Origin: Candidatus Shapirobacteria bacterium | Lineage (GTDB): Bacteria; Patescibacteriota; Microgenomatia; UBA12405 | DNA length: 64,000 nt | Assembly (NCBI GenBank): GCA_030698565.1 | Contig: JAUYJS010000008.1 | Location: 86,513 to 150,512, forward strand | Reading direction: 5' to 3' | Notes under the pieces: generated by a model | Seen by the model: only the letters and a program-made list of their open reading frames with translations | Told to the model about the DNA's origin: nothing | The model's database searches: none | Position numbers and translations under genes: made by a program | Shown here: positions 1-64,000 of the stretch, one piece after another | How the letters are laid out: each line of letters begins with the position of its first letter | Numbering within the stretch: the stretch's first letter is position 1

Positions 1-870
1 TAATTTTCGTTTTTAGCTTCCAGACTAATTACAGTCCCCAACATACCATTATAAATACCTTTACTATGATTATTTCTTAAACAAATTACTCGATCTCCTG
101 GTTCCGGAATAAACGGGTTTCTCTCCAAGTTGCCTCGAATAAATTGGTTCAATTTTATTCTAGTGGAATTATAACCACACAAAATTAATGTATCCAATCG
201 ATGTTTTCTCAATATCTCTTCCACTTCTTCACCTGATTCTGGTTTATTACGAGCAATCTTTTTAACTCCAGCACCAAAAATTCCAATTGGTATTTTACCC
301 AATTCTCGTGCCAAAATAGAAAGTTCAATTATTGGGTTATTCCTTGCTTGGCGATGAATTTCGTTTAATTTAATTAATGGGTGTTCCATCAAATTAAAAG
401 AACCTCTAATCGGTGGTAATTGTCCATGATCACCAACAGCAATAATGGGAATTCGGTAACTCAAAAGATCAGACCAAATTTTTTCATCCACCATTGACGC
501 CTCATCGATTATCAATAAATCCAATTCAATTTCTTCTTTGGTTTTCCAGCCAGTAATTTCCTTTTTATCATTAATTATTGGTGAATAAATTAAAGAATGA
601 ATCGTTCCTACAGTATCTTGGGAATGAATCGATTCGGCTTCAATCAGTTTTGATTTTAAAACTCGAGTCGCTTTCCCTGTAAAACTACAGAAAGCCACTC
701 TTATTTTTTTGTCCTTTTGATGTAATTTTTGCCTTAAAAGCGAAATTAAAGTTGTTTTGCCTGTTCCCGCAAAACCACCCATGGTTATAAATGCTTGTTT
801 TTGGTCATCCTCAAACCAATCCATTAATGCCATTAACGCTCGCTTCTGATCCGCCGATAAATCTATCATT
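1..870 (-). CDS. RecD/TraA-like (AAA_30 family) ATP-dependent DNA helicase. Only the N-terminal ~290 aa are in the window; the gene continues past coordinate 1.
   Basis: Minus-strand ORF running from the window edge. Walker A 'GGFAGTGKTT' and a 'LLIIDEASMV' DEAD-like box. The start ATG at 868-870 overlaps the stop of the bcp gene by 4 nt (ATGA). Confidence 0.65.
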
Positions 871-1336
871 GAACCTTTTCTGATAAATCTGTTATCACTT
901 CCTGGGCGTGACCTTCCGGCTTAACATTATTATAAATTTTAGCGATTTTTCCCTCTGGGTCAATTAAAAATGATGATCTAACAGTACCTATAAATTCCCG
1001 ACCCATAAATTTTTTCGATTGCCACACTTCATAAAGCTGATTAACTTTAGTATCCTCGTCGGCTAATATTGGAAAATTAAGATTATATTTTTTGGCAAAT
1101 TTTTGGTGGCTTTTGACCGAATCTTTACTTATACCCAAAACCACCAAATCAATTCGGTTGAAATTACTTAAATTATCGCGCATACCACAAGCTTCTTTAG
1201 TGCATCCTGGCGTATCGTCCTTGGGATAAAAATAAACTAATACCCATTTACCCACATAATCTTTTAGACAACGCGTTTCATCATTTTGATCTGGCAAACA
1301 AAACCCCGGTGCTTTTTTTCCAACTTTTATATTCAT
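866..1336 (-). CDS. bcp: Peroxiredoxin, Bcp-type thiol peroxidase
   Basis: Six-frame ORF of 156 aa. Thioredoxin fold with the peroxidatic motif 'FYPKDDTPGCTKEAC'. Confidence 0.9.
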   Translation of the reverse strand: MNIKVGKKAPGFCLPDQNDETRCLKDYVGKWVLVYFYPKDDTPGCTKEACGMRDNLSNFNRIDLVVLGISKDSVKSHQKFAKKYNLNFPILADEDTKVNQLYEVWQSKKFMGREFIGTVRSSFLIDPEGKIAKIYNNVKPEGHAQEVITDLSEKVQ

Positions 1337-1493
1337 AACTTATTATCTCATTTATTAGTTACCTCGCTCTCGCCTTATTTTTTTAATTTTTAATTAAATC
1401 CAATTATATTAAAACTAAATTTTAATATAATTCTAAGCATCTAAAAATATTAGTTTTTACTCATGTTAAAATAAAACACTTATTTAAGAAGCT

Positions 1494-2366
1494 ATGGGTG
1501 AAAATGAATATAAAATAAATCCTATTGATCTGGAAAAACCAATTATCCAATGGGTTGATGATGGTAATCCTGGGCAAAATTGTACCTTTGCTCCAGATGG
1601 TAATATCATTAGGGCTAATCAATCTTGCCAAGAAATATGGGATCCTCATGATCGACGTTTTGATGGAGAATTAAATTTTTTTAGTTCCATGATGGAAATT
1701 GAAAAGCCTTTGATTATTCAAAACCTTTCTTTACTCAATGTTCATCAACCACATTTATTAGCATTAACTTCATTTTTTACTCCTGACCGTCGACTTCATT
1801 TAGTTCAATGGCGGATTCGGGCTAATTTTGACGATACAGGAATGCCATTAGATTTTAATGCTACTGGTGTTGAATCGAATTTTGCTGGTTACGACCAAAA
1901 CACGGGAGTTTTTAGTCAAGACTATCTGTCTAAAATAAAATCAGACTTAAATAATAATCCTAATCAAATATTTTCAGTAATTTATGTAGATATTAATGGT
2001 GTCAAGTCTGCTAACGATAAATCAGTTGATGGCCACGCAGAAGGGGACAAATTAATATTTTACACGGCTCAAATTTTAAAAAAATCCTGTCGTCCAGAAG
2101 ATATGATTTTTAGAGCTGGTGGAGATGAATTTATTGTTCTTATGTGGAGTGACTCTTCTAAATTAATTAGAACAGTCGAGCGTCGAATTGCAGATCAAAG
2201 AAAGAATTTTAATCAGGCAAACTTAGAATTACCTCACATCAATTTTGCACTTGGATTCTCCACCTCTGCACAAGGTTCAGTTGATACAGTGATAAGTCGA
2301 GCAGATCATAGAATGTTCCGCCACAAAAGGTATCAAAAATATATTAACCCCAAATTAAATCGGTAA
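1494..2366 (+). CDS. GGDEF-domain protein, putative diguanylate cyclase with an unassigned N-terminal sensor region
   Basis: Intact 'RAGGDEFIV' active site. An upstream 'DINGVKSANDKSVDGHAEGDKLI' stretch is typical of GGDEF domains. Confidence 0.8.
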   Translation: MGENEYKINPIDLEKPIIQWVDDGNPGQNCTFAPDGNIIRANQSCQEIWDPHDRRFDGELNFFSSMMEIEKPLIIQNLSLLNVHQPHLLALTSFFTPDRRLHLVQWRIRANFDDTGMPLDFNATGVESNFAGYDQNTGVFSQDYLSKIKSDLNNNPNQIFSVIYVDINGVKSANDKSVDGHAEGDKLIFYTAQILKKSCRPEDMIFRAGGDEFIVLMWSDSSKLIRTVERRIADQRKNFNQANLELPHINFALGFSTSAQGSVDTVISRADHRMFRHKRYQKYINPKLNR

Positions 2367-2376
2367 TTACTTAGAA

Positions 2377-2982
2377 TCATTTTTTTCTTATTCCATCAAA
2401 GTAACTTTTAAAATAAAACTGAAATTCATCTACATTTGGAGTTTGTAAATTTAATCCCATTAATTTTTCAACATTACCCGGTTTTGCCATTTGGTCTAAA
2501 ATTCCTTGCATTTTTTTATCTCTACTAATCTGCTTTAAAAGTGGTTTTGCTAAATCTGGACTAACTTCATTTAAAACGACAAGAGAAATTACTGCAAAAG
2601 CACGAGGTTTAATATCAGTATCTTTTAGTGACCTCTTTAATTTTTCAGCCGCCATTTTGGGATTAACCAGTGATAGTTGAGCCAGATAAATATTAGTAAT
2701 ACTTCGGACACCTGAATCTTCGTCGGTTAAAAAGGCGTCAAGTAAAGGTAGGGCCAATTCAGTTTTATCAATTAATAATTTTTCCAAAACGCTTAACAAA
2801 CCCATTCTTATTTCCAATGATTCTTGATTATTACCTTTATTTATATTTAATTCTTCAATAGTTTCAGTCACCGCTCTTTCTGAATCAATACCTACTAATG
2901 CCACAAATCTATCGGTACCAATAGACCCACTTAAACCAAACTCACTAGTTATGTCAAAATTATCAATTCCTATTTCAGTCAT
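2377..2982 (-). CDS. Hypothetical protein, possibly HEAT-like alpha-helical repeat
   Basis: 201-aa ORF with leucine-rich helical repeats. No diagnostic motif. Confidence 0.4.
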   Translation of the reverse strand: MTEIGIDNFDITSEFGLSGSIGTDRFVALVGIDSERAVTETIEELNINKGNNQESLEIRMGLLSVLEKLLIDKTELALPLLDAFLTDEDSGVRSITNIYLAQLSLVNPKMAAEKLKRSLKDTDIKPRAFAVISLVVLNEVSPDLAKPLLKQISRDKKMQGILDQMAKPGNVEKLMGLNLQTPNVDEFQFYFKSYFDGIRKK

Positions 2983-2995
2983 GGTTTATTTTAAC

Positions 2996-3445
2996 TTATT
3001 GTCGCCAACCATATCTAATACCATAAAACGCAGTCTGAACCATATATGTAGCTTCAACCATATTTCCTTCTATTAAATATTTTTTAAATTGCTCAGCGAT
3101 TTTTATTTTATTTTCTTCAGCATCGTGATTTATTTTTAGAGCCGCTTCCATTAAAGGGATTAGTATACTTGGTTTGGCCCTAACTATTGGGCCTAAACTA
3201 TCATCAACTCGGGCCAATACACAAAAAGTTTTATCTTTCATTAATTCAATAATTTCTTCAATAACTTCTTCTTCTCCATTTTCTAGCACTCTTTTAAGTA
3301 AATCTTTTTTAGCAAAACTTAATCGGGCACCATAATTACTTTCATAAATTCGTTTTTCATTTTCCTCTGTCACTAACATAAATATATCACTTAAATATAA
3401 AGATAGTAAATATTTATATTTTTTAATAATGCTATAATTCGCCAA
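2996..3445 (-). CDS. Hypothetical protein
   Basis: 149-aa ORF tightly packed with its neighbours. No recognisable motif. Confidence 0.4.
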   Translation of the reverse strand: MANYSIIKKYKYLLSLYLSDIFMLVTEENEKRIYESNYGARLSFAKKDLLKRVLENGEEEVIEEIIELMKDKTFCVLARVDDSLGPIVRAKPSILIPLMEAALKINHDAEENKIKIAEQFKKYLIEGNMVEATYMVQTAFYGIRYGWRQ

Positions 3446-3879
3446 TGAAGGAATCTAAAAGAAATCTGTCTTCTTCTGAATCACACCCAAAAGAATTAGA
3501 TAAATTAAGAAATACCATCGATAATTTAATTGAAAAAAATGGAACCCCAACCAATCTATCGGCTCCATTCAAATTATTTACAAAATTATTTCCTTGGGCT
3601 TGTATCCTAAAAAATCCAACCCCAATCGATATTTTAGTTACCAAAGAATCTTTGGTTTTCACAGCACAATCAATATATCCCAATACCTCTTTATCTTGGT
3701 CTTGGAATAATTCTAATCCAAATCAAATACTTTTCGAAAAAAAGGATGGTTCAAACTCCTCTGATAATACTCAGTCCGTGGTTATTACCCCTTCAGCTTC
3801 TGACATTGAAAACATTGACCGTTTACTAAATAAACCAGAATTAATTCCTACAAATTTCCCACTTGTTTTGGGGCAGTAA
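3445..3879 (+). CDS. Hypothetical protein, Ser/Asn-rich. Uncertain; the competing antisense ORF is 3432-3683.
   Basis: 144-aa ORF that fills the gap before the ABC-F gene. Low-complexity sequence. Confidence 0.25.
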   Translation: MKESKRNLSSSESHPKELDKLRNTIDNLIEKNGTPTNLSAPFKLFTKLFPWACILKNPTPIDILVTKESLVFTAQSIYPNTSLSWSWNNSNPNQILFEKKDGSNSSDNTQSVVITPSASDIENIDRLLNKPELIPTNFPLVLGQ

Positions 3880-5295
3880 AAATTTTCGCGACGGTTTTAG
3901 TTCTTCCACAAAATCCGGAGTGTGACTAACTACAATCATGGCTCCTTTATACGCTTTTAAAGCTTCCAGAATTAATCTTTGGGACAAGACATCAAGGTAA
4001 GTTGTCGGTTCATCCAAAATTAATAAATTATAATTTCTCGCCAAAAGCATAGCAATCGATAATCTAGTTTTTTCACCACCAGACAGGGAACCGACTTTTT
4101 GAAACACTTTTTCCCCGGGGAATAAAAATCTGCCCAAAAGTGATCTTAGTTGTTGTTCTCCTAATTCACATTTTTCTTTAACTGTTTCGATCAATGTCTC
4201 ATCAAAATCAAACGTTTCAAATTCTTGGGAATAATAACCTACATTCAATTTATCATCCTTAACAATGTCTCCTGAGTCAGCCACCAACATACCCATTAAA
4301 ATTTTTATTAAAGTACTTTTTCCAGCTCCGTTTTGACCTACTAAAGCAATTCTTTCGCCTCGTTTTATATCAAAATAAACATTTTTTAATATCTTTTTTG
4401 AGCCATAAGATTTGCAAATATTTTCGGCAATCAAGGGTAATTCTCCCACCCAAGTCGGAGTCGGTAACTGAATTTTTATTTTCTTAGCCTCTAGTGGCAT
4501 TGGCGGCAAATTACTTTCCAACTTGTCAATTCTTTTTCCCAAATTTATTCTCTGGCGAACACCCTTTTCTGATTTAACGTGGGAAATTTTTAACCAACCC
4601 TTTTTCATTTGAACAATATGTCTTTCTTGAACATGGATTTGTCTAACCAACAAAGATTCTTTTTCTTTTTTTAATTTAAGGTAACTGGTGTAATTACCGG
4701 TATACTCTTCAATTTGTTTGTTTTGTAAATTTACCTCCAGAATTTTATCAATATTTTTATCCAGTAAGGCCAAATCATGGGAAATGACAATTAAGGTTTT
4801 AGGGTATCTACTCAAAAAATTCATCACCCATAGTTTTCCTTCCGTATCCAAAAAATTAGTTGGTTCGTCCAACAGTAATATCTCTGGTTCCGACACCAAT
4901 GCTCTAGCAATTGCCAATTTAGTTTTCTGACCACCACTTAAATATTGTGGTGCATCATCTAAAGATAAATGAGCTAACTCCAATCGAGAAATTATTCTCA
5001 TAAGTTCATAATCTTCTTTTAAATTTTTCGGGTTCAAATAATCCCTAATCGACTCGGCCGCTTCCATTTTTTCATCTCTTTTGACTTCCTGGGGAACCGA
5101 CAAAATATTGCCACTCACTTCTACTTTTCCTTCTTCCGGATATTCTTCACCGCAAATTAATTTAAACAAAGTTGACTTACCCGATCCATTGGCTCCGACC
5201 AGTCCTACCTTGCTATTTTTGGCCACGAAAAAATTCGCCCCCTTAAACATGGGCTCTTCGCCATAACCGTAAGATAAGTTCTTCACCGAAATCAT
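3841..5295 (-). CDS. ABC-F family ATPase (EttA/Uup-like translation factor) with two ABC domains and no transmembrane domain
   Basis: Two Walker A sites (GANGSGKST, GQNGAGKST). Two signature motifs (LSGGQKTKL, LSGGEKTRL). Two Walker B sites (LLLDEPT, LILDEPT). Confidence 0.85.
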   Translation of the reverse strand: MISVKNLSYGYGEEPMFKGANFFVAKNSKVGLVGANGSGKSTLFKLICGEEYPEEGKVEVSGNILSVPQEVKRDEKMEAAESIRDYLNPKNLKEDYELMRIISRLELAHLSLDDAPQYLSGGQKTKLAIARALVSEPEILLLDEPTNFLDTEGKLWVMNFLSRYPKTLIVISHDLALLDKNIDKILEVNLQNKQIEEYTGNYTSYLKLKKEKESLLVRQIHVQERHIVQMKKGWLKISHVKSEKGVRQRINLGKRIDKLESNLPPMPLEAKKIKIQLPTPTWVGELPLIAENICKSYGSKKILKNVYFDIKRGERIALVGQNGAGKSTLIKILMGMLVADSGDIVKDDKLNVGYYSQEFETFDFDETLIETVKEKCELGEQQLRSLLGRFLFPGEKVFQKVGSLSGGEKTRLSIAMLLARNYNLLILDEPTTYLDVLSQRLILEALKAYKGAMIVVSHTPDFVEELKPSRKFLLPQNKWEICRN

Positions 5296-5355
5296 CCTGT
5301 GATTTTATCATCTAGCTTCTAATAAAACCTAAAAATAAGAGATAATGGTAAATAT

Positions 5356-6600
5356 ATGGCCAACAATCAAATTAACTGTCCCAAATGTGGTGTTGAAATT
5401 TCCATTGACGATGTTTTGACCCATCAATTGGAAAAAAAAATTAAGCAGGCTTATGAAGCCAAACAAAAACAAAAAGATTTAGAAATAAATACCAAAGAGC
5501 AGGAACTTTTGGCCAAACAAAAACAGATTGATTCGGCCAAGGAAAATTTAGTCAATATTGTCAACAAAAAAGTTGCTGAAAATTTACAAATCGAAAAAGA
5601 TAAATTAAAACTTCAACTTAAAGAAGAAATTGAAAAAGAAAAAGCTGGAGAAGTCAAATTTCTTAGTGAGCAACTTTTGGAAAAAGATAAAAAATTGGAA
5701 GAGTCTCGTCAGGCCGAACTTGATTTGAGAAAGGAAAAAAACCAACTCGAAGAAGATAAAAAATCCTTTGAAGTTGAAAAACAACGACAATTGGATGAAG
5801 AAAGAAAAAATATTTATGAAGAGGCGTCCAAAAAGGCTTCCGCAGAAGAACAATTTAAATTATTAGAACTAAAAAAACAATTAAACGATGTTTCTAAAGT
5901 TAACGAAGAATTAAAACGAAAACTCCAACAAGGTTCCCAACAAACCCAAGGCGAAGTTTTGGAATTGGAACTCGAAGATTTGCTCAAAAAAGAATTTCCA
6001 CGAGATGAAATTCTACCAGTAGGCAAGGGTATTAATGGCGCTGATATCACCCAAAAAATAATAGACAATTATGGCCATGTTTGTGGCACTATTGTCTGGG
6101 AATCAAAACACACTAAAAACTGGACTGAAGGCTGGGTTCAAAAACTCAAAGACGATCAAAGGAATGAAAAAGCCGAAATTGCCGTCATTGTCACTACTGT
6201 TTTACCCAAAGAAATAAAAACCTTTGGTTTAAAAGACGGAGTCTGGGTTACTGATTTTGTTTCGGTTGTTGGTTTAGCCATAGTATTAAGGTCCAATATT
6301 ATTCAATTAAATTCTTTAAAACTAGCCTCTGTTGGTAAAAACGAAAAAATGGAAATGCTTTTTAATTATTTAAGCGGCACTGAATTTAAACAAAAAATAG
6401 AAACTATTGTCGAGGCTTTTGGCACTATGAAAGAGGATTTAGAAAAAGAGAAAAAAGTTTACACCAAAATGTGGGAATCACGGGATAAACAAATTAGTAG
6501 GGTAGTCGAAAGCACTATTGGAATGTACGGTAGTCTCGAAGGCCTCATGGGTAAATCCCTCCCTAAGATTGATGTATTAGAATTACCCGAAGAACTTTAA
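5356..6600 (+). CDS. Coiled-coil protein with an N-terminal zinc ribbon, DUF2130-like
   Basis: 'NCPKCGVEI' zinc ribbon, a long K/E-rich coiled coil, and a C-terminal globular domain. Confidence 0.55.
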   Translation: MANNQINCPKCGVEISIDDVLTHQLEKKIKQAYEAKQKQKDLEINTKEQELLAKQKQIDSAKENLVNIVNKKVAENLQIEKDKLKLQLKEEIEKEKAGEVKFLSEQLLEKDKKLEESRQAELDLRKEKNQLEEDKKSFEVEKQRQLDEERKNIYEEASKKASAEEQFKLLELKKQLNDVSKVNEELKRKLQQGSQQTQGEVLELELEDLLKKEFPRDEILPVGKGINGADITQKIIDNYGHVCGTIVWESKHTKNWTEGWVQKLKDDQRNEKAEIAVIVTTVLPKEIKTFGLKDGVWVTDFVSVVGLAIVLRSNIIQLNSLKLASVGKNEKMEMLFNYLSGTEFKQKIETIVEAFGTMKEDLEKEKKVYTKMWESRDKQISRVVESTIGMYGSLEGLMGKSLPKIDVLELPEEL

Positions 6601-7055
6601 AACTTATCTATATAGAAACTATAGTTATTTATCAAAAATTCCAACGCTGGTCTTTCGTCGGATATAATATCCAAAGATAAAACTTTGTCTTTGTGTACCC
6701 AATAGCAGCCCTCAATTGTCGATTCATCTTCCTCTTTTGCTTGAGCTAAATCACCATCAATATATTTACAGACTCTGGCTACTGCATTTATTTGGACCAA
6801 ATCCTCACCCTTTTTATATTCCCAATTCCAACAATATATAGGTAATCCAGGAATACAATTAACCCCAGTTTCTTCTTTAACTTCTCTTCTAACCGATTCA
6901 TCTGGAACTTCTCCAAACTCAATTCTGCCACCCGGCAAAGCAAACTTGCCCGATATTTTATCGGCCATATATTTCCCACCCGAATATTTTATTAATAAAA
7001 TTTCATCCTTATCATCTATCACAATTCCCTTTTGAGCAAACCGTTGAATATTCAT
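6597..7055 (-). CDS. NUDIX hydrolase
   Basis: Nudix box 'GGRIEFGEVPDESVRREVKEETGV' (GX5EX7REUXEEXGU). Confidence 0.8.
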   Translation of the reverse strand: MNIQRFAQKGIVIDDKDEILLIKYSGGKYMADKISGKFALPGGRIEFGEVPDESVRREVKEETGVNCIPGLPIYCWNWEYKKGEDLVQINAVARVCKYIDGDLAQAKEEDESTIEGCYWVHKDKVLSLDIISDERPALEFLINNYSFYIDKF

Positions 7056-7165
7056 GAAAAGATTTTAGCAAATTACTCAACAATCTGTTGTAAATTCACT
7101 TTACTATTTCCAAACATTTTTTTAACTTATGATTTGTTTTGACATAATCTCGTCACCTTAAGGGG

Positions 7166-7198
7166 GTGAGTCTGGAACCTTTCTGTCCTTATAATAAG
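7166..7198 (+). promoter_or_regulatory. Conserved intergenic motif, copy 1 of 5 (GTGAGTCTGGAACCTTTCTGTCCTTATAATAAG)
   Basis: Near-identical core recurs at 8953, 16147, 16962 and 17671. Ends in a TATAAT-like hexamer. Lies between divergent genes. Confidence 0.5.
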
Positions 7199-7486
7199 CT
7201 GAACTTTTAAAAACATTTTTATAAATGCTTTTCCGACATCCTTATTCCTGAGATCACTTGTTCCATAACCGAAATTAACGAAGGAGCTCACTAACCATTT
7301 TTTTTGCCAATATCCACCTGTTTTTAGGTAATTAATATAATATTAATTATTATGATAATAGTCTTTTTATCCTAATTCTTTTCTCTATATATTATGGTGG
7401 TTGCCATAATATTATTTCTATGGTAGAATGCGCCATATTAGTTTTTTTGCTTTATAAAAATTCTCACCAATATTCAGACTTCTCAA

Positions 7487-8599
7487 TTGGGCGGCATTGG
7501 CCAAACGTTCTATAATTTAGTAAATTTTTTAGAAAAAAATAATTTAGAAAAAGTCAAAATCGTCGGAGTTGATGTCACCTCAGAGCCAAATTCCAGTGAT
7601 AAAGGAATTTACTACAAATCAACACCTAGCTCAGTCTTAAAAGTTGTTTCAGTCAATTTGAAAACCCCTTATTTTGGAGATGTCATTCAAACGGTTAGTA
7701 ATATTGATGAAATTAAAGATACTTATTCCGAGTTAATCGATACCTATATTTCCATCATCAAAAAAGAAAAACCAAGTTTAATTCTAATCAATGGCACTTA
7801 CTTTGTTCCTTGGTGTTTATTCCAGGCCGGAAATCAACTAGGCATCCCTATGGTTCTTCATTATCACGGTATCCTCACCAAAGAAACGTCTCATTATGCT
7901 CCTGAGTTACATAAGTTAATCAAAGAGATGGAAACAACCTTTGATAACGACAAACTTCTATATATTTTCCCCTCAAAATTAGCCAAAACAGTGGTAGAAG
8001 AAGAAGTTTTTGGGCACAAAATTTCCAGAACCGCCATTATTCCCAATGCCATCCCAAATCACTTTTTTAAAATCAAAACTTCTGGAAACAAAAGAGACGT
8101 TGCCTTTGTCAGTCGTTGGTCGACAATTAAAAATCCTAATTTCATTAAAAAAATAACCAGATATGACCAAAAAAATAATCGGGACTATTGTTTTAATGTT
8201 GTCTCCGACAAAAAGGATGCTCAAAAAAGATATAAAAATATTTTAGAGAATATTAAGTTTTATGACCCGATGAATAGCTCCAAATTAGCCAGATTTTATG
8301 GAAAGATGGGGGTAGTCATAAGTCCATCGTTTTTTGAAACGTATGGTAATGTTGCCCAGGAAGCAATTGCCACCGGAACTCCGGCCTTAGTTGGTCCTAA
8401 TATGGGTGTAGCAGAACTTTTTAGAGAACTTGGTTTGTCTCAATACATCGTTGATTTTAAGTCAACAAAGAATGTATATGAAAAAATCAAAAATTTCAGT
8501 GGTCAAATGGTTAGTGACAAAATCAGAAAAATGATGAAGTACAACCTAACTCCACACGCCGTCAACAGTCGTTATATCAGCGCCCTAAAATCAGCTTAA
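7487..8599 (+). CDS. Glycosyltransferase, GT1/GT4 (group 1) family
   Basis: C-terminal 'ETYGNVAQEAIATGTPALVGPNMGVAELF' motif (E-x7-E type). The annotated start is a TTG and the true start is uncertain. Confidence 0.6.
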   Translation: MGGIGQTFYNLVNFLEKNNLEKVKIVGVDVTSEPNSSDKGIYYKSTPSSVLKVVSVNLKTPYFGDVIQTVSNIDEIKDTYSELIDTYISIIKKEKPSLILINGTYFVPWCLFQAGNQLGIPMVLHYHGILTKETSHYAPELHKLIKEMETTFDNDKLLYIFPSKLAKTVVEEEVFGHKISRTAIIPNAIPNHFFKIKTSGNKRDVAFVSRWSTIKNPNFIKKITRYDQKNNRDYCFNVVSDKKDAQKRYKNILENIKFYDPMNSSKLARFYGKMGVVISPSFFETYGNVAQEAIATGTPALVGPNMGVAELFRELGLSQYIVDFKSTKNVYEKIKNFSGQMVSDKIRKMMKYNLTPHAVNSRYISALKSA

Positions 8600-8952
8600 T
8601 TTAGTGGAAGGGATGGTCTACTTCGCTTTCAGCTTCGTAAGACCATGGGGAACCCAACCATTCTTAAAATCTTTTGTATGCAAACGCTTTTCCAGACCCA
8701 GTCTTAAGATATAATTCAAAATCTCTTGATTGTTTTTCTGTTTCGAATCCACCATATCAAACTAATTTCCATGGCAAATGCGGTTTAGTAGATTTTACTT
8801 GACCAGTATTATGGAGATTAAATCTAGTCTTTAAATCAATTGTGGATCCAAAATAGAAAATATGAGATTTTGAACTATGTAATATGTAAGCGTAATACAT
8901 ATTACAATATTATCAGATTAGGCATGCAATTCTGAAGCTATAGCGAAAGATT

Positions 8953-8993
8953 GCGGAGCAGTGGGGTCTGGAACCTTTCTATCTCTATAACTC
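8953..8993 (+). promoter_or_regulatory. Conserved intergenic motif, copy 2 of 5 (TGCGGAGCAGTGGGGTCTGGAACCTTTCTATCTCTATAACTC)
   Basis: Same core as 7166, with an upstream GCGGAG extension shared with copies 3-5. Confidence 0.5.
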
Positions 8994-9000
8994 TAATCTA

Positions 9001-9200
9001 AATAATCATGTACATTAAATTCCTCAACCGAAAAATCTTTCCCGTCAAAATTGAAAATAGTGTATCCACCTTCATGAATTTTAGAATCAATAATTATGTT
9101 ATTGTCCGGTCTAAATTTTGGTTCAAGAGCATAAACCGTATTTCTAATAATTCCTCCATGAGTTGAAATAAAAATTAAATTACTTGAATCTTTTTGTTAA
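9001..9200 (-). pseudogene. C-terminal fragment of a histidine-phosphatase (phosphoglycerate-mutase family) gene
   Basis: Reverse-strand frame reads '...ISTHGGIIRNTVYALEPKF...NVHDYLD*'. This matches the second catalytic His motif 'SAHGNSIRLF' of the intact paralog at 26272-26838. It has no start codon and sits in a 700-bp noncoding stretch. Confidence 0.4.
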
Positions 9201-9291
9201 ATTTATTTAAATCTAGGACTACTTCGGAGCAATTTGAAAGAATCAGAAATACTATAACTAATTATGGTATGAAATAGAAATACACTAAAAT

Positions 9292-10380
9292 TTAATTTCT
9301 AATTCTAAAATCCTGGGATTCTACTGGCACAATATTTCCATCTAGCCTTGCCATGTCGCTGAAGATTTGAATTAAAGCATTTCTTTCATTACCAGCTTTC
9401 ATAATTAAAGATAATTCTTTTAATCTCTTCCAAGAAGGATCGGTATAAACGATAGGATTAGCCATTGGTATTCTAAGTTGTTTAAATACATTAAAATTTC
9501 CTTTTTGCAGGTCTTTCTGAATAGCGCGAGCAAAAAATTCAATATCCTCCATACCCATAATACTAAATCTTGTACCATCAACAGTTTTTATTTCTTTACC
9601 ATTACATAAAGGATTATATCCACCTAATTCTATTAATTTTGAAAGCGGAATTAAATTTAAAGTATTTCTCATGGCATAGACAAGCTCAAGCAATTGGACT
9701 TGAGATTGTAATGGTTTTTTAATTAACCCTTTAAGTTTTTTTCTAGTTTCTATTAAATCAGTTTTAAAAGGTAGTTCTCCCTCACCAGTTTTTCTAACTG
9801 TGAATATATATCTTTGTTCACCAGCTAGCCTTGCCATCTTTTGAAGTTCGACATCTTCTATTTCTACATCAAACGACATATTGAGCATTCTTATATTTTC
9901 TCTATCTATTCCTTTTTCTATTGCAATTTCATTAACTAAAGCAATTCCAGAATTTAATCCCGAAGTCCAAGTATAACCCTTAATTTTGACCGGCAAAATT
10001 GGTACGGCAAATTCTCTTTGTTGAGACAATAATTCTAAATTTGCTTCTGTCATGTCGTTTTTATCCTGATCATGATTGATTGCTAGTACAACACCGACAA
10101 GCGCTGGAAAATTATTTTTAATTGTCTGGATACGATATGCAAGTTCACCAAGCAATTTTGTATCTTTACCCCAACATCTAATCACTGCGACAGCAGCCTG
10201 TCCACCATTTTCAGTACTTTTTTTGATGGCATCAATAAAACCAGGAAACACTTGCCGTCCCATTTCTGACACTTCAACACCTGCGCCATTCGGCAACAAA
10301 ATTTTTTTTATTGTTGTGTCAAAAGAGAATAGAGTTGTTTGTTCTAGGTCTACCGCGTGTAAATTTTCTGCTCTTGTCAT
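9292..10380 (-). CDS. Conserved hypothetical protein of 362 aa
   Basis: Long ORF with coding-like composition. No motif I can assign. Confidence 0.5.
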   Translation of the reverse strand: MTRAENLHAVDLEQTTLFSFDTTIKKILLPNGAGVEVSEMGRQVFPGFIDAIKKSTENGGQAAVAVIRCWGKDTKLLGELAYRIQTIKNNFPALVGVVLAINHDQDKNDMTEANLELLSQQREFAVPILPVKIKGYTWTSGLNSGIALVNEIAIEKGIDRENIRMLNMSFDVEIEDVELQKMARLAGEQRYIFTVRKTGEGELPFKTDLIETRKKLKGLIKKPLQSQVQLLELVYAMRNTLNLIPLSKLIELGGYNPLCNGKEIKTVDGTRFSIMGMEDIEFFARAIQKDLQKGNFNVFKQLRIPMANPIVYTDPSWKRLKELSLIMKAGNERNALIQIFSDMARLDGNIVPVESQDFRIRN

Positions 10381-10589
10381 ATGAAGCCAAATTATATCAT
10401 TATATTACAATAGTTCAATATCATAGGCAAAAGATGATAGTAAGCACTTACTCAGTTTATATAAAATTTTAGTAATTAGTTTTCAATAAAAGTTCCAACG
10501 CTCTCAGATCCCTCGGTTTCAAAATCCCAGTCGAAGCATAATTCAAACACCACCTCATTAAGAAACAAAAGGGAGATATACTTCAACTA

Positions 10590-11354
10590 ATGTTTTTTAA
10601 TAAAAAAAGTATTGGTTTAGTCCTCGGTGGCGGCGGAGCGAGAGGTTTTTTTCATATTGGTGTAATCAAGGCTATCCAAGAATTAAAAATAAAAATAGAT
10701 AAAATATCAGGAACCTCGATTGGAGCCGTAGTGGGAGCAATGTACGCCATTAATCCACAAATCGATTTGGAAAAAGTAATTGCAGAGCTTGATTATTTTG
10801 CAATAATTAAAACAATGGCTTTTGGGACCAAAGAAAGTTCAACTCATGGAGTTGAGTCACTTTTAAGAAAATATGTATCAGTGGAAAAGTTTTCTGACTT
10901 AAAAATCCCATTTTGTTTTAATGCCACTGATATTAATCAAAAAAAAGAAGTTATTTTTAGTCACGGCTCTCTATTTCCTGGTTTATTAGCAGCCATTTCA
11001 ATTCCAGGAGCTTTTTCTCCTGTAAAAATAGGCGAAAGATTTTTGGTTGACGGGGGAGTAACTAACAATATCCCTATTTCTTTAATCAAAGACACAACGG
11101 ACTTAATAGTTTCCGATATTACTGGACCAATTAAAAAAGTAGACGATAAAATTTCAGCTCTTGATGTACTTTATAGTTCAGTGGCTTTAATGCAATTTAA
11201 TAAAGGTCAAGAAGAAATTAAAAAAGCCAAAAAACAAAAAATAACTTATTTAAACTTGGACGATGATCAAGTATTTATTTTTGATTTTAGAAAAAGTAAT
11301 TATCAAAAGTTGATTGAATTAGGCTACCAAGCAATGATGAAAAAAAATATTTAA
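10590..11354 (+). CDS. Patatin-like phospholipase
   Basis: '[17 protein letters not shown]' oxyanion motif and 'GTSIGA' lipase GxSxG. Confidence 0.85.
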
Positions 11355-12745
11355 TACCGATAGTTTTCCGATTTAAACGGACCTTTTATAGATATTCCCA
11401 AATAGTCAGCTTGGTTTTGAGTTAATTCGTCCATATCCACACCTACTTTTGCCAAGTGTAATCTGGCCACTTCTTCATCTAATAATTTTGGTAAAGTGTA
11501 AACTCCAACTGGGTAATTTTTAGTTTTAGTAAATAATTCAATTTGAGCCAATACTTGATTAGTAAAACTAGTTGACATAACAAAACTAGGATGACCAGTT
11601 GCGTTTCCCAAATTCAACAATCTACCTTCCGACAATAAAATTATTTCCCTCTTATTAGATAAATGAATTATATCCACCTGTGGTTTTACATTTTCCCATT
11701 TATATTTTTTTAATTTTTCGACTTGAATTTCAGCATCAAAATGACCTATGTTACCCACAATTGCCCGATCTTTCATTTGCAATACATGTCGTTCTAAAAT
11801 TACATCTTTACATCCTGTCGCAGTAATAAAAATATCTCCAATTTTACAAGCATCATCCATTTTCATCACCTGATATCCTTCCATAGCTGCTTGCAGGGCA
11901 CAAATCGGATCGACCTCTGTCACTACAATTCTTGCACCTTGTCCTTTGAATGCCTGTGTTGTTCCCTTACCCACATCTCCAAAACCAGCCACCACCACTA
12001 CTTTTCCAGAGATCATTACGTCGGTCGCTCGCATCACTCCGTCCACAGCAGAATGCCGGCAACCATAAAGATTATCAAACTTTGACTTAGTCACTGAATC
12101 ATTCACATTAATAGCTGGGATTTTTAATTCTCCTTTCTGATGCATTTGATATAAACGGTGTACTCCAGTAGTCGTTTCTTCACTTACTCCTTTAATTTCC
12201 GCCATCATTTTATGAAATCTTTTAGGATTTTTCTTAATTGATTTTTTAAGTTGATTCAAAATTATTGCTTCTTCATTATTACTAGCTTTTCTATCTAAAA
12301 ATTTTGGATCTTCCTCAGCTATATAACCCCAATGTAAAAATAGGGTAGCATCCCCACCGTCATCTAAAATCATATTTGCTTGGGTTTTTTTTCCCCAATC
12401 AAAAATATAATCAACATATTGCCAATATTCCTCTAAGGATTCACCTTTAACTGCAAACACCGGCACACCGGCTTTAGCAATTGCCGCTGCCGCATGGTCT
12501 TGAGTTGAATAAATATTGCAACTTGCCCATCTTACTTTGGCTCCGAGCTCGATTAAAGTTTCAATCAATACTGCTGTCTGAATCGTCATATGAAGCGACC
12601 CAATAATCCTCGCTCCCTTAAGTGGTTTTTTTGTACCAAATTTTTTTCTCAAAGCCATCAAACCCGGCATCTCCTGTTCTGCTAATGTAATTTCCTTTCG
12701 GCCCCAGTCGGCCAACTTAATATCTTTGATTTGATAGTTTTTCAT
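11351..12745 (-). CDS. ahcY: Adenosylhomocysteinase (S-adenosyl-L-homocysteine hydrolase)
   Basis: 464 aa. NAD-binding '[12 protein letters not shown]'. Overall SAHH-like sequence, e.g. '[34 protein letters not shown]'. Confidence 0.95.
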
Positions 12746-12748
12746 TTA

Positions 12749-13717
12749 TTATTTTAAATTTTTAATTTTATTTATTAATTCTTTTTTAGTAGTTGTATAC
12801 AGCTGCCCGCCTTTTTCTTCCACACTTTTTGCTCCCATAAAAGCCCCGAACCTACAAGATTCTTCTAAACTTTTATTTTTCAATAATCCATGGATTAATC
12901 CAGCCCTAAAAGCATCTCCTGCACCAGTTGTCTCGGTTACTTTTTTGGGTTTTATTGCCTCAATTTTTATAGGTGACAAATCTTTTTGATGAATAAGACA
13001 ACCATCTTCACCTCTAGTTTCAATTATAGCTTTTAATCCCAAATTAAGGACATCCTTAGTGCCTAAACCAAAAATGTTTTTTAATTGAGCTATTTCAGTT
13101 TCATTGCCTATGAAAATATCAGCCAGACTTAAACATTCTAATAATAATTTTTTATCATAAAAAATTGACAATACTTGGCTTGGATCAAAAATTATAGTTA
13201 CCTTATTCTTTAATTTTTTTCTCAATTCTTTCATATGGTTTCTAGTACTTATTCCTGTTCCAGGTGAAAAAATAGATACTTTAATTAGGGAATAATCACT
13301 CTTTTTTAAACCTTCTTTTAATTTGGTCTTGTCGGAGAAGTCAGCATACACATTTGGCTGCCAGATTCCAATTTGTTGCAACACTTCATCTGAAATTCCA
13401 TAAAAAGTCGGAGTAAAACCCTCTTTTTTAATAACCCTTAATTTTATCTTCAGCTTTTTTAAATAAGGTTCGTAGTCCGTGCTAAAATCTTTTCCTGCCA
13501 CTGAGAACAATATTGGTCTATCTCTTAAAAGAGCCAATCCATAGGCAATATTACCCGCTGTCCCTCCATAGTATTTTTGTTTTCCCTTAGCAGTAAACAT
13601 TAAGTTTACCCGACCAACTTTACCATTCTTAACAATAATTTCTTTACGTATATCTCCGTGTATTCCAAAAATTAAATCATAGGCTACTGTTCCTACGACT
13701 AAAGCTCGATTATTCAT
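12749..13717 (-). CDS. PfkB-family carbohydrate/nucleoside kinase, probably adenosine kinase
   Basis: 'TTGAGDAFRAGLI' PfkB signature. Lies between metK and ahcY. Confidence 0.75.
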   Translation of the reverse strand: MNNRALVVGTVAYDLIFGIHGDIRKEIIVKNGKVGRVNLMFTAKGKQKYYGGTAGNIAYGLALLRDRPILFSVAGKDFSTDYEPYLKKLKIKLRVIKKEGFTPTFYGISDEVLQQIGIWQPNVYADFSDKTKLKEGLKKSDYSLIKVSIFSPGTGISTRNHMKELRKKLKNKVTIIFDPSQVLSIFYDKKLLLECLSLADIFIGNETEIAQLKNIFGLGTKDVLNLGLKAIIETRGEDGCLIHQKDLSPIKIEAIKPKKVTETTGAGDAFRAGLIHGLLKNKSLEESCRFGAFMGAKSVEEKGGQLYTTTKKELINKIKNLK

Positions 13718-13747
13718 GCTGAAGTATTTTTATCATTTTTATTCTTT

Positions 13748-14854
13748 TCAGCCTTTTATCTTTTCCCAAGGATAACTTTCATTACCAAAATGACCATATC
13801 TGGCAGTTTTTTGGTAAATTGCTTGTCTTAGATCTAACCCTTGGTTAATACCGTCAACCGACAAGTCTAATAAATTCCAAGCAAAGTCTTCTATTACCGA
13901 CAATGCTTTATTGGCGGTATCAAAAGTTTCTATTGCTCTAACAATCGGCTCAACACAACCAATTACATAAGCCAATTGGACTTCGCATCTATCAGCCAAT
14001 CCGGCAGCAACAATATTTTTAGCAATGTATCTAGCGGCATAAGCCGCACTTCTATCCACTTTTGTTGTGTCTTTACCAGAGAAACATCCACCACCAATTC
14101 TAGCCATTCCTCCATAAGTATCAACCACAATTTTTCGTCCAGTGACTCCAGTATCACTTGCCGGTCCGCCAATTTCCCATTTGCCGGTACCATTAAAAAC
14201 AAATTCATCTATTGGGATCAGATTCATTTTGTACTTTTCTAAAACCGGACTTATTACCTCATCAAACAGAACTTTTTTAACTTCAGTGTTGTCAATTTTT
14301 GAATAGTCAAATGGCTTGGCTAAAACAATATTTTTAATTGACTTTACTTTCCCATTTTCGTAATTTACAGCCACTTCAGATTTTCCATCCGGCCGTAACC
14401 AGACATATTTAGAATGCAAAGTGTCCATCTTTTGGCAAAGTTCATGAGCTATAGTAATTGGTAGGGGCATAAATTGTTTGGTTTCGTTACAGGCATAGCC
14501 AAACATCATTCCCTGATCACCCGCTCCACCATCATCAACTCCTAGTGCGATATCGGGAGACTGTTGGTGAATATATACTTCGATACTGGCTTTATTATTA
14601 AATTCAAATTTATCTTCCAAATACCCCAATTCCTCAACCTTATTTCGAGCCAACTTTTCAAAATCAATTGATTTTGGACAAGTTACTTCACCTGCCAAAA
14701 CTATTTTATTGGTGGTAACCAATGTTTCACAGGCGACTCGTGATTTGGGATAAATACTAATGGCGGCATCAACAACAGAGTCGGAAATCTGGTCACAAAT
14801 TTTATCGGGATGACCGGCACATACTGATTCTGACGTAAAAACGGAATATTTCAT
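13748..14854 (-). CDS. metK: S-adenosylmethionine synthetase
   Basis: Canonical N-terminus 'MKYSVFTSESVCAGHPDKICDQISD', preceded by a strong SD (AAAGGAGGAAAA). The tracked ORF extends to 14917 from a GTG, and I judge that extension spurious. Confidence 0.95.
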   Translation of the reverse strand: MKYSVFTSESVCAGHPDKICDQISDSVVDAAISIYPKSRVACETLVTTNKIVLAGEVTCPKSIDFEKLARNKVEELGYLEDKFEFNNKASIEVYIHQQSPDIALGVDDGGAGDQGMMFGYACNETKQFMPLPITIAHELCQKMDTLHSKYVWLRPDGKSEVAVNYENGKVKSIKNIVLAKPFDYSKIDNTEVKKVLFDEVISPVLEKYKMNLIPIDEFVFNGTGKWEIGGPASDTGVTGRKIVVDTYGGMARIGGGCFSGKDTTKVDRSAAYAARYIAKNIVAAGLADRCEVQLAYVIGCVEPIVRAIETFDTANKALSVIEDFAWNLLDLSVDGINQGLDLRQAIYQKTARYGHFGNESYPWEKIKG

Positions 14855-15073
14855 TTTTCCTCCTTTAATTAATAAGAGGCATGTCTGAGTCCTGACTTGG
14901 TCAGGGTTCTTTGGCACCGTGGATTTTTATCTCGGTTGTCGACCCCTACAGCATTTGCTAAGGAGATACTCTGGACATTGCTATTTGAATACTAACCAAC
15001 TACTTCTTACTTGTCAATTAATTAGTTTTAAATTATTCCATCACCACGATTTAATTAAATTTTTGCAAAACCA

Positions 15074-15415
15074 TCAAACCAAAGCGGTCTCATCATTTTC
15101 ATATATCTCAATAACTTTATATCTTCCTTTTGTATAAATTTCTCCATTTTTTAAAAAATGTACCGCTTCTAAAATTACGATACTTGCCTTAGGTTTTGAT
15201 AAATTACCATTCCCTTTAGTTTCTAATAGAGGAATTTCACCCATCAGCCAATAAATCCGCTGACCCTTTTTTAAAAAATTATATTCCTTATTTATTTCTA
15301 TATTTTCTGGAATACATTCTTCAACATCACGATTACCATTATTGTATTCACTAATATTTCTTAATGCTAAATCGGGATTAAATTCTACTTGTATTCCCAT
15401 TATGTATTTTATCAT
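15074..15415 (-). CDS. Hypothetical protein
   Basis: 113-aa ORF with no motif. Confidence 0.35.
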   Translation of the reverse strand: MIKYIMGIQVEFNPDLALRNISEYNNGNRDVEECIPENIEINKEYNFLKKGQRIYWLMGEIPLLETKGNGNLSKPKASIVILEAVHFLKNGEIYTKGRYKVIEIYENDETALV

Positions 15416-15459
15416 TTAATCCAAAAATCTATACAAAATGCGGCGAACCATTGATGCAG

Positions 15460-16116
15460 TTAGAATCTACTATCTTGAGCAATCTTTATTAGAAAATCTT
15501 CAAAACTAAGTCTCTTTTGCCAATAATCTAAAAGTATCGGCCATTTTGCTCGTACTTCCGGGTACGAATTTACACTGCTTTCTGTGTCAGTACCTGGAAA
15601 CAAACTCTTTGCTTTCGTCTTAAATAATGCTAATGCGGCTACTCCTTCGGTAAAAATAGTTTTGTTTAGTCTCGCTGTCATCTTCATTTTGTCGACCACA
15701 TAGTAATAGTGGCTGTGAAACAACTCATGTCCTACTAAAAACTTAGGGTTAATAATTGCCCCTGTGGTTAATGCAATTTCTTGACTCCTTAAATTAAATG
15801 GATTACTAAAACCAATCATTGAGCTGAAAGCCAAAAAATAGGCATGGTATGTTTTGTATAGCCATGGAGTTCCGGTAATTTTTTCAAACAGCTTAAAATA
15901 ATCTTTCTCTATTAATTTCCATTCGCTTTCAATTTTCTTGATTAGTTCTTTGTCGTCATCATCCCAGAAACCGGCAATCTTCTTTGTGATTCTAGATTTA
16001 TTTTTGATTGGAGTAAAAGAAAAAATAGACATACCTTCAAATCCTAGAGTATTACAAAAAAGCTGATGATATTCATATTCTTTTTCTGAATTAATCTCAA
16101 ACTTAACCATTGGCAT
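15460..16116 (-). CDS. Hypothetical protein with an HExxH motif, putative zinc metallopeptidase
   Basis: 'VGHELFHSHYYY' contains HELFH. Confidence 0.4.
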   Translation of the reverse strand: MPMVKFEINSEKEYEYHQLFCNTLGFEGMSIFSFTPIKNKSRITKKIAGFWDDDDKELIKKIESEWKLIEKDYFKLFEKITGTPWLYKTYHAYFLAFSSMIGFSNPFNLRSQEIALTTGAIINPKFLVGHELFHSHYYYVVDKMKMTARLNKTIFTEGVAALALFKTKAKSLFPGTDTESSVNSYPEVRAKWPILLDYWQKRLSFEDFLIKIAQDSRF

Positions 16117-16146
16117 TTGGGCTAATTATACCTTGTCAACATACGA

Positions 16147-16187
16147 GCGGAGAGGATTAGTCTGGAACCTTTCTGTCTCTATAACTC
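16147..16187 (+). promoter_or_regulatory. Conserved intergenic motif, copy 3 of 5 (GCGGAGAGGATTAGTCTGGAACCTTTCTGTCTCTATAACTC)
   Basis: Lies 31 nt upstream of the start of the minus-strand gene at 16116, when read on the minus strand. Confidence 0.5.
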
Positions 16188-16204
16188 GAGAGGGTTCAAT
16201 AAGA

Positions 16205-16939
16205 TTACTCAATCGGGAAATTTTGTCCATTAATACCTCGTGCTTCATCAGAGCAAAGAAAAACTATTTTTTTTACAACATCCTCCGTTTCCAAAAGTTT
16301 ATGGTTTGGATTTCTTGCCAATCTTGCCTCTAGTTCTTCTCTTGGTGCAGTTAACCAATAACCAGTATTAACCGCCCCTGGTGAAACAGAGTTAGCTCTG
16401 CCTCCAAAAGATGATAATAATTTTGAATATGATTGGTGGGTCACATTTATTACTCCAGCTTTAGCAGCTCCATAGGATATAGAATCTGTATGACCAGAAA
16501 TGCCATGTTTTGAAGCTACGTTTACGATAATACCGCTACCTTGCTTCTCAAAAAACTCTGTAGCATATTTTGAAACACTTATAACCGAAATAAGATTTTG
16601 CTTTATGGATTTTATCCAAGTTTCAGATTTTAGATTCCATTCATCACCATCAATATAACGACCAGCATTGTTTATAACTATATCTAATTTTTTAAACTCT
16701 TTGATTACACTCTTTACTGCTTTTTTAGCATCTTCGTCTTTAGACAGATCAGCCTTTATTTTTATAGATTTTCTACCCATACTTTTTATTTGATCTACAA
16801 CATTCTCGGCACCTTTTTTGTTACTTTTATAAGTAATAGCGACATCAGCACCCTTTTCGGCAAATAAAATAGCCGTGGCCATACCTATACCGCTTGAGCC
16901 TCCAGTTACTAATACAACTTTATCTTTAAACATTATCAA
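16205..16939 (-). CDS. Short-chain dehydrogenase/reductase (FabG-like)
   Basis: 'VVLVTGGSSGIGMATA' Rossmann motif and 'YGAAKAG' catalytic YxxxK. Confidence 0.9.
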   Translation of the reverse strand: MIMFKDKVVLVTGGSSGIGMATAILFAEKGADVAITYKSNKKGAENVVDQIKSMGRKSIKIKADLSKDEDAKKAVKSVIKEFKKLDIVINNAGRYIDGDEWNLKSETWIKSIKQNLISVISVSKYATEFFEKQGSGIIVNVASKHGISGHTDSISYGAAKAGVINVTHQSYSKLLSSFGGRANSVSPGAVNTGYWLTAPREELEARLARNPNHKLLETEDVVKKIVFLCSDEARGINGQNFPIE

Positions 16940-16961
16940 TATTTAACCATAAAAAAACTTT

Positions 16962-17010
16962 GGCGGAGAATGTGAGTTTGGAATCTTTCTATCCTTATAA
17001 TTAAACCTGA
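16962..17010 (+). promoter_or_regulatory. Conserved intergenic motif, copy 4 of 5 (GGCGGAGAATGTGAGTTTGGAATCTTTCTATCCTTATAATTAAA)
   Basis: Lies 23 nt from the start of the SDR gene on the minus strand. Slightly diverged (TTTGGAATC). Confidence 0.5.
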
Positions 17011-17621
17011 ATTATTTGAATTGAATCGTTAATAATCCAAATATATTGTTGATTAGTTATCGGAGTTATTTTTACGCCTTCTGTATACATCAATTCAAAG
17101 CCCTTAAGATATTCATCACGAAAAATATCACTTCCCCAATGAGGCAAAATAGCTAAATCTATTATTTCTAACCCAGTCAATTTTAAATCAGGAGCTTTTG
17201 ATTGATCGTCGATTGTTGAGACTAAATCAATTCTCTTTCCAATAATCATTGATCCTGCACTCGATCCAATATAAATAACCCCTTTTTCAATCTTATTTTT
17301 AATTATTTCATCACAACCAGTTTTAATTACCTGATCTAATAAATAAAAAGTATTTCCACCACAAAAATAAATTATTTGTTTGTTTTCTAATCTCTTCTCG
17401 ATTTCTTCTTTAGACATTCCTTTAATTGAAAATTCATCAACCTTAAAACCAACTTCAATTAATTTATCCTTTTCAGCCTTAACCCACCAATGATCCCCAT
17501 CTTCAACTTCAGCAGCCGTATTAATAAAAGCCAAGTTTAATTCTTTAGGAGATTTTGGTAATTTATCAACAATGTCGTCCATAACATCTTCACTACTTGA
17601 TGTTAAAAATAATTGTTTCAT
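17001..17621 (-). CDS. Peptidase S51 family (dipeptidase E / cyanophycinase-like)
   Basis: 'IYFCGGNTFYLLD' and 'GVIYIGSSAGSMI', typical of S51. Confidence 0.65.
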   Translation of the reverse strand: MKQLFLTSSSEDVMDDIVDKLPKSPKELNLAFINTAAEVEDGDHWWVKAEKDKLIEVGFKVDEFSIKGMSKEEIEKRLENKQIIYFCGGNTFYLLDQVIKTGCDEIIKNKIEKGVIYIGSSAGSMIIGKRIDLVSTIDDQSKAPDLKLTGLEIIDLAILPHWGSDIFRDEYLKGFELMYTEGVKITPITNQQYIWIINDSIQIIQV

Positions 17622-17670
17622 AAGTTATTTTATCAGTCTAATTTCAAAATTACTCAAACAATACCCGAAA

Positions 17671-17713
17671 TGCGGAGCATGTGAGTCTGGAACCTTTCTA
17701 TCCCTATAATTCC
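17671..17713 (+). promoter_or_regulatory. Conserved intergenic motif, copy 5 of 5 (TGCGGAGCATGTGAGTCTGGAACCTTTCTATCCCTATAATTCC)
   Basis: Lies 50 nt from the start of the S51 peptidase gene on the minus strand. Confidence 0.5.
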
Positions 17714-17727
17714 TTGTTTTTTGCGTA

Positions 17728-18246
17728 TTAAACCAGTATTTTTTTATAAATATCAAAACTACCAAGTGAATGTTTACTCAAACCACTCCTTTCTCTTTTT
17801 TCTTTCATTTTTAATATTTTAAGTTTATTTTTTTCATTTAATTTAGCTTTCATCAAATTATCTACTTCTTTCTGATCATTAGATTCTTTATTAAAAAACC
17901 AAATTTCTATTTCCCATTTTCTATCATTAAAAGGCAAAATCAAATTTAAAATATAAGATTCAGGTCTTTTCTCTCTTTTAAAAGTTACAAAATCACCATA
18001 TTCATATTTTTGAGCCAATTTAGCTTCAATAACTTTATTTAATGCCTCTAATGAAGATTTTCTTGTATTTTGACAAACCACCGTAATATCAATATCGGCT
18101 CCCCACATAATGTCATATTTAAAACTTCCACCAACAATTACTTCACCATATTTTTTTAAAATACTTATTAAATCAGTATTTTTTAACAAAAAAGTCGCGT
18201 CATCTTTAGTTTTTTTAGAAAATTCCAAAATATCTCTATCTTTCAT
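17728..18246 (-). CDS. Minimal nucleotidyltransferase-fold protein
   Basis: 'VGGSFKYDIMWGADIDITVV' fits the GS-x(9-13)-DhD Pol-beta-like NTase motif. Confidence 0.5.
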   Translation of the reverse strand: MKDRDILEFSKKTKDDATFLLKNTDLISILKKYGEVIVGGSFKYDIMWGADIDITVVCQNTRKSSLEALNKVIEAKLAQKYEYGDFVTFKREKRPESYILNLILPFNDRKWEIEIWFFNKESNDQKEVDNLMKAKLNEKNKLKILKMKEKRERSGLSKHSLGSFDIYKKILV

Positions 18247-18272
18247 ATCAAATTATACAATGTCATAATAAG

Positions 18273-18359
18273 TGCGGAGGAGGCGAGATTCGAACTCGCG
18301 AGTCCTTGTGAGACGCAGACTTTCCAGGTCTGTGCAATGAACCACTATGCGACTCCTCC
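18273..18359 (-). tRNA. tRNA-Ser(GGA)
   Basis: Cloverleaf with acceptor GGAGGAG/CUCCUCC, anticodon loop CUGGAAA, a long variable arm, and T-loop GUUCGAAUC. CCA is not encoded. Confidence 0.8.
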
Positions 18360-18360
18360 A

Positions 18361-18490
18361 ATTTGTTAATGTATAGAACCACGATGTTGAGCGAAGCGAA
18401 ATCCCCGTAGGGACGACTCCTCCAGTTTGTTAATGAACCACGATGTTGAGCGAAGCGAAATCCCCGTAGGGACGACTCCTCCAGTAGGGT
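18361..18490. repeat. Tandem direct repeat, two ~58-bp copies, each ending in a copy of the tRNA-Ser 5' acceptor sequence
   Basis: 'AACCACGATGTTGAGCGAAGCGAAATCCCCGTAGGGACGACTCCTCCAG' occurs twice (about 18377-18426 and 18435-18484), immediately 5' of the tRNA. Confidence 0.7.
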
Positions 18491-18499
18491 ATTATATCT

Positions 18500-19021
18500 T
18501 TATTTTTTAGTTTTTAATAATGCTTCTAACTTACTTTTAGCCTTTTTGAGCAAAGTCTTTTCCGAATCATAAGCCAATTTTTCTTTGGCTTCTTCGAAAG
18601 TAAACCAATCCCTAGCCAATACCATTTCCGTATCAAAATGTTTTAAGTTGCTTACAGAAAGATACTCCATTAAAAAGAAAGTTACCTTTTTGATTATTCG
18701 CTTTTTTTGAAGTTTATCCCAAATAATATAATTATTCGATCCTAGTTTAGTTACAATTTTAGCCTTAACTTGGCCTTCTTCTTCTACTTCTCTTAGGGCA
18801 GTTTGTTTCAGAAACTCCTTATTTTGGATATGACCTTTTGGAAACTTGTAAACAATCCTATTGTCTTTTGTATTACCACCAGTTCCATTCTTCTTTTTTC
18901 TGTCAGTTGTAGTTTTAACTAAAAGCCAAAAAGTTTTATTGTTTTCTTGTTTATAGACCAATCCACCCGCCGATCTCTCGTCATACTCGACTATTTCTTT
19001 TCCTTCCGGTTTTAAACTCAT
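18500..19021 (-). CDS. NUDIX hydrolase
   Basis: Nudix box 'GHIQNKEFLKQTALREVEEEGQV'. Confidence 0.75.
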   Translation of the reverse strand: MSLKPEGKEIVEYDERSAGGLVYKQENNKTFWLLVKTTTDRKKKNGTGGNTKDNRIVYKFPKGHIQNKEFLKQTALREVEEEGQVKAKIVTKLGSNNYIIWDKLQKKRIIKKVTFFLMEYLSVSNLKHFDTEMVLARDWFTFEEAKEKLAYDSEKTLLKKAKSKLEALLKTKK

Positions 19022-19080
19022 AAAATTTTAAATAATGAATCTCCGATTTTAACAGGTTTTGCCCGGTTTTTATATCTTTG

Positions 19081-19154
19081 TGTGTCCGAGAGGACTTGAA
19101 CCTCCAACATCTCCCTTCGGAGGGGAGTGCTCTATCCAATTGAGCCACGGACAC
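19081..19154 (-). tRNA. tRNA-Arg(CCG)
   Basis: Acceptor GUGUCCG/CGGACAC, anticodon loop CUCCGAA, T-loop UUCAAGU. The ORF 19070-19255 overlapping it is spurious. Confidence 0.8.
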
Positions 19155-19205
19155 ATGCCCTTATATTTTACCTCACAACCTATAATTTTAGGAAAACTAG
19201 AATAA

Positions 19206-20936
19206 TTAAATTTTAGTTGTTTGCAGTTGCCAGAAGTGTTTGTATAGTCCACCATCTTGGCTTAATAATTCATTGTGGGAACCAATCTCTTTAATTCTAC
19301 CTTTTTCCATAACTACTATTTTTTCGGCTTTGGCAATTGTTGATAGTCGATGGGCAATTACAATAGTGGTTTTATTTTCTCTGGCTTTCCAAAAGGCGTC
19401 TTGGATCAATCTTTCCGATTCGGAATCGAGCTGCGATGTTGCTTCATCAAAAATAATAATGGAAGGATTAGATAAAATCATCCTAGCAATGGCTAATCTT
19501 TGTTTTTGTCCACCAGATAATTTAACCCCTCTTTCTCCCACCCTTGTTTCATATTTTTCAGGTAAGCTCTGAATAAAATCATTTAAATTCGCCATTTTAG
19601 CTGCACTTTCAATTTCTTTTTGGGTGGCCATTGCCACCCCATAAGCTATGTTGTAACCAATGGAACGATTAAACAAAATTGGTTCTTGAGGAACTACTCC
19701 CATAAAAGATCGGAGTCTATTTTTAGATAATTTTTTGATATTAACACCATCAATTAAAATTTCACCTTTGTCCGGATCAAAGAATCGCATCAAAAGTTTT
19801 ACTAATGTAGTTTTGCCAACACCCGAATGTCCCACCAGGGCAATAGACTGCCCTTGTCTGATTTTTAAATTAATATCGCAAACTGCTCTATTTTTGTTTG
19901 AAGGATAAGCAAAAGACACATTATTAAATTCAATTTCACCTCGAATCGATTTCAAATCGATTGCATTTTCAGGATCTTTTATTTTAATTTCTTCATCTAA
20001 AATCGATAAATATTTTTGGAGATCCGTTTGATTTTTGGAAATATTTCTAAGCTCATAAATTAATTCATAAAAGCGGGGATAAAAAGAAATAGTAAAGCCC
20101 AAAACCATAATAAATTCAGCTGGACTAATTTTGGATTGGTACATTTGTAAAATTCCAAAAAACAGCACGAAGAACAGACCTAAGTTACCCAAAACACCCA
20201 CACTAATATCGATCATTCTAAAAGAATTAGCATAACCCCACAACTTTTTCATCCAATCTTTAAATACTATCTCTAGTCTGTTTCTTTCTCTCTCTTCTTG
20301 GGCAAATAATTTAACAGTTTCAAAATTTATCAAGTTATCGACAATAATATCCGACACATTGTCTTCTGCGTTATTAAATTCTGTTCTGGCCTTAACGTTA
20401 TTTTTGATTAAAAACTTAGCCAAAATTAAATTAATCGCAAAAGAAAGAATAATTACTAAGGTAATTTGCCAATTTAAATGAGCAAAGAAAAAGATTATTA
20501 CTAAAAGATTTATTATTACTAAACCTACTCTTTTATTTAGAGAACGATGTAGATTGTCAAAAGCACCGTCACCTCTTTTTATAGCACTAATCAAAGACCC
20601 GGTACTTTTTGACAAATGAAAGGCAAAATCCAAATCCTGAATTTTTTTAAAAACAGCTATCCTTGCGTCTCTGCCTGCCGGAAAAATTACTACATCTCCC
20701 AACCAATCTACTAAAAAATCAAAAAGTATTTCTAAAAACCGGATTCCGATAAAAACAAAAAGAACTAATAAAACTTCTTTTCGGTCAACCTTATTAATCG
20801 CCTCCAAAAACAATTTATAAAAATAAGGTTGAATACTAGAAACAATACTAGAGATTATCAAGGCCGACGCAAACAAAAACATTTGCCATTTGTACCGCCA
20901 CAAAAATTTATAATAAGTTAAATATAGCTTCCACAT
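19206..20936 (-). CDS. ABC transporter, fused permease/ATPase exporter (MsbA-like)
   Basis: N-terminal TM domain. 'GHSGVGKTTL' Walker A, 'LSGGQKQRLAIAR' signature, 'IIFDEATSQLD' Walker B. Confidence 0.9.
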   Translation of the reverse strand: MWKLYLTYYKFLWRYKWQMFLFASALIISSIVSSIQPYFYKLFLEAINKVDRKEVLLVLFVFIGIRFLEILFDFLVDWLGDVVIFPAGRDARIAVFKKIQDLDFAFHLSKSTGSLISAIKRGDGAFDNLHRSLNKRVGLVIINLLVIIFFFAHLNWQITLVIILSFAINLILAKFLIKNNVKARTEFNNAEDNVSDIIVDNLINFETVKLFAQEERERNRLEIVFKDWMKKLWGYANSFRMIDISVGVLGNLGLFFVLFFGILQMYQSKISPAEFIMVLGFTISFYPRFYELIYELRNISKNQTDLQKYLSILDEEIKIKDPENAIDLKSIRGEIEFNNVSFAYPSNKNRAVCDINLKIRQGQSIALVGHSGVGKTTLVKLLMRFFDPDKGEILIDGVNIKKLSKNRLRSFMGVVPQEPILFNRSIGYNIAYGVAMATQKEIESAAKMANLNDFIQSLPEKYETRVGERGVKLSGGQKQRLAIARMILSNPSIIIFDEATSQLDSESERLIQDAFWKARENKTTIVIAHRLSTIAKAEKIVVMEKGRIKEIGSHNELLSQDGGLYKHFWQLQTTKI

Positions 20937-21043
20937 ACCAAACTAATTTACCCTATTAACAGCCTTTTATAAATAGGCTGCTTAAAGTATTGAAATACGA
21001 CATTCTAATAACCAATAAAATTATCTAAATATTATAATTAATA

Positions 21044-22027
21044 ATGAAGTTTTTTAGGCCTTTACTAATAATCTGTGTAATTTTTGTCCCGATTTTAGTA
21101 TTGGCCGTGTTTATGGGATATATAAAATATCCCCGAAGACCCGATCCTGTAGTTGGTTATCCAAAGCATCCAGATGCAATTGATCAAATTAGTAAACGAG
21201 TTTTAACTAATCAGGCAATTACTGTCGAAAAAACCATTACTACCACCGATAATCATCAAACTTATTTGATTTCCTATCCTTCTGATAACTTTAAACTTTA
21301 TGCTCTCATGAGCCAGCCAGTTGGGACTCCACCCGAGGGTGGCTGGCCAGTTGTGGTCGTAAATCACGGTTATATCCCGCCGAATCACTATTCCACCACC
21401 AGTTCTTACATCAACACTTTTAATTATTTTGCCTCCCAGGGTTTTGTAGTTTTAAAACCGGATTATCGTGGTCACGATAATTCCGAAGGTGGGCCCGACC
21501 CCATCTTAGGTCGGCTTCAATATGCCGTCGATGTTTTAAATTTAATTGCCGATATTAAATCTATAAACGAAGCCAATCCCAACAAAATTTTTCTTTTTGG
21601 GCATTCAATGGGCGGAGATGTGGCTTTGATGGTAGCCGAGGCCTCTCCCCAAATCAAAGCCTTAGTTTTATGGGCCCCAGCAGTCACCACTTTTCCAGAA
21701 AATATTACCTATTTTATGCATTATCATTTATCTAAAACAACCGATTTTAAAAAACTAGAAGAAACTCTTAATCAACTAATTAGCCAATATGGCAAAGACC
21801 AATTTTCTTCATTTTCCAATGCCACTAAAATAAATATTCCTATTATTTTGCAACAGGGAAATGCCGATGAATCAGTTCCTTTTACTTGGGGAGAAGCTCT
21901 CAATAAACATCTTAAATCAGAAGGCAAAAATATCACTTTTTACCAATACCCCAGTGACAACCACAATATTTCTAACCATTGGTACGACGCTCTTTCAAAA
22001 GACGTAGAATTTTTTAAAAGTTTTTAA
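21044..22027 (+). CDS. Alpha/beta hydrolase (S9 peptidase / dienelactone-hydrolase-like) with an N-terminal TM anchor
   Basis: 'LFGHSMGGDVA' nucleophile elbow and a C-terminal 'SDNHNI' His region. Confidence 0.7.
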   Translation: MKFFRPLLIICVIFVPILVLAVFMGYIKYPRRPDPVVGYPKHPDAIDQISKRVLTNQAITVEKTITTTDNHQTYLISYPSDNFKLYALMSQPVGTPPEGGWPVVVVNHGYIPPNHYSTTSSYINTFNYFASQGFVVLKPDYRGHDNSEGGPDPILGRLQYAVDVLNLIADIKSINEANPNKIFLFGHSMGGDVALMVAEASPQIKALVLWAPAVTTFPENITYFMHYHLSKTTDFKKLEETLNQLISQYGKDQFSSFSNATKINIPIILQQGNADESVPFTWGEALNKHLKSEGKNITFYQYPSDNHNISNHWYDALSKDVEFFKSF

Positions 22028-22118
22028 TCTTTATCTTGGCAACATTATTAGTTTAAGTCTAATGGCAAAAAAAACACCTATTAGGAAAATATACTCGATC
22101 TTAGGATAAAATAAAAAG

Positions 22119-22739
22119 ATGCAAGACATTCTAATCGCCACAACTAATCAAAATAAAGTCGGAAGAATCAAAAGACTTTTGGATTTAACAAAAATAAATG
22201 TTTTGTCATTAAAAGACTTGAATTATCAAATTGATCCACCCAAAGAAACAGGTCAGGATGGATTGGAAAACGCTTTATTAAAAGCCAACTATTATTATCA
22301 CAATTTAAAGTCACCAATTCCTGTTTTGTCACAGGACGAAAATATATTTTTAGCAGAAGTTTCTCCAGATGAGAATCCGGGTAAAGATATTAAATTGCCA
22401 GTAATTAATACTTATGGAGAATTTAACGACGAAAACGCCAAAAAATATTACACCAATCTGGTCAGAAAATATAATAAAAAATTTTTAAATTTAGAAATTA
22501 ATTACAGCTATGCCCTTTGTTGGCAGCCATTTTTGCAAGGTTCTACCTCAATTTTGTCAGCCCGTCTATTCAGTCAACCAAATACTACCAATACCCCTGG
22601 CTACTTTTTAGCTGATTTAATGAAATTAAAATCAGGGAATACTTGGAAATATTTTTCAGATTTAACCGAGCAAGAATTAATCTATCAAGACCGCTTTGCT
22701 CAAAAAATCCTAAACGATTTAATAAAAAAGATTTTATAA
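22119..22739 (+). CDS. Ham1/RdgB-like non-canonical NTP pyrophosphatase (tentative)
   Basis: N-terminal 'ILIATTNQNKVGRIKRLL' resembles the ATxNxxK Ham1 motif. Confidence 0.45.
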   Translation: MQDILIATTNQNKVGRIKRLLDLTKINVLSLKDLNYQIDPPKETGQDGLENALLKANYYYHNLKSPIPVLSQDENIFLAEVSPDENPGKDIKLPVINTYGEFNDENAKKYYTNLVRKYNKKFLNLEINYSYALCWQPFLQGSTSILSARLFSQPNTTNTPGYFLADLMKLKSGNTWKYFSDLTEQELIYQDRFAQKILNDLIKKIL

Positions 22740-22912
22740 AATATTTATATTCTTTTTCTATACACTGGTATTTTGGCAATCGGACTATCCATAAAATCCC
22801 TCCAAGTTAAAATATTTTTAATCAGTCAAAACTTTCTGGCATCCACCAACCATTGTATGTATTGATCCAAAATATTAATCTCTAATATTTTACAAAGTTA
22901 CTTATCTATATA

Positions 22913-23179
22913 TTAATACCTGTCCTTAATATCCAAAACAAATATTTTTGGATATTTAATTCCTTTGTAGGTGTCAATAATCCTCAATTTATGTTTATTT
23001 TCCATTACTAATATTAAATTGGCCCACTCAATATCTTTTTCACAAATTTTTCTTTCACTATTTGAACTTAATCCAACGGAACGAATATTAAATCGAACAT
23101 CATTTTTAAATAAATATTCAGCCGTTCTGCTTCGTATTTTATTACGACCACAAACAACTAAAATATTTGGTTTAATCAT
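22913..23179 (-). CDS. Low-molecular-weight phosphotyrosine phosphatase/ArsC-like P-loop protein, short form
   Basis: 'VVCGRNKIRSRTAE' fits the CX5R(S/T) P-loop. Only 88 aa, so it may be truncated. Confidence 0.45.
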   Translation of the reverse strand: MIKPNILVVCGRNKIRSRTAEYLFKNDVRFNIRSVGLSSNSERKICEKDIEWANLILVMENKHKLRIIDTYKGIKYPKIFVLDIKDRY

Positions 23180-23224
23180 AACTCGATTCTATCCTTATAA
23201 AATTTATTTATTTTCTAATTTTTA

Positions 23225-23345
23225 GATTTAATTTATGTAATTCTTTTGCATTTTTATTAGTAATAGCAATTTCTGGATCGGCAATTTCTTCTAATCTTTC
23301 ATAACCAACTTGAGCCAGCCATAATTTAAAAGGCTCGGCGTTTGG
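23225..23345 (-). pseudogene. Gene remnant with no start codon, ~48 aa ('...SPNAEPFKLWLAQVGYERLEEIADPEIAITNKNAKELHKLNLKIRK*')
   Basis: Reading frame with a stop codon at each end and no Met. Lies between a truncated phosphatase and two tRNAs. Confidence 0.3.
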
Positions 23346-23429
23346 AGAGGGAATAGATTAAATTCCAAAGATTAAAACAAAAAATCGGTTTTTAAAAAAT
23401 CGCCCGCTTTTGCAACGGTGCCGGTGCCG

Positions 23430-23514
23430 GAGGAGAGAGGGGGACTCGAACCCCCAAGCCCTTGCGGGCGGCAACTTTCGAGGTTGCTGCCTTACCAATT
23501 CGGCGCATCTCTCC
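23430..23514 (-). tRNA. tRNA-Ser(CGA)
   Basis: Acceptor GGAGAGA/UCUCUCC, anticodon loop CUCGAAA, long variable arm, T-loop GUUCGAGUC. Confidence 0.8.
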
Positions 23515-23528
23515 AGAAGGGAATAATG

Positions 23529-23602
23529 TGTACCCGAGAGGGATCGGACCTCCAACCTTTGGTTCCGCAAACCAATGCTCTATCCAATTGAGCTACGGGT
23601 AC
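23529..23602 (-). tRNA. tRNA-Arg, anticodon read as GCG, with a non-canonical T-loop
   Basis: Paralog of the Arg(CCG) tRNA at 19081. Anticodon loop UUGCGGA. T-loop UCCGAUC instead of UUCRANU. Confidence 0.65.
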
Positions 23603-23638
23603 TTATAAATTAATCAGTGAATTATATCCTAAACTCGA

Positions 23639-24187
23639 CTATTTTTCTCTGTTTTCTAGGGGCAGTTTGCTAGTCACCCAATTCGTCAATTTATCGATAA
23701 AAGTGGGGGACGATTCAATCAAAGGAATTCTTTTGGCAACAATCTCTTTAATTTTTTCTTTATCTTCTGGATTAATTACCAAAGATATTTGTCGGGGAAA
23801 ATGTAAATTAGTTTCAATTTGCAAAGTTTCCGAACTTAATATTTGTTTAAACCAGAACCGGTACAAAAGAGACCATTCATATCGACCTTCACCAAAATAA
23901 ATACCTCGATTGGTAATTTTACTTTTGATATTTTCCGGGGGAACGGTATGGAGAACATAATATAAAAACATAGCAGCGACCAACGCCAAGATCAAATAAA
24001 ACTCTTTTATAAAAATCAAAATTACGGAAAATAAAACTAAAGTAGCGATGATCGTAATCCAAAAATCACGGTCTTTTTTTTGAAACGACCTTTCGGCTGC
24101 TTCCCATTCGAACAAAACTCTTTCCTCATTTGCATCAGGTGCTTTCTTAACTTCAACTTGAATTACTTTTTGTTGTTCTTCTGCCAT
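23639..24187 (-). CDS. Hypothetical membrane protein
   Basis: Two hydrophobic helices ('WITIIATLVLFSVILIFI', 'LILALVAAMFLYYVL'). Confidence 0.5.
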   Translation of the reverse strand: MAEEQQKVIQVEVKKAPDANEERVLFEWEAAERSFQKKDRDFWITIIATLVLFSVILIFIKEFYLILALVAAMFLYYVLHTVPPENIKSKITNRGIYFGEGRYEWSLLYRFWFKQILSSETLQIETNLHFPRQISLVINPEDKEKIKEIVAKRIPLIESSPTFIDKLTNWVTSKLPLENREK

Positions 24188-24239
24188 ATTTTATATTTAA
24201 GTCTACAAAATAATAATAAATCATTTAGTTAAAATTTGA

Positions 24240-24640
24240 TATACTTGAACGGAGTTCAAAGGGGACGTTTAAATTTGAGAAACAAATTTATTACGTTCCT
24301 TGATTTTCCTGAGACGTAAGAACATTTAATTGCTACGCAATTTTTACGTTCAACGTTTCTGTCGAGAAAATAAATTTCTCTCAGGAAGGGTGCGCCGAAT
24401 GGTAAGGCACAGGTTTGCTAAACCTGCGTCCCGCAAGGGGCATGGGGGTTCGACTCCCCCCTCTTCCGCCACGTAAATTTGCTACGCAAATTAACGTGGC
24501 TGGAACGTTAATTTTACGAAGTAAAATTTTACGTTCCGCTTTATTCACAAACTTACGTCTTGCCCTTTTTATTCAAACGCTGCTAGGAACGTAAGTTTTC
24601 TGAAAGAAAACTGTACGTTCCGCCTTCACTTCCTCCCAGT
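24240..24640. repeat. Cluster of ACGT-centred imperfect palindromes (TTACGTTCC / GGAACGTAA modules) on both sides of tRNA-Ser(GCU)
   Basis: Left of the tRNA: TTGAACGGAGTTCAA and ACGTTTAAATTTG-agaaa-CAAATTTATTACGT. Right of the tRNA: CGTAAATTTGCTACGCAAATTAACG, GGAACGTTAATTTTAC-gaag-GTAAAATTTTACGTTCC, and GGAACGTAAGTTTTCTGAAAGAAAACTGTACGTTCC. Confidence 0.6.
24384..24471 (+). tRNA. tRNA-Ser(GCU), with CCA encoded
   Basis: Acceptor GGAAGGG/CUCUUCC, anticodon loop UUGCUAA, long variable arm, T-loop GUUCGACUC, 3' GCCA. Confidence 0.85.
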
Positions 24641-24659
24641 TTCCTCTTATACTAATTGT

Positions 24660-24914
24660 ATGTTTTATTACATCTACATTTTACGGAGTCTAAAAAATAA
24701 CAGTTTATATATTGGCTACACGGCTGATTTAAAAAAAAGATTTTACCGACATAATGCCGGTTTAAACAAAGCCACTAAACCATTTATTCCTTATCAATTA
24801 ATCCATTACGAAGCCTTTTTAAATCGAGTTGATGCCAAAAGGCGAGAAGTTTATTTAAAGTCTGGCTGGGGAATAAAAAGCATTCACAAAATGCTTGAAA
24901 GATATTTTATATAA
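24660..24914 (+). CDS. GIY-YIG nuclease superfamily protein (COG2827-like)
   Basis: 'YIYILRSLKNNSLYIGYTADLKKRFYRHN' GIY-YIG motif. Confidence 0.75.
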   Translation: MFYYIYILRSLKNNSLYIGYTADLKKRFYRHNAGLNKATKPFIPYQLIHYEAFLNRVDAKRREVYLKSGWGIKSIHKMLERYFI

Positions 24915-25623
24915 TTTAATTATGAATCTTGATCTTCTTTTATCCGAACTAGAATCTCTCAAAAATCTTAGTAGAGTCAAAGATTTTTCTTGGTTTTTTA
25001 AAACCGGGCCGGGGCAATATGGGGAAGGGGATCAATTTTTGGGGATTATGACCCAACCTCTTAGAAAAGTTACCGACAAATATTGGCAGGATCTGGACTT
25101 TAATGATGTTGAAAAGCTTTTTAATAACCCATTTCATGAATGCCGAAATGTTGCTGTATCCACTTTATGTCGTCAATTTGCCAAAGCTACTCCCGATTTC
25201 CAAAAACAAATTTTCGATTTCTATCTGGCCCACACCAAAAGAATCAATAATTGGGATCTGGTCGATATTTCAGCTCCTGGTGTTGTCGGGAAATATCTTT
25301 TAAATAAAGACCGGAAAATTCTTTACCAATTAGCCAAATCTGATCTTTTATGGGACCGTCGCATTAGTATAATTTCTACTTTTGCCTTCATAAAAAACAA
25401 TGATTTCCAAGACACCCTAAAAATTTCCCAATTACTTTTAAATGACAAAGAAGATTTAATGCACAAAGCTGTCGGCTGGGCCCTGCGCGAAGTCGGTAAA
25501 AAAGACTTAAATACTTTAATAAAATTTTTAGACGAATTTACACCCAAACTTCCTCGCACCACCCTCCGCTATGCTATCGAAAAATTCCCTGAAGAAAAAA
25601 GATTGTATTATCTACATTTATAA
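24895..25623 (+). CDS. DNA alkylation repair protein (AlkD/AlkC-like HEAT-repeat glycosylase family)
   Basis: 'WDLVDISAPGVVGKYL' and 'KAVGWALREVGKKD', typical of the DNA_alkylation family. Confidence 0.7.
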   Translation: MKDILYNLIMNLDLLLSELESLKNLSRVKDFSWFFKTGPGQYGEGDQFLGIMTQPLRKVTDKYWQDLDFNDVEKLFNNPFHECRNVAVSTLCRQFAKATPDFQKQIFDFYLAHTKRINNWDLVDISAPGVVGKYLLNKDRKILYQLAKSDLLWDRRISIISTFAFIKNNDFQDTLKISQLLLNDKEDLMHKAVGWALREVGKKDLNTLIKFLDEFTPKLPRTTLRYAIEKFPEEKRLYYLHL

Positions 25624-26175
25624 CCTAACAAAAACCTCTGCCAATCTTTGTTTTTCTTCTAATGTAGCATCTATTATTTGGTCACTTTCTAAAACAGATT
25701 TTGGGCAAAGAATTACATGTAGAGGGTTAGCTCTTTTTTCTGCACAACTTATTGCAGGAGCATAAAAAGGAATCCAACTGGCATTATATATATCCTGTAT
25801 TTGAGTTATATGTATCCTGTTTTTACTATGTGGAATTCTTCCGATTTGGTTAAGGTATGACGTTCGTATATCTCCTTGATTTGATTGTGGTGTACCAAAA
25901 TATAAAGAGGCTGATATTCCCGGGCAAACGGCTCCTAATAATTCATTATTAAAAGAGTAAATGTTAAATATTTTCTGATCACCAGGTTTTAAGCTTAAAT
26001 GCTGTGGGAGTAGGTTTTGTTGTCCAGTTTTAGAAATAAACAATTGGCCATCTTCGATTGGTTTAGCTGGGTATAAAAACTTATAACCTTCACTCCAATA
26101 TATTAAAAGTCCTAATTCGTCATGTAAATAATCAGAATCATAAGGACTTCTGGATGGTGAAAAATTTTCCTTCAT
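25618..26175 (-). CDS. Hypothetical protein
   Basis: 185-aa ORF with no motif. Confidence 0.4.
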   Translation of the reverse strand: MKENFSPSRSPYDSDYLHDELGLLIYWSEGYKFLYPAKPIEDGQLFISKTGQQNLLPQHLSLKPGDQKIFNIYSFNNELLGAVCPGISASLYFGTPQSNQGDIRTSYLNQIGRIPHSKNRIHITQIQDIYNASWIPFYAPAISCAEKRANPLHVILCPKSVLESDQIIDATLEEKQRLAEVFVRL

Positions 26176-26271
26176 AGAATAACTTATAATATACCATAAA
26201 AAATGTTATTAGCAACGCTATTATCAAATCCGCCACTGACTTTTATTTGAGAAATAAGTAAAATATAACTT

Positions 26272-26838
26272 ATGGCTACTATTTATCTATTTCGTCACGG
26301 GCAAACCGATTTCAATCGCGATCAAAAATTTACTGGCTGGCTTGATTCTCATTTAACTGATTTAGGTCGGCAGCAGGCCCAAAAAGTTGCCGATTCTTTG
26401 GCTAATAAAACCATTGATTATGCTTACCAAACCCGCCTTTCTCGATCTCAAGAAACATTAACTATTGTTTTAAAAACCCACCCAGAATGTAAAAAAATAT
26501 TTACCGATGATCGGATAATCGAACGTTCTTATGGTGATTTTGCCGGGGAAACTCACCAAGAAGTAATAGATGGGCTAGGAATTGGTCAATATGAACATTG
26601 GCACCGAGGTTTTTATGATCACCCTCCTGGTGGCGAAAGTTTTGCTGAAGTTGAAGAAAGAGTGATGTCGTTTATCGCCGATTTAAAGCAAAGATTTTCT
26701 GGTCAAAAATTAAATATCGCCATTTCCGCCCATGGCAATTCCATTAGACTTTTTAGAAAGATTATAGAAAACGCTAGTATAGAAGAAACTTGTTCTTGGG
26801 TAATTCCTTACGATAAATTTTTCCAATACGAGATCTAA
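26272..26838 (+). CDS. Histidine phosphatase (phosphoglycerate mutase family)
   Basis: 'LFRHGQTDFN' RHG motif and second His 'SAHGNSIRLF'. Adjacent to eno. Confidence 0.8.
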   Translation: MATIYLFRHGQTDFNRDQKFTGWLDSHLTDLGRQQAQKVADSLANKTIDYAYQTRLSRSQETLTIVLKTHPECKKIFTDDRIIERSYGDFAGETHQEVIDGLGIGQYEHWHRGFYDHPPGGESFAEVEERVMSFIADLKQRFSGQKLNIAISAHGNSIRLFRKIIENASIEETCSWVIPYDKFFQYEI

Positions 26839-28109
26839 TTTTTATCCGACCCCATCTCTTCTTCAATTCTCATTAACCGATTATATTTACACACTCTTTC
26901 GCCCCTGGTTGGTCCAACTTTAATATAATCACTGCCCACGGCTACCGCCAAATCTACCATAAATGTATCATTTGTTTCGCCACCACCACGGTGGGAGGGA
27001 ACTGTCATAAATCCATTATCTTTGGCAAGAATACAACAATCGACAGTTTCAGTTAAAGTTCCGGCTTGATTAAGTTTAATTAAAATAGAATCAGCTGCAT
27101 TTAAACTAATAGCCTTTCTTAAAAGTTCAGTATTGGTCACAGTCAAATCATCAGCAATTAACCGAACCTTTCCTCTGATTTGTTCCATTAATTTTGGCCA
27201 ACTTTCCCAATCAAATTCCGACAACATATCTTCCCAAGAAAGCATTGGATATTTTTGTAGCCAATCAAGATAATAACTTATTATTTCATCCGAACTTAAA
27301 TTTTTATTTTCTAATTTCAGTTCGTACTTCATCGATTCCATTTTAAAAAATTCCGAAGCCGCCGCATCAAGTGAAATCGCCGCATCAACTCCTGGTGTAT
27401 AACCGGCATTTTTAATTGCTTCAGTTAAATATTCCAATGGTTTTTCGTTACTAGCAATTCCGTTTGGCGCGAAAGCCCCTTCATTACCCACATTAGTCGA
27501 TAAACCTTCTCTTTTTAAAATTTTTTTCAAATTATCATAAATTTCCATTTCCATTCGGACATTTTCTGCCGCTGTTTTATTGCCTAGGGCACTAATTAAG
27601 TACTCTTGAAGATCAGTAGTATTATCGGCGTGTTTACCACCTTCAATCATTACTACCATTGGTTTCGGTAATTTATTTTCACCATCAACAATATCAAAAG
27701 CTTTTCTCAAATAAGCATATAAAGGTAGATTTTCTTCATTAGCCTGGGCTCGGGCTACCGCCAAAGATACTCCCAAAATAGTATTGCCTCCTAATTTACT
27801 TTTATTTTCCGTTCCATCCATCAAAATCATTTTTTGATCAACCATTCTTTGCAATCCAGCTTCAACCCCGATTAAATTCGATTTAATTTCACTATTTATA
27901 TGATGTATCGCCAAAAGCATACCTTTGCCGTTGTAGCGATTAGCATCGCCATCTAATAAAACTGCAGCCTCTTTGCTTCCCGCCGAAGCACCATAAGCCA
28001 CCGAAGCTTCACCAACAGCTCCCGATTCCAAGGTGACCGTGACTTCTAAACTAGGGCTACCGCCCGAAGCCAAAATTTCTCGAGCAAATATATTTTTAAT
28101 TTTAGACAT
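26835..28109 (-). CDS. eno: Enolase
   Basis: 424 aa with 'SHRGGGETNDTFMVDLAVAVG' and 'IKLNQAGTLTE'. Confidence 0.95.
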   Translation of the reverse strand: MSKIKNIFAREILASGGSPSLEVTVTLESGAVGEASVAYGASAGSKEAAVLLDGDANRYNGKGMLLAIHHINSEIKSNLIGVEAGLQRMVDQKMILMDGTENKSKLGGNTILGVSLAVARAQANEENLPLYAYLRKAFDIVDGENKLPKPMVVMIEGGKHADNTTDLQEYLISALGNKTAAENVRMEMEIYDNLKKILKREGLSTNVGNEGAFAPNGIASNEKPLEYLTEAIKNAGYTPGVDAAISLDAAASEFFKMESMKYELKLENKNLSSDEIISYYLDWLQKYPMLSWEDMLSEFDWESWPKLMEQIRGKVRLIADDLTVTNTELLRKAISLNAADSILIKLNQAGTLTETVDCCILAKDNGFMTVPSHRGGGETNDTFMVDLAVAVGSDYIKVGPTRGERVCKYNRLMRIEEEMGSDKN

Positions 28110-28150
28110 GATCTATTCTAATCAATCTATTAGCTTTTGTCATTCCGATT

Positions 28151-29002
28151 CTATGTCAACGGTCTGCTAAGCATTCTTTTTACCCATTTTTTCAACCAAA
28201 AATCTTGTAATTGTCCCCAATAAAATCCAAAATCTTTATCTTTTTTCACCCATAAATTACCATAATTATTTTTTTCATTAACTTTAAAATTTCTATCCAG
28301 CCAATTTTGGTTTTTACCTAAATATATTTGAATATACTCATCAATGTAATTGGTTGATCCATAATTTTGCCTTAAAAATTCCGTCATTTCTTTGCCACCC
28401 AATTTTGCCTGGTGATAAGCCCATGGCCAATATTCAAAAAAGATTGTTGGTTTGTAATTTTGGATAGTTTCTTTGGCACCTTCAATCACTGCCGGTTCCC
28501 ATCCTTGAGTATCAATTTTTATAAAATTAACTTCTTTACCACCCAAATCTTTTAGTAAATCATCCAACCTCCGGCAAAAAATTTCCATTGTCATTTTGGA
28601 CTCTCCCCAAACTCTATGATCTCCAAAATTTTCTTCCGATTCAAAAAATTTCATCTTTTTATTTGCATTCCCCAAAGCCGCCTTTACCACCACCACATTC
28701 TTAAGACCATTAGATTTAATGTTTTTTTCTAAAATAGCAAAGTTAGTAGGATCCGGTTCAATTGAATACACTTTCCCATTTTTACCCACCTTTTTGGCAA
28801 AAAGTACTGTGTCATAACCGATATTAGCACCCACATCTACCACTACATCGCCCTCATTAATTTGATCAAGCATTAATTTAGTCACGTATGGCTCATATTT
28901 TCCCAAAGCCACTCTTTGACCAATAAATTTATCATCTTTCAGGTACCAAAATTTACATTCATATCCATGGACTTTTATTTCCACCAGTTTCAAATCTTTC
29001 AT
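28151..29002 (-). CDS. FkbM-family SAM-dependent methyltransferase
   Basis: 'VVDVGANIGYDTVLFAKKVGKNGKVYSIEPDPTNFAIL'. Confidence 0.7.
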   Translation of the reverse strand: MKDLKLVEIKVHGYECKFWYLKDDKFIGQRVALGKYEPYVTKLMLDQINEGDVVVDVGANIGYDTVLFAKKVGKNGKVYSIEPDPTNFAILEKNIKSNGLKNVVVVKAALGNANKKMKFFESEENFGDHRVWGESKMTMEIFCRRLDDLLKDLGGKEVNFIKIDTQGWEPAVIEGAKETIQNYKPTIFFEYWPWAYHQAKLGGKEMTEFLRQNYGSTNYIDEYIQIYLGKNQNWLDRNFKVNEKNNYGNLWVKKDKDFGFYWGQLQDFWLKKWVKRMLSRPLT

Positions 29003-29045
29003 TGAGAAATTTTAACATCATATTAATTATTGCTAGAATTGTTTT

Positions 29046-29585
29046 ATGAAAATTCTGCATTATTCCGACGCTGGTTCGCCTGATTTTTTAAAGTTATATT
29101 CCGAGGCTGATATTTTAATTACCACTGGCGACTTATCTCTTTTTGACTTCGCCGGGTTGGAAAATATCTCTCCCGAAATTCCCAGTTTCGGCGTTTATGG
29201 CAACCACGATACAAGAGGATATTTAGAGCAATTAAATATACTAAATTTACACAACAAAATTGTCGAATTTAATGGCCTAAAACTTGGCGGCTTTCAGGGT
29301 TGTTTGCAATACAAAGAAACCAGTGAATTTCAATTTTCCGAAAACGAAGCCAAAGTTTTTGCCGACACCTTTCCTTATGTCGACATACTATTACTACATG
29401 TCGGCCCCAAAGGCATGCTCGATGCCCCCGACCCAGTTCACCAAGGCTCGGAACATATTCGCCGCTATGTTTTGGAAAAACAACCTAAATTTATTTTCGT
29501 CGGCCACGAGCACAGCACAGCTAATTTACAAGTCGGTCCAACTAAAATTTATCGGACTTTCCGAACCTCCCTCTTGACGATCTAG
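29046..29585 (+). CDS. Calcineurin-like metallophosphoesterase
   Basis: 'GDLS', 'GNHD' and 'GHEH' motifs in order. Confidence 0.7.
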   Translation: MKILHYSDAGSPDFLKLYSEADILITTGDLSLFDFAGLENISPEIPSFGVYGNHDTRGYLEQLNILNLHNKIVEFNGLKLGGFQGCLQYKETSEFQFSENEAKVFADTFPYVDILLLHVGPKGMLDAPDPVHQGSEHIRRYVLEKQPKFIFVGHEHSTANLQVGPTKIYRTFRTSLLTI

Positions 29586-29673
29586 CTTAGCTTGCATACA
29601 ATATTAGCAGTCTTCTCTTTTGAGTGATAAAATAAGTTTATAAGTATAAATTAATAATTAATATCAACCAAAT

Positions 29674-29976
29674 ATGTCAGATACGAAATCAAAAATAATT
29701 CCTGCTGCCGGTTACATTTTAGTTCAACCTCAAAAAAAGGAAAAAACCACTGCCTCTGGCATAGTTTTACCTGATTCTCATGAAGATAAGCCACAACAAG
29801 GCATAGTCTTGGCTGTTGGTAATGATTTTGTGAGTGATTATGGCACCAAAAAAAGTGCTCCTTGCCAGATTAATGATGTTGTTATTTACCGCGAATGGGG
29901 TGGCAAAGAATATAAAGAAGGTAGTATTGAACTTTTAATTTTAAAGTTCGACGATATCATGGCTACCATAAAATAA
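29674..29976 (+). CDS. groES: Co-chaperonin GroES
   Basis: 100 aa containing 'ILVQPQKKEKTTASGIVLPDS'. Immediately upstream of groEL. Confidence 0.9.
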   Translation: MSDTKSKIIPAAGYILVQPQKKEKTTASGIVLPDSHEDKPQQGIVLAVGNDFVSDYGTKKSAPCQINDVVIYREWGGKEYKEGSIELLILKFDDIMATIK

Positions 29977-30050
29977 AAATTGCCCTTTTTAAGGGAAATG
30001 TCCCGAAGGGACAAAGGGTTTTATACATTTAAAAATTAGTAATTAAATAA

Positions 30051-31715
<1,665 letters not shown>

Positions 31716-31744
31716 AAATATTATTATAAATAATAGGGGCGTAT

Positions 31745-31774
31745 TACAATACGCCCCTATTTTGATTATGTACC
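31745..31774 (+). terminator. Rho-independent terminator of groESL
   Basis: Perfect hairpin AGGGGCGTATTACAATACGCCCCT followed by ATTTTG. Confidence 0.75.
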
Positions 31775-31789
31775 GAATCTGAAGCTATC

Positions 31790-32400
31790 TCCGCCGGACT
31801 CCAAAAATCCAAAGACTGTCCAATAAGATAACCATATATCCCATAACTTGAATTAAATTTATTTCCGTGTTATATTCCGCATACATTGTCATACAAGACA
31901 TTGGTCCTTTAAAACAAACCTCAGCAGGTGATTATTTTCAGAACAACCAAAAGTTGTTTTGTTAGACTCAGGGATCCAAATCAGAATTCGGGAGGTCAAA
32001 TTTTAGTGTCCACAAATCCGAGTTCCAAGAAAAATCCGAAGGTCAAAGTTACTATTGGTCCTTCTGGTCGGGTAGTGAGGGAACTCGTCTCTCACCCCGT
32101 GTTCGACGTACCTGGTCCCAAGCAGTTTAAGGTCGCTACCCATAGTAACCTTAAACTAGTCAGCGCCGAATCAGGAGAATACTCTCCTCCAGAGAGGCCG
32201 ACTCACTATCCCATGGTTCACAGTTGCACCTGCTGAATCCCTTCCGTAAAGATAAACTGAACATTCTATCTCGTTGCGAGGTAGGGCTTGTTCAATTTTT
32301 CTTGTGAAACAGGAGAGGGAACGGACGACACAATCCAACACTGTAAGCTTTCAGCTTGCAATCCATCTACGTATGTCTCCCCGTTCCCTCCCCGTTCCTT
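31790..32400. ncRNA. Candidate structured ncRNA of unassigned class. The region is GC-enriched and free of convincing ORFs.
   Basis: About 610 bp between the convergent genes groEL and idi. GC content is well above the flanks. Many stable hairpins, e.g. GTTTAAGGT..ACCTTAAAC, GGAGAATACTCTCC, GAGGGAACGG..CCGTTCCCTC and AAGCTTTCAGCTT. The only ORF, 31928-32236, looks non-coding. Confidence 0.3.
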
Positions 32401-32402
32401 TC

Positions 32403-32942
32403 TTAAATTTCCAACAATTTTTCGTTTTCTCCTCGTCTTTTATTTAATTCCTTCAAAGTTACCTTGAACCAAAAAGTATAACTGCCTGGATTTTTATTTA
32501 CATCTTCATTTAAATTTTCCCAACTAATCCATTTCCAATCTTCTGCCTCATCGCGGTTAATTATCGGGTCTTCATCATATTTGCCTATAAATACATGCAA
32601 GTATTCATTTTCACTTAATCCATGGTCTAGTTTAATTTGATATTTATATTCAAAAACTTCTTTTAATTTACAATCAAACCCCATTTCTTCTCCAAGTCTT
32701 CTATGGGCTGCTGCCAAAGTATTTTCTTCTGGTCGGGGATGGCTGCAACAAGTATTCGTCCACAATCCACCACTATGATATTTGCTCAATGCTCTTTGTT
32801 GCAACATTGTTTCGCCTTTTTCGTTGAAAATTAAAATCGAAAATGCTCGATGCCTTTTGCCATCACCCTCATGCGCCTTCATTTTTTCTTCAATTCCAAT
32901 TTGTTGATCATTTTCATCGACCAAAATTACAAAATCAGCCAT
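32403..32942 (-). CDS. idi: Isopentenyl-diphosphate delta-isomerase, type 1 (NUDIX fold)
   Basis: 'WTNTCCSHPRPEENTLAAAHRRLGEEMGF' matches the IDI-1 active-site region. Confidence 0.85.
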   Translation of the reverse strand: MADFVILVDENDQQIGIEEKMKAHEGDGKRHRAFSILIFNEKGETMLQQRALSKYHSGGLWTNTCCSHPRPEENTLAAAHRRLGEEMGFDCKLKEVFEYKYQIKLDHGLSENEYLHVFIGKYDEDPIINRDEAEDWKWISWENLNEDVNKNPGSYTFWFKVTLKELNKRRGENEKLLEI

Positions 32943-33036
32943 AAATTTATTTAAAATTAATTTCTAATTATATCTTTAGTAGTTATTTTAGTTCAAATTC
33001 ATTCGCTTCTGGTAAAATAGGAAGATTTATATAAGT

Positions 33037-33109
33037 GACCCGGTAGCCAAGCGGTTAGGCAGTGGTCTGCAAAACCATATAGATGGGTTCAACTCCCGTC
33101 CGGGTCTCA
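33037..33109 (+). tRNA. tRNA-Cys(GCA)
   Basis: Acceptor GACCCGG/CCGGGUC, anticodon loop CUGCAAA, T-loop UUCAACU. Confidence 0.85.
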
Positions 33110-33114
33110 AAATC

Positions 33115-33582
33115 TTAATCATTCCTATTTTTAATTTCCATTTCCAAAATTTCCTCATTTTCTCCAAACACAAATATTGCTTCGATTTTTTCTCCACTCA
33201 AAACTTTTGGTAACCAAAATCTATCATCAACCCACATTTTATCGTAAGGAATTTTGTCTATGTCGTACCACATCGGCGCCATTTCTTCCGATTCTTGCGG
33301 TTCATTTTCCCATTCATTAATTTTATAAACCACCACTTCCTGGTTCCAATCTTGATTATTTTTAAAATAAAATTTTATTTTTGCCACCAGCTCTTGATTT
33401 TTAAATACCACCCCTATTTCTTCCATAATTTCTCTTTTTAAAGTTTCTTCGATTAATTCTCCATCATTTGGTTTTCCGCCAACCCCATTCCATTTTCCCG
33501 CCCCAAAACCTCTCTTTTTCATGGCCAATAAAATTTGATTGTCTTTAATTAAAAATCCTAATGTTGTTTGCCTTAAATTCAT
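33115..33582 (-). CDS. NUDIX hydrolase (MutT-like)
   Basis: Nudix box 'GGKPNDGELIEETLKREIMEEIGV'. Confidence 0.75.
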   Translation of the reverse strand: MNLRQTTLGFLIKDNQILLAMKKRGFGAGKWNGVGGKPNDGELIEETLKREIMEEIGVVFKNQELVAKIKFYFKNNQDWNQEVVVYKINEWENEPQESEEMAPMWYDIDKIPYDKMWVDDRFWLPKVLSGEKIEAIFVFGENEEILEMEIKNRND

Positions 33583-33617
33583 AATCTATTTTACTACCGC
33601 TTATTATTATCTACTGG

Positions 33618-34337
33618 TTGTATACTCTTTTCCATATGGTCAGAAAAAAACGTCAACGCGAAAAAATTATTGCCTTTGTTGGTCCGATGAATGCCAGGAA
33701 GACACTTCTTTTAATCGATCATATTTTGGCTTCAGAAGCGGTTAATCTTCAGGTCGATGTATTTAAACCAGCCATTGACAATCGTTACCCTGAAAATATT
33801 ATTCGATCAGGTGCTGGTGGTGAACATCAAGCCATTCCCGTGGCCAACTCCAAACAAATATTAGACCATATTTTTTGCACTCCCAATCGCCCTTTGCCCG
33901 ATTTAGTCGCCATTGATGAAGCCCAATTTTTTGATGAAAATATTGGCAAAGTAATTACCTATCTTTCTGAACACGGCATAGAAGTAGCCTTTTCTGGATT
34001 AAATATGGATTTTAAAGGTGAAGCTTTCCCTTCCATGAAAGACTTGATGCCCCTAGCCACCAGAATAGAGCTATTGACTGCCAGATGCACTTATTGTCAC
34101 AAAGACGGTCGTAGTTGCGGTGCCCCAGCCACCATGACCCACCGACTTATTGATGGTAAGCCCGCACCTTACAACAGTCCTTTAGTGGTAATCGAGTCTA
34201 CTAGCCCATCAAAAATTACCTACGAAGCTAGGTGCCTAAATCACTGGACAGTGCCAGGAAAACCCAAAATAGAAATGTGTCTAGATTCAGACGCCCATTG
34301 TTTGGATGATCACTGTACGATCTCGCGAGCAATCTAA
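33618..34337 (+). CDS. tdk: Thymidine kinase
   Basis: P-loop 'FVGPMNARKT' and a C-terminal zinc ribbon 'CTYCHKDGRSCGAP'. Confidence 0.85.
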   Translation: MYTLFHMVRKKRQREKIIAFVGPMNARKTLLLIDHILASEAVNLQVDVFKPAIDNRYPENIIRSGAGGEHQAIPVANSKQILDHIFCTPNRPLPDLVAIDEAQFFDENIGKVITYLSEHGIEVAFSGLNMDFKGEAFPSMKDLMPLATRIELLTARCTYCHKDGRSCGAPATMTHRLIDGKPAPYNSPLVVIESTSPSKITYEARCLNHWTVPGKPKIEMCLDSDAHCLDDHCTISRAI

Positions 34338-34742
34338 TTCAATCGCCAAAATCCTCTGCCAAATACCAAGCATTAATTTACCATCAATAATAGGAACGAC
34401 CTCTGAATTCCTCATTAAAAAATGAGTGCAATGTGAATGGCCATTTAAACAATCTGAAGCAGTTGGATCACACACTAAATTCTCAGTTCTAATACTCAAA
34501 TCGTTATGACGATAATAAGTTTCTTTGGGAATTAATTTACACAAAAGATCCTTAAAATCAGCAAAGATACCTCTCTCGCTTTCATTAATGCAAATAGCCA
34601 AAGTCGTGTGGGTCGAATAAACCAAGACTTGACCATTTTTAATTTTGCTTTGCAGAACGAATTTTTCTACATCTTTAGTTAAATCAATAAAATCAATATA
34701 ACTATTACTTTTTAATTTAACGACATTATTAATAATTTTCAT
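34287..34742 (-). CDS. Hypothetical protein. Its 3' end overlaps tdk by 51 nt, so the real extent is uncertain.
   Basis: 151-aa ORF with Cys/His-rich patches. Confidence 0.35.
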   Translation of the reverse strand: MKIINNVVKLKSNSYIDFIDLTKDVEKFVLQSKIKNGQVLVYSTHTTLAICINESERGIFADFKDLLCKLIPKETYYRHNDLSIRTENLVCDPTASDCLNGHSHCTHFLMRNSEVVPIIDGKLMLGIWQRILAIELDCSRDRTVIIQTMGV

Positions 34743-34841
34743 GTTAATTTGGTCGTAAAATTTCAGGCAAACACCCGGTCTTCTTTGATATCAATCCTAT
34801 CTCAATCTCCAGTTCAATGGCACATGACTTTCGTTTATTTT

Positions 34842-35183
34842 TTATACCTTTTTAAATACTTTAAAAATCCAAAATGCGATATAAGAAAATGCTAGTAATT
34901 CTATCAGTACAATAAAAGCAAAAACAGCTCCGACCGAGCTTACTAATTCTCCATAGCGATAATGATCCCAAAAATACCGAGCCGTGGCATAAATAATAGC
35001 GGGGGAGACCGCGGTTAATGCTAATAAAAATATTTGAGATTTATCCCTATCTTTAATCAAAGTTTTTAAAGTCAAAAATGGTTCGTAAACCAAATGATAT
35101 AAATTGCACAGGAGTTTCCATATTTGTCTGACCGCAATCAAAAATCCCAGTTTAATAATCTTTTTAATTCTTTTTTTGATCAT
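34842..35183 (-). CDS. Small membrane protein, putative anti-sigma factor partner
   Basis: Lies immediately downstream of the ECF sigma factor and overlaps it. Three TM helices. Confidence 0.4.
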   Translation of the reverse strand: MIKKRIKKIIKLGFLIAVRQIWKLLCNLYHLVYEPFLTLKTLIKDRDKSQIFLLALTAVSPAIIYATARYFWDHYRYGELVSSVGAVFAFIVLIELLAFSYIAFWIFKVFKKV

Positions 35184-35664
35184 AATTCCATTTTTGTCGA
35201 AATTTTAATTTAGCCCGCAATAATCTTGATTCGACCGCTTTAATACTCATTTCCAGTTTTTCGGCTATCTCGTTAATTTTGAATCCGTCTATATACTTTA
35301 GTCGCAGAATATGACTATAACCTTTGTTTATTTCAGCGAATGTTTTTTTTATTTCATCTTTTAATTCATTTTTTAGTACATCTCTTTCCGGACTCAAGGC
35401 TTCATCAGCAATTTCTTCAAAAAATGGACTAACAGAAAACAAAATTGTTTTTAATTTCTTTTTCCGGTAATAATCAATAATTTTGTGCTTAGCGATACTA
35501 CATAGCCAGCTAAATTCCGAGCATTTATGATTAAAGGCAGAATAGGTACTTATCCCCGCCATTAATACATCATTGCTCAATTCTTCCACCACATCCTCAT
35601 CATCAATTTTTTGGGCAATAAATCCTCGAACGCCCAAATAGTACTTTTGGTACAAATCTTCCAT
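35164..35664 (-). CDS. ECF-subfamily RNA polymerase sigma-70 factor
   Basis: Region 2 'FSWLCSIAKHKIIDYYRKK' and region 4 'ILRLKYIDGFKINEIAEKLEMSIKAVESRLLRAKLKFR'. Confidence 0.8.
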   Translation of the reverse strand: MEDLYQKYYLGVRGFIAQKIDDEDVVEELSNDVLMAGISTYSAFNHKCSEFSWLCSIAKHKIIDYYRKKKLKTILFSVSPFFEEIADEALSPERDVLKNELKDEIKKTFAEINKGYSHILRLKYIDGFKINEIAEKLEMSIKAVESRLLRAKLKFRQKWNYDQKKN

Positions 35665-35725
35665 TATGGTCTAATGTAGCACACTGGATCAAAATTTGTA
35701 ATTTTGTCAACCGTGTCACCCTGTA

Positions 35726-35847
35726 GAGACGCATTGAATGCGTCTCAAAATATAATTTATAAAAATATGGGTAGGGGCGTATTGCAATACGCCCCTACAA
35801 AAACAATAAATTCATTCACGTACGGACAGGTCGCGACCTGTCCGTAC
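35726..35847. repeat. Three consecutive perfect palindromic hairpins in a divergent intergenic region
   Basis: GAGACGCATTGAATGCGTCTC (35726-35746), GTAGGGGCGTATTGCAATACGCCCCTAC (35771-35798) and GTACGGACAGGTCGCGACCTGTCCGTAC (35820-35847). Each is followed by AAAA(A)C. The second is nearly identical to the groEL terminator stem. Confidence 0.7.
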
Positions 35848-35941
35848 AAAAACGAATCAATAAAAACATAAAATCATTACATCCCAATACTGGGAAAATT
35901 ATGGAATCATACCTCTTTATTTTTGATAGAATAGGACAACA

Positions 35942-37720
35942 ATGAGCAAGGAACTTTTGGAAATAATTTCGGGTTTCAAAAGAACATTCCACCTGATGGA
36001 TCGTTCGGAAAAGATAACTCTGGTTATATCCTCAACTCTAATGCTCACCACCGGTATTCTCACTAACTTACCTGCCATTATTTTGGGACGATTGGTAGAC
36101 AAACTCACTGAATCGGCCAATATTCAATTTAGTTGGGCGTTACCTTTTATTTTATTAATAGTAGTAATTATCATTGTCCGTGAGGTATTGACTGTCATTA
36201 GAAAATATTTAGTAGAAAACATTGCCACCCAAACAGAAAAGAAACAAACTGTTGCCGTAATTAGTCATCTTCTTAAGGCAGACATTGCTGTCATCAACCA
36301 GCAGCAAATTGGTTCCCTCCACGGAAAAATTTTCCGTTCTATTCAAGGGTTAGTTAAAATAATTAAACTTGGTTTTCTTGATTTTTTTCCAGTTTTCTTC
36401 AGTGGTATGGCTGCTATTGCTATTGCTCTTTTGCAAAAACCATTATTAGCATCAGTAATGATTCTGGTCATACCTACTGGATTATTTATTATTTTCAAAC
36501 AATTATCATCTCAAAAAGGACTTCGGGTTGCCTTCCTTAGGAAACAGGAAACTATTGATGGTGCTGTTGTAGAAATGCTTGGTGGTTTAGAAACCGTTCG
36601 GGTGAATGATACCACTGATTTGGAAGTTAAGAAGGTAGAACTGGTTGCAGAAGAATTGCGGGCAAAAGAAATAAAACACCATATTTCTATGGCTTTGTTT
36701 GATTCGGCAAAATACCTAAACGAAGGTTTTTTCTATATCTTGGTCATCAGTTTATCAATCCTTTTTTCCGCTCAAGGCTTAATCAGTAGGGGAGATATTT
36801 TGGTTTATTCAATTTTGTTTTTAAGTATTACTGGCCCCTTAAGAGAAATCCATCGCATTCTTGACGAAGCTCACGAGAGTTCGATCAGGGTTAACGATTT
36901 ATATGAGTTATTAGACGAGCCGATTGATGAGTCGTTTAAAACTGTTACTCAAAAATTAAAACCGACCCCCGCTGTTCTCCAAGTCAAGAATTTGTCATTT
37001 ACTTATCCTGATAAAACTAAAAAGGTTATCGATGATATTAGTTTAACCATCAAACAAGGAGAAAAAATTGGCATTGCCGGTGCTTCTGGTTGTGGCAAAT
37101 CAACCATGATAAAAATCATCCTTCGCTTAGTTCACGACTATTCAGGGGACATGTTTCTTTTTGGTCAGGATTTAAAAAGCATTTCCCGATCTCAAATTGC
37201 TCAAAAAGTTGCCTATATTCCTCAGAAAAGTTATGTCTTCTCCGGAACAATTAAGGAGAATATTGTTTACGGTTGCCAAAATAAAGTTTCCGAAGAAGAA
37301 ATCGTTTCTGCTGCTAAAAAAGCCAATATTTATAATGAAATTATTGATTCTTTGGGTGGTCTCAGCGGCCGGGTGGGGGAAAACGGTAACAATTTAAGTG
37401 GCGGTCAAAAACAGCGATTAACTATTGCCCGATTAATTTTAAAATCTCCGGATTTATTTATTTTTGATGAAGCTACTTCTGCTTTAGACAATACCAACGA
37501 AGTTCTTATTCAGAAAAATATTGAGAAACTATTTAAAGATAAAACGATGATTACTATTGCCCATCGCCTAACTTCTTTAAAAAATAGTGATCGAATATTC
37601 GTCCTTAATAAAGGCACAATAGCCCAGGAGGGGACTTTTGATATGCTTGCAAACCAAAAAGGACTATTTCAAGATTTCCTAAATCAGAAAGAAGAAACAA
37701 TTCTACAATCCCACAATTAA
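35942..37720 (+). CDS. ABC transporter, fused permease/ATPase exporter
   Basis: 'GASGCGKST', 'LSGGQKQRLTIARL', 'FIFDEATSALD'. Confidence 0.9.
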   Translation: MSKELLEIISGFKRTFHLMDRSEKITLVISSTLMLTTGILTNLPAIILGRLVDKLTESANIQFSWALPFILLIVVIIIVREVLTVIRKYLVENIATQTEKKQTVAVISHLLKADIAVINQQQIGSLHGKIFRSIQGLVKIIKLGFLDFFPVFFSGMAAIAIALLQKPLLASVMILVIPTGLFIIFKQLSSQKGLRVAFLRKQETIDGAVVEMLGGLETVRVNDTTDLEVKKVELVAEELRAKEIKHHISMALFDSAKYLNEGFFYILVISLSILFSAQGLISRGDILVYSILFLSITGPLREIHRILDEAHESSIRVNDLYELLDEPIDESFKTVTQKLKPTPAVLQVKNLSFTYPDKTKKVIDDISLTIKQGEKIGIAGASGCGKSTMIKIILRLVHDYSGDMFLFGQDLKSISRSQIAQKVAYIPQKSYVFSGTIKENIVYGCQNKVSEEEIVSAAKKANIYNEIIDSLGGLSGRVGENGNNLSGGQKQRLTIARLILKSPDLFIFDEATSALDNTNEVLIQKNIEKLFKDKTMITIAHRLTSLKNSDRIFVLNKGTIAQEGTFDMLANQKGLFQDFLNQKEETILQSHN

Positions 37721-37749
37721 AATCAAATTCGGCATATAATTTCAAAATA

Positions 37750-38406
37750 ATGGCAGAAATATTATTTGATAATCGTATTGCTTGGGAAATATCTAAAATC
37801 TCAAAAATAAAAAAATATTTTAAATTTTTCTTTTTTGGGCTAATTCCCCTTTATTTTTTAGCTGTTCCGTTCTTAATATTTATCGAACGTGAACACGGTA
37901 TTTTGCGGGTTAGAGTACCAGTAAATTTTAATTTTCATCAATCATTAGATATCTATTTAATCGGTCTTTTTACATTAATAAGTATTTTCTTGATTGTTAT
38001 TTTTATAGTTTATCTTTTTAGTCCAAACGAATCTTATATTATTGATCAACAAGGTATGGTTAAAACCATTAACAGCTTATCTAAAAGATATTCTTGGTCA
38101 GATTTAATTGAATTTTATAGTTATTCTAATTTAGTCGATCGCAAACAGTGTTCGATTAAAAATCTCCCTAGTGGAACTTTTGTTAAAGTAAATTCACACG
38201 CAATTAAAAACCTGCCTATTTTTGATTATCCAATTATTTGTATATCGATTAAAAAGCAGAATACCTCTTCAAATAACGGTAATAAAATTTTAATGATTAG
38301 AACACTGCCGGAAAACTTTAAGCAAGTAATAATATTTTTAAGTCGAAAATTACCGATCTTTTTTCCCGAGTATATTACAAAAGGTCTTTTCAGTCATTTT
38401 GAATGA
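37750..38406 (+). CDS. Hypothetical membrane protein
   Basis: Two TM helices. Follows the ABC exporter. Confidence 0.45.
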   Translation: MAEILFDNRIAWEISKISKIKKYFKFFFFGLIPLYFLAVPFLIFIEREHGILRVRVPVNFNFHQSLDIYLIGLFTLISIFLIVIFIVYLFSPNESYIIDQQGMVKTINSLSKRYSWSDLIEFYSYSNLVDRKQCSIKNLPSGTFVKVNSHAIKNLPIFDYPIICISIKKQNTSSNNGNKILMIRTLPENFKQVIIFLSRKLPIFFPEYITKGLFSHFE

Positions 38407-38457
38407 TATCTGATATTCAAAATTGTATTTTATAACCTGGATTTTATATACTGAATT

Positions 38458-39282
38458 ATGTTTTATTCTGTTCGCCATCCGTTACAAAAACTTTCCACCG
38501 AATTAAGACTAGATTTATTGGATTTGATTTATCAAAACGGTGGCCATATTGGCGGTTCATTATCATCACTAGATTTAATGGTTGCAGTTTATTTTGGCAA
38601 AATATTTGATCTAAAAAAAGATAAATTTATCCTATCCGCTGGTCATATTTGTCCAGCTCTTTATACGGTTTTAGCAAAAGCCGGTTATTTTTCCCAAGAA
38701 AAACTAAAGACTTACAGTCAGTTTAAATCCTTTTTGCAAGGCCACGTGTCAACTGAAACACCCGGAGTCAATTATTCTTCCGGTTCGCTTGGCCAAGGAT
38801 TATCTTTTTCCGCCGGCTTAGCCCTGGGCAATAAAAAAAATATGGCAATTTGTTTGACTTCCGACGGGGAGCACCAGGAAGGCCAGGTCTGGGAAGCGGC
38901 CATGTTTGCCGCCAAATATCATTTGGGTAATTTAATTAATATCGTTGACGTTAACCGATTTCAAATTGATGGCAGTACCGATGAAATCATGCCACTCAAA
39001 AATCTAGCCGCCAAATATATTCAATTTGGTTGGACTGTGACTACTGTCAATGGTCACAACTTTAATCAAATTTTAAAAGCCCTTAACAAAGCCAAAAATT
39101 CGACTTATCCAAACTGCATTATCGCTCAAACTACGTTTGGTAAAGGCATTTCTTTTATGGAAAATAATTATCATTTTCATGATGTTAAAAATCTTTCCGC
39201 CGACCAATATTCGGAGGCAAAAAAGGAATTGATGAATATCAATTCCCGTAGAGACGTATTGCATACGTCTCAATCCAAATGA
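38458..39282 (+). CDS. Transketolase, N-terminal (thiamine-diphosphate-binding) subunit
   Basis: 'GGHIGGSLSSLDLMVAVYFG' and 'SDGEHQEGQVWEA'. Followed by a separate C-terminal subunit gene. Confidence 0.85.
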   Translation: MFYSVRHPLQKLSTELRLDLLDLIYQNGGHIGGSLSSLDLMVAVYFGKIFDLKKDKFILSAGHICPALYTVLAKAGYFSQEKLKTYSQFKSFLQGHVSTETPGVNYSSGSLGQGLSFSAGLALGNKKNMAICLTSDGEHQEGQVWEAAMFAAKYHLGNLINIVDVNRFQIDGSTDEIMPLKNLAAKYIQFGWTVTTVNGHNFNQILKALNKAKNSTYPNCIIAQTTFGKGISFMENNYHFHDVKNLSADQYSEAKKELMNINSRRDVLHTSQSK

Positions 39283-39301
39283 TATTTAACGAAAATCAAA
39301 C

Positions 39302-40252
39302 ATGAACAATAATCAAAATTTATCATCTATTCGCCAGGCATTCGGTGACACCCTCCACCATCTGGCTACTCTTAATCCTAAAATTTTTGTCGTCGATGCC
39401 GATTTAAAATCTTCCTTATTTTTGGATAAATTTGCCACTGATTTTCCCGACCGTTTTATTGAATGCGGTGTGGCCGAAGCCAATGCTGCCGGGATTGCGG
39501 CTGGTTTGGCAAAAACCGATAAAACTGTTTTTTTAACTTCCTTTGCCTGTTTTTCTCCGGCCATCAATTGGAACACGATCAAACAATCAATTTGTTACAA
39601 CAATGCCAATGTCAAAATTATCGGTTCCCACTCTGGTTTAATGAGTACTGATCTAGGGGCCACTCACCAGATGCTCGAAGACGTCGGCCTTATGCGTTCG
39701 CTTCCCAACATGGAAGTTTTTGCTCCGCTTGATGCTATCGAAACCGAAAAAATTATAAAAACCGCTGCTCATAGCCCCCACCCGGCCTATATACGTTTGG
39801 TTCGGCCACCAACAGAAATCATGTTTGATAAAAAATCAAGCTTTACTATCGGTAAATCTCATGTTCTCAAAAAAGGCAAAGATCTAACTATAATCGGTTA
39901 TGGACCAATTCTAAATCTAGCTTTTCAGTCTCAAAAATTACTCAAGGAAAAGGGTAAAAATATAAGTATTGAAATAATAAATTGTTCATCAATAAAACCC
40001 TTAGACACTATTACTATTTTGAAAAGTGTTAAAAAAACCAAAAGATTAATTGTACTTGAAGACCATCAAAAGCAAGGGGGATTGGGCGAAGCTGTCGCCT
40101 CCTTGGTTTTAAGTAATAATTTAAACTGTCATTTTGCTCATCTAGCTGTCGATAATAAATTTGGTCAGTCCAGCAAAGATGTCGACGAACTTTACAACCA
40201 TTTTGGTATTAGCCTTAATCATTTAATGGAAACAATTAAAAAAATCTTATGA
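39302..40252 (+). CDS. Transketolase, C-terminal (pyrimidine-binding) subunit
   Basis: 'ECGVAEANAAGIAAGLA' and 'SHSGLMSTDLGATHQMLEDV'. Confidence 0.85.
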   Translation: MNNNQNLSSIRQAFGDTLHHLATLNPKIFVVDADLKSSLFLDKFATDFPDRFIECGVAEANAAGIAAGLAKTDKTVFLTSFACFSPAINWNTIKQSICYNNANVKIIGSHSGLMSTDLGATHQMLEDVGLMRSLPNMEVFAPLDAIETEKIIKTAAHSPHPAYIRLVRPPTEIMFDKKSSFTIGKSHVLKKGKDLTIIGYGPILNLAFQSQKLLKEKGKNISIEIINCSSIKPLDTITILKSVKKTKRLIVLEDHQKQGGLGEAVASLVLSNNLNCHFAHLAVDNKFGQSSKDVDELYNHFGISLNHLMETIKKIL

Positions 40253-41091
40253 ATTCTTTAAGACAGGTTTTAAGTGAATATAAATTAAACCATAAAGCTC
40301 TCCCGGCTTTCAATATTGATAGTTTTGAAATTTATCAGGCCATCGAAAAAGCTGTGGCTGATACAAATCTGCCCTGTATTGTTCAATTGTCTGCCGGTGA
40401 AGATAAATTTATTTTAGCCGAAAGACTTTATCTTTTAGTTAAACGGGCTCAAATTGAAGGTCTACCTATTTATTTAAATATGGATCATTCCGAGGACACT
40501 CAAAGGTTGGAACATTTGATTAAATTAGGTTTTGATATGGTTCATTTAGATTTGTCCCTTCAGGATTATCAAACCAATTTAAACACGACCGCTGAATTTA
40601 TCAAAAAAATTCGGGCAATCAATCCGGAAGCCATAATTGAAGCCGAATTTAATCATATTAGTCTGGCTGGTTCCCAAATTGATCCCAAAAGTTATACCAA
40701 TCCCACTCAAGCCAAAGAATTTATAGATCAAACTCAAGCCGATCTTTTGGCAGTTTCAGTTGGTAATGTCCACGGGGTTAACCAAAAAGTTCCCGAAAAA
40801 TTGGACTTAAATTTACTCAAACAAATTCGTCAAAGTCTAGGCGATGCCCAATATTTAACTCTTCATGGTGGCTCGGGTGTTTCCATTGACGATATTACTT
40901 CGGCTATAAATTTGGGTATTGTCAAAATTAATATTAATACCGATTTAAGACTCGGTTTTAAACAATCTTTAAACCAAAACTTAGCTCAAATCCAATCGGA
41001 AAAAATATACGAACTATTAAACCCGGTCGTCGAATATCTGGAAAATATAGTCAAAAGTAAATTATTAAATTTTTCCTCCGCCAATGTTTGA
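40249..41091 (+). CDS. fba: Class II fructose/tagatose-bisphosphate aldolase
   Basis: 'LNMDHSED' and 'LTLHGGSGVS' motifs. Confidence 0.85.
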   Translation: MNSLRQVLSEYKLNHKALPAFNIDSFEIYQAIEKAVADTNLPCIVQLSAGEDKFILAERLYLLVKRAQIEGLPIYLNMDHSEDTQRLEHLIKLGFDMVHLDLSLQDYQTNLNTTAEFIKKIRAINPEAIIEAEFNHISLAGSQIDPKSYTNPTQAKEFIDQTQADLLAVSVGNVHGVNQKVPEKLDLNLLKQIRQSLGDAQYLTLHGGSGVSIDDITSAINLGIVKININTDLRLGFKQSLNQNLAQIQSEKIYELLNPVVEYLENIVKSKLLNFSSANV

Positions 41092-42031
41092 TGTCATTAC
41101 TATTGGCGGCGCGACTGCCGATATTTTTGTTAAATCAGACAGTCTGGTGGTCAAACAAGATAAAGACTTCAATACTGGTCTGTCGATTTCCTTGGCTCAT
41201 TCTTCCAAAAATGAAGTTAGTCAAAGTTTAATCTGTTCTGGTGGGGGAGCCACTAATACTGCAGTATCCTTTTCTCGCTTGGGTTTAAAGCCTACTTGTT
41301 TATCGCTTTTGGGCAATGACCCTTTGGGTGAATATGTGTTTCAGGAATTAGGTAAAAATCGAGTCGATACTAGTTTTCTAATTCATCCCCGGGGTGAAAA
41401 AACCGATTATTCTATTATTCTAGTTGCCCCAGATGGCGGCCGGGCAATTTTGATAAATCGCGGTGAGACTCACCTAGAAGAAAAACATATAACTTGGGAA
41501 AATCTAAACCAAAACAAGTGGTTTTATATTAGTTCTCTTGAGGGCAATATTGATCTTTTGGAAAAATTAATCGGTTTTGCCAAAGAAAATAATATAAAAG
41601 TTGCCCTAAATCCAGGTAATCGAGAACTATCTCAAAAAAATAGACTTCTACCTTTAATTAAACATATTGAATTTTTACTCTTAAATAGGACTGAATCGGA
41701 AGATTTATTGCAGCTAGATATTGATAATTCTAGTTTTTGGACCAAATTAAAATCTCTTGGTGCCAATATTGCAGCGGTAACTAATGGTCGAGAAGGAGCA
41801 CACGTACTTACAGTCGACGGTCAAAATTTATATTCACCCATAATTAATACTACTCCGGTCGATGAAACTGGCGCTGGCGACGCTTTTGGTTCCACTTTTG
41901 TAGCGGCCTTAATTCATCAAAAAACTATTGAGGAATCTCTTTTTTGGGGCATTAAAAATTCAGCTTCAGTGGTTTCATTTATGGGTGCCAAAACCGGATT
42001 ATTAACTTTAGATCAAGTCAATGCTACCTAA
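41084..42031 (+). CDS. PfkB-family sugar kinase (ribokinase/fructokinase-like)
   Basis: 'DETGAGDAFGSTFVAAL' PfkB signature and an N-terminal GG motif. Confidence 0.8.
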   Translation: MFDVITIGGATADIFVKSDSLVVKQDKDFNTGLSISLAHSSKNEVSQSLICSGGGATNTAVSFSRLGLKPTCLSLLGNDPLGEYVFQELGKNRVDTSFLIHPRGEKTDYSIILVAPDGGRAILINRGETHLEEKHITWENLNQNKWFYISSLEGNIDLLEKLIGFAKENNIKVALNPGNRELSQKNRLLPLIKHIEFLLLNRTESEDLLQLDIDNSSFWTKLKSLGANIAAVTNGREGAHVLTVDGQNLYSPIINTTPVDETGAGDAFGSTFVAALIHQKTIEESLFWGIKNSASVVSFMGAKTGLLTLDQVNAT

Positions 42032-42656
42032 ACCCGACAAAACCAAAAAAAAATCAGTCGAACAACTAGATATATTGGACTCGTTATCAATTGAAAAAAA
42101 ACTTCAAAACAAACGCCGGTTTATTTTATTTGTTTTAATATTAACCGTCGGTCTTAGTCTCTGTTTTTGGATTTATACATTTATTAAACGAACTCTATCT
42201 TCACCGCCTACATTAAGTTTGAGTCTTAATTTATCTAGATTCAATCCTCAAATTATCCTTCCCAATAAATTGGATATTAAAAAAGAAATATACGATATTT
42301 TAGGCAACAATGCTAGTAATTGGCTAGTTTTATATCAAACCAATCCCCCCACAGATAATTTTTATTGGCCTGACAATAACACTAACTCCTTTTTTACTGG
42401 AAACACCTCGAAAATTATGAATGATTTAGATAAACTCGAAGTTAATCCGTCGTTAATTACTGACGCACTGCCACCAGGTGCATCGGTTAAGCAGTCAGTT
42501 TTTTCTCAAGACAATATCAATGAATGGCGCTTTTTAATATCAGTTCCTCAAAAGCAAATTTTAATGATGTTTCGCTTTACTGGTTCAGTTGAATCTGCCC
42601 AAAAAATCTTACCCCTGTTAGTCGAAAAGCTTTATTGGTTTTCTTTAAAAAGCTAA
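42021..42656 (+). CDS. Hypothetical membrane-anchored protein
   Basis: N-terminal TM 'FILFVLILTVGLSLCFWIY'. Confidence 0.4.
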   Translation: MLPKPDKTKKKSVEQLDILDSLSIEKKLQNKRRFILFVLILTVGLSLCFWIYTFIKRTLSSPPTLSLSLNLSRFNPQIILPNKLDIKKEIYDILGNNASNWLVLYQTNPPTDNFYWPDNNTNSFFTGNTSKIMNDLDKLEVNPSLITDALPPGASVKQSVFSQDNINEWRFLISVPQKQILMMFRFTGSVESAQKILPLLVEKLYWFSLKS

Positions 42657-42897
42657 AATTAATTTAAAAAATTAGTCTATAATTTTTTTAACTTCCGGTT
42701 TAAAATTATTAAATTTAATCAAAAATTCTAAATAATTTTCTAGTAATTCTTGTGTTACTGCCATTCGTTCAAACTCATAATTCTTATTTTTTAAAATCGG
42801 CCTCATGTTTATGTGTTTTATTTAACAATTAATTAATTAAATAAAACACATAATGTAAGACCGCGCAAGTGCTTGGTACTATTTAGTACAAATTACA

Positions 42898-44949
42898 TTA
42901 ATTCACTATTACTGGTGTTGGCAGAACCGGACAATGAATTGATTTATCAGTATCATTGATAAAATATTCTTCTTTACCACAGACATTGGATTTATGGACC
43001 TCACTGGGTGTAGCCCAATTTTCGTCAGGCTTGCCTTCTAAAATATTTTTCATTATATTTTGCCAAATCGGAGTCGCGCCAGTTACTCCCGAAGCCACCC
43101 AACTCATGGGCGCATTGTTATTATTACCCACCCAAGTCGCCACCAAATAACTTGGTGTCCAACCGATACACCAATTGTCTTTTAGACCATTGGTCGTCCC
43201 GGTTTTCACCGCCACGGTCTTGCCGTCAATTTTTAGCTTAGAATTTAACCCAAAGATAGGGGATCTAGCCTGATTGTCACTTAGAGCGCTATTGATCAAA
43301 AAAGCATAACCTGGTTCAATGACATCTTTTTCGTCAATTTCTTTTTGATAAACTGTTTCTCCCAAATAATTTTCAATTTTTAAAATTGGATTAATTTCTA
43401 CTTTTTTACCTAGATCAGCAAAGATACTATAAGCTTGAGCCAGCTCGATCATTTTAACTTCACCACTTCCAAGCGCCAGCGATAAACCATAACGATTTCT
43501 GTCGGTCCAAGTATTTATCCCCATTTGTTCAGCCAAATCAATCATATTATTGACGCCATTTTCAGCTAAAAGTCTAACCGAGGGAATGTTCAAAGATGAA
43601 GCTAGTGCTGTTTTTAAACTAACTCGACCTAAAAATTTGCCGGTATAATCTCTTGGTGAATAAGGCTTTTGGCCCTTAATATCATAAGTTACTGGACTAT
43701 CGTCAATCATTGATGCCAAAGTCTTGCCGTTTTTTAGAGCCAAAAGATAGTTAATTGGTTTAATAGAAGAACCTGGTTGGCGTAAAGCCGTCACAATATT
43801 GTATTGACCATCAATATCGCTGGCATTGTAATTTTTAGATCCGACCATGGCTAAAACATCACCGTTTTTAGTGTCCAAAACCAAAGAAGCACCATTACTA
43901 ATATTCATACCTTTAATTTTTTCCACCTCATCCTTCACCGCCGCTTCAGCCATCGCTTGAGTATTCAAGTCTAAAGATGTAATGATAGTCAATCCCTGTC
44001 GGCCAAAATTAGTAAATCCATATTGTTTTTCTAATATATTTTTTATATAAAAAATAAAATGGGGCGCCTTCATTTTTCGTTTTTCTTTTAATAAATTTAT
44101 TTTTTCTTTTTCTGCACTTTCACCTTCTTTTTGACTGATAAATCCAGCGTTAATCATTTCCGAAATTACATGCTTTTGTCTTTCAAAGGCAAATTGAGGG
44201 TTATTGCCAAACGGCGAATAAGAACTAGGTGCGGCCGGTAATCCGGCCAAAAACGCCGCTTCACTTATATTTATTTCCCACACATTTTTGCCAAAATATT
44301 TTAGTGAAGCTTCCTCGACTCCATAGGTATCGCCACCATAAGCCACCTGGTTAAAATACTTTTCTAAAATTTCTTTTTTACTTAATTTATTTTCCAAGAC
44401 AATCGCTAAAACAGCTTCTTTTATTTTTCTTTTGAAAGTTTTTTCATTACTAAAAAAAACATTTTTAATTAGCTGTTGGGTAATTGTCGATCCACCCCGT
44501 AATTTATCTGCCCCATTTTTTTTAAAATTATAAAGTGCTGCCTTACTTAAACCTTTTAAAGAAATGCCGTTATGATAGTAAAAATCCTTATCTTCTATGG
44601 CTAAAGTTGCCCAAATTAATGACTGGGGAATCTTATCGATTGGCACCCAAGTTCGGTTCTCCTGATCATAAAATTGATATAGCAAATTGCCGTTTCGATC
44701 AACTATTTTACTGGCCATTCTCGGTGGCAAATATATTTGGTTAATATTGGGCAAATCTACTAGAATTTCTTTGTAAAAAACGACACCGATAATCGAAAAT
44801 ATTATTAAAGGAATACTAGCAATTAAATAACCCCACTTAATTTTCCTAAATAAACGCCACCCACACAATACTAGTAAGTATGCTGGATATCCTATTTCTA
44901 TTAGTATTTTCTTTATTATATTTACTCCAAGTGTCGGTTTAATTAACAA
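42898..44949 (-). CDS. Class A penicillin-binding protein (transglycosylase + transpeptidase), copy 1
   Basis: GT51 'RGGSTITQQL', then 'QPGSSIKP' (SxxK) and 'KTGTTN' (KTG). Confidence 0.9.
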   Translation of the reverse strand: MLIKPTLGVNIIKKILIEIGYPAYLLVLCGWRLFRKIKWGYLIASIPLIIFSIIGVVFYKEILVDLPNINQIYLPPRMASKIVDRNGNLLYQFYDQENRTWVPIDKIPQSLIWATLAIEDKDFYYHNGISLKGLSKAALYNFKKNGADKLRGGSTITQQLIKNVFFSNEKTFKRKIKEAVLAIVLENKLSKKEILEKYFNQVAYGGDTYGVEEASLKYFGKNVWEINISEAAFLAGLPAAPSSYSPFGNNPQFAFERQKHVISEMINAGFISQKEGESAEKEKINLLKEKRKMKAPHFIFYIKNILEKQYGFTNFGRQGLTIITSLDLNTQAMAEAAVKDEVEKIKGMNISNGASLVLDTKNGDVLAMVGSKNYNASDIDGQYNIVTALRQPGSSIKPINYLLALKNGKTLASMIDDSPVTYDIKGQKPYSPRDYTGKFLGRVSLKTALASSLNIPSVRLLAENGVNNMIDLAEQMGINTWTDRNRYGLSLALGSGEVKMIELAQAYSIFADLGKKVEINPILKIENYLGETVYQKEIDEKDVIEPGYAFLINSALSDNQARSPIFGLNSKLKIDGKTVAVKTGTTNGLKDNWCIGWTPSYLVATWVGNNNNAPMSWVASGVTGATPIWQNIMKNILEGKPDENWATPSEVHKSNVCGKEEYFINDTDKSIHCPVLPTPVIVN

Positions 44950-47104
44950 TTACTGCTGGCTGACTTTGACCGTCTGGTTGGGTTCCTACGAGAGGACAGT
45001 CCAGACAAATTGTCACCCCACTAGCGTCTTTGACAACAGTATGTTCTTGCCATTCAGCATTTGGTATATTTTCACCTTGCTGGACTAATCGGCCAGTATC
45101 CTTATTAATTAAAACATTACTTTTAATTGGTTCGCTTTTAATTGGTACAAATTCTTTTTTGAAATATTCGAAATGAGAATCACAACCACTATCTGGTACA
45201 GCCCCACCAGTTAAATTACAGACATTCACCCCTACTACTCCATCTGGTTTTGATGGTTTTCGAATAGTTTGATTTTTCAATATTTGAGTCATTATTTTAT
45301 TCCAAATTGGGGCTGCTCCGGTCACCCCTGAAACCACTCCACCCATTTTAGAATTATCATTGTTGCCCACCCAAACAGCCGCGACAAAATCTGAAGTATA
45401 ACCCATCGTCCAATTATCTCTTAAGTCATTGGTAGTTCCAGTTTTTACTGCCACTTCTGGATGGCCTTTGATATTCAAAAGTGACCCAGCACCAAAAACC
45501 ATACTTCTGGCTCCATCATCAGATAATGTTTGTTGAATTAAATATGAAGTTTCTGCTGATAACACCCTAGAATCAGGAATATATTTATATTCGTCTAATA
45601 TAGCACCGTGGCGATCAGTTACTTTTAATATAGAAACTAAATCTTGTTTTACACCCATATTAGCTAAAACACCATAAGCTTTGGCCATATCGGTCATTAT
45701 GACTTCTCCTCCTCCCAAAGTTAAAGATAATCCATAATTTGACGGATCTTTAAATGTGCTAATTCCCATAGCTGAAGCCGAGGCAACAAAAGTTTCCAAG
45801 CCATTTATCTTTAGAACTTTAACGGCCGGAATATTTAAAGAATTGGCCAGTGAATTTCTTGTTGTTTGTAGACCATGATAGTGATTACCGTAATTTGATG
45901 GACAATAAGGTTTTTGGTTTTCTTGATTAAAGCAAGTTGGATCATCGTCAAAAACCGACGCCAAGGTAATTTTGCCCAATTCCAAAGCGGTAGCATAATT
46001 CAAAGGTTTTATAGAAGAACCTGGCTGTCTAAAAGCCGTGGTTACGTTATATTTACCATCAATATCATCAGCAAAATAATCCTTAGATCCGACCATGGCC
46101 AAAATTTCTCCGGTTTTTGGTTTAGTAATTAATACTGCCCCATTGGTCACATTTGATTTCTTAAGTTTAGCCACTTCAGAAGCCACGGCTGTTTGAGCAA
46201 AATCTTGCAAATCTAAATCTAGTGTCGTCTGAATCTTCAATCCACCCTCATTTACGGCTTTTAGGCCATATTTATCAATTAATTGTTCCTTCACATAAAA
46301 AACAAAATGGGGTGCTTGAATATTGCTTCTATTTAAGTAATATTTGAGCGGTTCTTCATCAGCCTTTTGTTTTTCTTCTTTAGTTATATACCCCAATTCA
46401 TACATTCTATTTAAAACCAACGCTTGTCTTTTTTTGGCTAAATCAGGGTGAGCAAATGGGGAGTATTGAGTGGGTGATCCGGGCAGTCCAGCCAGCAATG
46501 CCGTCTCTGCCAAATCTAAATCAGAAATATTTTTATTAAAAATTCCTTGGGCTGCTGCTTGGACTCCCCACATAGTTCCGCCATAAGGGGTTTGATTAAA
46601 ATACATTTCCAAAATTTGGTCTTTACTATAAAGCACCTCTGTAGCGATCGTTAAAATTGCCTCTTTAACTTTTCGCGTCACGGTTCTTTCAGGGGTTAAC
46701 AGTGCATTTTTAACCAATTGTTGAGTTAAAGTTGAACCACCCTGTAGTCTCTTTTTGATAAGTGTCCGATATAATCCTCTTAAAATTCCTTTCCAGTCAA
46801 AACCACCATGTTTATAAAAATTGGCGTCTTCAATTGCCAACGTAGCTTTCTTCATACTATCTGGAATTTGAGATAAATTAACCGTTACCCTTCTTTTGTC
46901 CGAATAAAATTCGTATAGCAATTTGTCATTTCTATCAAAAATTTGGGACGATTCAGGATATTCATCGGTCACCAGTTTGGTCGGATTAGGTATGTCTCTG
47001 ATAATATATATAGTTCCAATCAAAAACACAGATAAAAACAAGACCAAAAATCGTATTGGCCAGTTTTTTTTAATCCCCGTTTTTTTCTTTTTGCTTTTCT
47101 TCAT
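44939..47104 (-). CDS. Class A penicillin-binding protein, copy 2
   Basis: 'QGGSTLTQQLVKN', 'QPGSSIKP', 'KTGTTND'. Sits in tandem with copy 1. Confidence 0.9.
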   Translation of the reverse strand: MKKSKKKKTGIKKNWPIRFLVLFLSVFLIGTIYIIRDIPNPTKLVTDEYPESSQIFDRNDKLLYEFYSDKRRVTVNLSQIPDSMKKATLAIEDANFYKHGGFDWKGILRGLYRTLIKKRLQGGSTLTQQLVKNALLTPERTVTRKVKEAILTIATEVLYSKDQILEMYFNQTPYGGTMWGVQAAAQGIFNKNISDLDLAETALLAGLPGSPTQYSPFAHPDLAKKRQALVLNRMYELGYITKEEKQKADEEPLKYYLNRSNIQAPHFVFYVKEQLIDKYGLKAVNEGGLKIQTTLDLDLQDFAQTAVASEVAKLKKSNVTNGAVLITKPKTGEILAMVGSKDYFADDIDGKYNVTTAFRQPGSSIKPLNYATALELGKITLASVFDDDPTCFNQENQKPYCPSNYGNHYHGLQTTRNSLANSLNIPAVKVLKINGLETFVASASAMGISTFKDPSNYGLSLTLGGGEVIMTDMAKAYGVLANMGVKQDLVSILKVTDRHGAILDEYKYIPDSRVLSAETSYLIQQTLSDDGARSMVFGAGSLLNIKGHPEVAVKTGTTNDLRDNWTMGYTSDFVAAVWVGNNDNSKMGGVVSGVTGAAPIWNKIMTQILKNQTIRKPSKPDGVVGVNVCNLTGGAVPDSGCDSHFEYFKKEFVPIKSEPIKSNVLINKDTGRLVQQGENIPNAEWQEHTVVKDASGVTICLDCPLVGTQPDGQSQPAVIVN

Positions 47105-47672
47105 TTAATTTATTTAGATCTGTAATTATTTGTTGATACTTTGCTTCATCCAATCCAAATATATTATTAATTGAAGTCATTATTTCTTTATAAGCATTTC
47201 CAGTTTGGAAAATTCGTATCTCCATCTGTTCCTTAAAAATATCTTCTTTTTGATAATTAGCAATCAATTTATCAGCATATTTTAGTTTATCAACTGCTTC
47301 TATACCAGCATTTAATCCAATTTCTAATTGGTCGTTATTAAATAAAGCAATAGCTTCAGCTATTTTTTTGTCTGACAAAAGCAGGGCAATTTGACTTTTT
47401 TTAACCGGTCCGTTACTAAAGGTAAGCCACAAGTAATCCCTTAACCTTTTCAAACCATAAAAAGGACTAGTTGGCAGTGTGTCTACTGGGGGTAATTTAT
47501 AAATGGAATCAATAAAATCCACTGGCACCACGCCGTATTGACCTTGTTGCTTGGCAGCTATCTCCAATCCAGCACGAGACAGAGAAATAAATAGAATCAT
47601 AAAGGCAAAAAACAAGATTAAAGTTGGCAAAACAACACTATTTAAAATATTTCTTTTTATTGGGAAACCCAT
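47070..47672 (-). CDS. Hypothetical membrane protein
   Basis: N-terminal TM segment. Overlaps the PBP start. Confidence 0.4.
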   Translation of the reverse strand: MGFPIKRNILNSVVLPTLILFFAFMILFISLSRAGLEIAAKQQGQYGVVPVDFIDSIYKLPPVDTLPTSPFYGLKRLRDYLWLTFSNGPVKKSQIALLLSDKKIAEAIALFNNDQLEIGLNAGIEAVDKLKYADKLIANYQKEDIFKEQMEIRIFQTGNAYKEIMTSINNIFGLDEAKYQQIITDLNKLNEEKQKEKNGD

Positions 47673-47819
47673 TAGCCTATTTTAGCAAAATAAATCCAAT
47701 CCCGCGCTACGTCTCTACTCACACATGTTTCGTCATTGCAAGAAAACCCGGCAGTAGTTGGGTTGACATGTCAATCTCTATTTATTTACAATCATATATA
47801 AAGTATAAAAATTAAATCA

Positions 47820-48080
47820 ATGGACCAAAATTTAGAAAATTTTAAAACCCAAATTGAAAAACAAATAATTGCTGTTTTGGATTTTCTTTTAACCGACAAT
47901 CAAATTACCACAGAAAGAATTAAGGAAATTTCTTATTTAGTTTTAAATTATTTCGATTCATCCAAAAATTTTACCGAATTAAATTCTCGCTTTAATTTAA
48001 TTTTAAAAAATTATCCGGAACTAGCCAGCCACCTCCAGCAAGCCAAAAATTCCTTAGACGAGTTAGCGGTAAAAGCCTAA
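47820..48080 (+). CDS. Small hypothetical protein of 86 aa
   Basis: Immediately upstream of the 1244-aa gene on the same strand. Confidence 0.35.
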   Translation: MDQNLENFKTQIEKQIIAVLDFLLTDNQITTERIKEISYLVLNYFDSSKNFTELNSRFNLILKNYPELASHLQQAKNSLDELAVKA

Positions 48081-48108
48081 GTATTAGTGTATAAATTAAG
48101 TATAACTT

Positions 48109-51100
48109 ATGGCAGAACCAGGCGGCCCCGAAGGCCCTCAAATTCCAAGATCAGAAACAAATAAACCCTCGGAAACAAGGAGAATTTTTGACGCCCTCAA
48201 AGCCGGAATAACTGGACAAATCCCACCAAAAGAAGTATTTAAGCAAATTCTTAATGTTGCAACCGAAACAAAATTAACCGCACAGAGCTCAGTGTCAGTC
48301 ATAGAAACTGTAGTGTCTGAACCGATAGTTGAACAGGAAAAAGTATTAGATCTCCACGAAGCCAGTGTAAAAAAAATTGATCAGTATTTAGAAGCGATTA
48401 AGGCTGATAAAAGTAGAGAATCTTTTTTGCAAAAAAATCTTGATGAAGTCAATTATGGTAGAGAAAGACTTCGTAAATTAGCTAGTAAGAACCCTATAGA
48501 TCGATTATATCTGGCAAAGGATAGACGAGATGTTATAGCTAAATTAGGTCAGAATGGAATTAATAATCCGGAAGTCTTGGTGGAAATGTTAGAAAGTATT
48601 GGTTCTGATTTACTTTTGGCTTCAAGAGACGTATCTAAAAGGGTTAAAGATGAAAATGGAATGAGGACAAGGATAGGTGAACCAGTGTATGTTGAATATA
48701 CCGACTATCGGGAGCTTGGCAGAAAAATAAATTTGGAAACAGTAATAGAACTCAACAAGGGACTAGGAGACGCCCAGAAGATCGGCGAGGCTATCAGAGT
48801 TGGAGAAATTTTTGGTCTTGCTGGGTATCAACTTGCGGAAAACACTGATCTACTAATAACATTAGGAAAAATTCCCATAACAAGACTAAACGAAATTGTC
48901 GATAAATTAAAAGAATTTTCCTGCATATATCAATTTAATAATTGTAAGACAGTAGAGGCCAAAAAGAAATTCGGAGAGTTGATGACAAGATTTGCTAAGG
49001 ACCCGATCTATTTTCAAGGTATTGTTGATAATCTAAAAGATGCCGAAAGATTGTTTCGGGTTTCAAGATCAATTAATGATCCAATTTTATTGGAAGATCT
49101 AGATAGGGGCAATACTGATTCACAAGTATTGACTGTGATTGGCAACATGTTAACTGAAGATACCAGCGATATAAATCTTGATTTTAGAAGCACAGTTCAT
49201 ACTTTAAAAATTAACCCGGAATCAACTAGAGAAATAATTAAGCTTATCGATTCTGGTTTTACGATTGATAAAGAAACTGCCAGTCAAATGAGTGGATATC
49301 GCTTCAAAGAAAAATTAGCTACCAAGATCAGGACAGCAACAGATATATTAATTTCGGATGAATCGGGAAGTAGACTGGTAAAATACTTAACAGGATTTTT
49401 GGGCATCTCCGATTTTGATGGTTTATTTCATGCAACTGAAATCACTGACAAAATTAAAACTAGACTGGCTGATGGCTCGGCTGACGATTCCCTGGATAAT
49501 ACCGATGTTATATTGTCAGAGATTGTTACCCATCTTAATAATGATAAGGAATTCGCCGATCGGGTCTTTAAGGGTCGGGAAGATTTATTGTTATCTCTAG
49601 CCAAAAAAATGGATCCGGCCAGGCTAGGTGAAGTGATTAAAAGTACTGCTTCTACATTTTCCCCTGAATCAGCGATATTTTGGCAGTTCTTTTCCAAACA
49701 TGGAAATTTTAAGGATTTCTTATTAAATCATTATCAAGATTTCCATAGGTTTTTCACTAAAATCGACAATAAGTTTGTTCCCACTCTTGCATGTGTTAAG
49801 ACAATGATAGCGTCCAATGACAGTAATTGCGTAGATTATTTGCGTGATGAATTTAGTAGTAATCAGAGAATGGAAACACTACCGGTCGAGGAACAAGTAA
49901 CATTGGCAACAACCATAATTCGATCATTAGAATATTACCAAGAGGTCTCAAATCGAGCTTGGCCTGAAAGAGCTGCGCTTCTGAAAAAGTATATGTCAGA
50001 CGGAAAACTAAATCAGCAATTTTTCGAGGATATTGCCTGCAGTAATACTACCTTAGCGATAAATCTCTTAACAGACCACAATCTAAGTCTAATGTCGCTT
50101 GAAGACAGATATTTCTGGTCTATTTTTAAAAAAATTAACCCTAATATTAGAAGAGATTTTTTGGATTTAAAAGAGAACTTTGGTCAGTATGTAGATAACG
50201 ACGGTCATTTAAAAGCAGAGTTGTTTGAAACTTTAGCAAAAAAAGGTAGATTAGAAGCAGTTAATCGGGCATTAGATCTGGAAACAATCAGTAATTTTCC
50301 TGAAGAAAAAAGAAAATATTGGCAACTATTAATTAATTTAAAGTCTGTGCAGGCCAAGGAAGCATTGCTCGGAATTATAGAACCATTATCTCAATATGCA
50401 GAAACAGGTGATACTAAGTTGCTTATTGAACAAGTAAATAGTTTAGGAATTGATGAGGCTGGGTCTCTTGTAGGTAAATCTTTACAACTGGACTTTTTAG
50501 ATATTGATCAAAGATATTTGACGCCGATTGGATTAACCGGTTGGAATACGTATAAAGAATTTTTGGCACAAAAACAAAATGAAGTTGGTCCATTAACTGC
50601 TGTCGATTTTGAAAAAATAATTAGCATTTCTAGAGAAAAAGTGATTAAGAGATTAAAAGCTATAAAAAGTATGGAATTAACAGTACCTGAAGGCTTGAGA
50701 GTGAGTCTGGGAATAGAAATAGAAGTAGTAAAAAATGGGCTAGCGAGAACTGGTAAGATTACAGAAGACGAGATTGTTGAATATAATCAAGCATGTCAGC
50801 AAGCAGGTAAACGGCAAAGCATCTTTGTAGAAGATTTTATTAAAGAAATTGGGCAAAAAATTCAAGATGCTAAGTATTTATATCGGAATCAAACAACATT
50901 AGTTGATGAGATGGATGTTGGCAGAGGTAATGATGCCACCCACGAATTTGCCAATCGCCCGGTACAAAATTATTCATTATTATTATGGGAACTCTCAGAG
51001 CTCCAACATCTTGGATATATTAATTTCGATCGCAAATTTCTTCAACATATCGAAAAGGGGTTACATTTAACTATATCGGCTGAAAGCGGAGGGATAGTTT

Positions 51101-51843
51101 TGGATGAAAACTCAACACTCCTTCAAAACGCAATCCTGATTTCAGGGTGGGGTACTAGTGCTTTAGATGGTATTGGTGCAATGGAAGTTGTTGATGTGGC
51201 AGCAGACAATTCAGAAAAATTTTATAAACAAGCAAAAGGATTTATTCTAGAAAGAAGTGGATTAAAAGAAGAGGTTTTTCGCGATGGAACTGAGAAAAAA
51301 GGAGTGGAAAATCGTACAGTAGGGTTAGTCAGCTTTAATCATCTAGCCAGGACACTTAGGTCTTTTCAGGTATTATCTGTATCTCTAAAAGCTTTTCAAA
51401 CCTATAAAAAAACATTTGGTAGTACTAGGGGAAGAGAAATAGTTTTATTTGTTAGAAAAAAACTAGATGAGAGTAGATCTCTATCAGAAATAATGACTGA
51501 TTCAACCAGAATAGCACCTGAATTTAAAGACGAAAAAATAAAGAAACTAGCCATATTATGGGCATATTTTCGGGAAAACACAACAATAAACTTCGAGGAA
51601 AAACAAACATCGGCAGGTAAATACCGTTTAAAATCACCACTGTTAGAATACAGTCCTCGTGATATGACCCGTTTAGGTGGGGAATTATTTAAAGTTTTTG
51701 GTGGTAGAAAGGATGATGGTGGTTTAGAGGAAGACGCTCTAAAGTCTTACCATAAAAGGCCTCGTAAAGGCAGTTTACCCGATATTGAAAGACAGCTCAT
51801 TATTAGTTGCCGTCGAGAAGTAATCAAAATTCTAAAAAATTAG
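48109..51843 (+). CDS. Large multidomain protein of 1244 aa with a C-terminal YbdK/GCS2-like carboxylate-amine ligase (glutamine-synthetase-fold) domain
   Basis: C-terminal motifs 'SLGIEIEVV', then ~78 aa, 'ATHEF', then ~42 aa, 'GLHLTIS'. These mirror YbdK's 'LGIELEMQVV', 'GTHPF' and 'HVHVG' in order and spacing. The N-terminal ~850 aa are unassigned and have no TM segment or signal peptide. Confidence 0.55.
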   Translation: MAEPGGPEGPQIPRSETNKPSETRRIFDALKAGITGQIPPKEVFKQILNVATETKLTAQSSVSVIETVVSEPIVEQEKVLDLHEASVKKIDQYLEAIKADKSRESFLQKNLDEVNYGRERLRKLASKNPIDRLYLAKDRRDVIAKLGQNGINNPEVLVEMLESIGSDLLLASRDVSKRVKDENGMRTRIGEPVYVEYTDYRELGRKINLETVIELNKGLGDAQKIGEAIRVGEIFGLAGYQLAENTDLLITLGKIPITRLNEIVDKLKEFSCIYQFNNCKTVEAKKKFGELMTRFAKDPIYFQGIVDNLKDAERLFRVSRSINDPILLEDLDRGNTDSQVLTVIGNMLTEDTSDINLDFRSTVHTLKINPESTREIIKLIDSGFTIDKETASQMSGYRFKEKLATKIRTATDILISDESGSRLVKYLTGFLGISDFDGLFHATEITDKIKTRLADGSADDSLDNTDVILSEIVTHLNNDKEFADRVFKGREDLLLSLAKKMDPARLGEVIKSTASTFSPESAIFWQFFSKHGNFKDFLLNHYQDFHRFFTKIDNKFVPTLACVKTMIASNDSNCVDYLRDEFSSNQRMETLPVEEQVTLATTIIRSLEYYQEVSNRAWPERAALLKKYMSDGKLNQQFFEDIACSNTTLAINLLTDHNLSLMSLEDRYFWSIFKKINPNIRRDFLDLKENFGQYVDNDGHLKAELFETLAKKGRLEAVNRALDLETISNFPEEKRKYWQLLINLKSVQAKEALLGIIEPLSQYAETGDTKLLIEQVNSLGIDEAGSLVGKSLQLDFLDIDQRYLTPIGLTGWNTYKEFLAQKQNEVGPLTAVDFEKIISISREKVIKRLKAIKSMELTVPEGLRVSLGIEIEVVKNGLARTGKITEDEIVEYNQACQQAGKRQSIFVEDFIKEIGQKIQDAKYLYRNQTTLVDEMDVGRGNDATHEFANRPVQNYSLLLWELSELQHLGYINFDRKFLQHIEKGLHLTISAESGGIVLDENSTLLQNAILISGWGTSALDGIGAMEVVDVAADNSEKFYKQAKGFILERSGLKEEVFRDGTEKKGVENRTVGLVSFNHLARTLRSFQVLSVSLKAFQTYKKTFGSTRGREIVLFVRKKLDESRSLSEIMTDSTRIAPEFKDEKIKKLAILWAYFRENTTINFEEKQTSAGKYRLKSPLLEYSPRDMTRLGGELFKVFGGRKDDGGLEEDALKSYHKRPRKGSLPDIERQLIISCRREVIKILKN

Positions 51844-52625
51844 TCTTTATGAAAAAATGCCCTCTTCAAGTCCACCTTTTCTGATCCAATTTTCGGCCAC
51901 ATGAATAAAAACTGAGGGGTAAAAACCAAAAAATTTAAAATATATAAAATTTCTGCCCCCCCCTTTTTCAAAGGGGGGTTGGGGGGGATTTGAGTAGCCA
52001 AAAGACAGAGGATTTCATTATATCCAGTGGCAGTATATTTTTTCGCCCACCCGTTTTCTTCTATAAATTTTTTATAAATATTATCTTTATTAATTAATGG
52101 TTTCATTAAAACCAAATCAATGGCATTTTTTAAATTATGCTTGTCTTTGGGTAATTTTAAAGCATTTTCATCTAGCCAAAAATTAAAACAAAACTGATCT
52201 CTTTTTTCCTGTTGTCCATATCGGCGATGGGGCAGGTGGTGACTAAAAATATACCATCTTAGTAATAGTCGAACGATCCATAAAGTATCTTTTTTGGTAA
52301 TTATTAGTAAATCAATATCATCGTTTTTTGCAGGATACCCGGCTGCGACCGAACCAGTTAAACCAATAAATAAAATATCTTTAAATTTTTGGCCAATAAT
52401 ATCGGCTAAATTTTTAGCCTTTTTAGTTTTAGTAATCAGCCAATAATTATTATTACTTTTTACTAAAGAATTTTTAAGTCTATTTTTACTTAAACCTTCC
52501 TTAATTTCTTTGTCCAGATAAACATCTTTACTGATCAATCTTTGCTTTAATTCATCAAAAGTGAGTTGTACCCCAAACTCTTTGGCATAACTCATAGTTT
52601 CCTCAATTGACCTTGCTAAATTCAT
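51840..52625 (-). CDS. Nucleotidyltransferase-fold protein
   Basis: 'GLTGSVAAGYPAKNDDIDLLIIT' GS-x11-DhD motif. The C-terminal codons run through a C8/G7 homopolymer hairpin. Confidence 0.5.
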   Translation of the reverse strand: MNLARSIEETMSYAKEFGVQLTFDELKQRLISKDVYLDKEIKEGLSKNRLKNSLVKSNNNYWLITKTKKAKNLADIIGQKFKDILFIGLTGSVAAGYPAKNDDIDLLIITKKDTLWIVRLLLRWYIFSHHLPHRRYGQQEKRDQFCFNFWLDENALKLPKDKHNLKNAIDLVLMKPLINKDNIYKKFIEENGWAKKYTATGYNEILCLLATQIPPNPPLKKGGAEILYILNFLVFTPQFLFMWPKIGSEKVDLKRAFFHKD

Positions 52626-52682
52626 ACATTTAATTTTAACTTAGTTTTTTGCTCTATTTTGATATAATTACTTGCCCAGCTT

Positions 52683-54203
52683 ATGAAACCCAAACCAAAA
52701 ATCTATCGTCTCTGGGAAGCCATCCCTGGTTTTTTTGCTTGGATGGTAATTTTATTTCCCATTTGGGGCGCTTATTTAGTACCCAAGGCCGTGGCTTATT
52801 TTGTCATCTCCTTTCTGGTTTACTGGCTTTATCAATCATTTAAATCCTCTTATTTGGCTGTTTTTGGTTACTTTAAAATTAAAGCCGACAAAAAACGTGA
52901 CTGGCTGGAATCCTTTAAGGAAGACTTTCGGGCTAATTGGTTGCATTATGCCGATATTAACCATGTCATCATCATCTCTTCTTATAAGGAGCTCAATGAT
53001 GTTATTGAAATGGCTTTTGGTAGTTTGGCAGCCCAAGTCGATATTGATTTAAAAAAACTTCATGTAGTTTTAGCTCAAGAAGCTCGAGCAGGACAGGAAA
53101 ATAATCAAAAGACTGTTGATTATTTTTTATCAAATTACAAAGATACTTTTGGATCCTTAACTTTTACCGAACATCCAGCCAATCTTCCTGGAGAAACCCC
53201 AGGTAAACACACTAACGAAGCGTGGGCAGCCAAGTATTTTAAAAAAGAATTTATTACCACCAACCCTAGATCACTTAAAAAATTTAGTATCAATCATTTA
53301 ACTCTGACATCCTGTGACGTCGATACGATTTTTCACCCCAAATATTTTTCAGCTTTAACCTACCGTTTTGCTTCAAATCCTAATCGCTATGTTCGTTTTT
53401 GGCAGTCACCCATATTTTGGCACCACAATATTAATGATGTTCCCGGGCCCATCCGGATAATTGGTACTATGGGCAATGTGATTCATATTGCCAATATTCA
53501 GGAACCAGATGGTTTGTTTTTTAATTATTCCTGCTACTCCTCTTCTTATAAATTGATTGATTTAGCCGGGTACTGGGATCCCGACATGATCCCTGAAGAT
53601 TGGCATATATTCTTGCAAGCCTTTTTTGCTTCTGGCGGCAAGGCATTAGTTGAACCAATATTTTTACCTACAATTGTCGATGCACCCGAAGGTAAAACTT
53701 ATTGGTTAGCTTTAAAAAATCGGTACAATCAATGTTTACGTCACGCCTGGGGAGCGATCGATATTCCATATACAATTGAACAAGCCAGAATTCACACCGA
53801 GATCCCTCTTATTACTCGAGTTTTAAGGATTTTTAAAATTATCCAAACCCATTTAATTTGGTCGAGTAATTGGTTTGTCTTAACTTTGGGTACTTCATTG
53901 CCAGTAATTCTAAATCCTCATTTTTTTCAAACAGCTATTGGTTATAACTTACCCAGAATTTCCAATTTAATTTTAACTATTTGTCTTATCCCATTATTTA
54001 TCTTAATTATTTTGGACTGGAAACTACGACCCGTGTCTCAGAAAAAAGGGTTTAAAGTATTTATAAAAAATCTACTTCAATGGCCCTTTTTTCCCATTGC
54101 CACTTTAACTATGTCAGTTTTACCCGGGCTGCATTCACACACTCGTCTACTTTTTGGTAAAAAATTGGAATATAAAACCACTGTCAAAAAAGCCAGCGTT
54201 TAA
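52683..54203 (+). CDS. Membrane-embedded GT2-like glycosyltransferase (synthase type)
   Basis: N- and C-terminal TM helices. 'SCDVD' DxD motif and 'QCLRHAWGA' resembling Q-x-x-R-W. Confidence 0.55.
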   Translation: MKPKPKIYRLWEAIPGFFAWMVILFPIWGAYLVPKAVAYFVISFLVYWLYQSFKSSYLAVFGYFKIKADKKRDWLESFKEDFRANWLHYADINHVIIISSYKELNDVIEMAFGSLAAQVDIDLKKLHVVLAQEARAGQENNQKTVDYFLSNYKDTFGSLTFTEHPANLPGETPGKHTNEAWAAKYFKKEFITTNPRSLKKFSINHLTLTSCDVDTIFHPKYFSALTYRFASNPNRYVRFWQSPIFWHHNINDVPGPIRIIGTMGNVIHIANIQEPDGLFFNYSCYSSSYKLIDLAGYWDPDMIPEDWHIFLQAFFASGGKALVEPIFLPTIVDAPEGKTYWLALKNRYNQCLRHAWGAIDIPYTIEQARIHTEIPLITRVLRIFKIIQTHLIWSSNWFVLTLGTSLPVILNPHFFQTAIGYNLPRISNLILTICLIPLFILIILDWKLRPVSQKKGFKVFIKNLLQWPFFPIATLTMSVLPGLHSHTRLLFGKKLEYKTTVKKASV

Positions 54204-54219
54204 TGTAGAATATAAATAA

Positions 54220-55695
54220 ATGGTAAAGATTCTTAAGCATAAATATTGGCTAATTCCCTTAGTCTTCTTTTTTCTATTAAGATTACCTTCTTTATTCGAA
54301 CCTTATTGGTATGGCGATGAAGGTATTTATCTCACCTTGGGCCAGGGGATTAGAAAAGGACTAACACTTTATAGTCAAATTTATGACAACAAACCCCCTC
54401 TGCTTTATTATTTAGCCGCTTTTGGTCGTTCGGTCTTCGGTTTTAGATTATTGCTATTAATTTGGATGATTCCCACTATTTACGCCTTCTTTAAACTGGC
54501 CAATAAGTTTTTTTCCAAACATCTAAGCTATTTTGCTACCCTTATATTTTTATTTATCACATCAATTCCTCTTATTGAAGGCAATATTGCTAATGCTGAA
54601 ATATTTATGCTTTTACCCACTATTTTGGGTATATTTTATTTTTATAAAGCCACCACTGTCTGGCAATATTTTTTGGCGTCATTGTTTTTAGGAATCGCTT
54701 TTACTATTAAATTTCCAGTAATTTTTGAGTTTATTTTCATTATAGCCTTTCTTTTTTTGAAAAAATTTAATTTGTTTTCGGAGTTTTCACTTAAAAGATT
54801 GATTAAAGTTTTACCTTCTTTTTCACTTGATTTGTTTGTTATGTTGTCTGGGTTTATTCTACCTATTTTACTTTGGGCTGCCTATTTTGCGTCAAAATCA
54901 ACATTTTTACCATTTCTATCGGCTGCCTTATTGCGCAATTTTTCTTACGTATCTTCTTGGAGTACTGGCAACCAGCAAAGTTCATTCATGGCGGGTGGGT
55001 TAATGCTTCGTGGACTTTTATTTTTAGCCGCATTTATCAGTGTTTACTTTTTAGTATTAAAAAAATTAATAGATACAAAACTGGCTTTTCTTTTGTTTTG
55101 GTTTGCCACCTCCATTTTTGCTGCAACAATTTCCGGCCGGCCTTATCCTCATTATTTAATTCAAATTCTACCTCCGTTGTGCCTTTTATTACTTTATTTT
55201 TTTTCTCATAAAGAAAAATTTGTTGGTTTATCTATCGGTCTATCGTTATTTTTTCTCACTTTAACTATTGTTAGGCTTAACTTTTATTTTTACCCTGTTT
55301 TAGATTATTACACCAATTTTTATTCTTACGCTTTTCATCTTGATTCAAAAGATAAATATCTTGCCAGTTTTGGTTCGGATATAAACAACAGCTATAAATT
55401 AGCTCAATATATAAAAAATAATTCTTCACCGCAAGATAAAATATTTATTTGGAGTGACAACTCTAATATTTATGCTCTAAGTGATCGTTTACCAGCCAGT
55501 CGTTTTATTGTGGCTTACCATGTAATTGATTTTGGTTCATTTGAAGACACTGCCAATCAGCTTAAAGCCAATTTACCCAAATTTATTATCTACTCGTCAG
55601 TTAATCAGCCGTTTACCCAACTGGATAAATTTATTAACCATTATTATTTTATTAGTCAAGTTTACGATCAGACCATACTTTTTCAGTTAAGGTAA
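54220..55695 (+). CDS. Polytopic membrane glycosyltransferase (ArnT/PMT-like, GT39/83 type)
   Basis: More than 10 TM helices and an N-terminal 'YWYGDEGIYL' loop. Confidence 0.5.
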   Translation: MVKILKHKYWLIPLVFFFLLRLPSLFEPYWYGDEGIYLTLGQGIRKGLTLYSQIYDNKPPLLYYLAAFGRSVFGFRLLLLIWMIPTIYAFFKLANKFFSKHLSYFATLIFLFITSIPLIEGNIANAEIFMLLPTILGIFYFYKATTVWQYFLASLFLGIAFTIKFPVIFEFIFIIAFLFLKKFNLFSEFSLKRLIKVLPSFSLDLFVMLSGFILPILLWAAYFASKSTFLPFLSAALLRNFSYVSSWSTGNQQSSFMAGGLMLRGLLFLAAFISVYFLVLKKLIDTKLAFLLFWFATSIFAATISGRPYPHYLIQILPPLCLLLLYFFSHKEKFVGLSIGLSLFFLTLTIVRLNFYFYPVLDYYTNFYSYAFHLDSKDKYLASFGSDINNSYKLAQYIKNNSSPQDKIFIWSDNSNIYALSDRLPASRFIVAYHVIDFGSFEDTANQLKANLPKFIIYSSVNQPFTQLDKFINHYYFISQVYDQTILFQLR

Positions 55696-55699
55696 TCTT

Positions 55700-56080
55700 A
55701 TGTCTATTTTAAAATCAGTGTCTTTGTCCGTTTCTATTCTGGGTGAATTTTGGCAAGAAAAAATTAACGGCATAGTTTTTCGTTGGAACGTTTTAATTAT
55801 TATTTTAGAATTAAGCTTTTTATTTTTAAAATTTAATGATTTACCAGTTCAAGTACCTCTATATTTTTCCTTGCCTTGGGGGGAATCACAACTGGCTTCA
55901 GCCTCAACTCTATTCCTACTACCAGCTTTTTCCATAGTAGTCTTATTGTTAAATAACCTTTTGGCCGCACTGTTTTTAAAATCAATTCAGTTATTATCCC
56001 GATTGTTGGTCGTATTCTCTCTTATATTTTCCTTTCTTTCAGCCATTTCTCTTTATAAAATTATTACCCTCATTTCTTAA
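55700..56080 (+). CDS. Small membrane protein
   Basis: 126 aa with four TM helices. Confidence 0.35.
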   Translation: MSILKSVSLSVSILGEFWQEKINGIVFRWNVLIIILELSFLFLKFNDLPVQVPLYFSLPWGESQLASASTLFLLPAFSIVVLLLNNLLAALFLKSIQLLSRLLVVFSLIFSFLSAISLYKIITLIS

Positions 56081-57136
56081 ATGTGGATTAAATTTTTATT
56101 GGCTATCATAATTTCAGCAGCCATTTCCGCCTTTTTTACTCCTCAAGTCCGTCGGTTCTTTGTACATCATCATTGGGTTGAAGACCCAAAAGAAAAGGAT
56201 CTTAAAACTAAAAATGCCACCGCGACAGCACCCGTTCCCCGAGGTGGTGGACTGCCTATTTTTCTAGGTATTTTTATTAGCACTATAATTTTATTGCCTC
56301 CCGACAAACACCTTTTAGGAATTCTATTAGCCGCTTTTTTGTCTTTAGTCGTCGGACTTTGGGATGATATAAAAGATATAAGTCCAAAATTAAGGCTAGT
56401 ATTTAATATCGTTTCAGCTTTGATTGTCGTGGCTTCTGGTATTGGTATTGCCTTTGTTTCCAATCCTTTCGGTGGAGTCATTAACTTATCGATTTGGCAG
56501 TTTAGTTTTAATTTTTTGGGCGACCACAGTATTTGGGTAATTTCCGATTTATTAGCTCTTGTTTGGATAATTTGGTGTATGAATATTGTCGGTTGGGCCA
56601 GTGGTATTGAAGGTCAATTACCAGGATTTACTGCCATTTCAGCTTTTTTTATTGGTATTTTAGCCCTAAAATATTCAACAGATATTACCCAATGGCCGGT
56701 AATAATTTTAGCTGGGGCTGTTAGCGGGGCTTATTTAGGATTCTTGCCATTTAATTTTTATCCCCAAAGCATCATGCCTGGTTATAGCGGTAAAAGTTTG
56801 GCTGGTTTTTTCCTGGCGGTTTTAGCCATTTTATCGGGAGCTAAGCTAGCCACAGTAATTCTCCTTTTGGGTGTACCAATGCTAGATGCTGTCTTTACTA
56901 TTTTTAGACGAATTAAAGAGAAAAAGCCAGTTTATCTTGGCGATGGTCGACATTTTCATCACAACCTTTTGAAACTGGGTTGGAGTCGCAGGTCAATTTC
57001 ACTTTTTTATTGGTCTTTTAGTTTAGTTTTAGGAATTGCTTCTTTGGCTCTCAACAGTCAACAAAAGTTTTATGTCTTTACCGGATTAACCTTAATTTTA
57101 TTCAGCCTTTTTATTGGGATTTCTCGGCGTACTTAG
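56081..57136 (+). CDS. Polyprenyl-phosphate N-acetylhexosamine-1-phosphate transferase (MraY/WecA family, GT4)
   Basis: 'GLWDDIKDISPKLRL' DDxxD, 'VPMLDAVFTIFRR' and 'HFHHNLLKLGW' C-terminal motifs. Confidence 0.8.
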   Translation: MWIKFLLAIIISAAISAFFTPQVRRFFVHHHWVEDPKEKDLKTKNATATAPVPRGGGLPIFLGIFISTIILLPPDKHLLGILLAAFLSLVVGLWDDIKDISPKLRLVFNIVSALIVVASGIGIAFVSNPFGGVINLSIWQFSFNFLGDHSIWVISDLLALVWIIWCMNIVGWASGIEGQLPGFTAISAFFIGILALKYSTDITQWPVIILAGAVSGAYLGFLPFNFYPQSIMPGYSGKSLAGFFLAVLAILSGAKLATVILLLGVPMLDAVFTIFRRIKEKKPVYLGDGRHFHHNLLKLGWSRRSISLFYWSFSLVLGIASLALNSQQKFYVFTGLTLILFSLFIGISRRT

Positions 57137-57902
57137 CTGATATCCATCCGCTTTTACCATTTCCTAAATCAATTTTATCCCACTCAGTTGTTTCCTCTAA
57201 TAAAGTATATTTTTCCTTGGGTTTAACTCTACCAACCTCTATCGCAGCGCTCGACGAACTTTCCCGCACTCGAAGCCAACCCGTTTCAGTTTCTTTAATT
57301 GTTATTGAATTGTTTAGCTGAGCAGTTGGGTTTGCTTCCAATTGAATATCATCAGTCTTAATATCTTCTTCGGCTAATTTATTTTCGATTATAAATTGAT
57401 AACTATTAACAGCCTTGATAAAGACATTGGCACTTTTGTAACCCGGGAAAGAAATCGTAATTTGTCGATCTCCCTCACCAATATCATCAATTTTTAAAGG
57501 CGAGTAATCTTTGATTTCTCCATCAATAGCCACGCTGGATTTATTGGGAAAAGAGTTGACTAAAATGCCAGCTCTCTTGTCATCACCGGTTTTTTCCATA
57601 TAGAGTACATAACCACCCGACAAATTATCCTGGCTGCCAAATTCCCAATCAATCACAGTATTAGAATTGTTTTGCAATTTTATTTTTTGTTGCCATTGTT
57701 GATCACCGGCAATTAACTTAACTTCACTATCACCAGGAGACAGGGAAGTGTTTTTATAAGGTGTCATCCCCATTTCCTTACCATTAATGATTACTTTAGC
57801 TGCCGGGTAGCTCATTATTTCCACACCTGATCTTTTTGGCGTCAAGGCACAGCCGCTTAAAACAAACGACGAAATTAAAATAATAGCTAGCCTTAATAAC
57901 AT
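57111..57902 (-). CDS. Lipoprotein with PEGA-like domains and a C-terminal SH3b domain
   Basis: Lipobox 'VLSGC'. 'VIINGKEMGMTPY' PEGA-like segment. C-terminal 'GWLRVRE...GKSGWISAKY'. Confidence 0.55.
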   Translation of the reverse strand: MLLRLAIILISSFVLSGCALTPKRSGVEIMSYPAAKVIINGKEMGMTPYKNTSLSPGDSEVKLIAGDQQWQQKIKLQNNSNTVIDWEFGSQDNLSGGYVLYMEKTGDDKRAGILVNSFPNKSSVAIDGEIKDYSPLKIDDIGEGDRQITISFPGYKSANVFIKAVNSYQFIIENKLAEEDIKTDDIQLEANPTAQLNNSITIKETETGWLRVRESSSSAAIEVGRVKPKEKYTLLEETTEWDKIDLGNGKSGWISAKYAEKSQ

Positions 57903-57938
57903 GTAAATTCTATTTTAGCTTAATTTTTTTCAATGGAC

Positions 57939-58484
57939 TTAAGCAATACAAGATTCTACGGCTCTAAATACCGCCTCGCCTAAATCATTTTCAACCAAAA
58001 TAGTTCCGCTACGTGTTATTTTATTAATTCCCATTCCTGAGTCCCTCCCTTTCCATTCTATTTCTTCAATGACTCCAGTTTCAGACAAAACACCACTCAC
58101 CCAACACTTATTCTCATTGCTTTCAGATTCATTAGTAGGGAAATCAAAAGAAAGCCTGACACCTCTCCACCACTGTTTTTCACCCATCCTTATAGAAGTA
58201 TACCTAATTTCAGCTGGTCCGAAAGATAATCCTACTACCCTAGAATCTCGAAGCTCCTCAAAAATACCACTTAACCCCGACTCCCTACAGAGTCCTTCTG
58301 TTTCCCGTAGTTGTTCTTCTCGCTCTAATCTTTCTTTTTCTCTTTGTTGCATTTCTTGTATTCCGGCGATCCGGATTCCAGCGGAAACTGTATTAATTTG
58401 GTTACCAATTTCCTTAATTCTTACAACCATTCTTTCATTTTGATTCATAAAATGGTTTATATCATAAAGAAAATATTTGTACAA
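57939..58484 (-). CDS. Hypothetical protein
   Basis: 181-aa ORF with no motif. Confidence 0.35.
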   Translation of the reverse strand: MYKYFLYDINHFMNQNERMVVRIKEIGNQINTVSAGIRIAGIQEMQQREKERLEREEQLRETEGLCRESGLSGIFEELRDSRVVGLSFGPAEIRYTSIRMGEKQWWRGVRLSFDFPTNESESNENKCWVSGVLSETGVIEEIEWKGRDSGMGINKITRSGTILVENDLGEAVFRAVESCIA

Positions 58485-58553
58485 TAATTAATCGCGAGTC
58501 TTTACTAGAAAAGTTTAATTTAAATTTATTTAAAAGTCTGCTATATTTATTTA

Positions 58554-59534
58554 ATGGGTAAATATGGGACATGGCTTATCGCCGTATCTATGGTTGCTCC
58601 ATTTTTTATAATTCTGTTTCAGAACCGGGCTGATCTAAATAGTCCACAGGTACTCTCTTCGACTTCAACTATTTCCAATAACGAGTCTGTAGTTAGTTTT
58701 GGTCTGATGGGGGATTTGGGTTTAGGCCGCAATATTACAGCTCAAGCCCGGCTTAAAAAAGATTTTAATTGGAGTTTTGGAGGAGTAACAGAATGGTTAA
58801 CCCAAAACGATTTTAATTTATCCAATCTTGAAAGTCCGATAATTAAAGATTGCTCCACCGACTTCAAAAATACTATGATTTTTTGCGGCGATCCTCAATT
58901 TTTACCCAGTCTAAAATATAATAAATTTATATTAAGTCTGGCCAATAATCACATCTTTAATTATGGTCAAAACGGCTTTACTCAAACCAAAGACTATTTA
59001 TCCCAAAACGATATAAATTTTGTATATTCTGATCCACCTGTCATTGCGAGCGATAGTGTGGCAATCTCTCCCAATTCAATATTAACCCTCAAACAAATCA
59101 ACGGCATTAAATTTGGCTTTTTAGCCTACGATTTGGTTATTAGTGGGCGCGTCATTGCGAGCGATAGTGTGGCAATCTCAAACGATATTAAAAAATATAA
59201 ACCCGAAGTTGATTGGCTCATCGTTTCCCTTCATTGGGGTAATGAGTATTTATCTAAACCAGAAAAGTGGCAAATTGACTTAGTCCACCAACTAATTGAT
59301 GTCGGCGCTGATATTATTGCCGGTCACCACCCACATGTTGTCCAGCCCGTAGAAACATATAAAAATAAGCTGATTTTTTATTCTTTAGGTAATTTTATTT
59401 TTGATCAAAATTGGTCCCAAGCCACTTCCGAATCGGAAATTTATCGCCTTAAAGTCTCAAAAGATAAAATCTTAAATATCGACAAAACACCCATAATAAT
59501 AAAGTCCAATTCCCGCCCAGAGATAAGAAAATAA
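58554..59534 (+). CDS. CapA/PgsA-family metallophosphatase-like protein containing an in-frame internal duplication
   Basis: 'FGLMGDLGLGR', then 'HWGNEY' and 'GADIIAGHHPHVVQP'. The 29-bp exact direct repeat GTCATTGCGAGCGATAGTGTGGCAATCTC occurs at 59040 and 59151. Confidence 0.65.
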   Translation: MGKYGTWLIAVSMVAPFFIILFQNRADLNSPQVLSSTSTISNNESVVSFGLMGDLGLGRNITAQARLKKDFNWSFGGVTEWLTQNDFNLSNLESPIIKDCSTDFKNTMIFCGDPQFLPSLKYNKFILSLANNHIFNYGQNGFTQTKDYLSQNDINFVYSDPPVIASDSVAISPNSILTLKQINGIKFGFLAYDLVISGRVIASDSVAISNDIKKYKPEVDWLIVSLHWGNEYLSKPEKWQIDLVHQLIDVGADIIAGHHPHVVQPVETYKNKLIFYSLGNFIFDQNWSQATSESEIYRLKVSKDKILNIDKTPIIIKSNSRPEIRK

Positions 59535-59574
59535 GTTTGTAATGCCAGTGTATGTATGATATAAGTTTTGGAAT

Positions 59575-60180
59575 ATGAGTGTAGAACAATATGTGGGAAT
59601 GTACAGAGAAATGGCAAAAAGAAAGGCTCCTATTCATTTTAACAATGATGAACAAAGACTTAGAATTAAATTAATGAACAAACAAGCCATAAAACTTAAT
59701 GAGCAATATTGTTATTTTAAAATTTACAATGCTATCACTCAATTTTCAGAACAAGTCTGTACTTATAAACCGGACACAACCTTGTTTTTTAGTGGATACC
59801 AAGGCGTATGGGTCAAATATTTACAAAATGGGAACAATCTATCAAATCAAGGCGTATGTGAAGATAAGCAGCGATTTAACCTTCCTGGTTCTGAATTTAG
59901 GTCCCGATTTTATTCTACTTGTCTTGTCCGATTACAATGGAATGAATCCATGATAGAAAACCAGTTAAGATCATCTCAACTTTGCTTACAACTATCTCTA
60001 GCTGAAGGAAGGTGCACCCTGGAAATGTTTGCAGGAACTACTGACTATACTCAATTTTGCAATACACCCGAATTTAGACAAAAAGTTTTTTTTGCAGAGA
60101 ATACTAGTCACAAAAAACAAATATTAGCCTTCTTGCCAGCTGAAATAATTGAAACTTGTGCTGATGCTGGTTTAATCTAA
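59575..60180 (+). CDS. Hypothetical Cys-rich protein
   Basis: 201-aa ORF with no motif. Confidence 0.35.
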   Translation: MSVEQYVGMYREMAKRKAPIHFNNDEQRLRIKLMNKQAIKLNEQYCYFKIYNAITQFSEQVCTYKPDTTLFFSGYQGVWVKYLQNGNNLSNQGVCEDKQRFNLPGSEFRSRFYSTCLVRLQWNESMIENQLRSSQLCLQLSLAEGRCTLEMFAGTTDYTQFCNTPEFRQKVFFAENTSHKKQILAFLPAEIIETCADAGLI

Positions 60181-60184
60181 ATAA

Positions 60185-60808
60185 TTAAGCCCTAAATAGT
60201 TCCAACCACTTTAAATAAATCGATTTTTTCTTAATTAATTTTCTTTTATTAAGCAATTCCAACACTTTTTCTGGCCGGTCAACTATTTCATAAACTTCCT
60301 GCTCTTTCTTTTCCAAATTTAAATCCCAGACTAATGTACTTATTATTTCTCTCCAAAAATCACCAAAAAATATTAAAGGTTCATGATGGCCAAATTCAAA
60401 TTTAGCCTTGCTCCACACCAATCCAACTTCCGCCAAAGTTCCAGTACCACCTTTAAAAATTACAAAAGCATCAGCAATTTCGACTATTTTATTTAATCTT
60501 TCTTCATAAAACTGCAATTCATATTTTTTATCAACCAAGTCAGTATTTTCATGGCTTTCACCTTCAAAATTTTTTGGTACCTTTTTTGGATCAATAACAA
60601 CTGCTTGCACTTGTCCACTCCCAGCCTTGGCTCCTAAAGTAGCTGCCAACATCACCCCGGGTCCGCCACCATTGGCAATAATATAACCGTTTTCCGCCAA
60701 TAACTTGGCAGTTTCAAATGCACCAATAAAATGGGCATCTGTTTTTTGAGCATCCGCATCGCCAAAAAAAGCCACAATTTTTATTTGTTTATTTGTTTTA
60801 TTTAGCAT
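60185..60808 (-). CDS. LOG-family protein (TIGR00730, cytokinin riboside 5'-monophosphate phosphoribohydrolase-like)
   Basis: 'GGGPGVMLAA' and 'FKGGTGTLAEV'. Confidence 0.8.
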   Translation of the reverse strand: MLNKTNKQIKIVAFFGDADAQKTDAHFIGAFETAKLLAENGYIIANGGGPGVMLAATLGAKAGSGQVQAVVIDPKKVPKNFEGESHENTDLVDKKYELQFYEERLNKIVEIADAFVIFKGGTGTLAEVGLVWSKAKFEFGHHEPLIFFGDFWREIISTLVWDLNLEKKEQEVYEIVDRPEKVLELLNKRKLIKKKSIYLKWLELFRA

Positions 60809-61433
60809 TAGTCAATTGCTCCCAGTTCATTTCAACGTTACCATTAAAAACAGCACCACCGCAATAAGCGATATCGGCCCCGGCCTTTTTAATTAATTCT
60901 AAATTATCTAAATTAACTCCTCCATCTACACCAATTAAAAATTTTAACCCTTCTTTCTGTCTTAAATTAGATAAATCCTCAATTTTATCTATTACTTTAT
61001 TGTCAAAATCTTGCGGTTCAAAACCAGCTTTCCGAGCCATAAGTAAAACCACATCAGTGTCTTCAGGAATATTTTCAATTTTTGTTTCAATATCAAATCC
61101 TAGTCCTGCCTCAACGCCACTATCTTTTATTTCTTTAACAAATTCATTGAGATCATCCATCATTTCTACTTGCCCTATTATTCGACTAGCACCAGCAAAA
61201 ATATTTTTTTCAATCCACTTTTGCGGTTCTTTGACCATCAAATGTGTTTCCCATAAAGTCTTATTAGTATCAAAATTTATTTTAGTTAAAAGTTCCAATT
61301 GAAAACTTCTACCTTCTGAATAAATGCCATCAATTACATCAATCTGAATCCATTGAGACATGTCTTTAATCAATTTAATTTTGTATTGAGCTTGAGAAAA
61401 ATCTTTATCAAGAATAGTAGGAATTATCTGCAC
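60798..61433 (-). CDS. rpe: Ribulose-phosphate 3-epimerase
   Basis: 'IDVIDG', 'THLMV', 'VDGGVN' and 'YCGGAVF' in the canonical order. Confidence 0.75.
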   Translation of the reverse strand: MQIIPTILDKDFSQAQYKIKLIKDMSQWIQIDVIDGIYSEGRSFQLELLTKINFDTNKTLWETHLMVKEPQKWIEKNIFAGASRIIGQVEMMDDLNEFVKEIKDSGVEAGLGFDIETKIENIPEDTDVVLLMARKAGFEPQDFDNKVIDKIEDLSNLRQKEGLKFLIGVDGGVNLDNLELIKKAGADIAYCGGAVFNGNVEMNWEQLTNAK

Positions 61434-61754
61434 ATTTCGATTCTAACATTAAAATTACTTAAATATTTGCATTTTTTATATCTCTTGCCTATAATCCCCG
61501 CATATGGCTCAAGAAAAACAACCAACTAACAATCATGGTTCAATGCATAGTAATTTTTGGGATGGAAACAAACCCCCACTTCACAAATTTTTAGCAGAGC
61601 AAAGAAAAGCTGAATCCAAACAATTGCCAAATAATGTAGAAAATCCGGAACAATTAGTTCATAGGCGCATAAAAATAATCGACTAGTTCATGTCGCCCGA
61701 AAACATTCAACTAGAACGAACGACAAAGGCTGGACTATTTAATTAAAATAAATA

Positions 61755-62042
61755 TTGTGTGATATTATACGGATTATGTCACAAGAAAAATTTACTGATA
61801 TAGGGATGAGAATAGACGCCTTAATAGACAAGGCAGGAGTCAGCCCTAGCCCAACAGGAAGCATTGCGGTTTTTAATATGGCATTCTCTTGTTTAGATCG
61901 ACAAGGATTAAGACCTGAAGATTATGGTATCAACGAAGATGGTATTCGGGGAATTGTTGAAAGACAGTCTGGATCGCCAAGTTACAAGGCCGCAGTTGCC
62001 CAAAAAACTCAAGAATTGATTAATTTATATTTCAACAAATAA
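61755..62042 (+). CDS. Small hypothetical protein
   Basis: 95-aa ORF upstream of gap. Weak support. Confidence 0.3.
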   Translation: MCDIIRIMSQEKFTDIGMRIDALIDKAGVSPSPTGSIAVFNMAFSCLDRQGLRPEDYGINEDGIRGIVERQSGSPSYKAAVAQKTQELINLYFNK

Positions 62043-62044
62043 TT

Positions 62045-63082
62045 TTATCTCCCCACCCAAATCGCCATTTCGATTAGTCGACAGCTGTAACCGTACTCAT
62101 TGTCGTACCAAACCCCAATAGAAATCATATCGTCGGAAATGACTTTGGTCATTCGTGCGTCAATAACACAGGAGGCATTGTTGCCGATAATATCGGAAGA
62201 AACTAATGGCTCGTACGACACTTTTAGTTTACCAACTAATTTCGGGTCCACACTGGCTTCTTCAAAAATACTATTAACTTCTTCCACAGTTACTTTTCTG
62301 ACTAATTTAAAAGTTAAATCGGAATAAGAACCGCAAATTACTGGCACTCGAATTGCCGTACCTCCAAATCTTCCTTTAGCTTCGGGATAAGCCGCAATAA
62401 CTGCTTCAGCTGCACCAGTCGAAGTCGGCACAATATTGATAGCCGCCGCCCTAGCACGTCGGGGGTCTTTACTCACCCCATCAACTAAATTTTGATTAGT
62501 AGTGTAGGCATGAATCGTAGTCAATACTCCTTCTTGAAAACCAATTTTTTCGTCAATTAGCTTGACGATTGGAGCTACGCAATTAGTAGTACAAGATCCA
62601 TTGGAAACTAATTTTTCCCCATCATATCGATCTTCGTTTACACCTAAAATAAAAACTGGAATTTTGGGATCCTTGGCCGGGGCGCTAATAACCACTTTTT
62701 TGGCTCCGCCTTTTAAATGAGCCAAGGCTTTGTTGTCCGTAAAAGCACCAGTACATTCCAAAACCACATCCACCCCATAATTTTTCCAAGGAATTTTACT
62801 AGGATCTTTTTGCCCTAAAACCGGAATAATATGATCACCAATTTCTAATCGTCCAATTTCATTACTTTTTTCCGCATCGGAAAAAGATACTTTAAAAGGG
62901 GAGCGACCATAAACCGAATCATATTTAAACTGCAAAGCGTAAGTTTCCATATCAAATTCCCCGGTCGTATTTATAGCCCCGACTTCGACATCATATTTTT
63001 CCAAAAGGATAGCTCTTAAAATCACTGTACCAATCCGCCCGAACCCATTAATTCCAATCTTTAATTTTTTATCTTTTCTCAT
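62045..63082 (-). CDS. gap: Glyceraldehyde-3-phosphate dehydrogenase
   Basis: 'INGFGRIGT' and 'SNGSCTTNCVAP'. Confidence 0.95.
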   Translation of the reverse strand: MRKDKKLKIGINGFGRIGTVILRAILLEKYDVEVGAINTTGEFDMETYALQFKYDSVYGRSPFKVSFSDAEKSNEIGRLEIGDHIIPVLGQKDPSKIPWKNYGVDVVLECTGAFTDNKALAHLKGGAKKVVISAPAKDPKIPVFILGVNEDRYDGEKLVSNGSCTTNCVAPIVKLIDEKIGFQEGVLTTIHAYTTNQNLVDGVSKDPRRARAAAINIVPTSTGAAEAVIAAYPEAKGRFGGTAIRVPVICGSYSDLTFKLVRKVTVEEVNSIFEEASVDPKLVGKLKVSYEPLVSSDIIGNNASCVIDARMTKVISDDMISIGVWYDNEYGYSCRLIEMAIWVGR

Positions 63083-63131
63083 GGATTAATCATAGACAAA
63101 AATTAATCTCTTGTCCATTAAATTCAAGCTC

Positions 63132-64000
63132 TTATTCCCAAGCTGGTAGTGTATCTTTTGTCAAAAATTCCAATATTACTCCGCCACCACTACAAATAAA
63201 ATCAATTCTGTCTTTTAGTCCAAGATTAACAATCGAAGCAGTAGTGTCTCCTCCGGCAATGACTTTATATGCGTTTGATTCAGCCACTGCTTTAGCAATT
63301 TCTTCAGTTCCATTTCTATCATCTTCTGATTCATACATTCCCATTGCCCCCGCCCAAATTATCGTTCTGCTTTGCAGAATTATTTCTTTGAATTTTTCAA
63401 TATCATTTTGACTCAAATCAAAACCACTTTCATCCAACTCCGCTACTCTGATCTTGTCATCCTGAACTCGTTTCAGGATCTCTTGATCAATTAATTTAGG
63501 TAATTTTCCCCCAATCAATATCTGATCCGCAATTTTTTCTAACTCCGGTAAATATTTTAATTTGTCCTCTTTGGCCCCGCCCAAAATTATAGTTAGGGGA
63601 CGATCTGGATTAACAATTAATTTACTGATGGCATTTGCTTCGGCAATAAAATTTATTCCATAAAATGCAGGTAACTTGTGGTGCAGCATAATTGACGCCT
63701 GTTTTCTGTGGGCGACCGCAAAAGCATCGTTCACAAACACATCAACTAACGAGATTAAATTTTCCAAAAATTTAGGATCATTATTTTGTTCCCCAGGCCA
63801 GAATCTCAAGTTTTCTAAAAACACCATATTATTTTCAGCCAAAGCCAAATCGATTTTTTTCGCATCATTTAAATCATCAATAAAAACACTATCGTAAATA
63901 TTTTGGCCCTTTTCTAATAAAGCCATTAATTCCACATAAGCCTGTTTTAAACTCAAATTATTATCGATTCCCTGGGGCCTACCCCTATGTCCAATTATTA
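63132..64000 (-). CDS. pgk: Phosphoglycerate kinase. The N-terminus lies beyond the window end.
   Basis: C-terminal 'CSGGGVILEFL'. The reading frame continues to position 64000 and includes 'IGHRGRPQG'. Confidence 0.9.
   Translation of the reverse strand, partial: IIGHRGRPQGIDNNLSLKQAYVELMALLEKGQNIYDSVFIDDLNDAKKIDLALAENNMVFLENLRFWPGEQNNDPKFLENLISLVDVFVNDAFAVAHRKQASIMLHHKLPAFYGINFIAEANAISKLIVNPDRPLTIILGGAKEDKLKYLPELEKIADQILIGGKLPKLIDQEILKRVQDDKIRVAELDESGFDLSQNDIEKFKEIILQSRTIIWAGAMGMYESEDDRNGTEEIAKAVAESNAYKVIAGGDTTASIVNLGLKDRIDFICSGGGVILEFLTKDTLPAWE

What the first reader, a model, noticed from the sequence alone, without database searches (positions are those of the whole stretch)
35726..35847. 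Three stacked perfect palindromes in a divergent promoter region, members of a hairpin family sharing a GTAGRGRCG core
- Three palindromes lie between the ECF sigma gene (minus) and the ABC exporter gene (plus): GAGACGCATTGAATGCGTCTC, GTAGGGGCGTATTGCAATACGCCCCTAC (28 bp, perfect) and GTACGGACAGGTCGCGACCTGTCCGTAC (28 bp, perfect).
- The second is almost identical to the groEL terminator stem at 31745 (AGGGGCGTATTACAATACGCCCCT).
- The first closely resembles GAGACGTATTGCATACGTCTC at 39251, which lies in the last codons of the transketolase N-terminal-subunit gene. It shares the upstream CCGTAGAGACG with the CCCCGTAGGGACG inside the tandem repeat at 18361.
- Terminators are not expected between divergently transcribed genes, so these may be REP-like repeats, protein-binding sites or a small RNA.
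Basis: seen in the sequence. Interest (0 to 1): 0.5.

Follow-up and report, generated by a model that had tools for sequence, protein, structure and literature searches.

The report
REP hairpin cluster in CPR genome
The three palindromes are copies of small mobile DNA hairpins (REP elements, normally moved by a RAYT transposase) that occur almost letter-for-letter in many bacterial phyla; here they sit at the edge of a recently inserted transporter gene in a tiny candidate-phyla-radiation genome, which is an unusual host but a known kind of element.

Summary
Three perfect hairpins lie at 35723-35746, 35771-35798 and 35820-35847, evenly spaced (48 and 49 nt), each followed by an A-run. They are far beyond chance.

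They are GTAG-tagged REP elements. P2 and P3 are the "double-foot" type (GTAG...CTAC) described for RAYT subclass 2.4 / group 4.
- The P1/P2 pattern hit more than 120 genome stretches across many phyla. The P3 pattern hit more than 120 metagenome contigs.
- In other genomes the same hairpins lie beside or in-frame inside RAYT (Y1 HuH transposase) genes: 4 of 120 loci for P1/P2 and 13 of 120 for P3.

The source is a Candidatus Shapirobacteria MAG. The window holds five complete copies and one half-copy, and a sixth copy lies about 0.6 kb beyond its end.
- More distant relatives have none in 30 kb and place the sigma gene directly next to transketolase.
- The cluster therefore marks the left edge of a derived 2.73-kb insertion carrying the ABC exporter.

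No RAYT was found in about 73 kb of this genome, so current mobility is unproven. Terminator, operator and sRNA readings are poorly supported. This is a new member of a known kind in an unreported host group, and of moderate interest.

The parts
35723..35746 (+). P1: single-foot REP, GTAG head plus 10-bp stem and 1-nt loop (GTAGAGACGCATTGAATGCGTCTC), followed by AAAA
   Evidence: The exact variant GTAGAGACGCATTGAATGCGTCTC recurs in Chlorobiota, Bacteroidia and other genomes.
35771..35798 (.). P2: 28-nt double-foot REP GTAGGGGCGTATTGCAATACGCCCCTAC, with three G-C pairs at the stem bottom, followed by AAAAA
   Evidence: The exact 25-mer core is the commonest variant in the genome scan (84 strand hits). 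It lies inside RAYT genes in L003 and L024. Logan contig L001 breaks exactly here.
35820..35847 (.). P3: 28-nt double-foot REP with GTAC feet, GTACGGACAGGTCGCGACCTGTCCGTAC, followed by AAAAA
   Evidence: More than 120 metagenome contigs carry it. It co-occurs with the GTAG-foot form GTAGGGACAGGTCGCGACCTGTCCCTAC. RAYT homologs are present in 13 of 120 loci.
31734..31759 (+). P2-like REP with ATAG/CTAT feet, 17 nt after the groEL stop. The palindrome extends to 31732-31761 and is followed by TTTTGATT, so it doubles as a plausible groEL terminator.
   Evidence: The close relative L247 carries a different double-foot REP (GTAGAGACGTAGCGCGCTACGTCTCTAC) at the same place. Outgroup L256 has a plain hairpin there.
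39248..39273 (+). P1-like single-foot REP inside the last codons of the transketolase N-subunit gene. It encodes the tail ...SRRDVLHTSQSK*.
   Evidence: Outgroup tktN genes are 261-263 aa, against 274 aa here.
47695..47718 (-). Half-REP remnant, CGCGCTACGTCTCTAC on the + strand. It is one arm of the L247 groEL-type REP.
35687..38419 (+). Lineage-specific 2.73-kb segment: the REP cluster, the ABC exporter (35942-37720) and an ORF (37750-38406). It is replaced by 39 bp in L247 and absent in the outgroups.
35164..35664 (-). ECF sigma factor gene flanking the cluster on the left
35942..37720 (+). ABC exporter gene (fused permease and ATPase) flanking the cluster on the right. It is part of the inserted segment.

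Best explanation
The three palindromes are a small BIME-like cluster of REP elements. REPs are short, non-autonomous hairpin DNAs. They belong to the GTAG-tagged REP superfamily and match the kind associated with RAYT / TnpA_REP transposases of subclass 2.4 (Bertels group 4). P2 and P3 are of the "double-foot" type.

Inferred mechanism, taken from work on other RAYT/REP pairs:
- On single-stranded DNA, for example the lagging-strand template, each element folds into its hairpin.
- A Y1 HuH transposase recognises the hairpin together with the GT[AG]G foot, then cuts and rejoins the strand next to it.
- Copies are thereby deposited at new sites, often next to existing copies, which produces clusters.

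In this Shapirobacteria lineage the elements arrived recently. They spread to at least six places in about 74 kb. Three different family members accumulated at the sigma/transketolase spacer. That spacer is also the left junction of a 2.73-kb insertion carrying an ABC exporter.

At this position they are most likely selfish or neutral passengers, and possibly a recombination hot spot, rather than regulatory parts of the two promoters.

Shown here: family identity, cross-phylum distribution, RAYT association in other genomes, and the derived state in this lineage. Inferred: the transposase-driven mechanism in this genome, and the lack of a regulatory role.
For: 1. Anatomy. Each is a GT[AG]G or GTAC foot directly at the base of a 10-14 bp G+C-rich stem. 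P2 has three G-C pairs at the stem bottom and the reverse-complement foot CTAC. [quoted passage not shown]

2. Same sequences elsewhere.
Hosts include Bacteroidota, Cyanobacteria, Planctomycetota, Chloroflexota, Ignavibacteria, Omnitrophota, Atribacterota, Nitrospirota, Desulfobacterota, Gammaproteobacteria and seven Patescibacteria genomes.
- Flanks are unrelated and host G+C ranges from 26 to 68%.
- P3 hit more than 120 metagenome contigs.

3. RAYT association.
- RAYT genes lie next to or around the hairpins in L003, L023, L024 and L044.
- These proteins match NCBIfam NF047646, REP-associated tyrosine transposase, at 78.8 bits, just under the 80-bit cut-off. Two of the three scanned match Pfam Y1_Tnp above its cut-off.
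[quoted passage not shown] This is the unique trait reported for subclass 2.4.
- For P3, 13 of 120 loci have a RAYT homolog. The hairpin is inside the gene in six and adjacent in five.

4. Dispersed copies with compensatory stem changes in this genome: 31734, 39248, a half-copy at 47695, and a P3-family copy about 0.6 kb beyond the window end. Short-read contigs break at P2 and at the second P3 copy.

5. Turnover.
- L247, a close relative at 91-97% nucleotide identity, lacks the cluster and keeps only foot-like remnants. It has a different double-foot REP after groEL.
- Outgroups L255 and L256 have no such hairpins in 30 kb. Their sigma gene sits 23-38 bp from tktN.

6. No Rfam family matches the region.
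Against: - No RAYT gene was found in the window, in 8.5 kb upstream, in 0.6 kb downstream, in L247, or in seven CPR loci carrying these hairpins. The remaining roughly 280 kb of the contig and the other contigs could not be searched.
- Copy number seen here is low, and REPs are classically defined as abundant. Group 4 RAYT-associated 16-mers are, however, reported at only about 14 per replicon (PMC5581495).
- P3 has a GTAC foot rather than GT[AG]G.
- A divergent spacer is an atypical site. In other genomes only 4 of 54 (P3) and 5 of 65 (P1/P2) classifiable intergenic copies are in divergent spacers.
- No experiment shows cleavage or mobility for this REP family.
Confidence: 0.82

Rival explanations
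1. The hairpins are intrinsic, possibly bidirectional, transcription terminators or insulators that stop read-through into or out of the newly inserted ABC cassette.
For: - The groEL copy is followed by a T-run and sits 17 nt after the stop codon.
- The scan flags P2 on the minus strand as terminator-like.
- In other genomes these hairpins lie mostly in tandem or convergent spacers.
- P3-type copies are commonly flanked by A-rich sequence on the left and T-rich sequence on the right.
Against: - No gene is transcribed towards the cluster from either side.
- On the + strand each hairpin is followed by A-runs, not T-runs. On the minus strand P1 and P3 lack a T-run.
- Terminators do not explain identical 28-mers across phyla or their position inside RAYT genes.
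- The two readings are not exclusive, because a REP can act secondarily as a terminator.
Confidence: 0.08
2. The REPs are immobile relics. They were imported together with the ABC exporter cassette by horizontal transfer, or left by a lost RAYT. Nothing mobilises them in this genome.
For: - No RAYT was found in about 73 kb of this genome.
- The cluster lies exactly at the left border of the 2.73-kb insertion.
- The ABC exporter's closest homologs, at about 82% identity, sit in unrelated contexts in other Patescibacteria.
Against: - Copies of the same families sit at unrelated loci: after groEL, at the tktN 3' end, and at about 64.6 kb.
- L247 has REP remnants at the same spacer without the cassette, and a different REP after groEL. 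This implies independent insertions or turnover within the lineage.
- The upstream regions of the ABC homologs carry no such hairpins.
Confidence: 0.22
3. The palindromes are operator sites for dimeric transcription factors controlling the divergent sigma and ABC promoters.
For: They are perfect dyad symmetry elements located between two divergent genes.
Against: - The three palindromes have three unrelated sequences, so three regulators would be needed.
- The same sequences occur in coding regions and downstream of genes in this and many other genomes.
- The spacer does not exist in relatives that have the same sigma gene.
Confidence: 0.04
4. The interval encodes a structured small RNA made of three hairpins.
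For: The predicted structure is very stable, z = -8.7.
Against: - No Rfam match was better than E = 0.4.
- The hairpins are perfect palindromes that fold equally on both strands.
- The unit is not conserved in relatives.
- No convincing promoter or terminator frames it.
Confidence: 0.03

Closest known systems
Double-foot and canonical long REPs of TnpA_REP (RAYT) subclass 2.4 (Quentin et al. 2018, PMC6006769), equal to RAYT group 4 (Bertels et al. 2017, PMC5581495)
   Same: - A 5' GT[AG]G foot with the reverse-complement foot at the 3' end, and three G-C pairs at the stem bottom.
- Scattered occurrence in Cyanobacteria, Bacteroidetes, Chlorobi and many other phyla.
- Low copy number.
- The same hairpins are inserted in-frame inside RAYT genes in other genomes.
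   Different: - The host is a CPR/Patescibacteria genome. No paper in the searched library links REP or RAYT to that group.
- No RAYT has been seen so far in this genome.
- P3 uses a GTAC foot.
GTAG-tagged REP superfamily (Di Nocera et al. 2013, PMC3733652)
   Same: - Short stem-loops tagged by a terminal GTAG.
- Sub-families differ by complementary stem changes.
- They occur as singles, dimers and clusters, sometimes inside gene ends.
- They lie mostly downstream of genes.
   Different: That survey lists Proteobacteria, Cyanobacteria, Chloroflexi and PVC for GTAG repeats, not CPR. I could not compare against the 24 published consensus sequences because the figures are not held.
E. coli REP/BIME and its TnpA_REP (Ton-Hoang 2012; Messing 2012; Corneloup 2021, PMC8266576)
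   Same: GTAG foot plus hairpin, regularly spaced clusters, and a proposed single-strand cut-and-rejoin by a Y1 HuH enzyme.
   Different: E. coli REPs are imperfect, bulged and single-foot. They number in the hundreds and alternate in orientation within BIMEs. Here the stems are perfect, two of the three elements are strand-symmetric, and the three cluster members belong to different sequence families.
MITEs (for example Nezha, Chunjie, Correia)
   Same: Small, non-coding, dispersed, hairpin-forming repeats.
   Different: MITEs are 100-400 bp, with terminal inverted repeats matching an IS and direct target-site duplications. These elements are 24-28 nt with no TIR/IS relationship and no direct duplications.

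Membership tests
REP (GTAG-tagged repetitive extragenic palindrome) | Short (20-40 nt) palindrome able to form a stable stem-loop | tested here: met
   Elements of 24-28 nt with perfect stems of 10-14 bp. The DNA fold is -37.4 kcal/mol, z = -8.7.
REP (GTAG-tagged repetitive extragenic palindrome) | Conserved GT[AG]G tetranucleotide at the foot of the hairpin | tested here: met
   P1 and P2 start with GTAG. P3 has GTAC, but it co-occurs in other contigs with the GTAG form of the same stem, GTAGGGACAGGTCGCGACCTGTCCCTAC. The groEL copy has ATAG.
REP (GTAG-tagged repetitive extragenic palindrome) | Many dispersed copies in one genome, mainly extragenic | tested here: inconclusive
   About 74 kb holds six complete copies and one half-copy. 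Contig breaks at P2 and at a P3 copy hint at more copies.
REP (GTAG-tagged repetitive extragenic palindrome) | A cognate RAYT / TnpA_REP gene in the same genome, flanked by the REPs (a REPtron) | tested here: inconclusive
   None was found in the window, its flanks or L247. The whole MAG was not searchable. REPtron arrangements with the same hairpins were shown in other genomes: L003, L023, L024, L044, and 13 P3-type loci.
Subclass 2.4 double-foot REP | 5' GT[AG]G and 3' C[TC]AC feet on one hairpin, with three G-C pairs at the stem bottom | tested here: met
   P2 is GTAG-GGG...CCC-CTAC. P3 has symmetric feet (GTAC). P1 is the single-foot form (definition).
Subclass 2.4 double-foot REP | [quoted passage not shown] | tested here: met
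   Met in other genomes. L003 and L024 RAYTs contain ...GVLQYAPT..., encoded by the P2 sequence. P3 lies inside RAYT ORFs in L128, L155, L164, L178, L196 and L205.
BIME (REP cluster) | Regularly spaced REPs of one family in alternating orientation | tested here: not met
   Spacing is regular (starts at 35723, 35771 and 35820). However, the three members belong to different sequence families, and two are strand-symmetric, so orientation is undefined. It works like a BIME-type cluster but is not a canonical BIME.
Intrinsic terminator | G+C-rich hairpin followed by a T-run, downstream of a gene on the same strand | tested here: not met
   No gene reads into the cluster. A-runs follow the hairpins on the + strand. 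Only P2 on the minus strand is flagged. The feature is met for the separate groEL copy.
MITE | Length of 100-400 bp, terminal inverted repeats related to an IS, and direct target-site duplication | tested here: not met
   The elements are 24-28 nt, and no direct duplications flank them.
Known structured RNA (Rfam) | Match to a covariance model at or near its gathering score | tested here: not met
   Only tRNAs reach gathering scores in the window. The best hits in 35500-36100 have E of 0.4 or worse.

The most novel reading that the evidence does not exclude
An ultra-small CPR (Shapirobacteria) genome was recently invaded by three pan-bacterial REP families without carrying its own RAYT. The hairpins would then have entered through foreign DNA, or been mobilised in trans, for example by a host-derived or transient enzyme. 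On this reading the resulting REP cluster served as the landing pad that captured a 2.73-kb ABC-exporter cassette between two formerly adjacent genes.
Probability: 0.15. Interest if true: 0.7.

Novelty: new member of a known kind. Interest (0 to 1): 0.4.

Why it matters
- It explains an odd-looking stack of palindromes as ordinary mobile REP hairpins. This removes a candidate regulatory element or sRNA.
- It extends REP elements of the RAYT group-4 type to Patescibacteria. No report of this was found in the searched literature.
- Identical 28-nt hairpins persist across phyla next to RAYTs that are only 37-49% identical to each other. This points to a strongly conserved hairpin-enzyme recognition code.
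- Within a very reduced genome, the elements mark sites of recent gene gain and of altered protein C-termini. That makes them useful markers of genome flux in CPR bacteria.

Tried and rejected
- Literature search for the hairpin sequences and for the peptides they would encode found nothing. Short strings hit only unrelated primers, and long strings had no hits.
- Rfam gave only tRNAs at gathering scores and only chance-level hits in the permissive search of the region.
- The search for RAYT in this genome was negative. tblastn with five RAYTs and an HMM built from 80 RAYT homologs found nothing in the window, L253, L254, L247 or seven CPR loci. A marginal L110 hit is not a RAYT.
- The ABC-exporter homolog route to an empty site failed. 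The nearest homologs, at about 82% identity, are not syntenic. The GroEL cluster member P0003 gave the syntenic relative instead.
- Phage vectors look unlikely. The P2 28-mer occurs in only 5 IMG/VR contigs and P3 in none.
- The promoter scan of the spacer gave nothing above shuffle expectation.
- I rejected the 18.4-kb tandem repeat as a family member. It has only a foot-like CGTCCCTAC and no hairpin. It is a partial duplication of the tRNA-Ser 5' end.

Full report
**Observation**

The window is A+T-rich, about 34% G+C. The 277-bp spacer between the ECF sigma gene (35164-35664, minus strand) and an ABC exporter gene (35942-37720, plus strand) holds three perfect hairpins.
- P1: GTAG + GAGACGCATT-G-AATGCGTCTC, 35723-35746.
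- P2: GTAGGGGCGTATTGCAATACGCCCCTAC, 35771-35798.
- P3: GTACGGACAGGTCGCGACCTGTCCGTAC, 35820-35847.

Their starts are 48 and 49 nt apart, and each is followed by AAAA(A).

The whole window has only four perfect G+C-containing stems of at least 10 bp. Three are these and the fourth follows groEL. Dinucleotide shuffles give a mean of 0.23. GTAGRGRCG occurs 7 times against 0.32 expected. As single-stranded DNA the interval folds into exactly these three hairpins, z = -8.7.

- The groEL hairpin at 31734-31759 matches P2 at 25 of 28 positions. Its two foot changes are complementary.
- The hairpin at 39248-39273 matches P1 at 23 of 26 positions, with a compensatory C-G to T-A pair.

**The same hairpins occur across bacteria**

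I scanned one genome per species with a degenerate P1/P2 pattern.

The dominant matched sequences are the exact P2 core (84 strand hits) and GTAGAGACGCATTGCAATGCGTCTC (21). The exact P1 variant also occurs.

Hosts include Bacteroidota, Cyanobacteria, Planctomycetota (including anammox bacteria), Chloroflexota, Ignavibacteria, Chlorobiota, Omnitrophota, Atribacterota, Nitrospirota, Zixibacteria, Desulfobacterota, Gammaproteobacteria and seven Patescibacteria genomes. Host G+C ranges from 26 to 68%, and the flanks are unrelated.

My rough estimate is about 26 chance matches for the degenerate pattern, but far fewer than one for the full 28-nt double-foot palindromes, which make up a large share of the hits.

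It gave two centres related by a complementary swap, TCGCGA (76 copies) and ACGCGT (34). In the same contigs P3 co-occurs with GTAGGGACAGGTCGCGACCTGTCCCTAC. P3 is therefore the GTAC-foot form of a GTAG-foot element.

**Link to RAYT transposases**

A motif search and tblastn found Y1 HuH transposase genes right at the hairpins in four P1/P2 loci from four lineages.
- L003, Salinibacteraceae: one hairpin lies 26 nt upstream of the ORF and one lies inside the gene.
- L023, Moraxella: a hairpin lies 27 nt upstream.
- L024, Zixibacteria: a hairpin lies inside the gene.
- L044, Emticicia: two hairpins lie upstream.

The two proteins scanned against NCBIfam match NF047646, REP-associated tyrosine transposase, at 78.8 and 64 bits; the cut-off is 80. 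Two of three scanned match Pfam Y1_Tnp above its cut-off. A profile search returned at least 8000 homologs, many named "REP element-mobilizing transposase RayT".

For P3, 13 of 120 mostly short contigs carry a RAYT homolog. The hairpin is inside the gene in six and adjacent in five.

The RAYTs next to identical hairpins are only 37-49% identical to each other. This argues for a conserved recognition code rather than only recent transfer.

These features match published descriptions.
- GTAG-tagged REP superfamilies are described in PMC3733652.
[quoted passage not shown] Its REPs are "canonical long", with three G-C pairs at the stem bottom, or "double foot" (GT[AG]G...C[TC]AC). Uniquely, its REPs are inserted in-frame within the transposase gene (PMC6006769).
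- The corresponding group 4 RAYTs occur in 17 bacterial classes and have only about 14 associated 16-mers per replicon (PMC5581495).

**Host and evolutionary history**

Exact protein look-ups identify the source as a Candidatus Shapirobacteria MAG, on a contig of 353.7 kb.

A syntenic Logan contig, L247, is 91-97% identical at the nucleotide level. It shows that window 35687-38419 is replaced there by 39 bp. That window segment contains the REP cluster, the ABC exporter and an ORF. The 39 bp retain a foot-like GCCTCTAC followed by AAAA.

Two further relatives, with sigma proteins 76% and 75% identical, have the sigma gene 38 and 23 bp from the transketolase N-subunit gene. Their tktN genes are 261-263 aa. 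They have no GTAG/GTAC-foot hairpin in 9.8 and 20.5 kb.

The REPs and the 2.73-kb segment are therefore derived in the window lineage, and the cluster sits at its left junction.

REP turnover is visible at other sites.
- After groEL, the window has a P2-like element and L247 has GTAGAGACGTAGCGCGCTACGTCTCTAC. One arm of the latter survives in the window at 47695-47718. The outgroup has a plain hairpin there.
- At the tktN 3' end, the window's P1-like REP encodes ...SRRDVLHTSQSK*. L247 has ...IRAPTKHEQ*, from a CGCCCCTAC remnant.
- A P3-family copy lies about 0.6 kb beyond the window end.
- Short-read contigs break at P2 and at that second P3 copy.

**What was not found**

No RAYT is present in the window, in 8.5 kb upstream, in 0.6 kb downstream, in L247, or in seven CPR loci with these hairpins. 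The rest of the MAG could not be searched.

No Rfam family matches the region. Promoter-like sites are at shuffle level. The hairpins are rare in viral contigs. In the searched library, no paper connects REP or RAYT with Patescibacteria.

**Interpretation**

The cluster is a stack of three REP elements from related but distinct families.

The most likely mechanism is the one established for other RAYT/REP pairs (PMC8266576). The hairpin and its foot are recognised on single-stranded DNA, followed by cleavage and strand transfer. This naturally places new copies beside old ones.

A divergent spacer is unusual for these elements. Elsewhere only 4 of 54 and 5 of 65 classifiable intergenic copies lie in divergent spacers. 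This fits a recent, not yet purged insertion at a rearrangement junction rather than a regulatory role.

The terminator, operator and sRNA readings are each contradicted by strand context, by sequence diversity, by absence in relatives, or by the cross-phylum and RAYT evidence.

**Verdict**

This is a new member of a known kind in an unreported host group.

Open points:
- Whether this genome encodes a RAYT.
- Whether the cluster helped capture the ABC cassette.
- Why P3-type copies elsewhere sit inside longer perfect palindromes.

Noticed in passing
L126-L245 (metagenome contigs with P3-type hairpins): Most P3-type copies sit at the exact centre of a longer perfect palindrome. Its arms are 10-23 nt (mode 19-21), differ from locus to locus, and are A-rich on the left and T-rich on the right. 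P2-type copies rarely show this (40 of 56 have none), and the window copy has none. Possible causes are insertion into hairpin loops, template-switch extension, or inverted target duplication. The question is unresolved.
   Followed up: partly
window 18350-18485, next to tRNA-Ser(gga) at 18274-18359 (minus strand): A 59-nt tandem repeat of 2.2 copies. It re-copies the first bases of the tRNA (GGAGGAGTCG...GTGGTTCATT) with an inserted piece carrying the foot-like CGTCCCTAC. It looks like a partial tRNA 5'-end duplication and has no REP hairpin.
   Followed up: partly
window 39248-39282 and L247 9870-9905: The transketolase N-subunit has a REP-encoded C-terminal tail: SRRDVLHTSQSK in the window and IRAPTKHEQ in L247. 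The outgroup proteins are 11-13 residues shorter.
   Followed up: yes
L003 2721-3434; L024 5792-6391: [quoted passage not shown] The two proteins are only 46% identical.
   Followed up: yes
window 31714-33127 versus L247 2802-6450: There are further indels between the two close relatives. Downstream of groEL, L247 has 2.27 kb with three small ORFs where the window has 0.67 kb. L247 also has a Ham1p-like gene that is missing from the window next to tRNA-Cys (33037-33108).
   Followed up: no
L001 end; L254 start (about 0.6 kb beyond window position 64000): Independent short-read assemblies of the same strain break exactly at P2 and at a second P3-family copy (AGGGACAGGTCGCGACCTGTCCGTAC). This is typical of repeats that occur elsewhere in the sample.
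   Followed up: partly
window 51957-51990: A homopolymer-rich hairpin, CCCCCCCCTTTTTCAAAGGGGGGTTGGGGGGG, lies at the junction of the convergent genes 48109-51843 (+) and 51840-52625 (-). It is unrelated to the REP family.
   Followed up: no
L076 6231-6479; L052 4066-4616; L037 1244-1463: Other genomes (Parabeggiatoa, Ignavibacteriaceae, Geomonas) carry tandem arrays of 3-6 P1/P2-type hairpins with repeated spacers of about 55-265 nt. These are larger BIME-like clusters than the one in the window.
   Followed up: no
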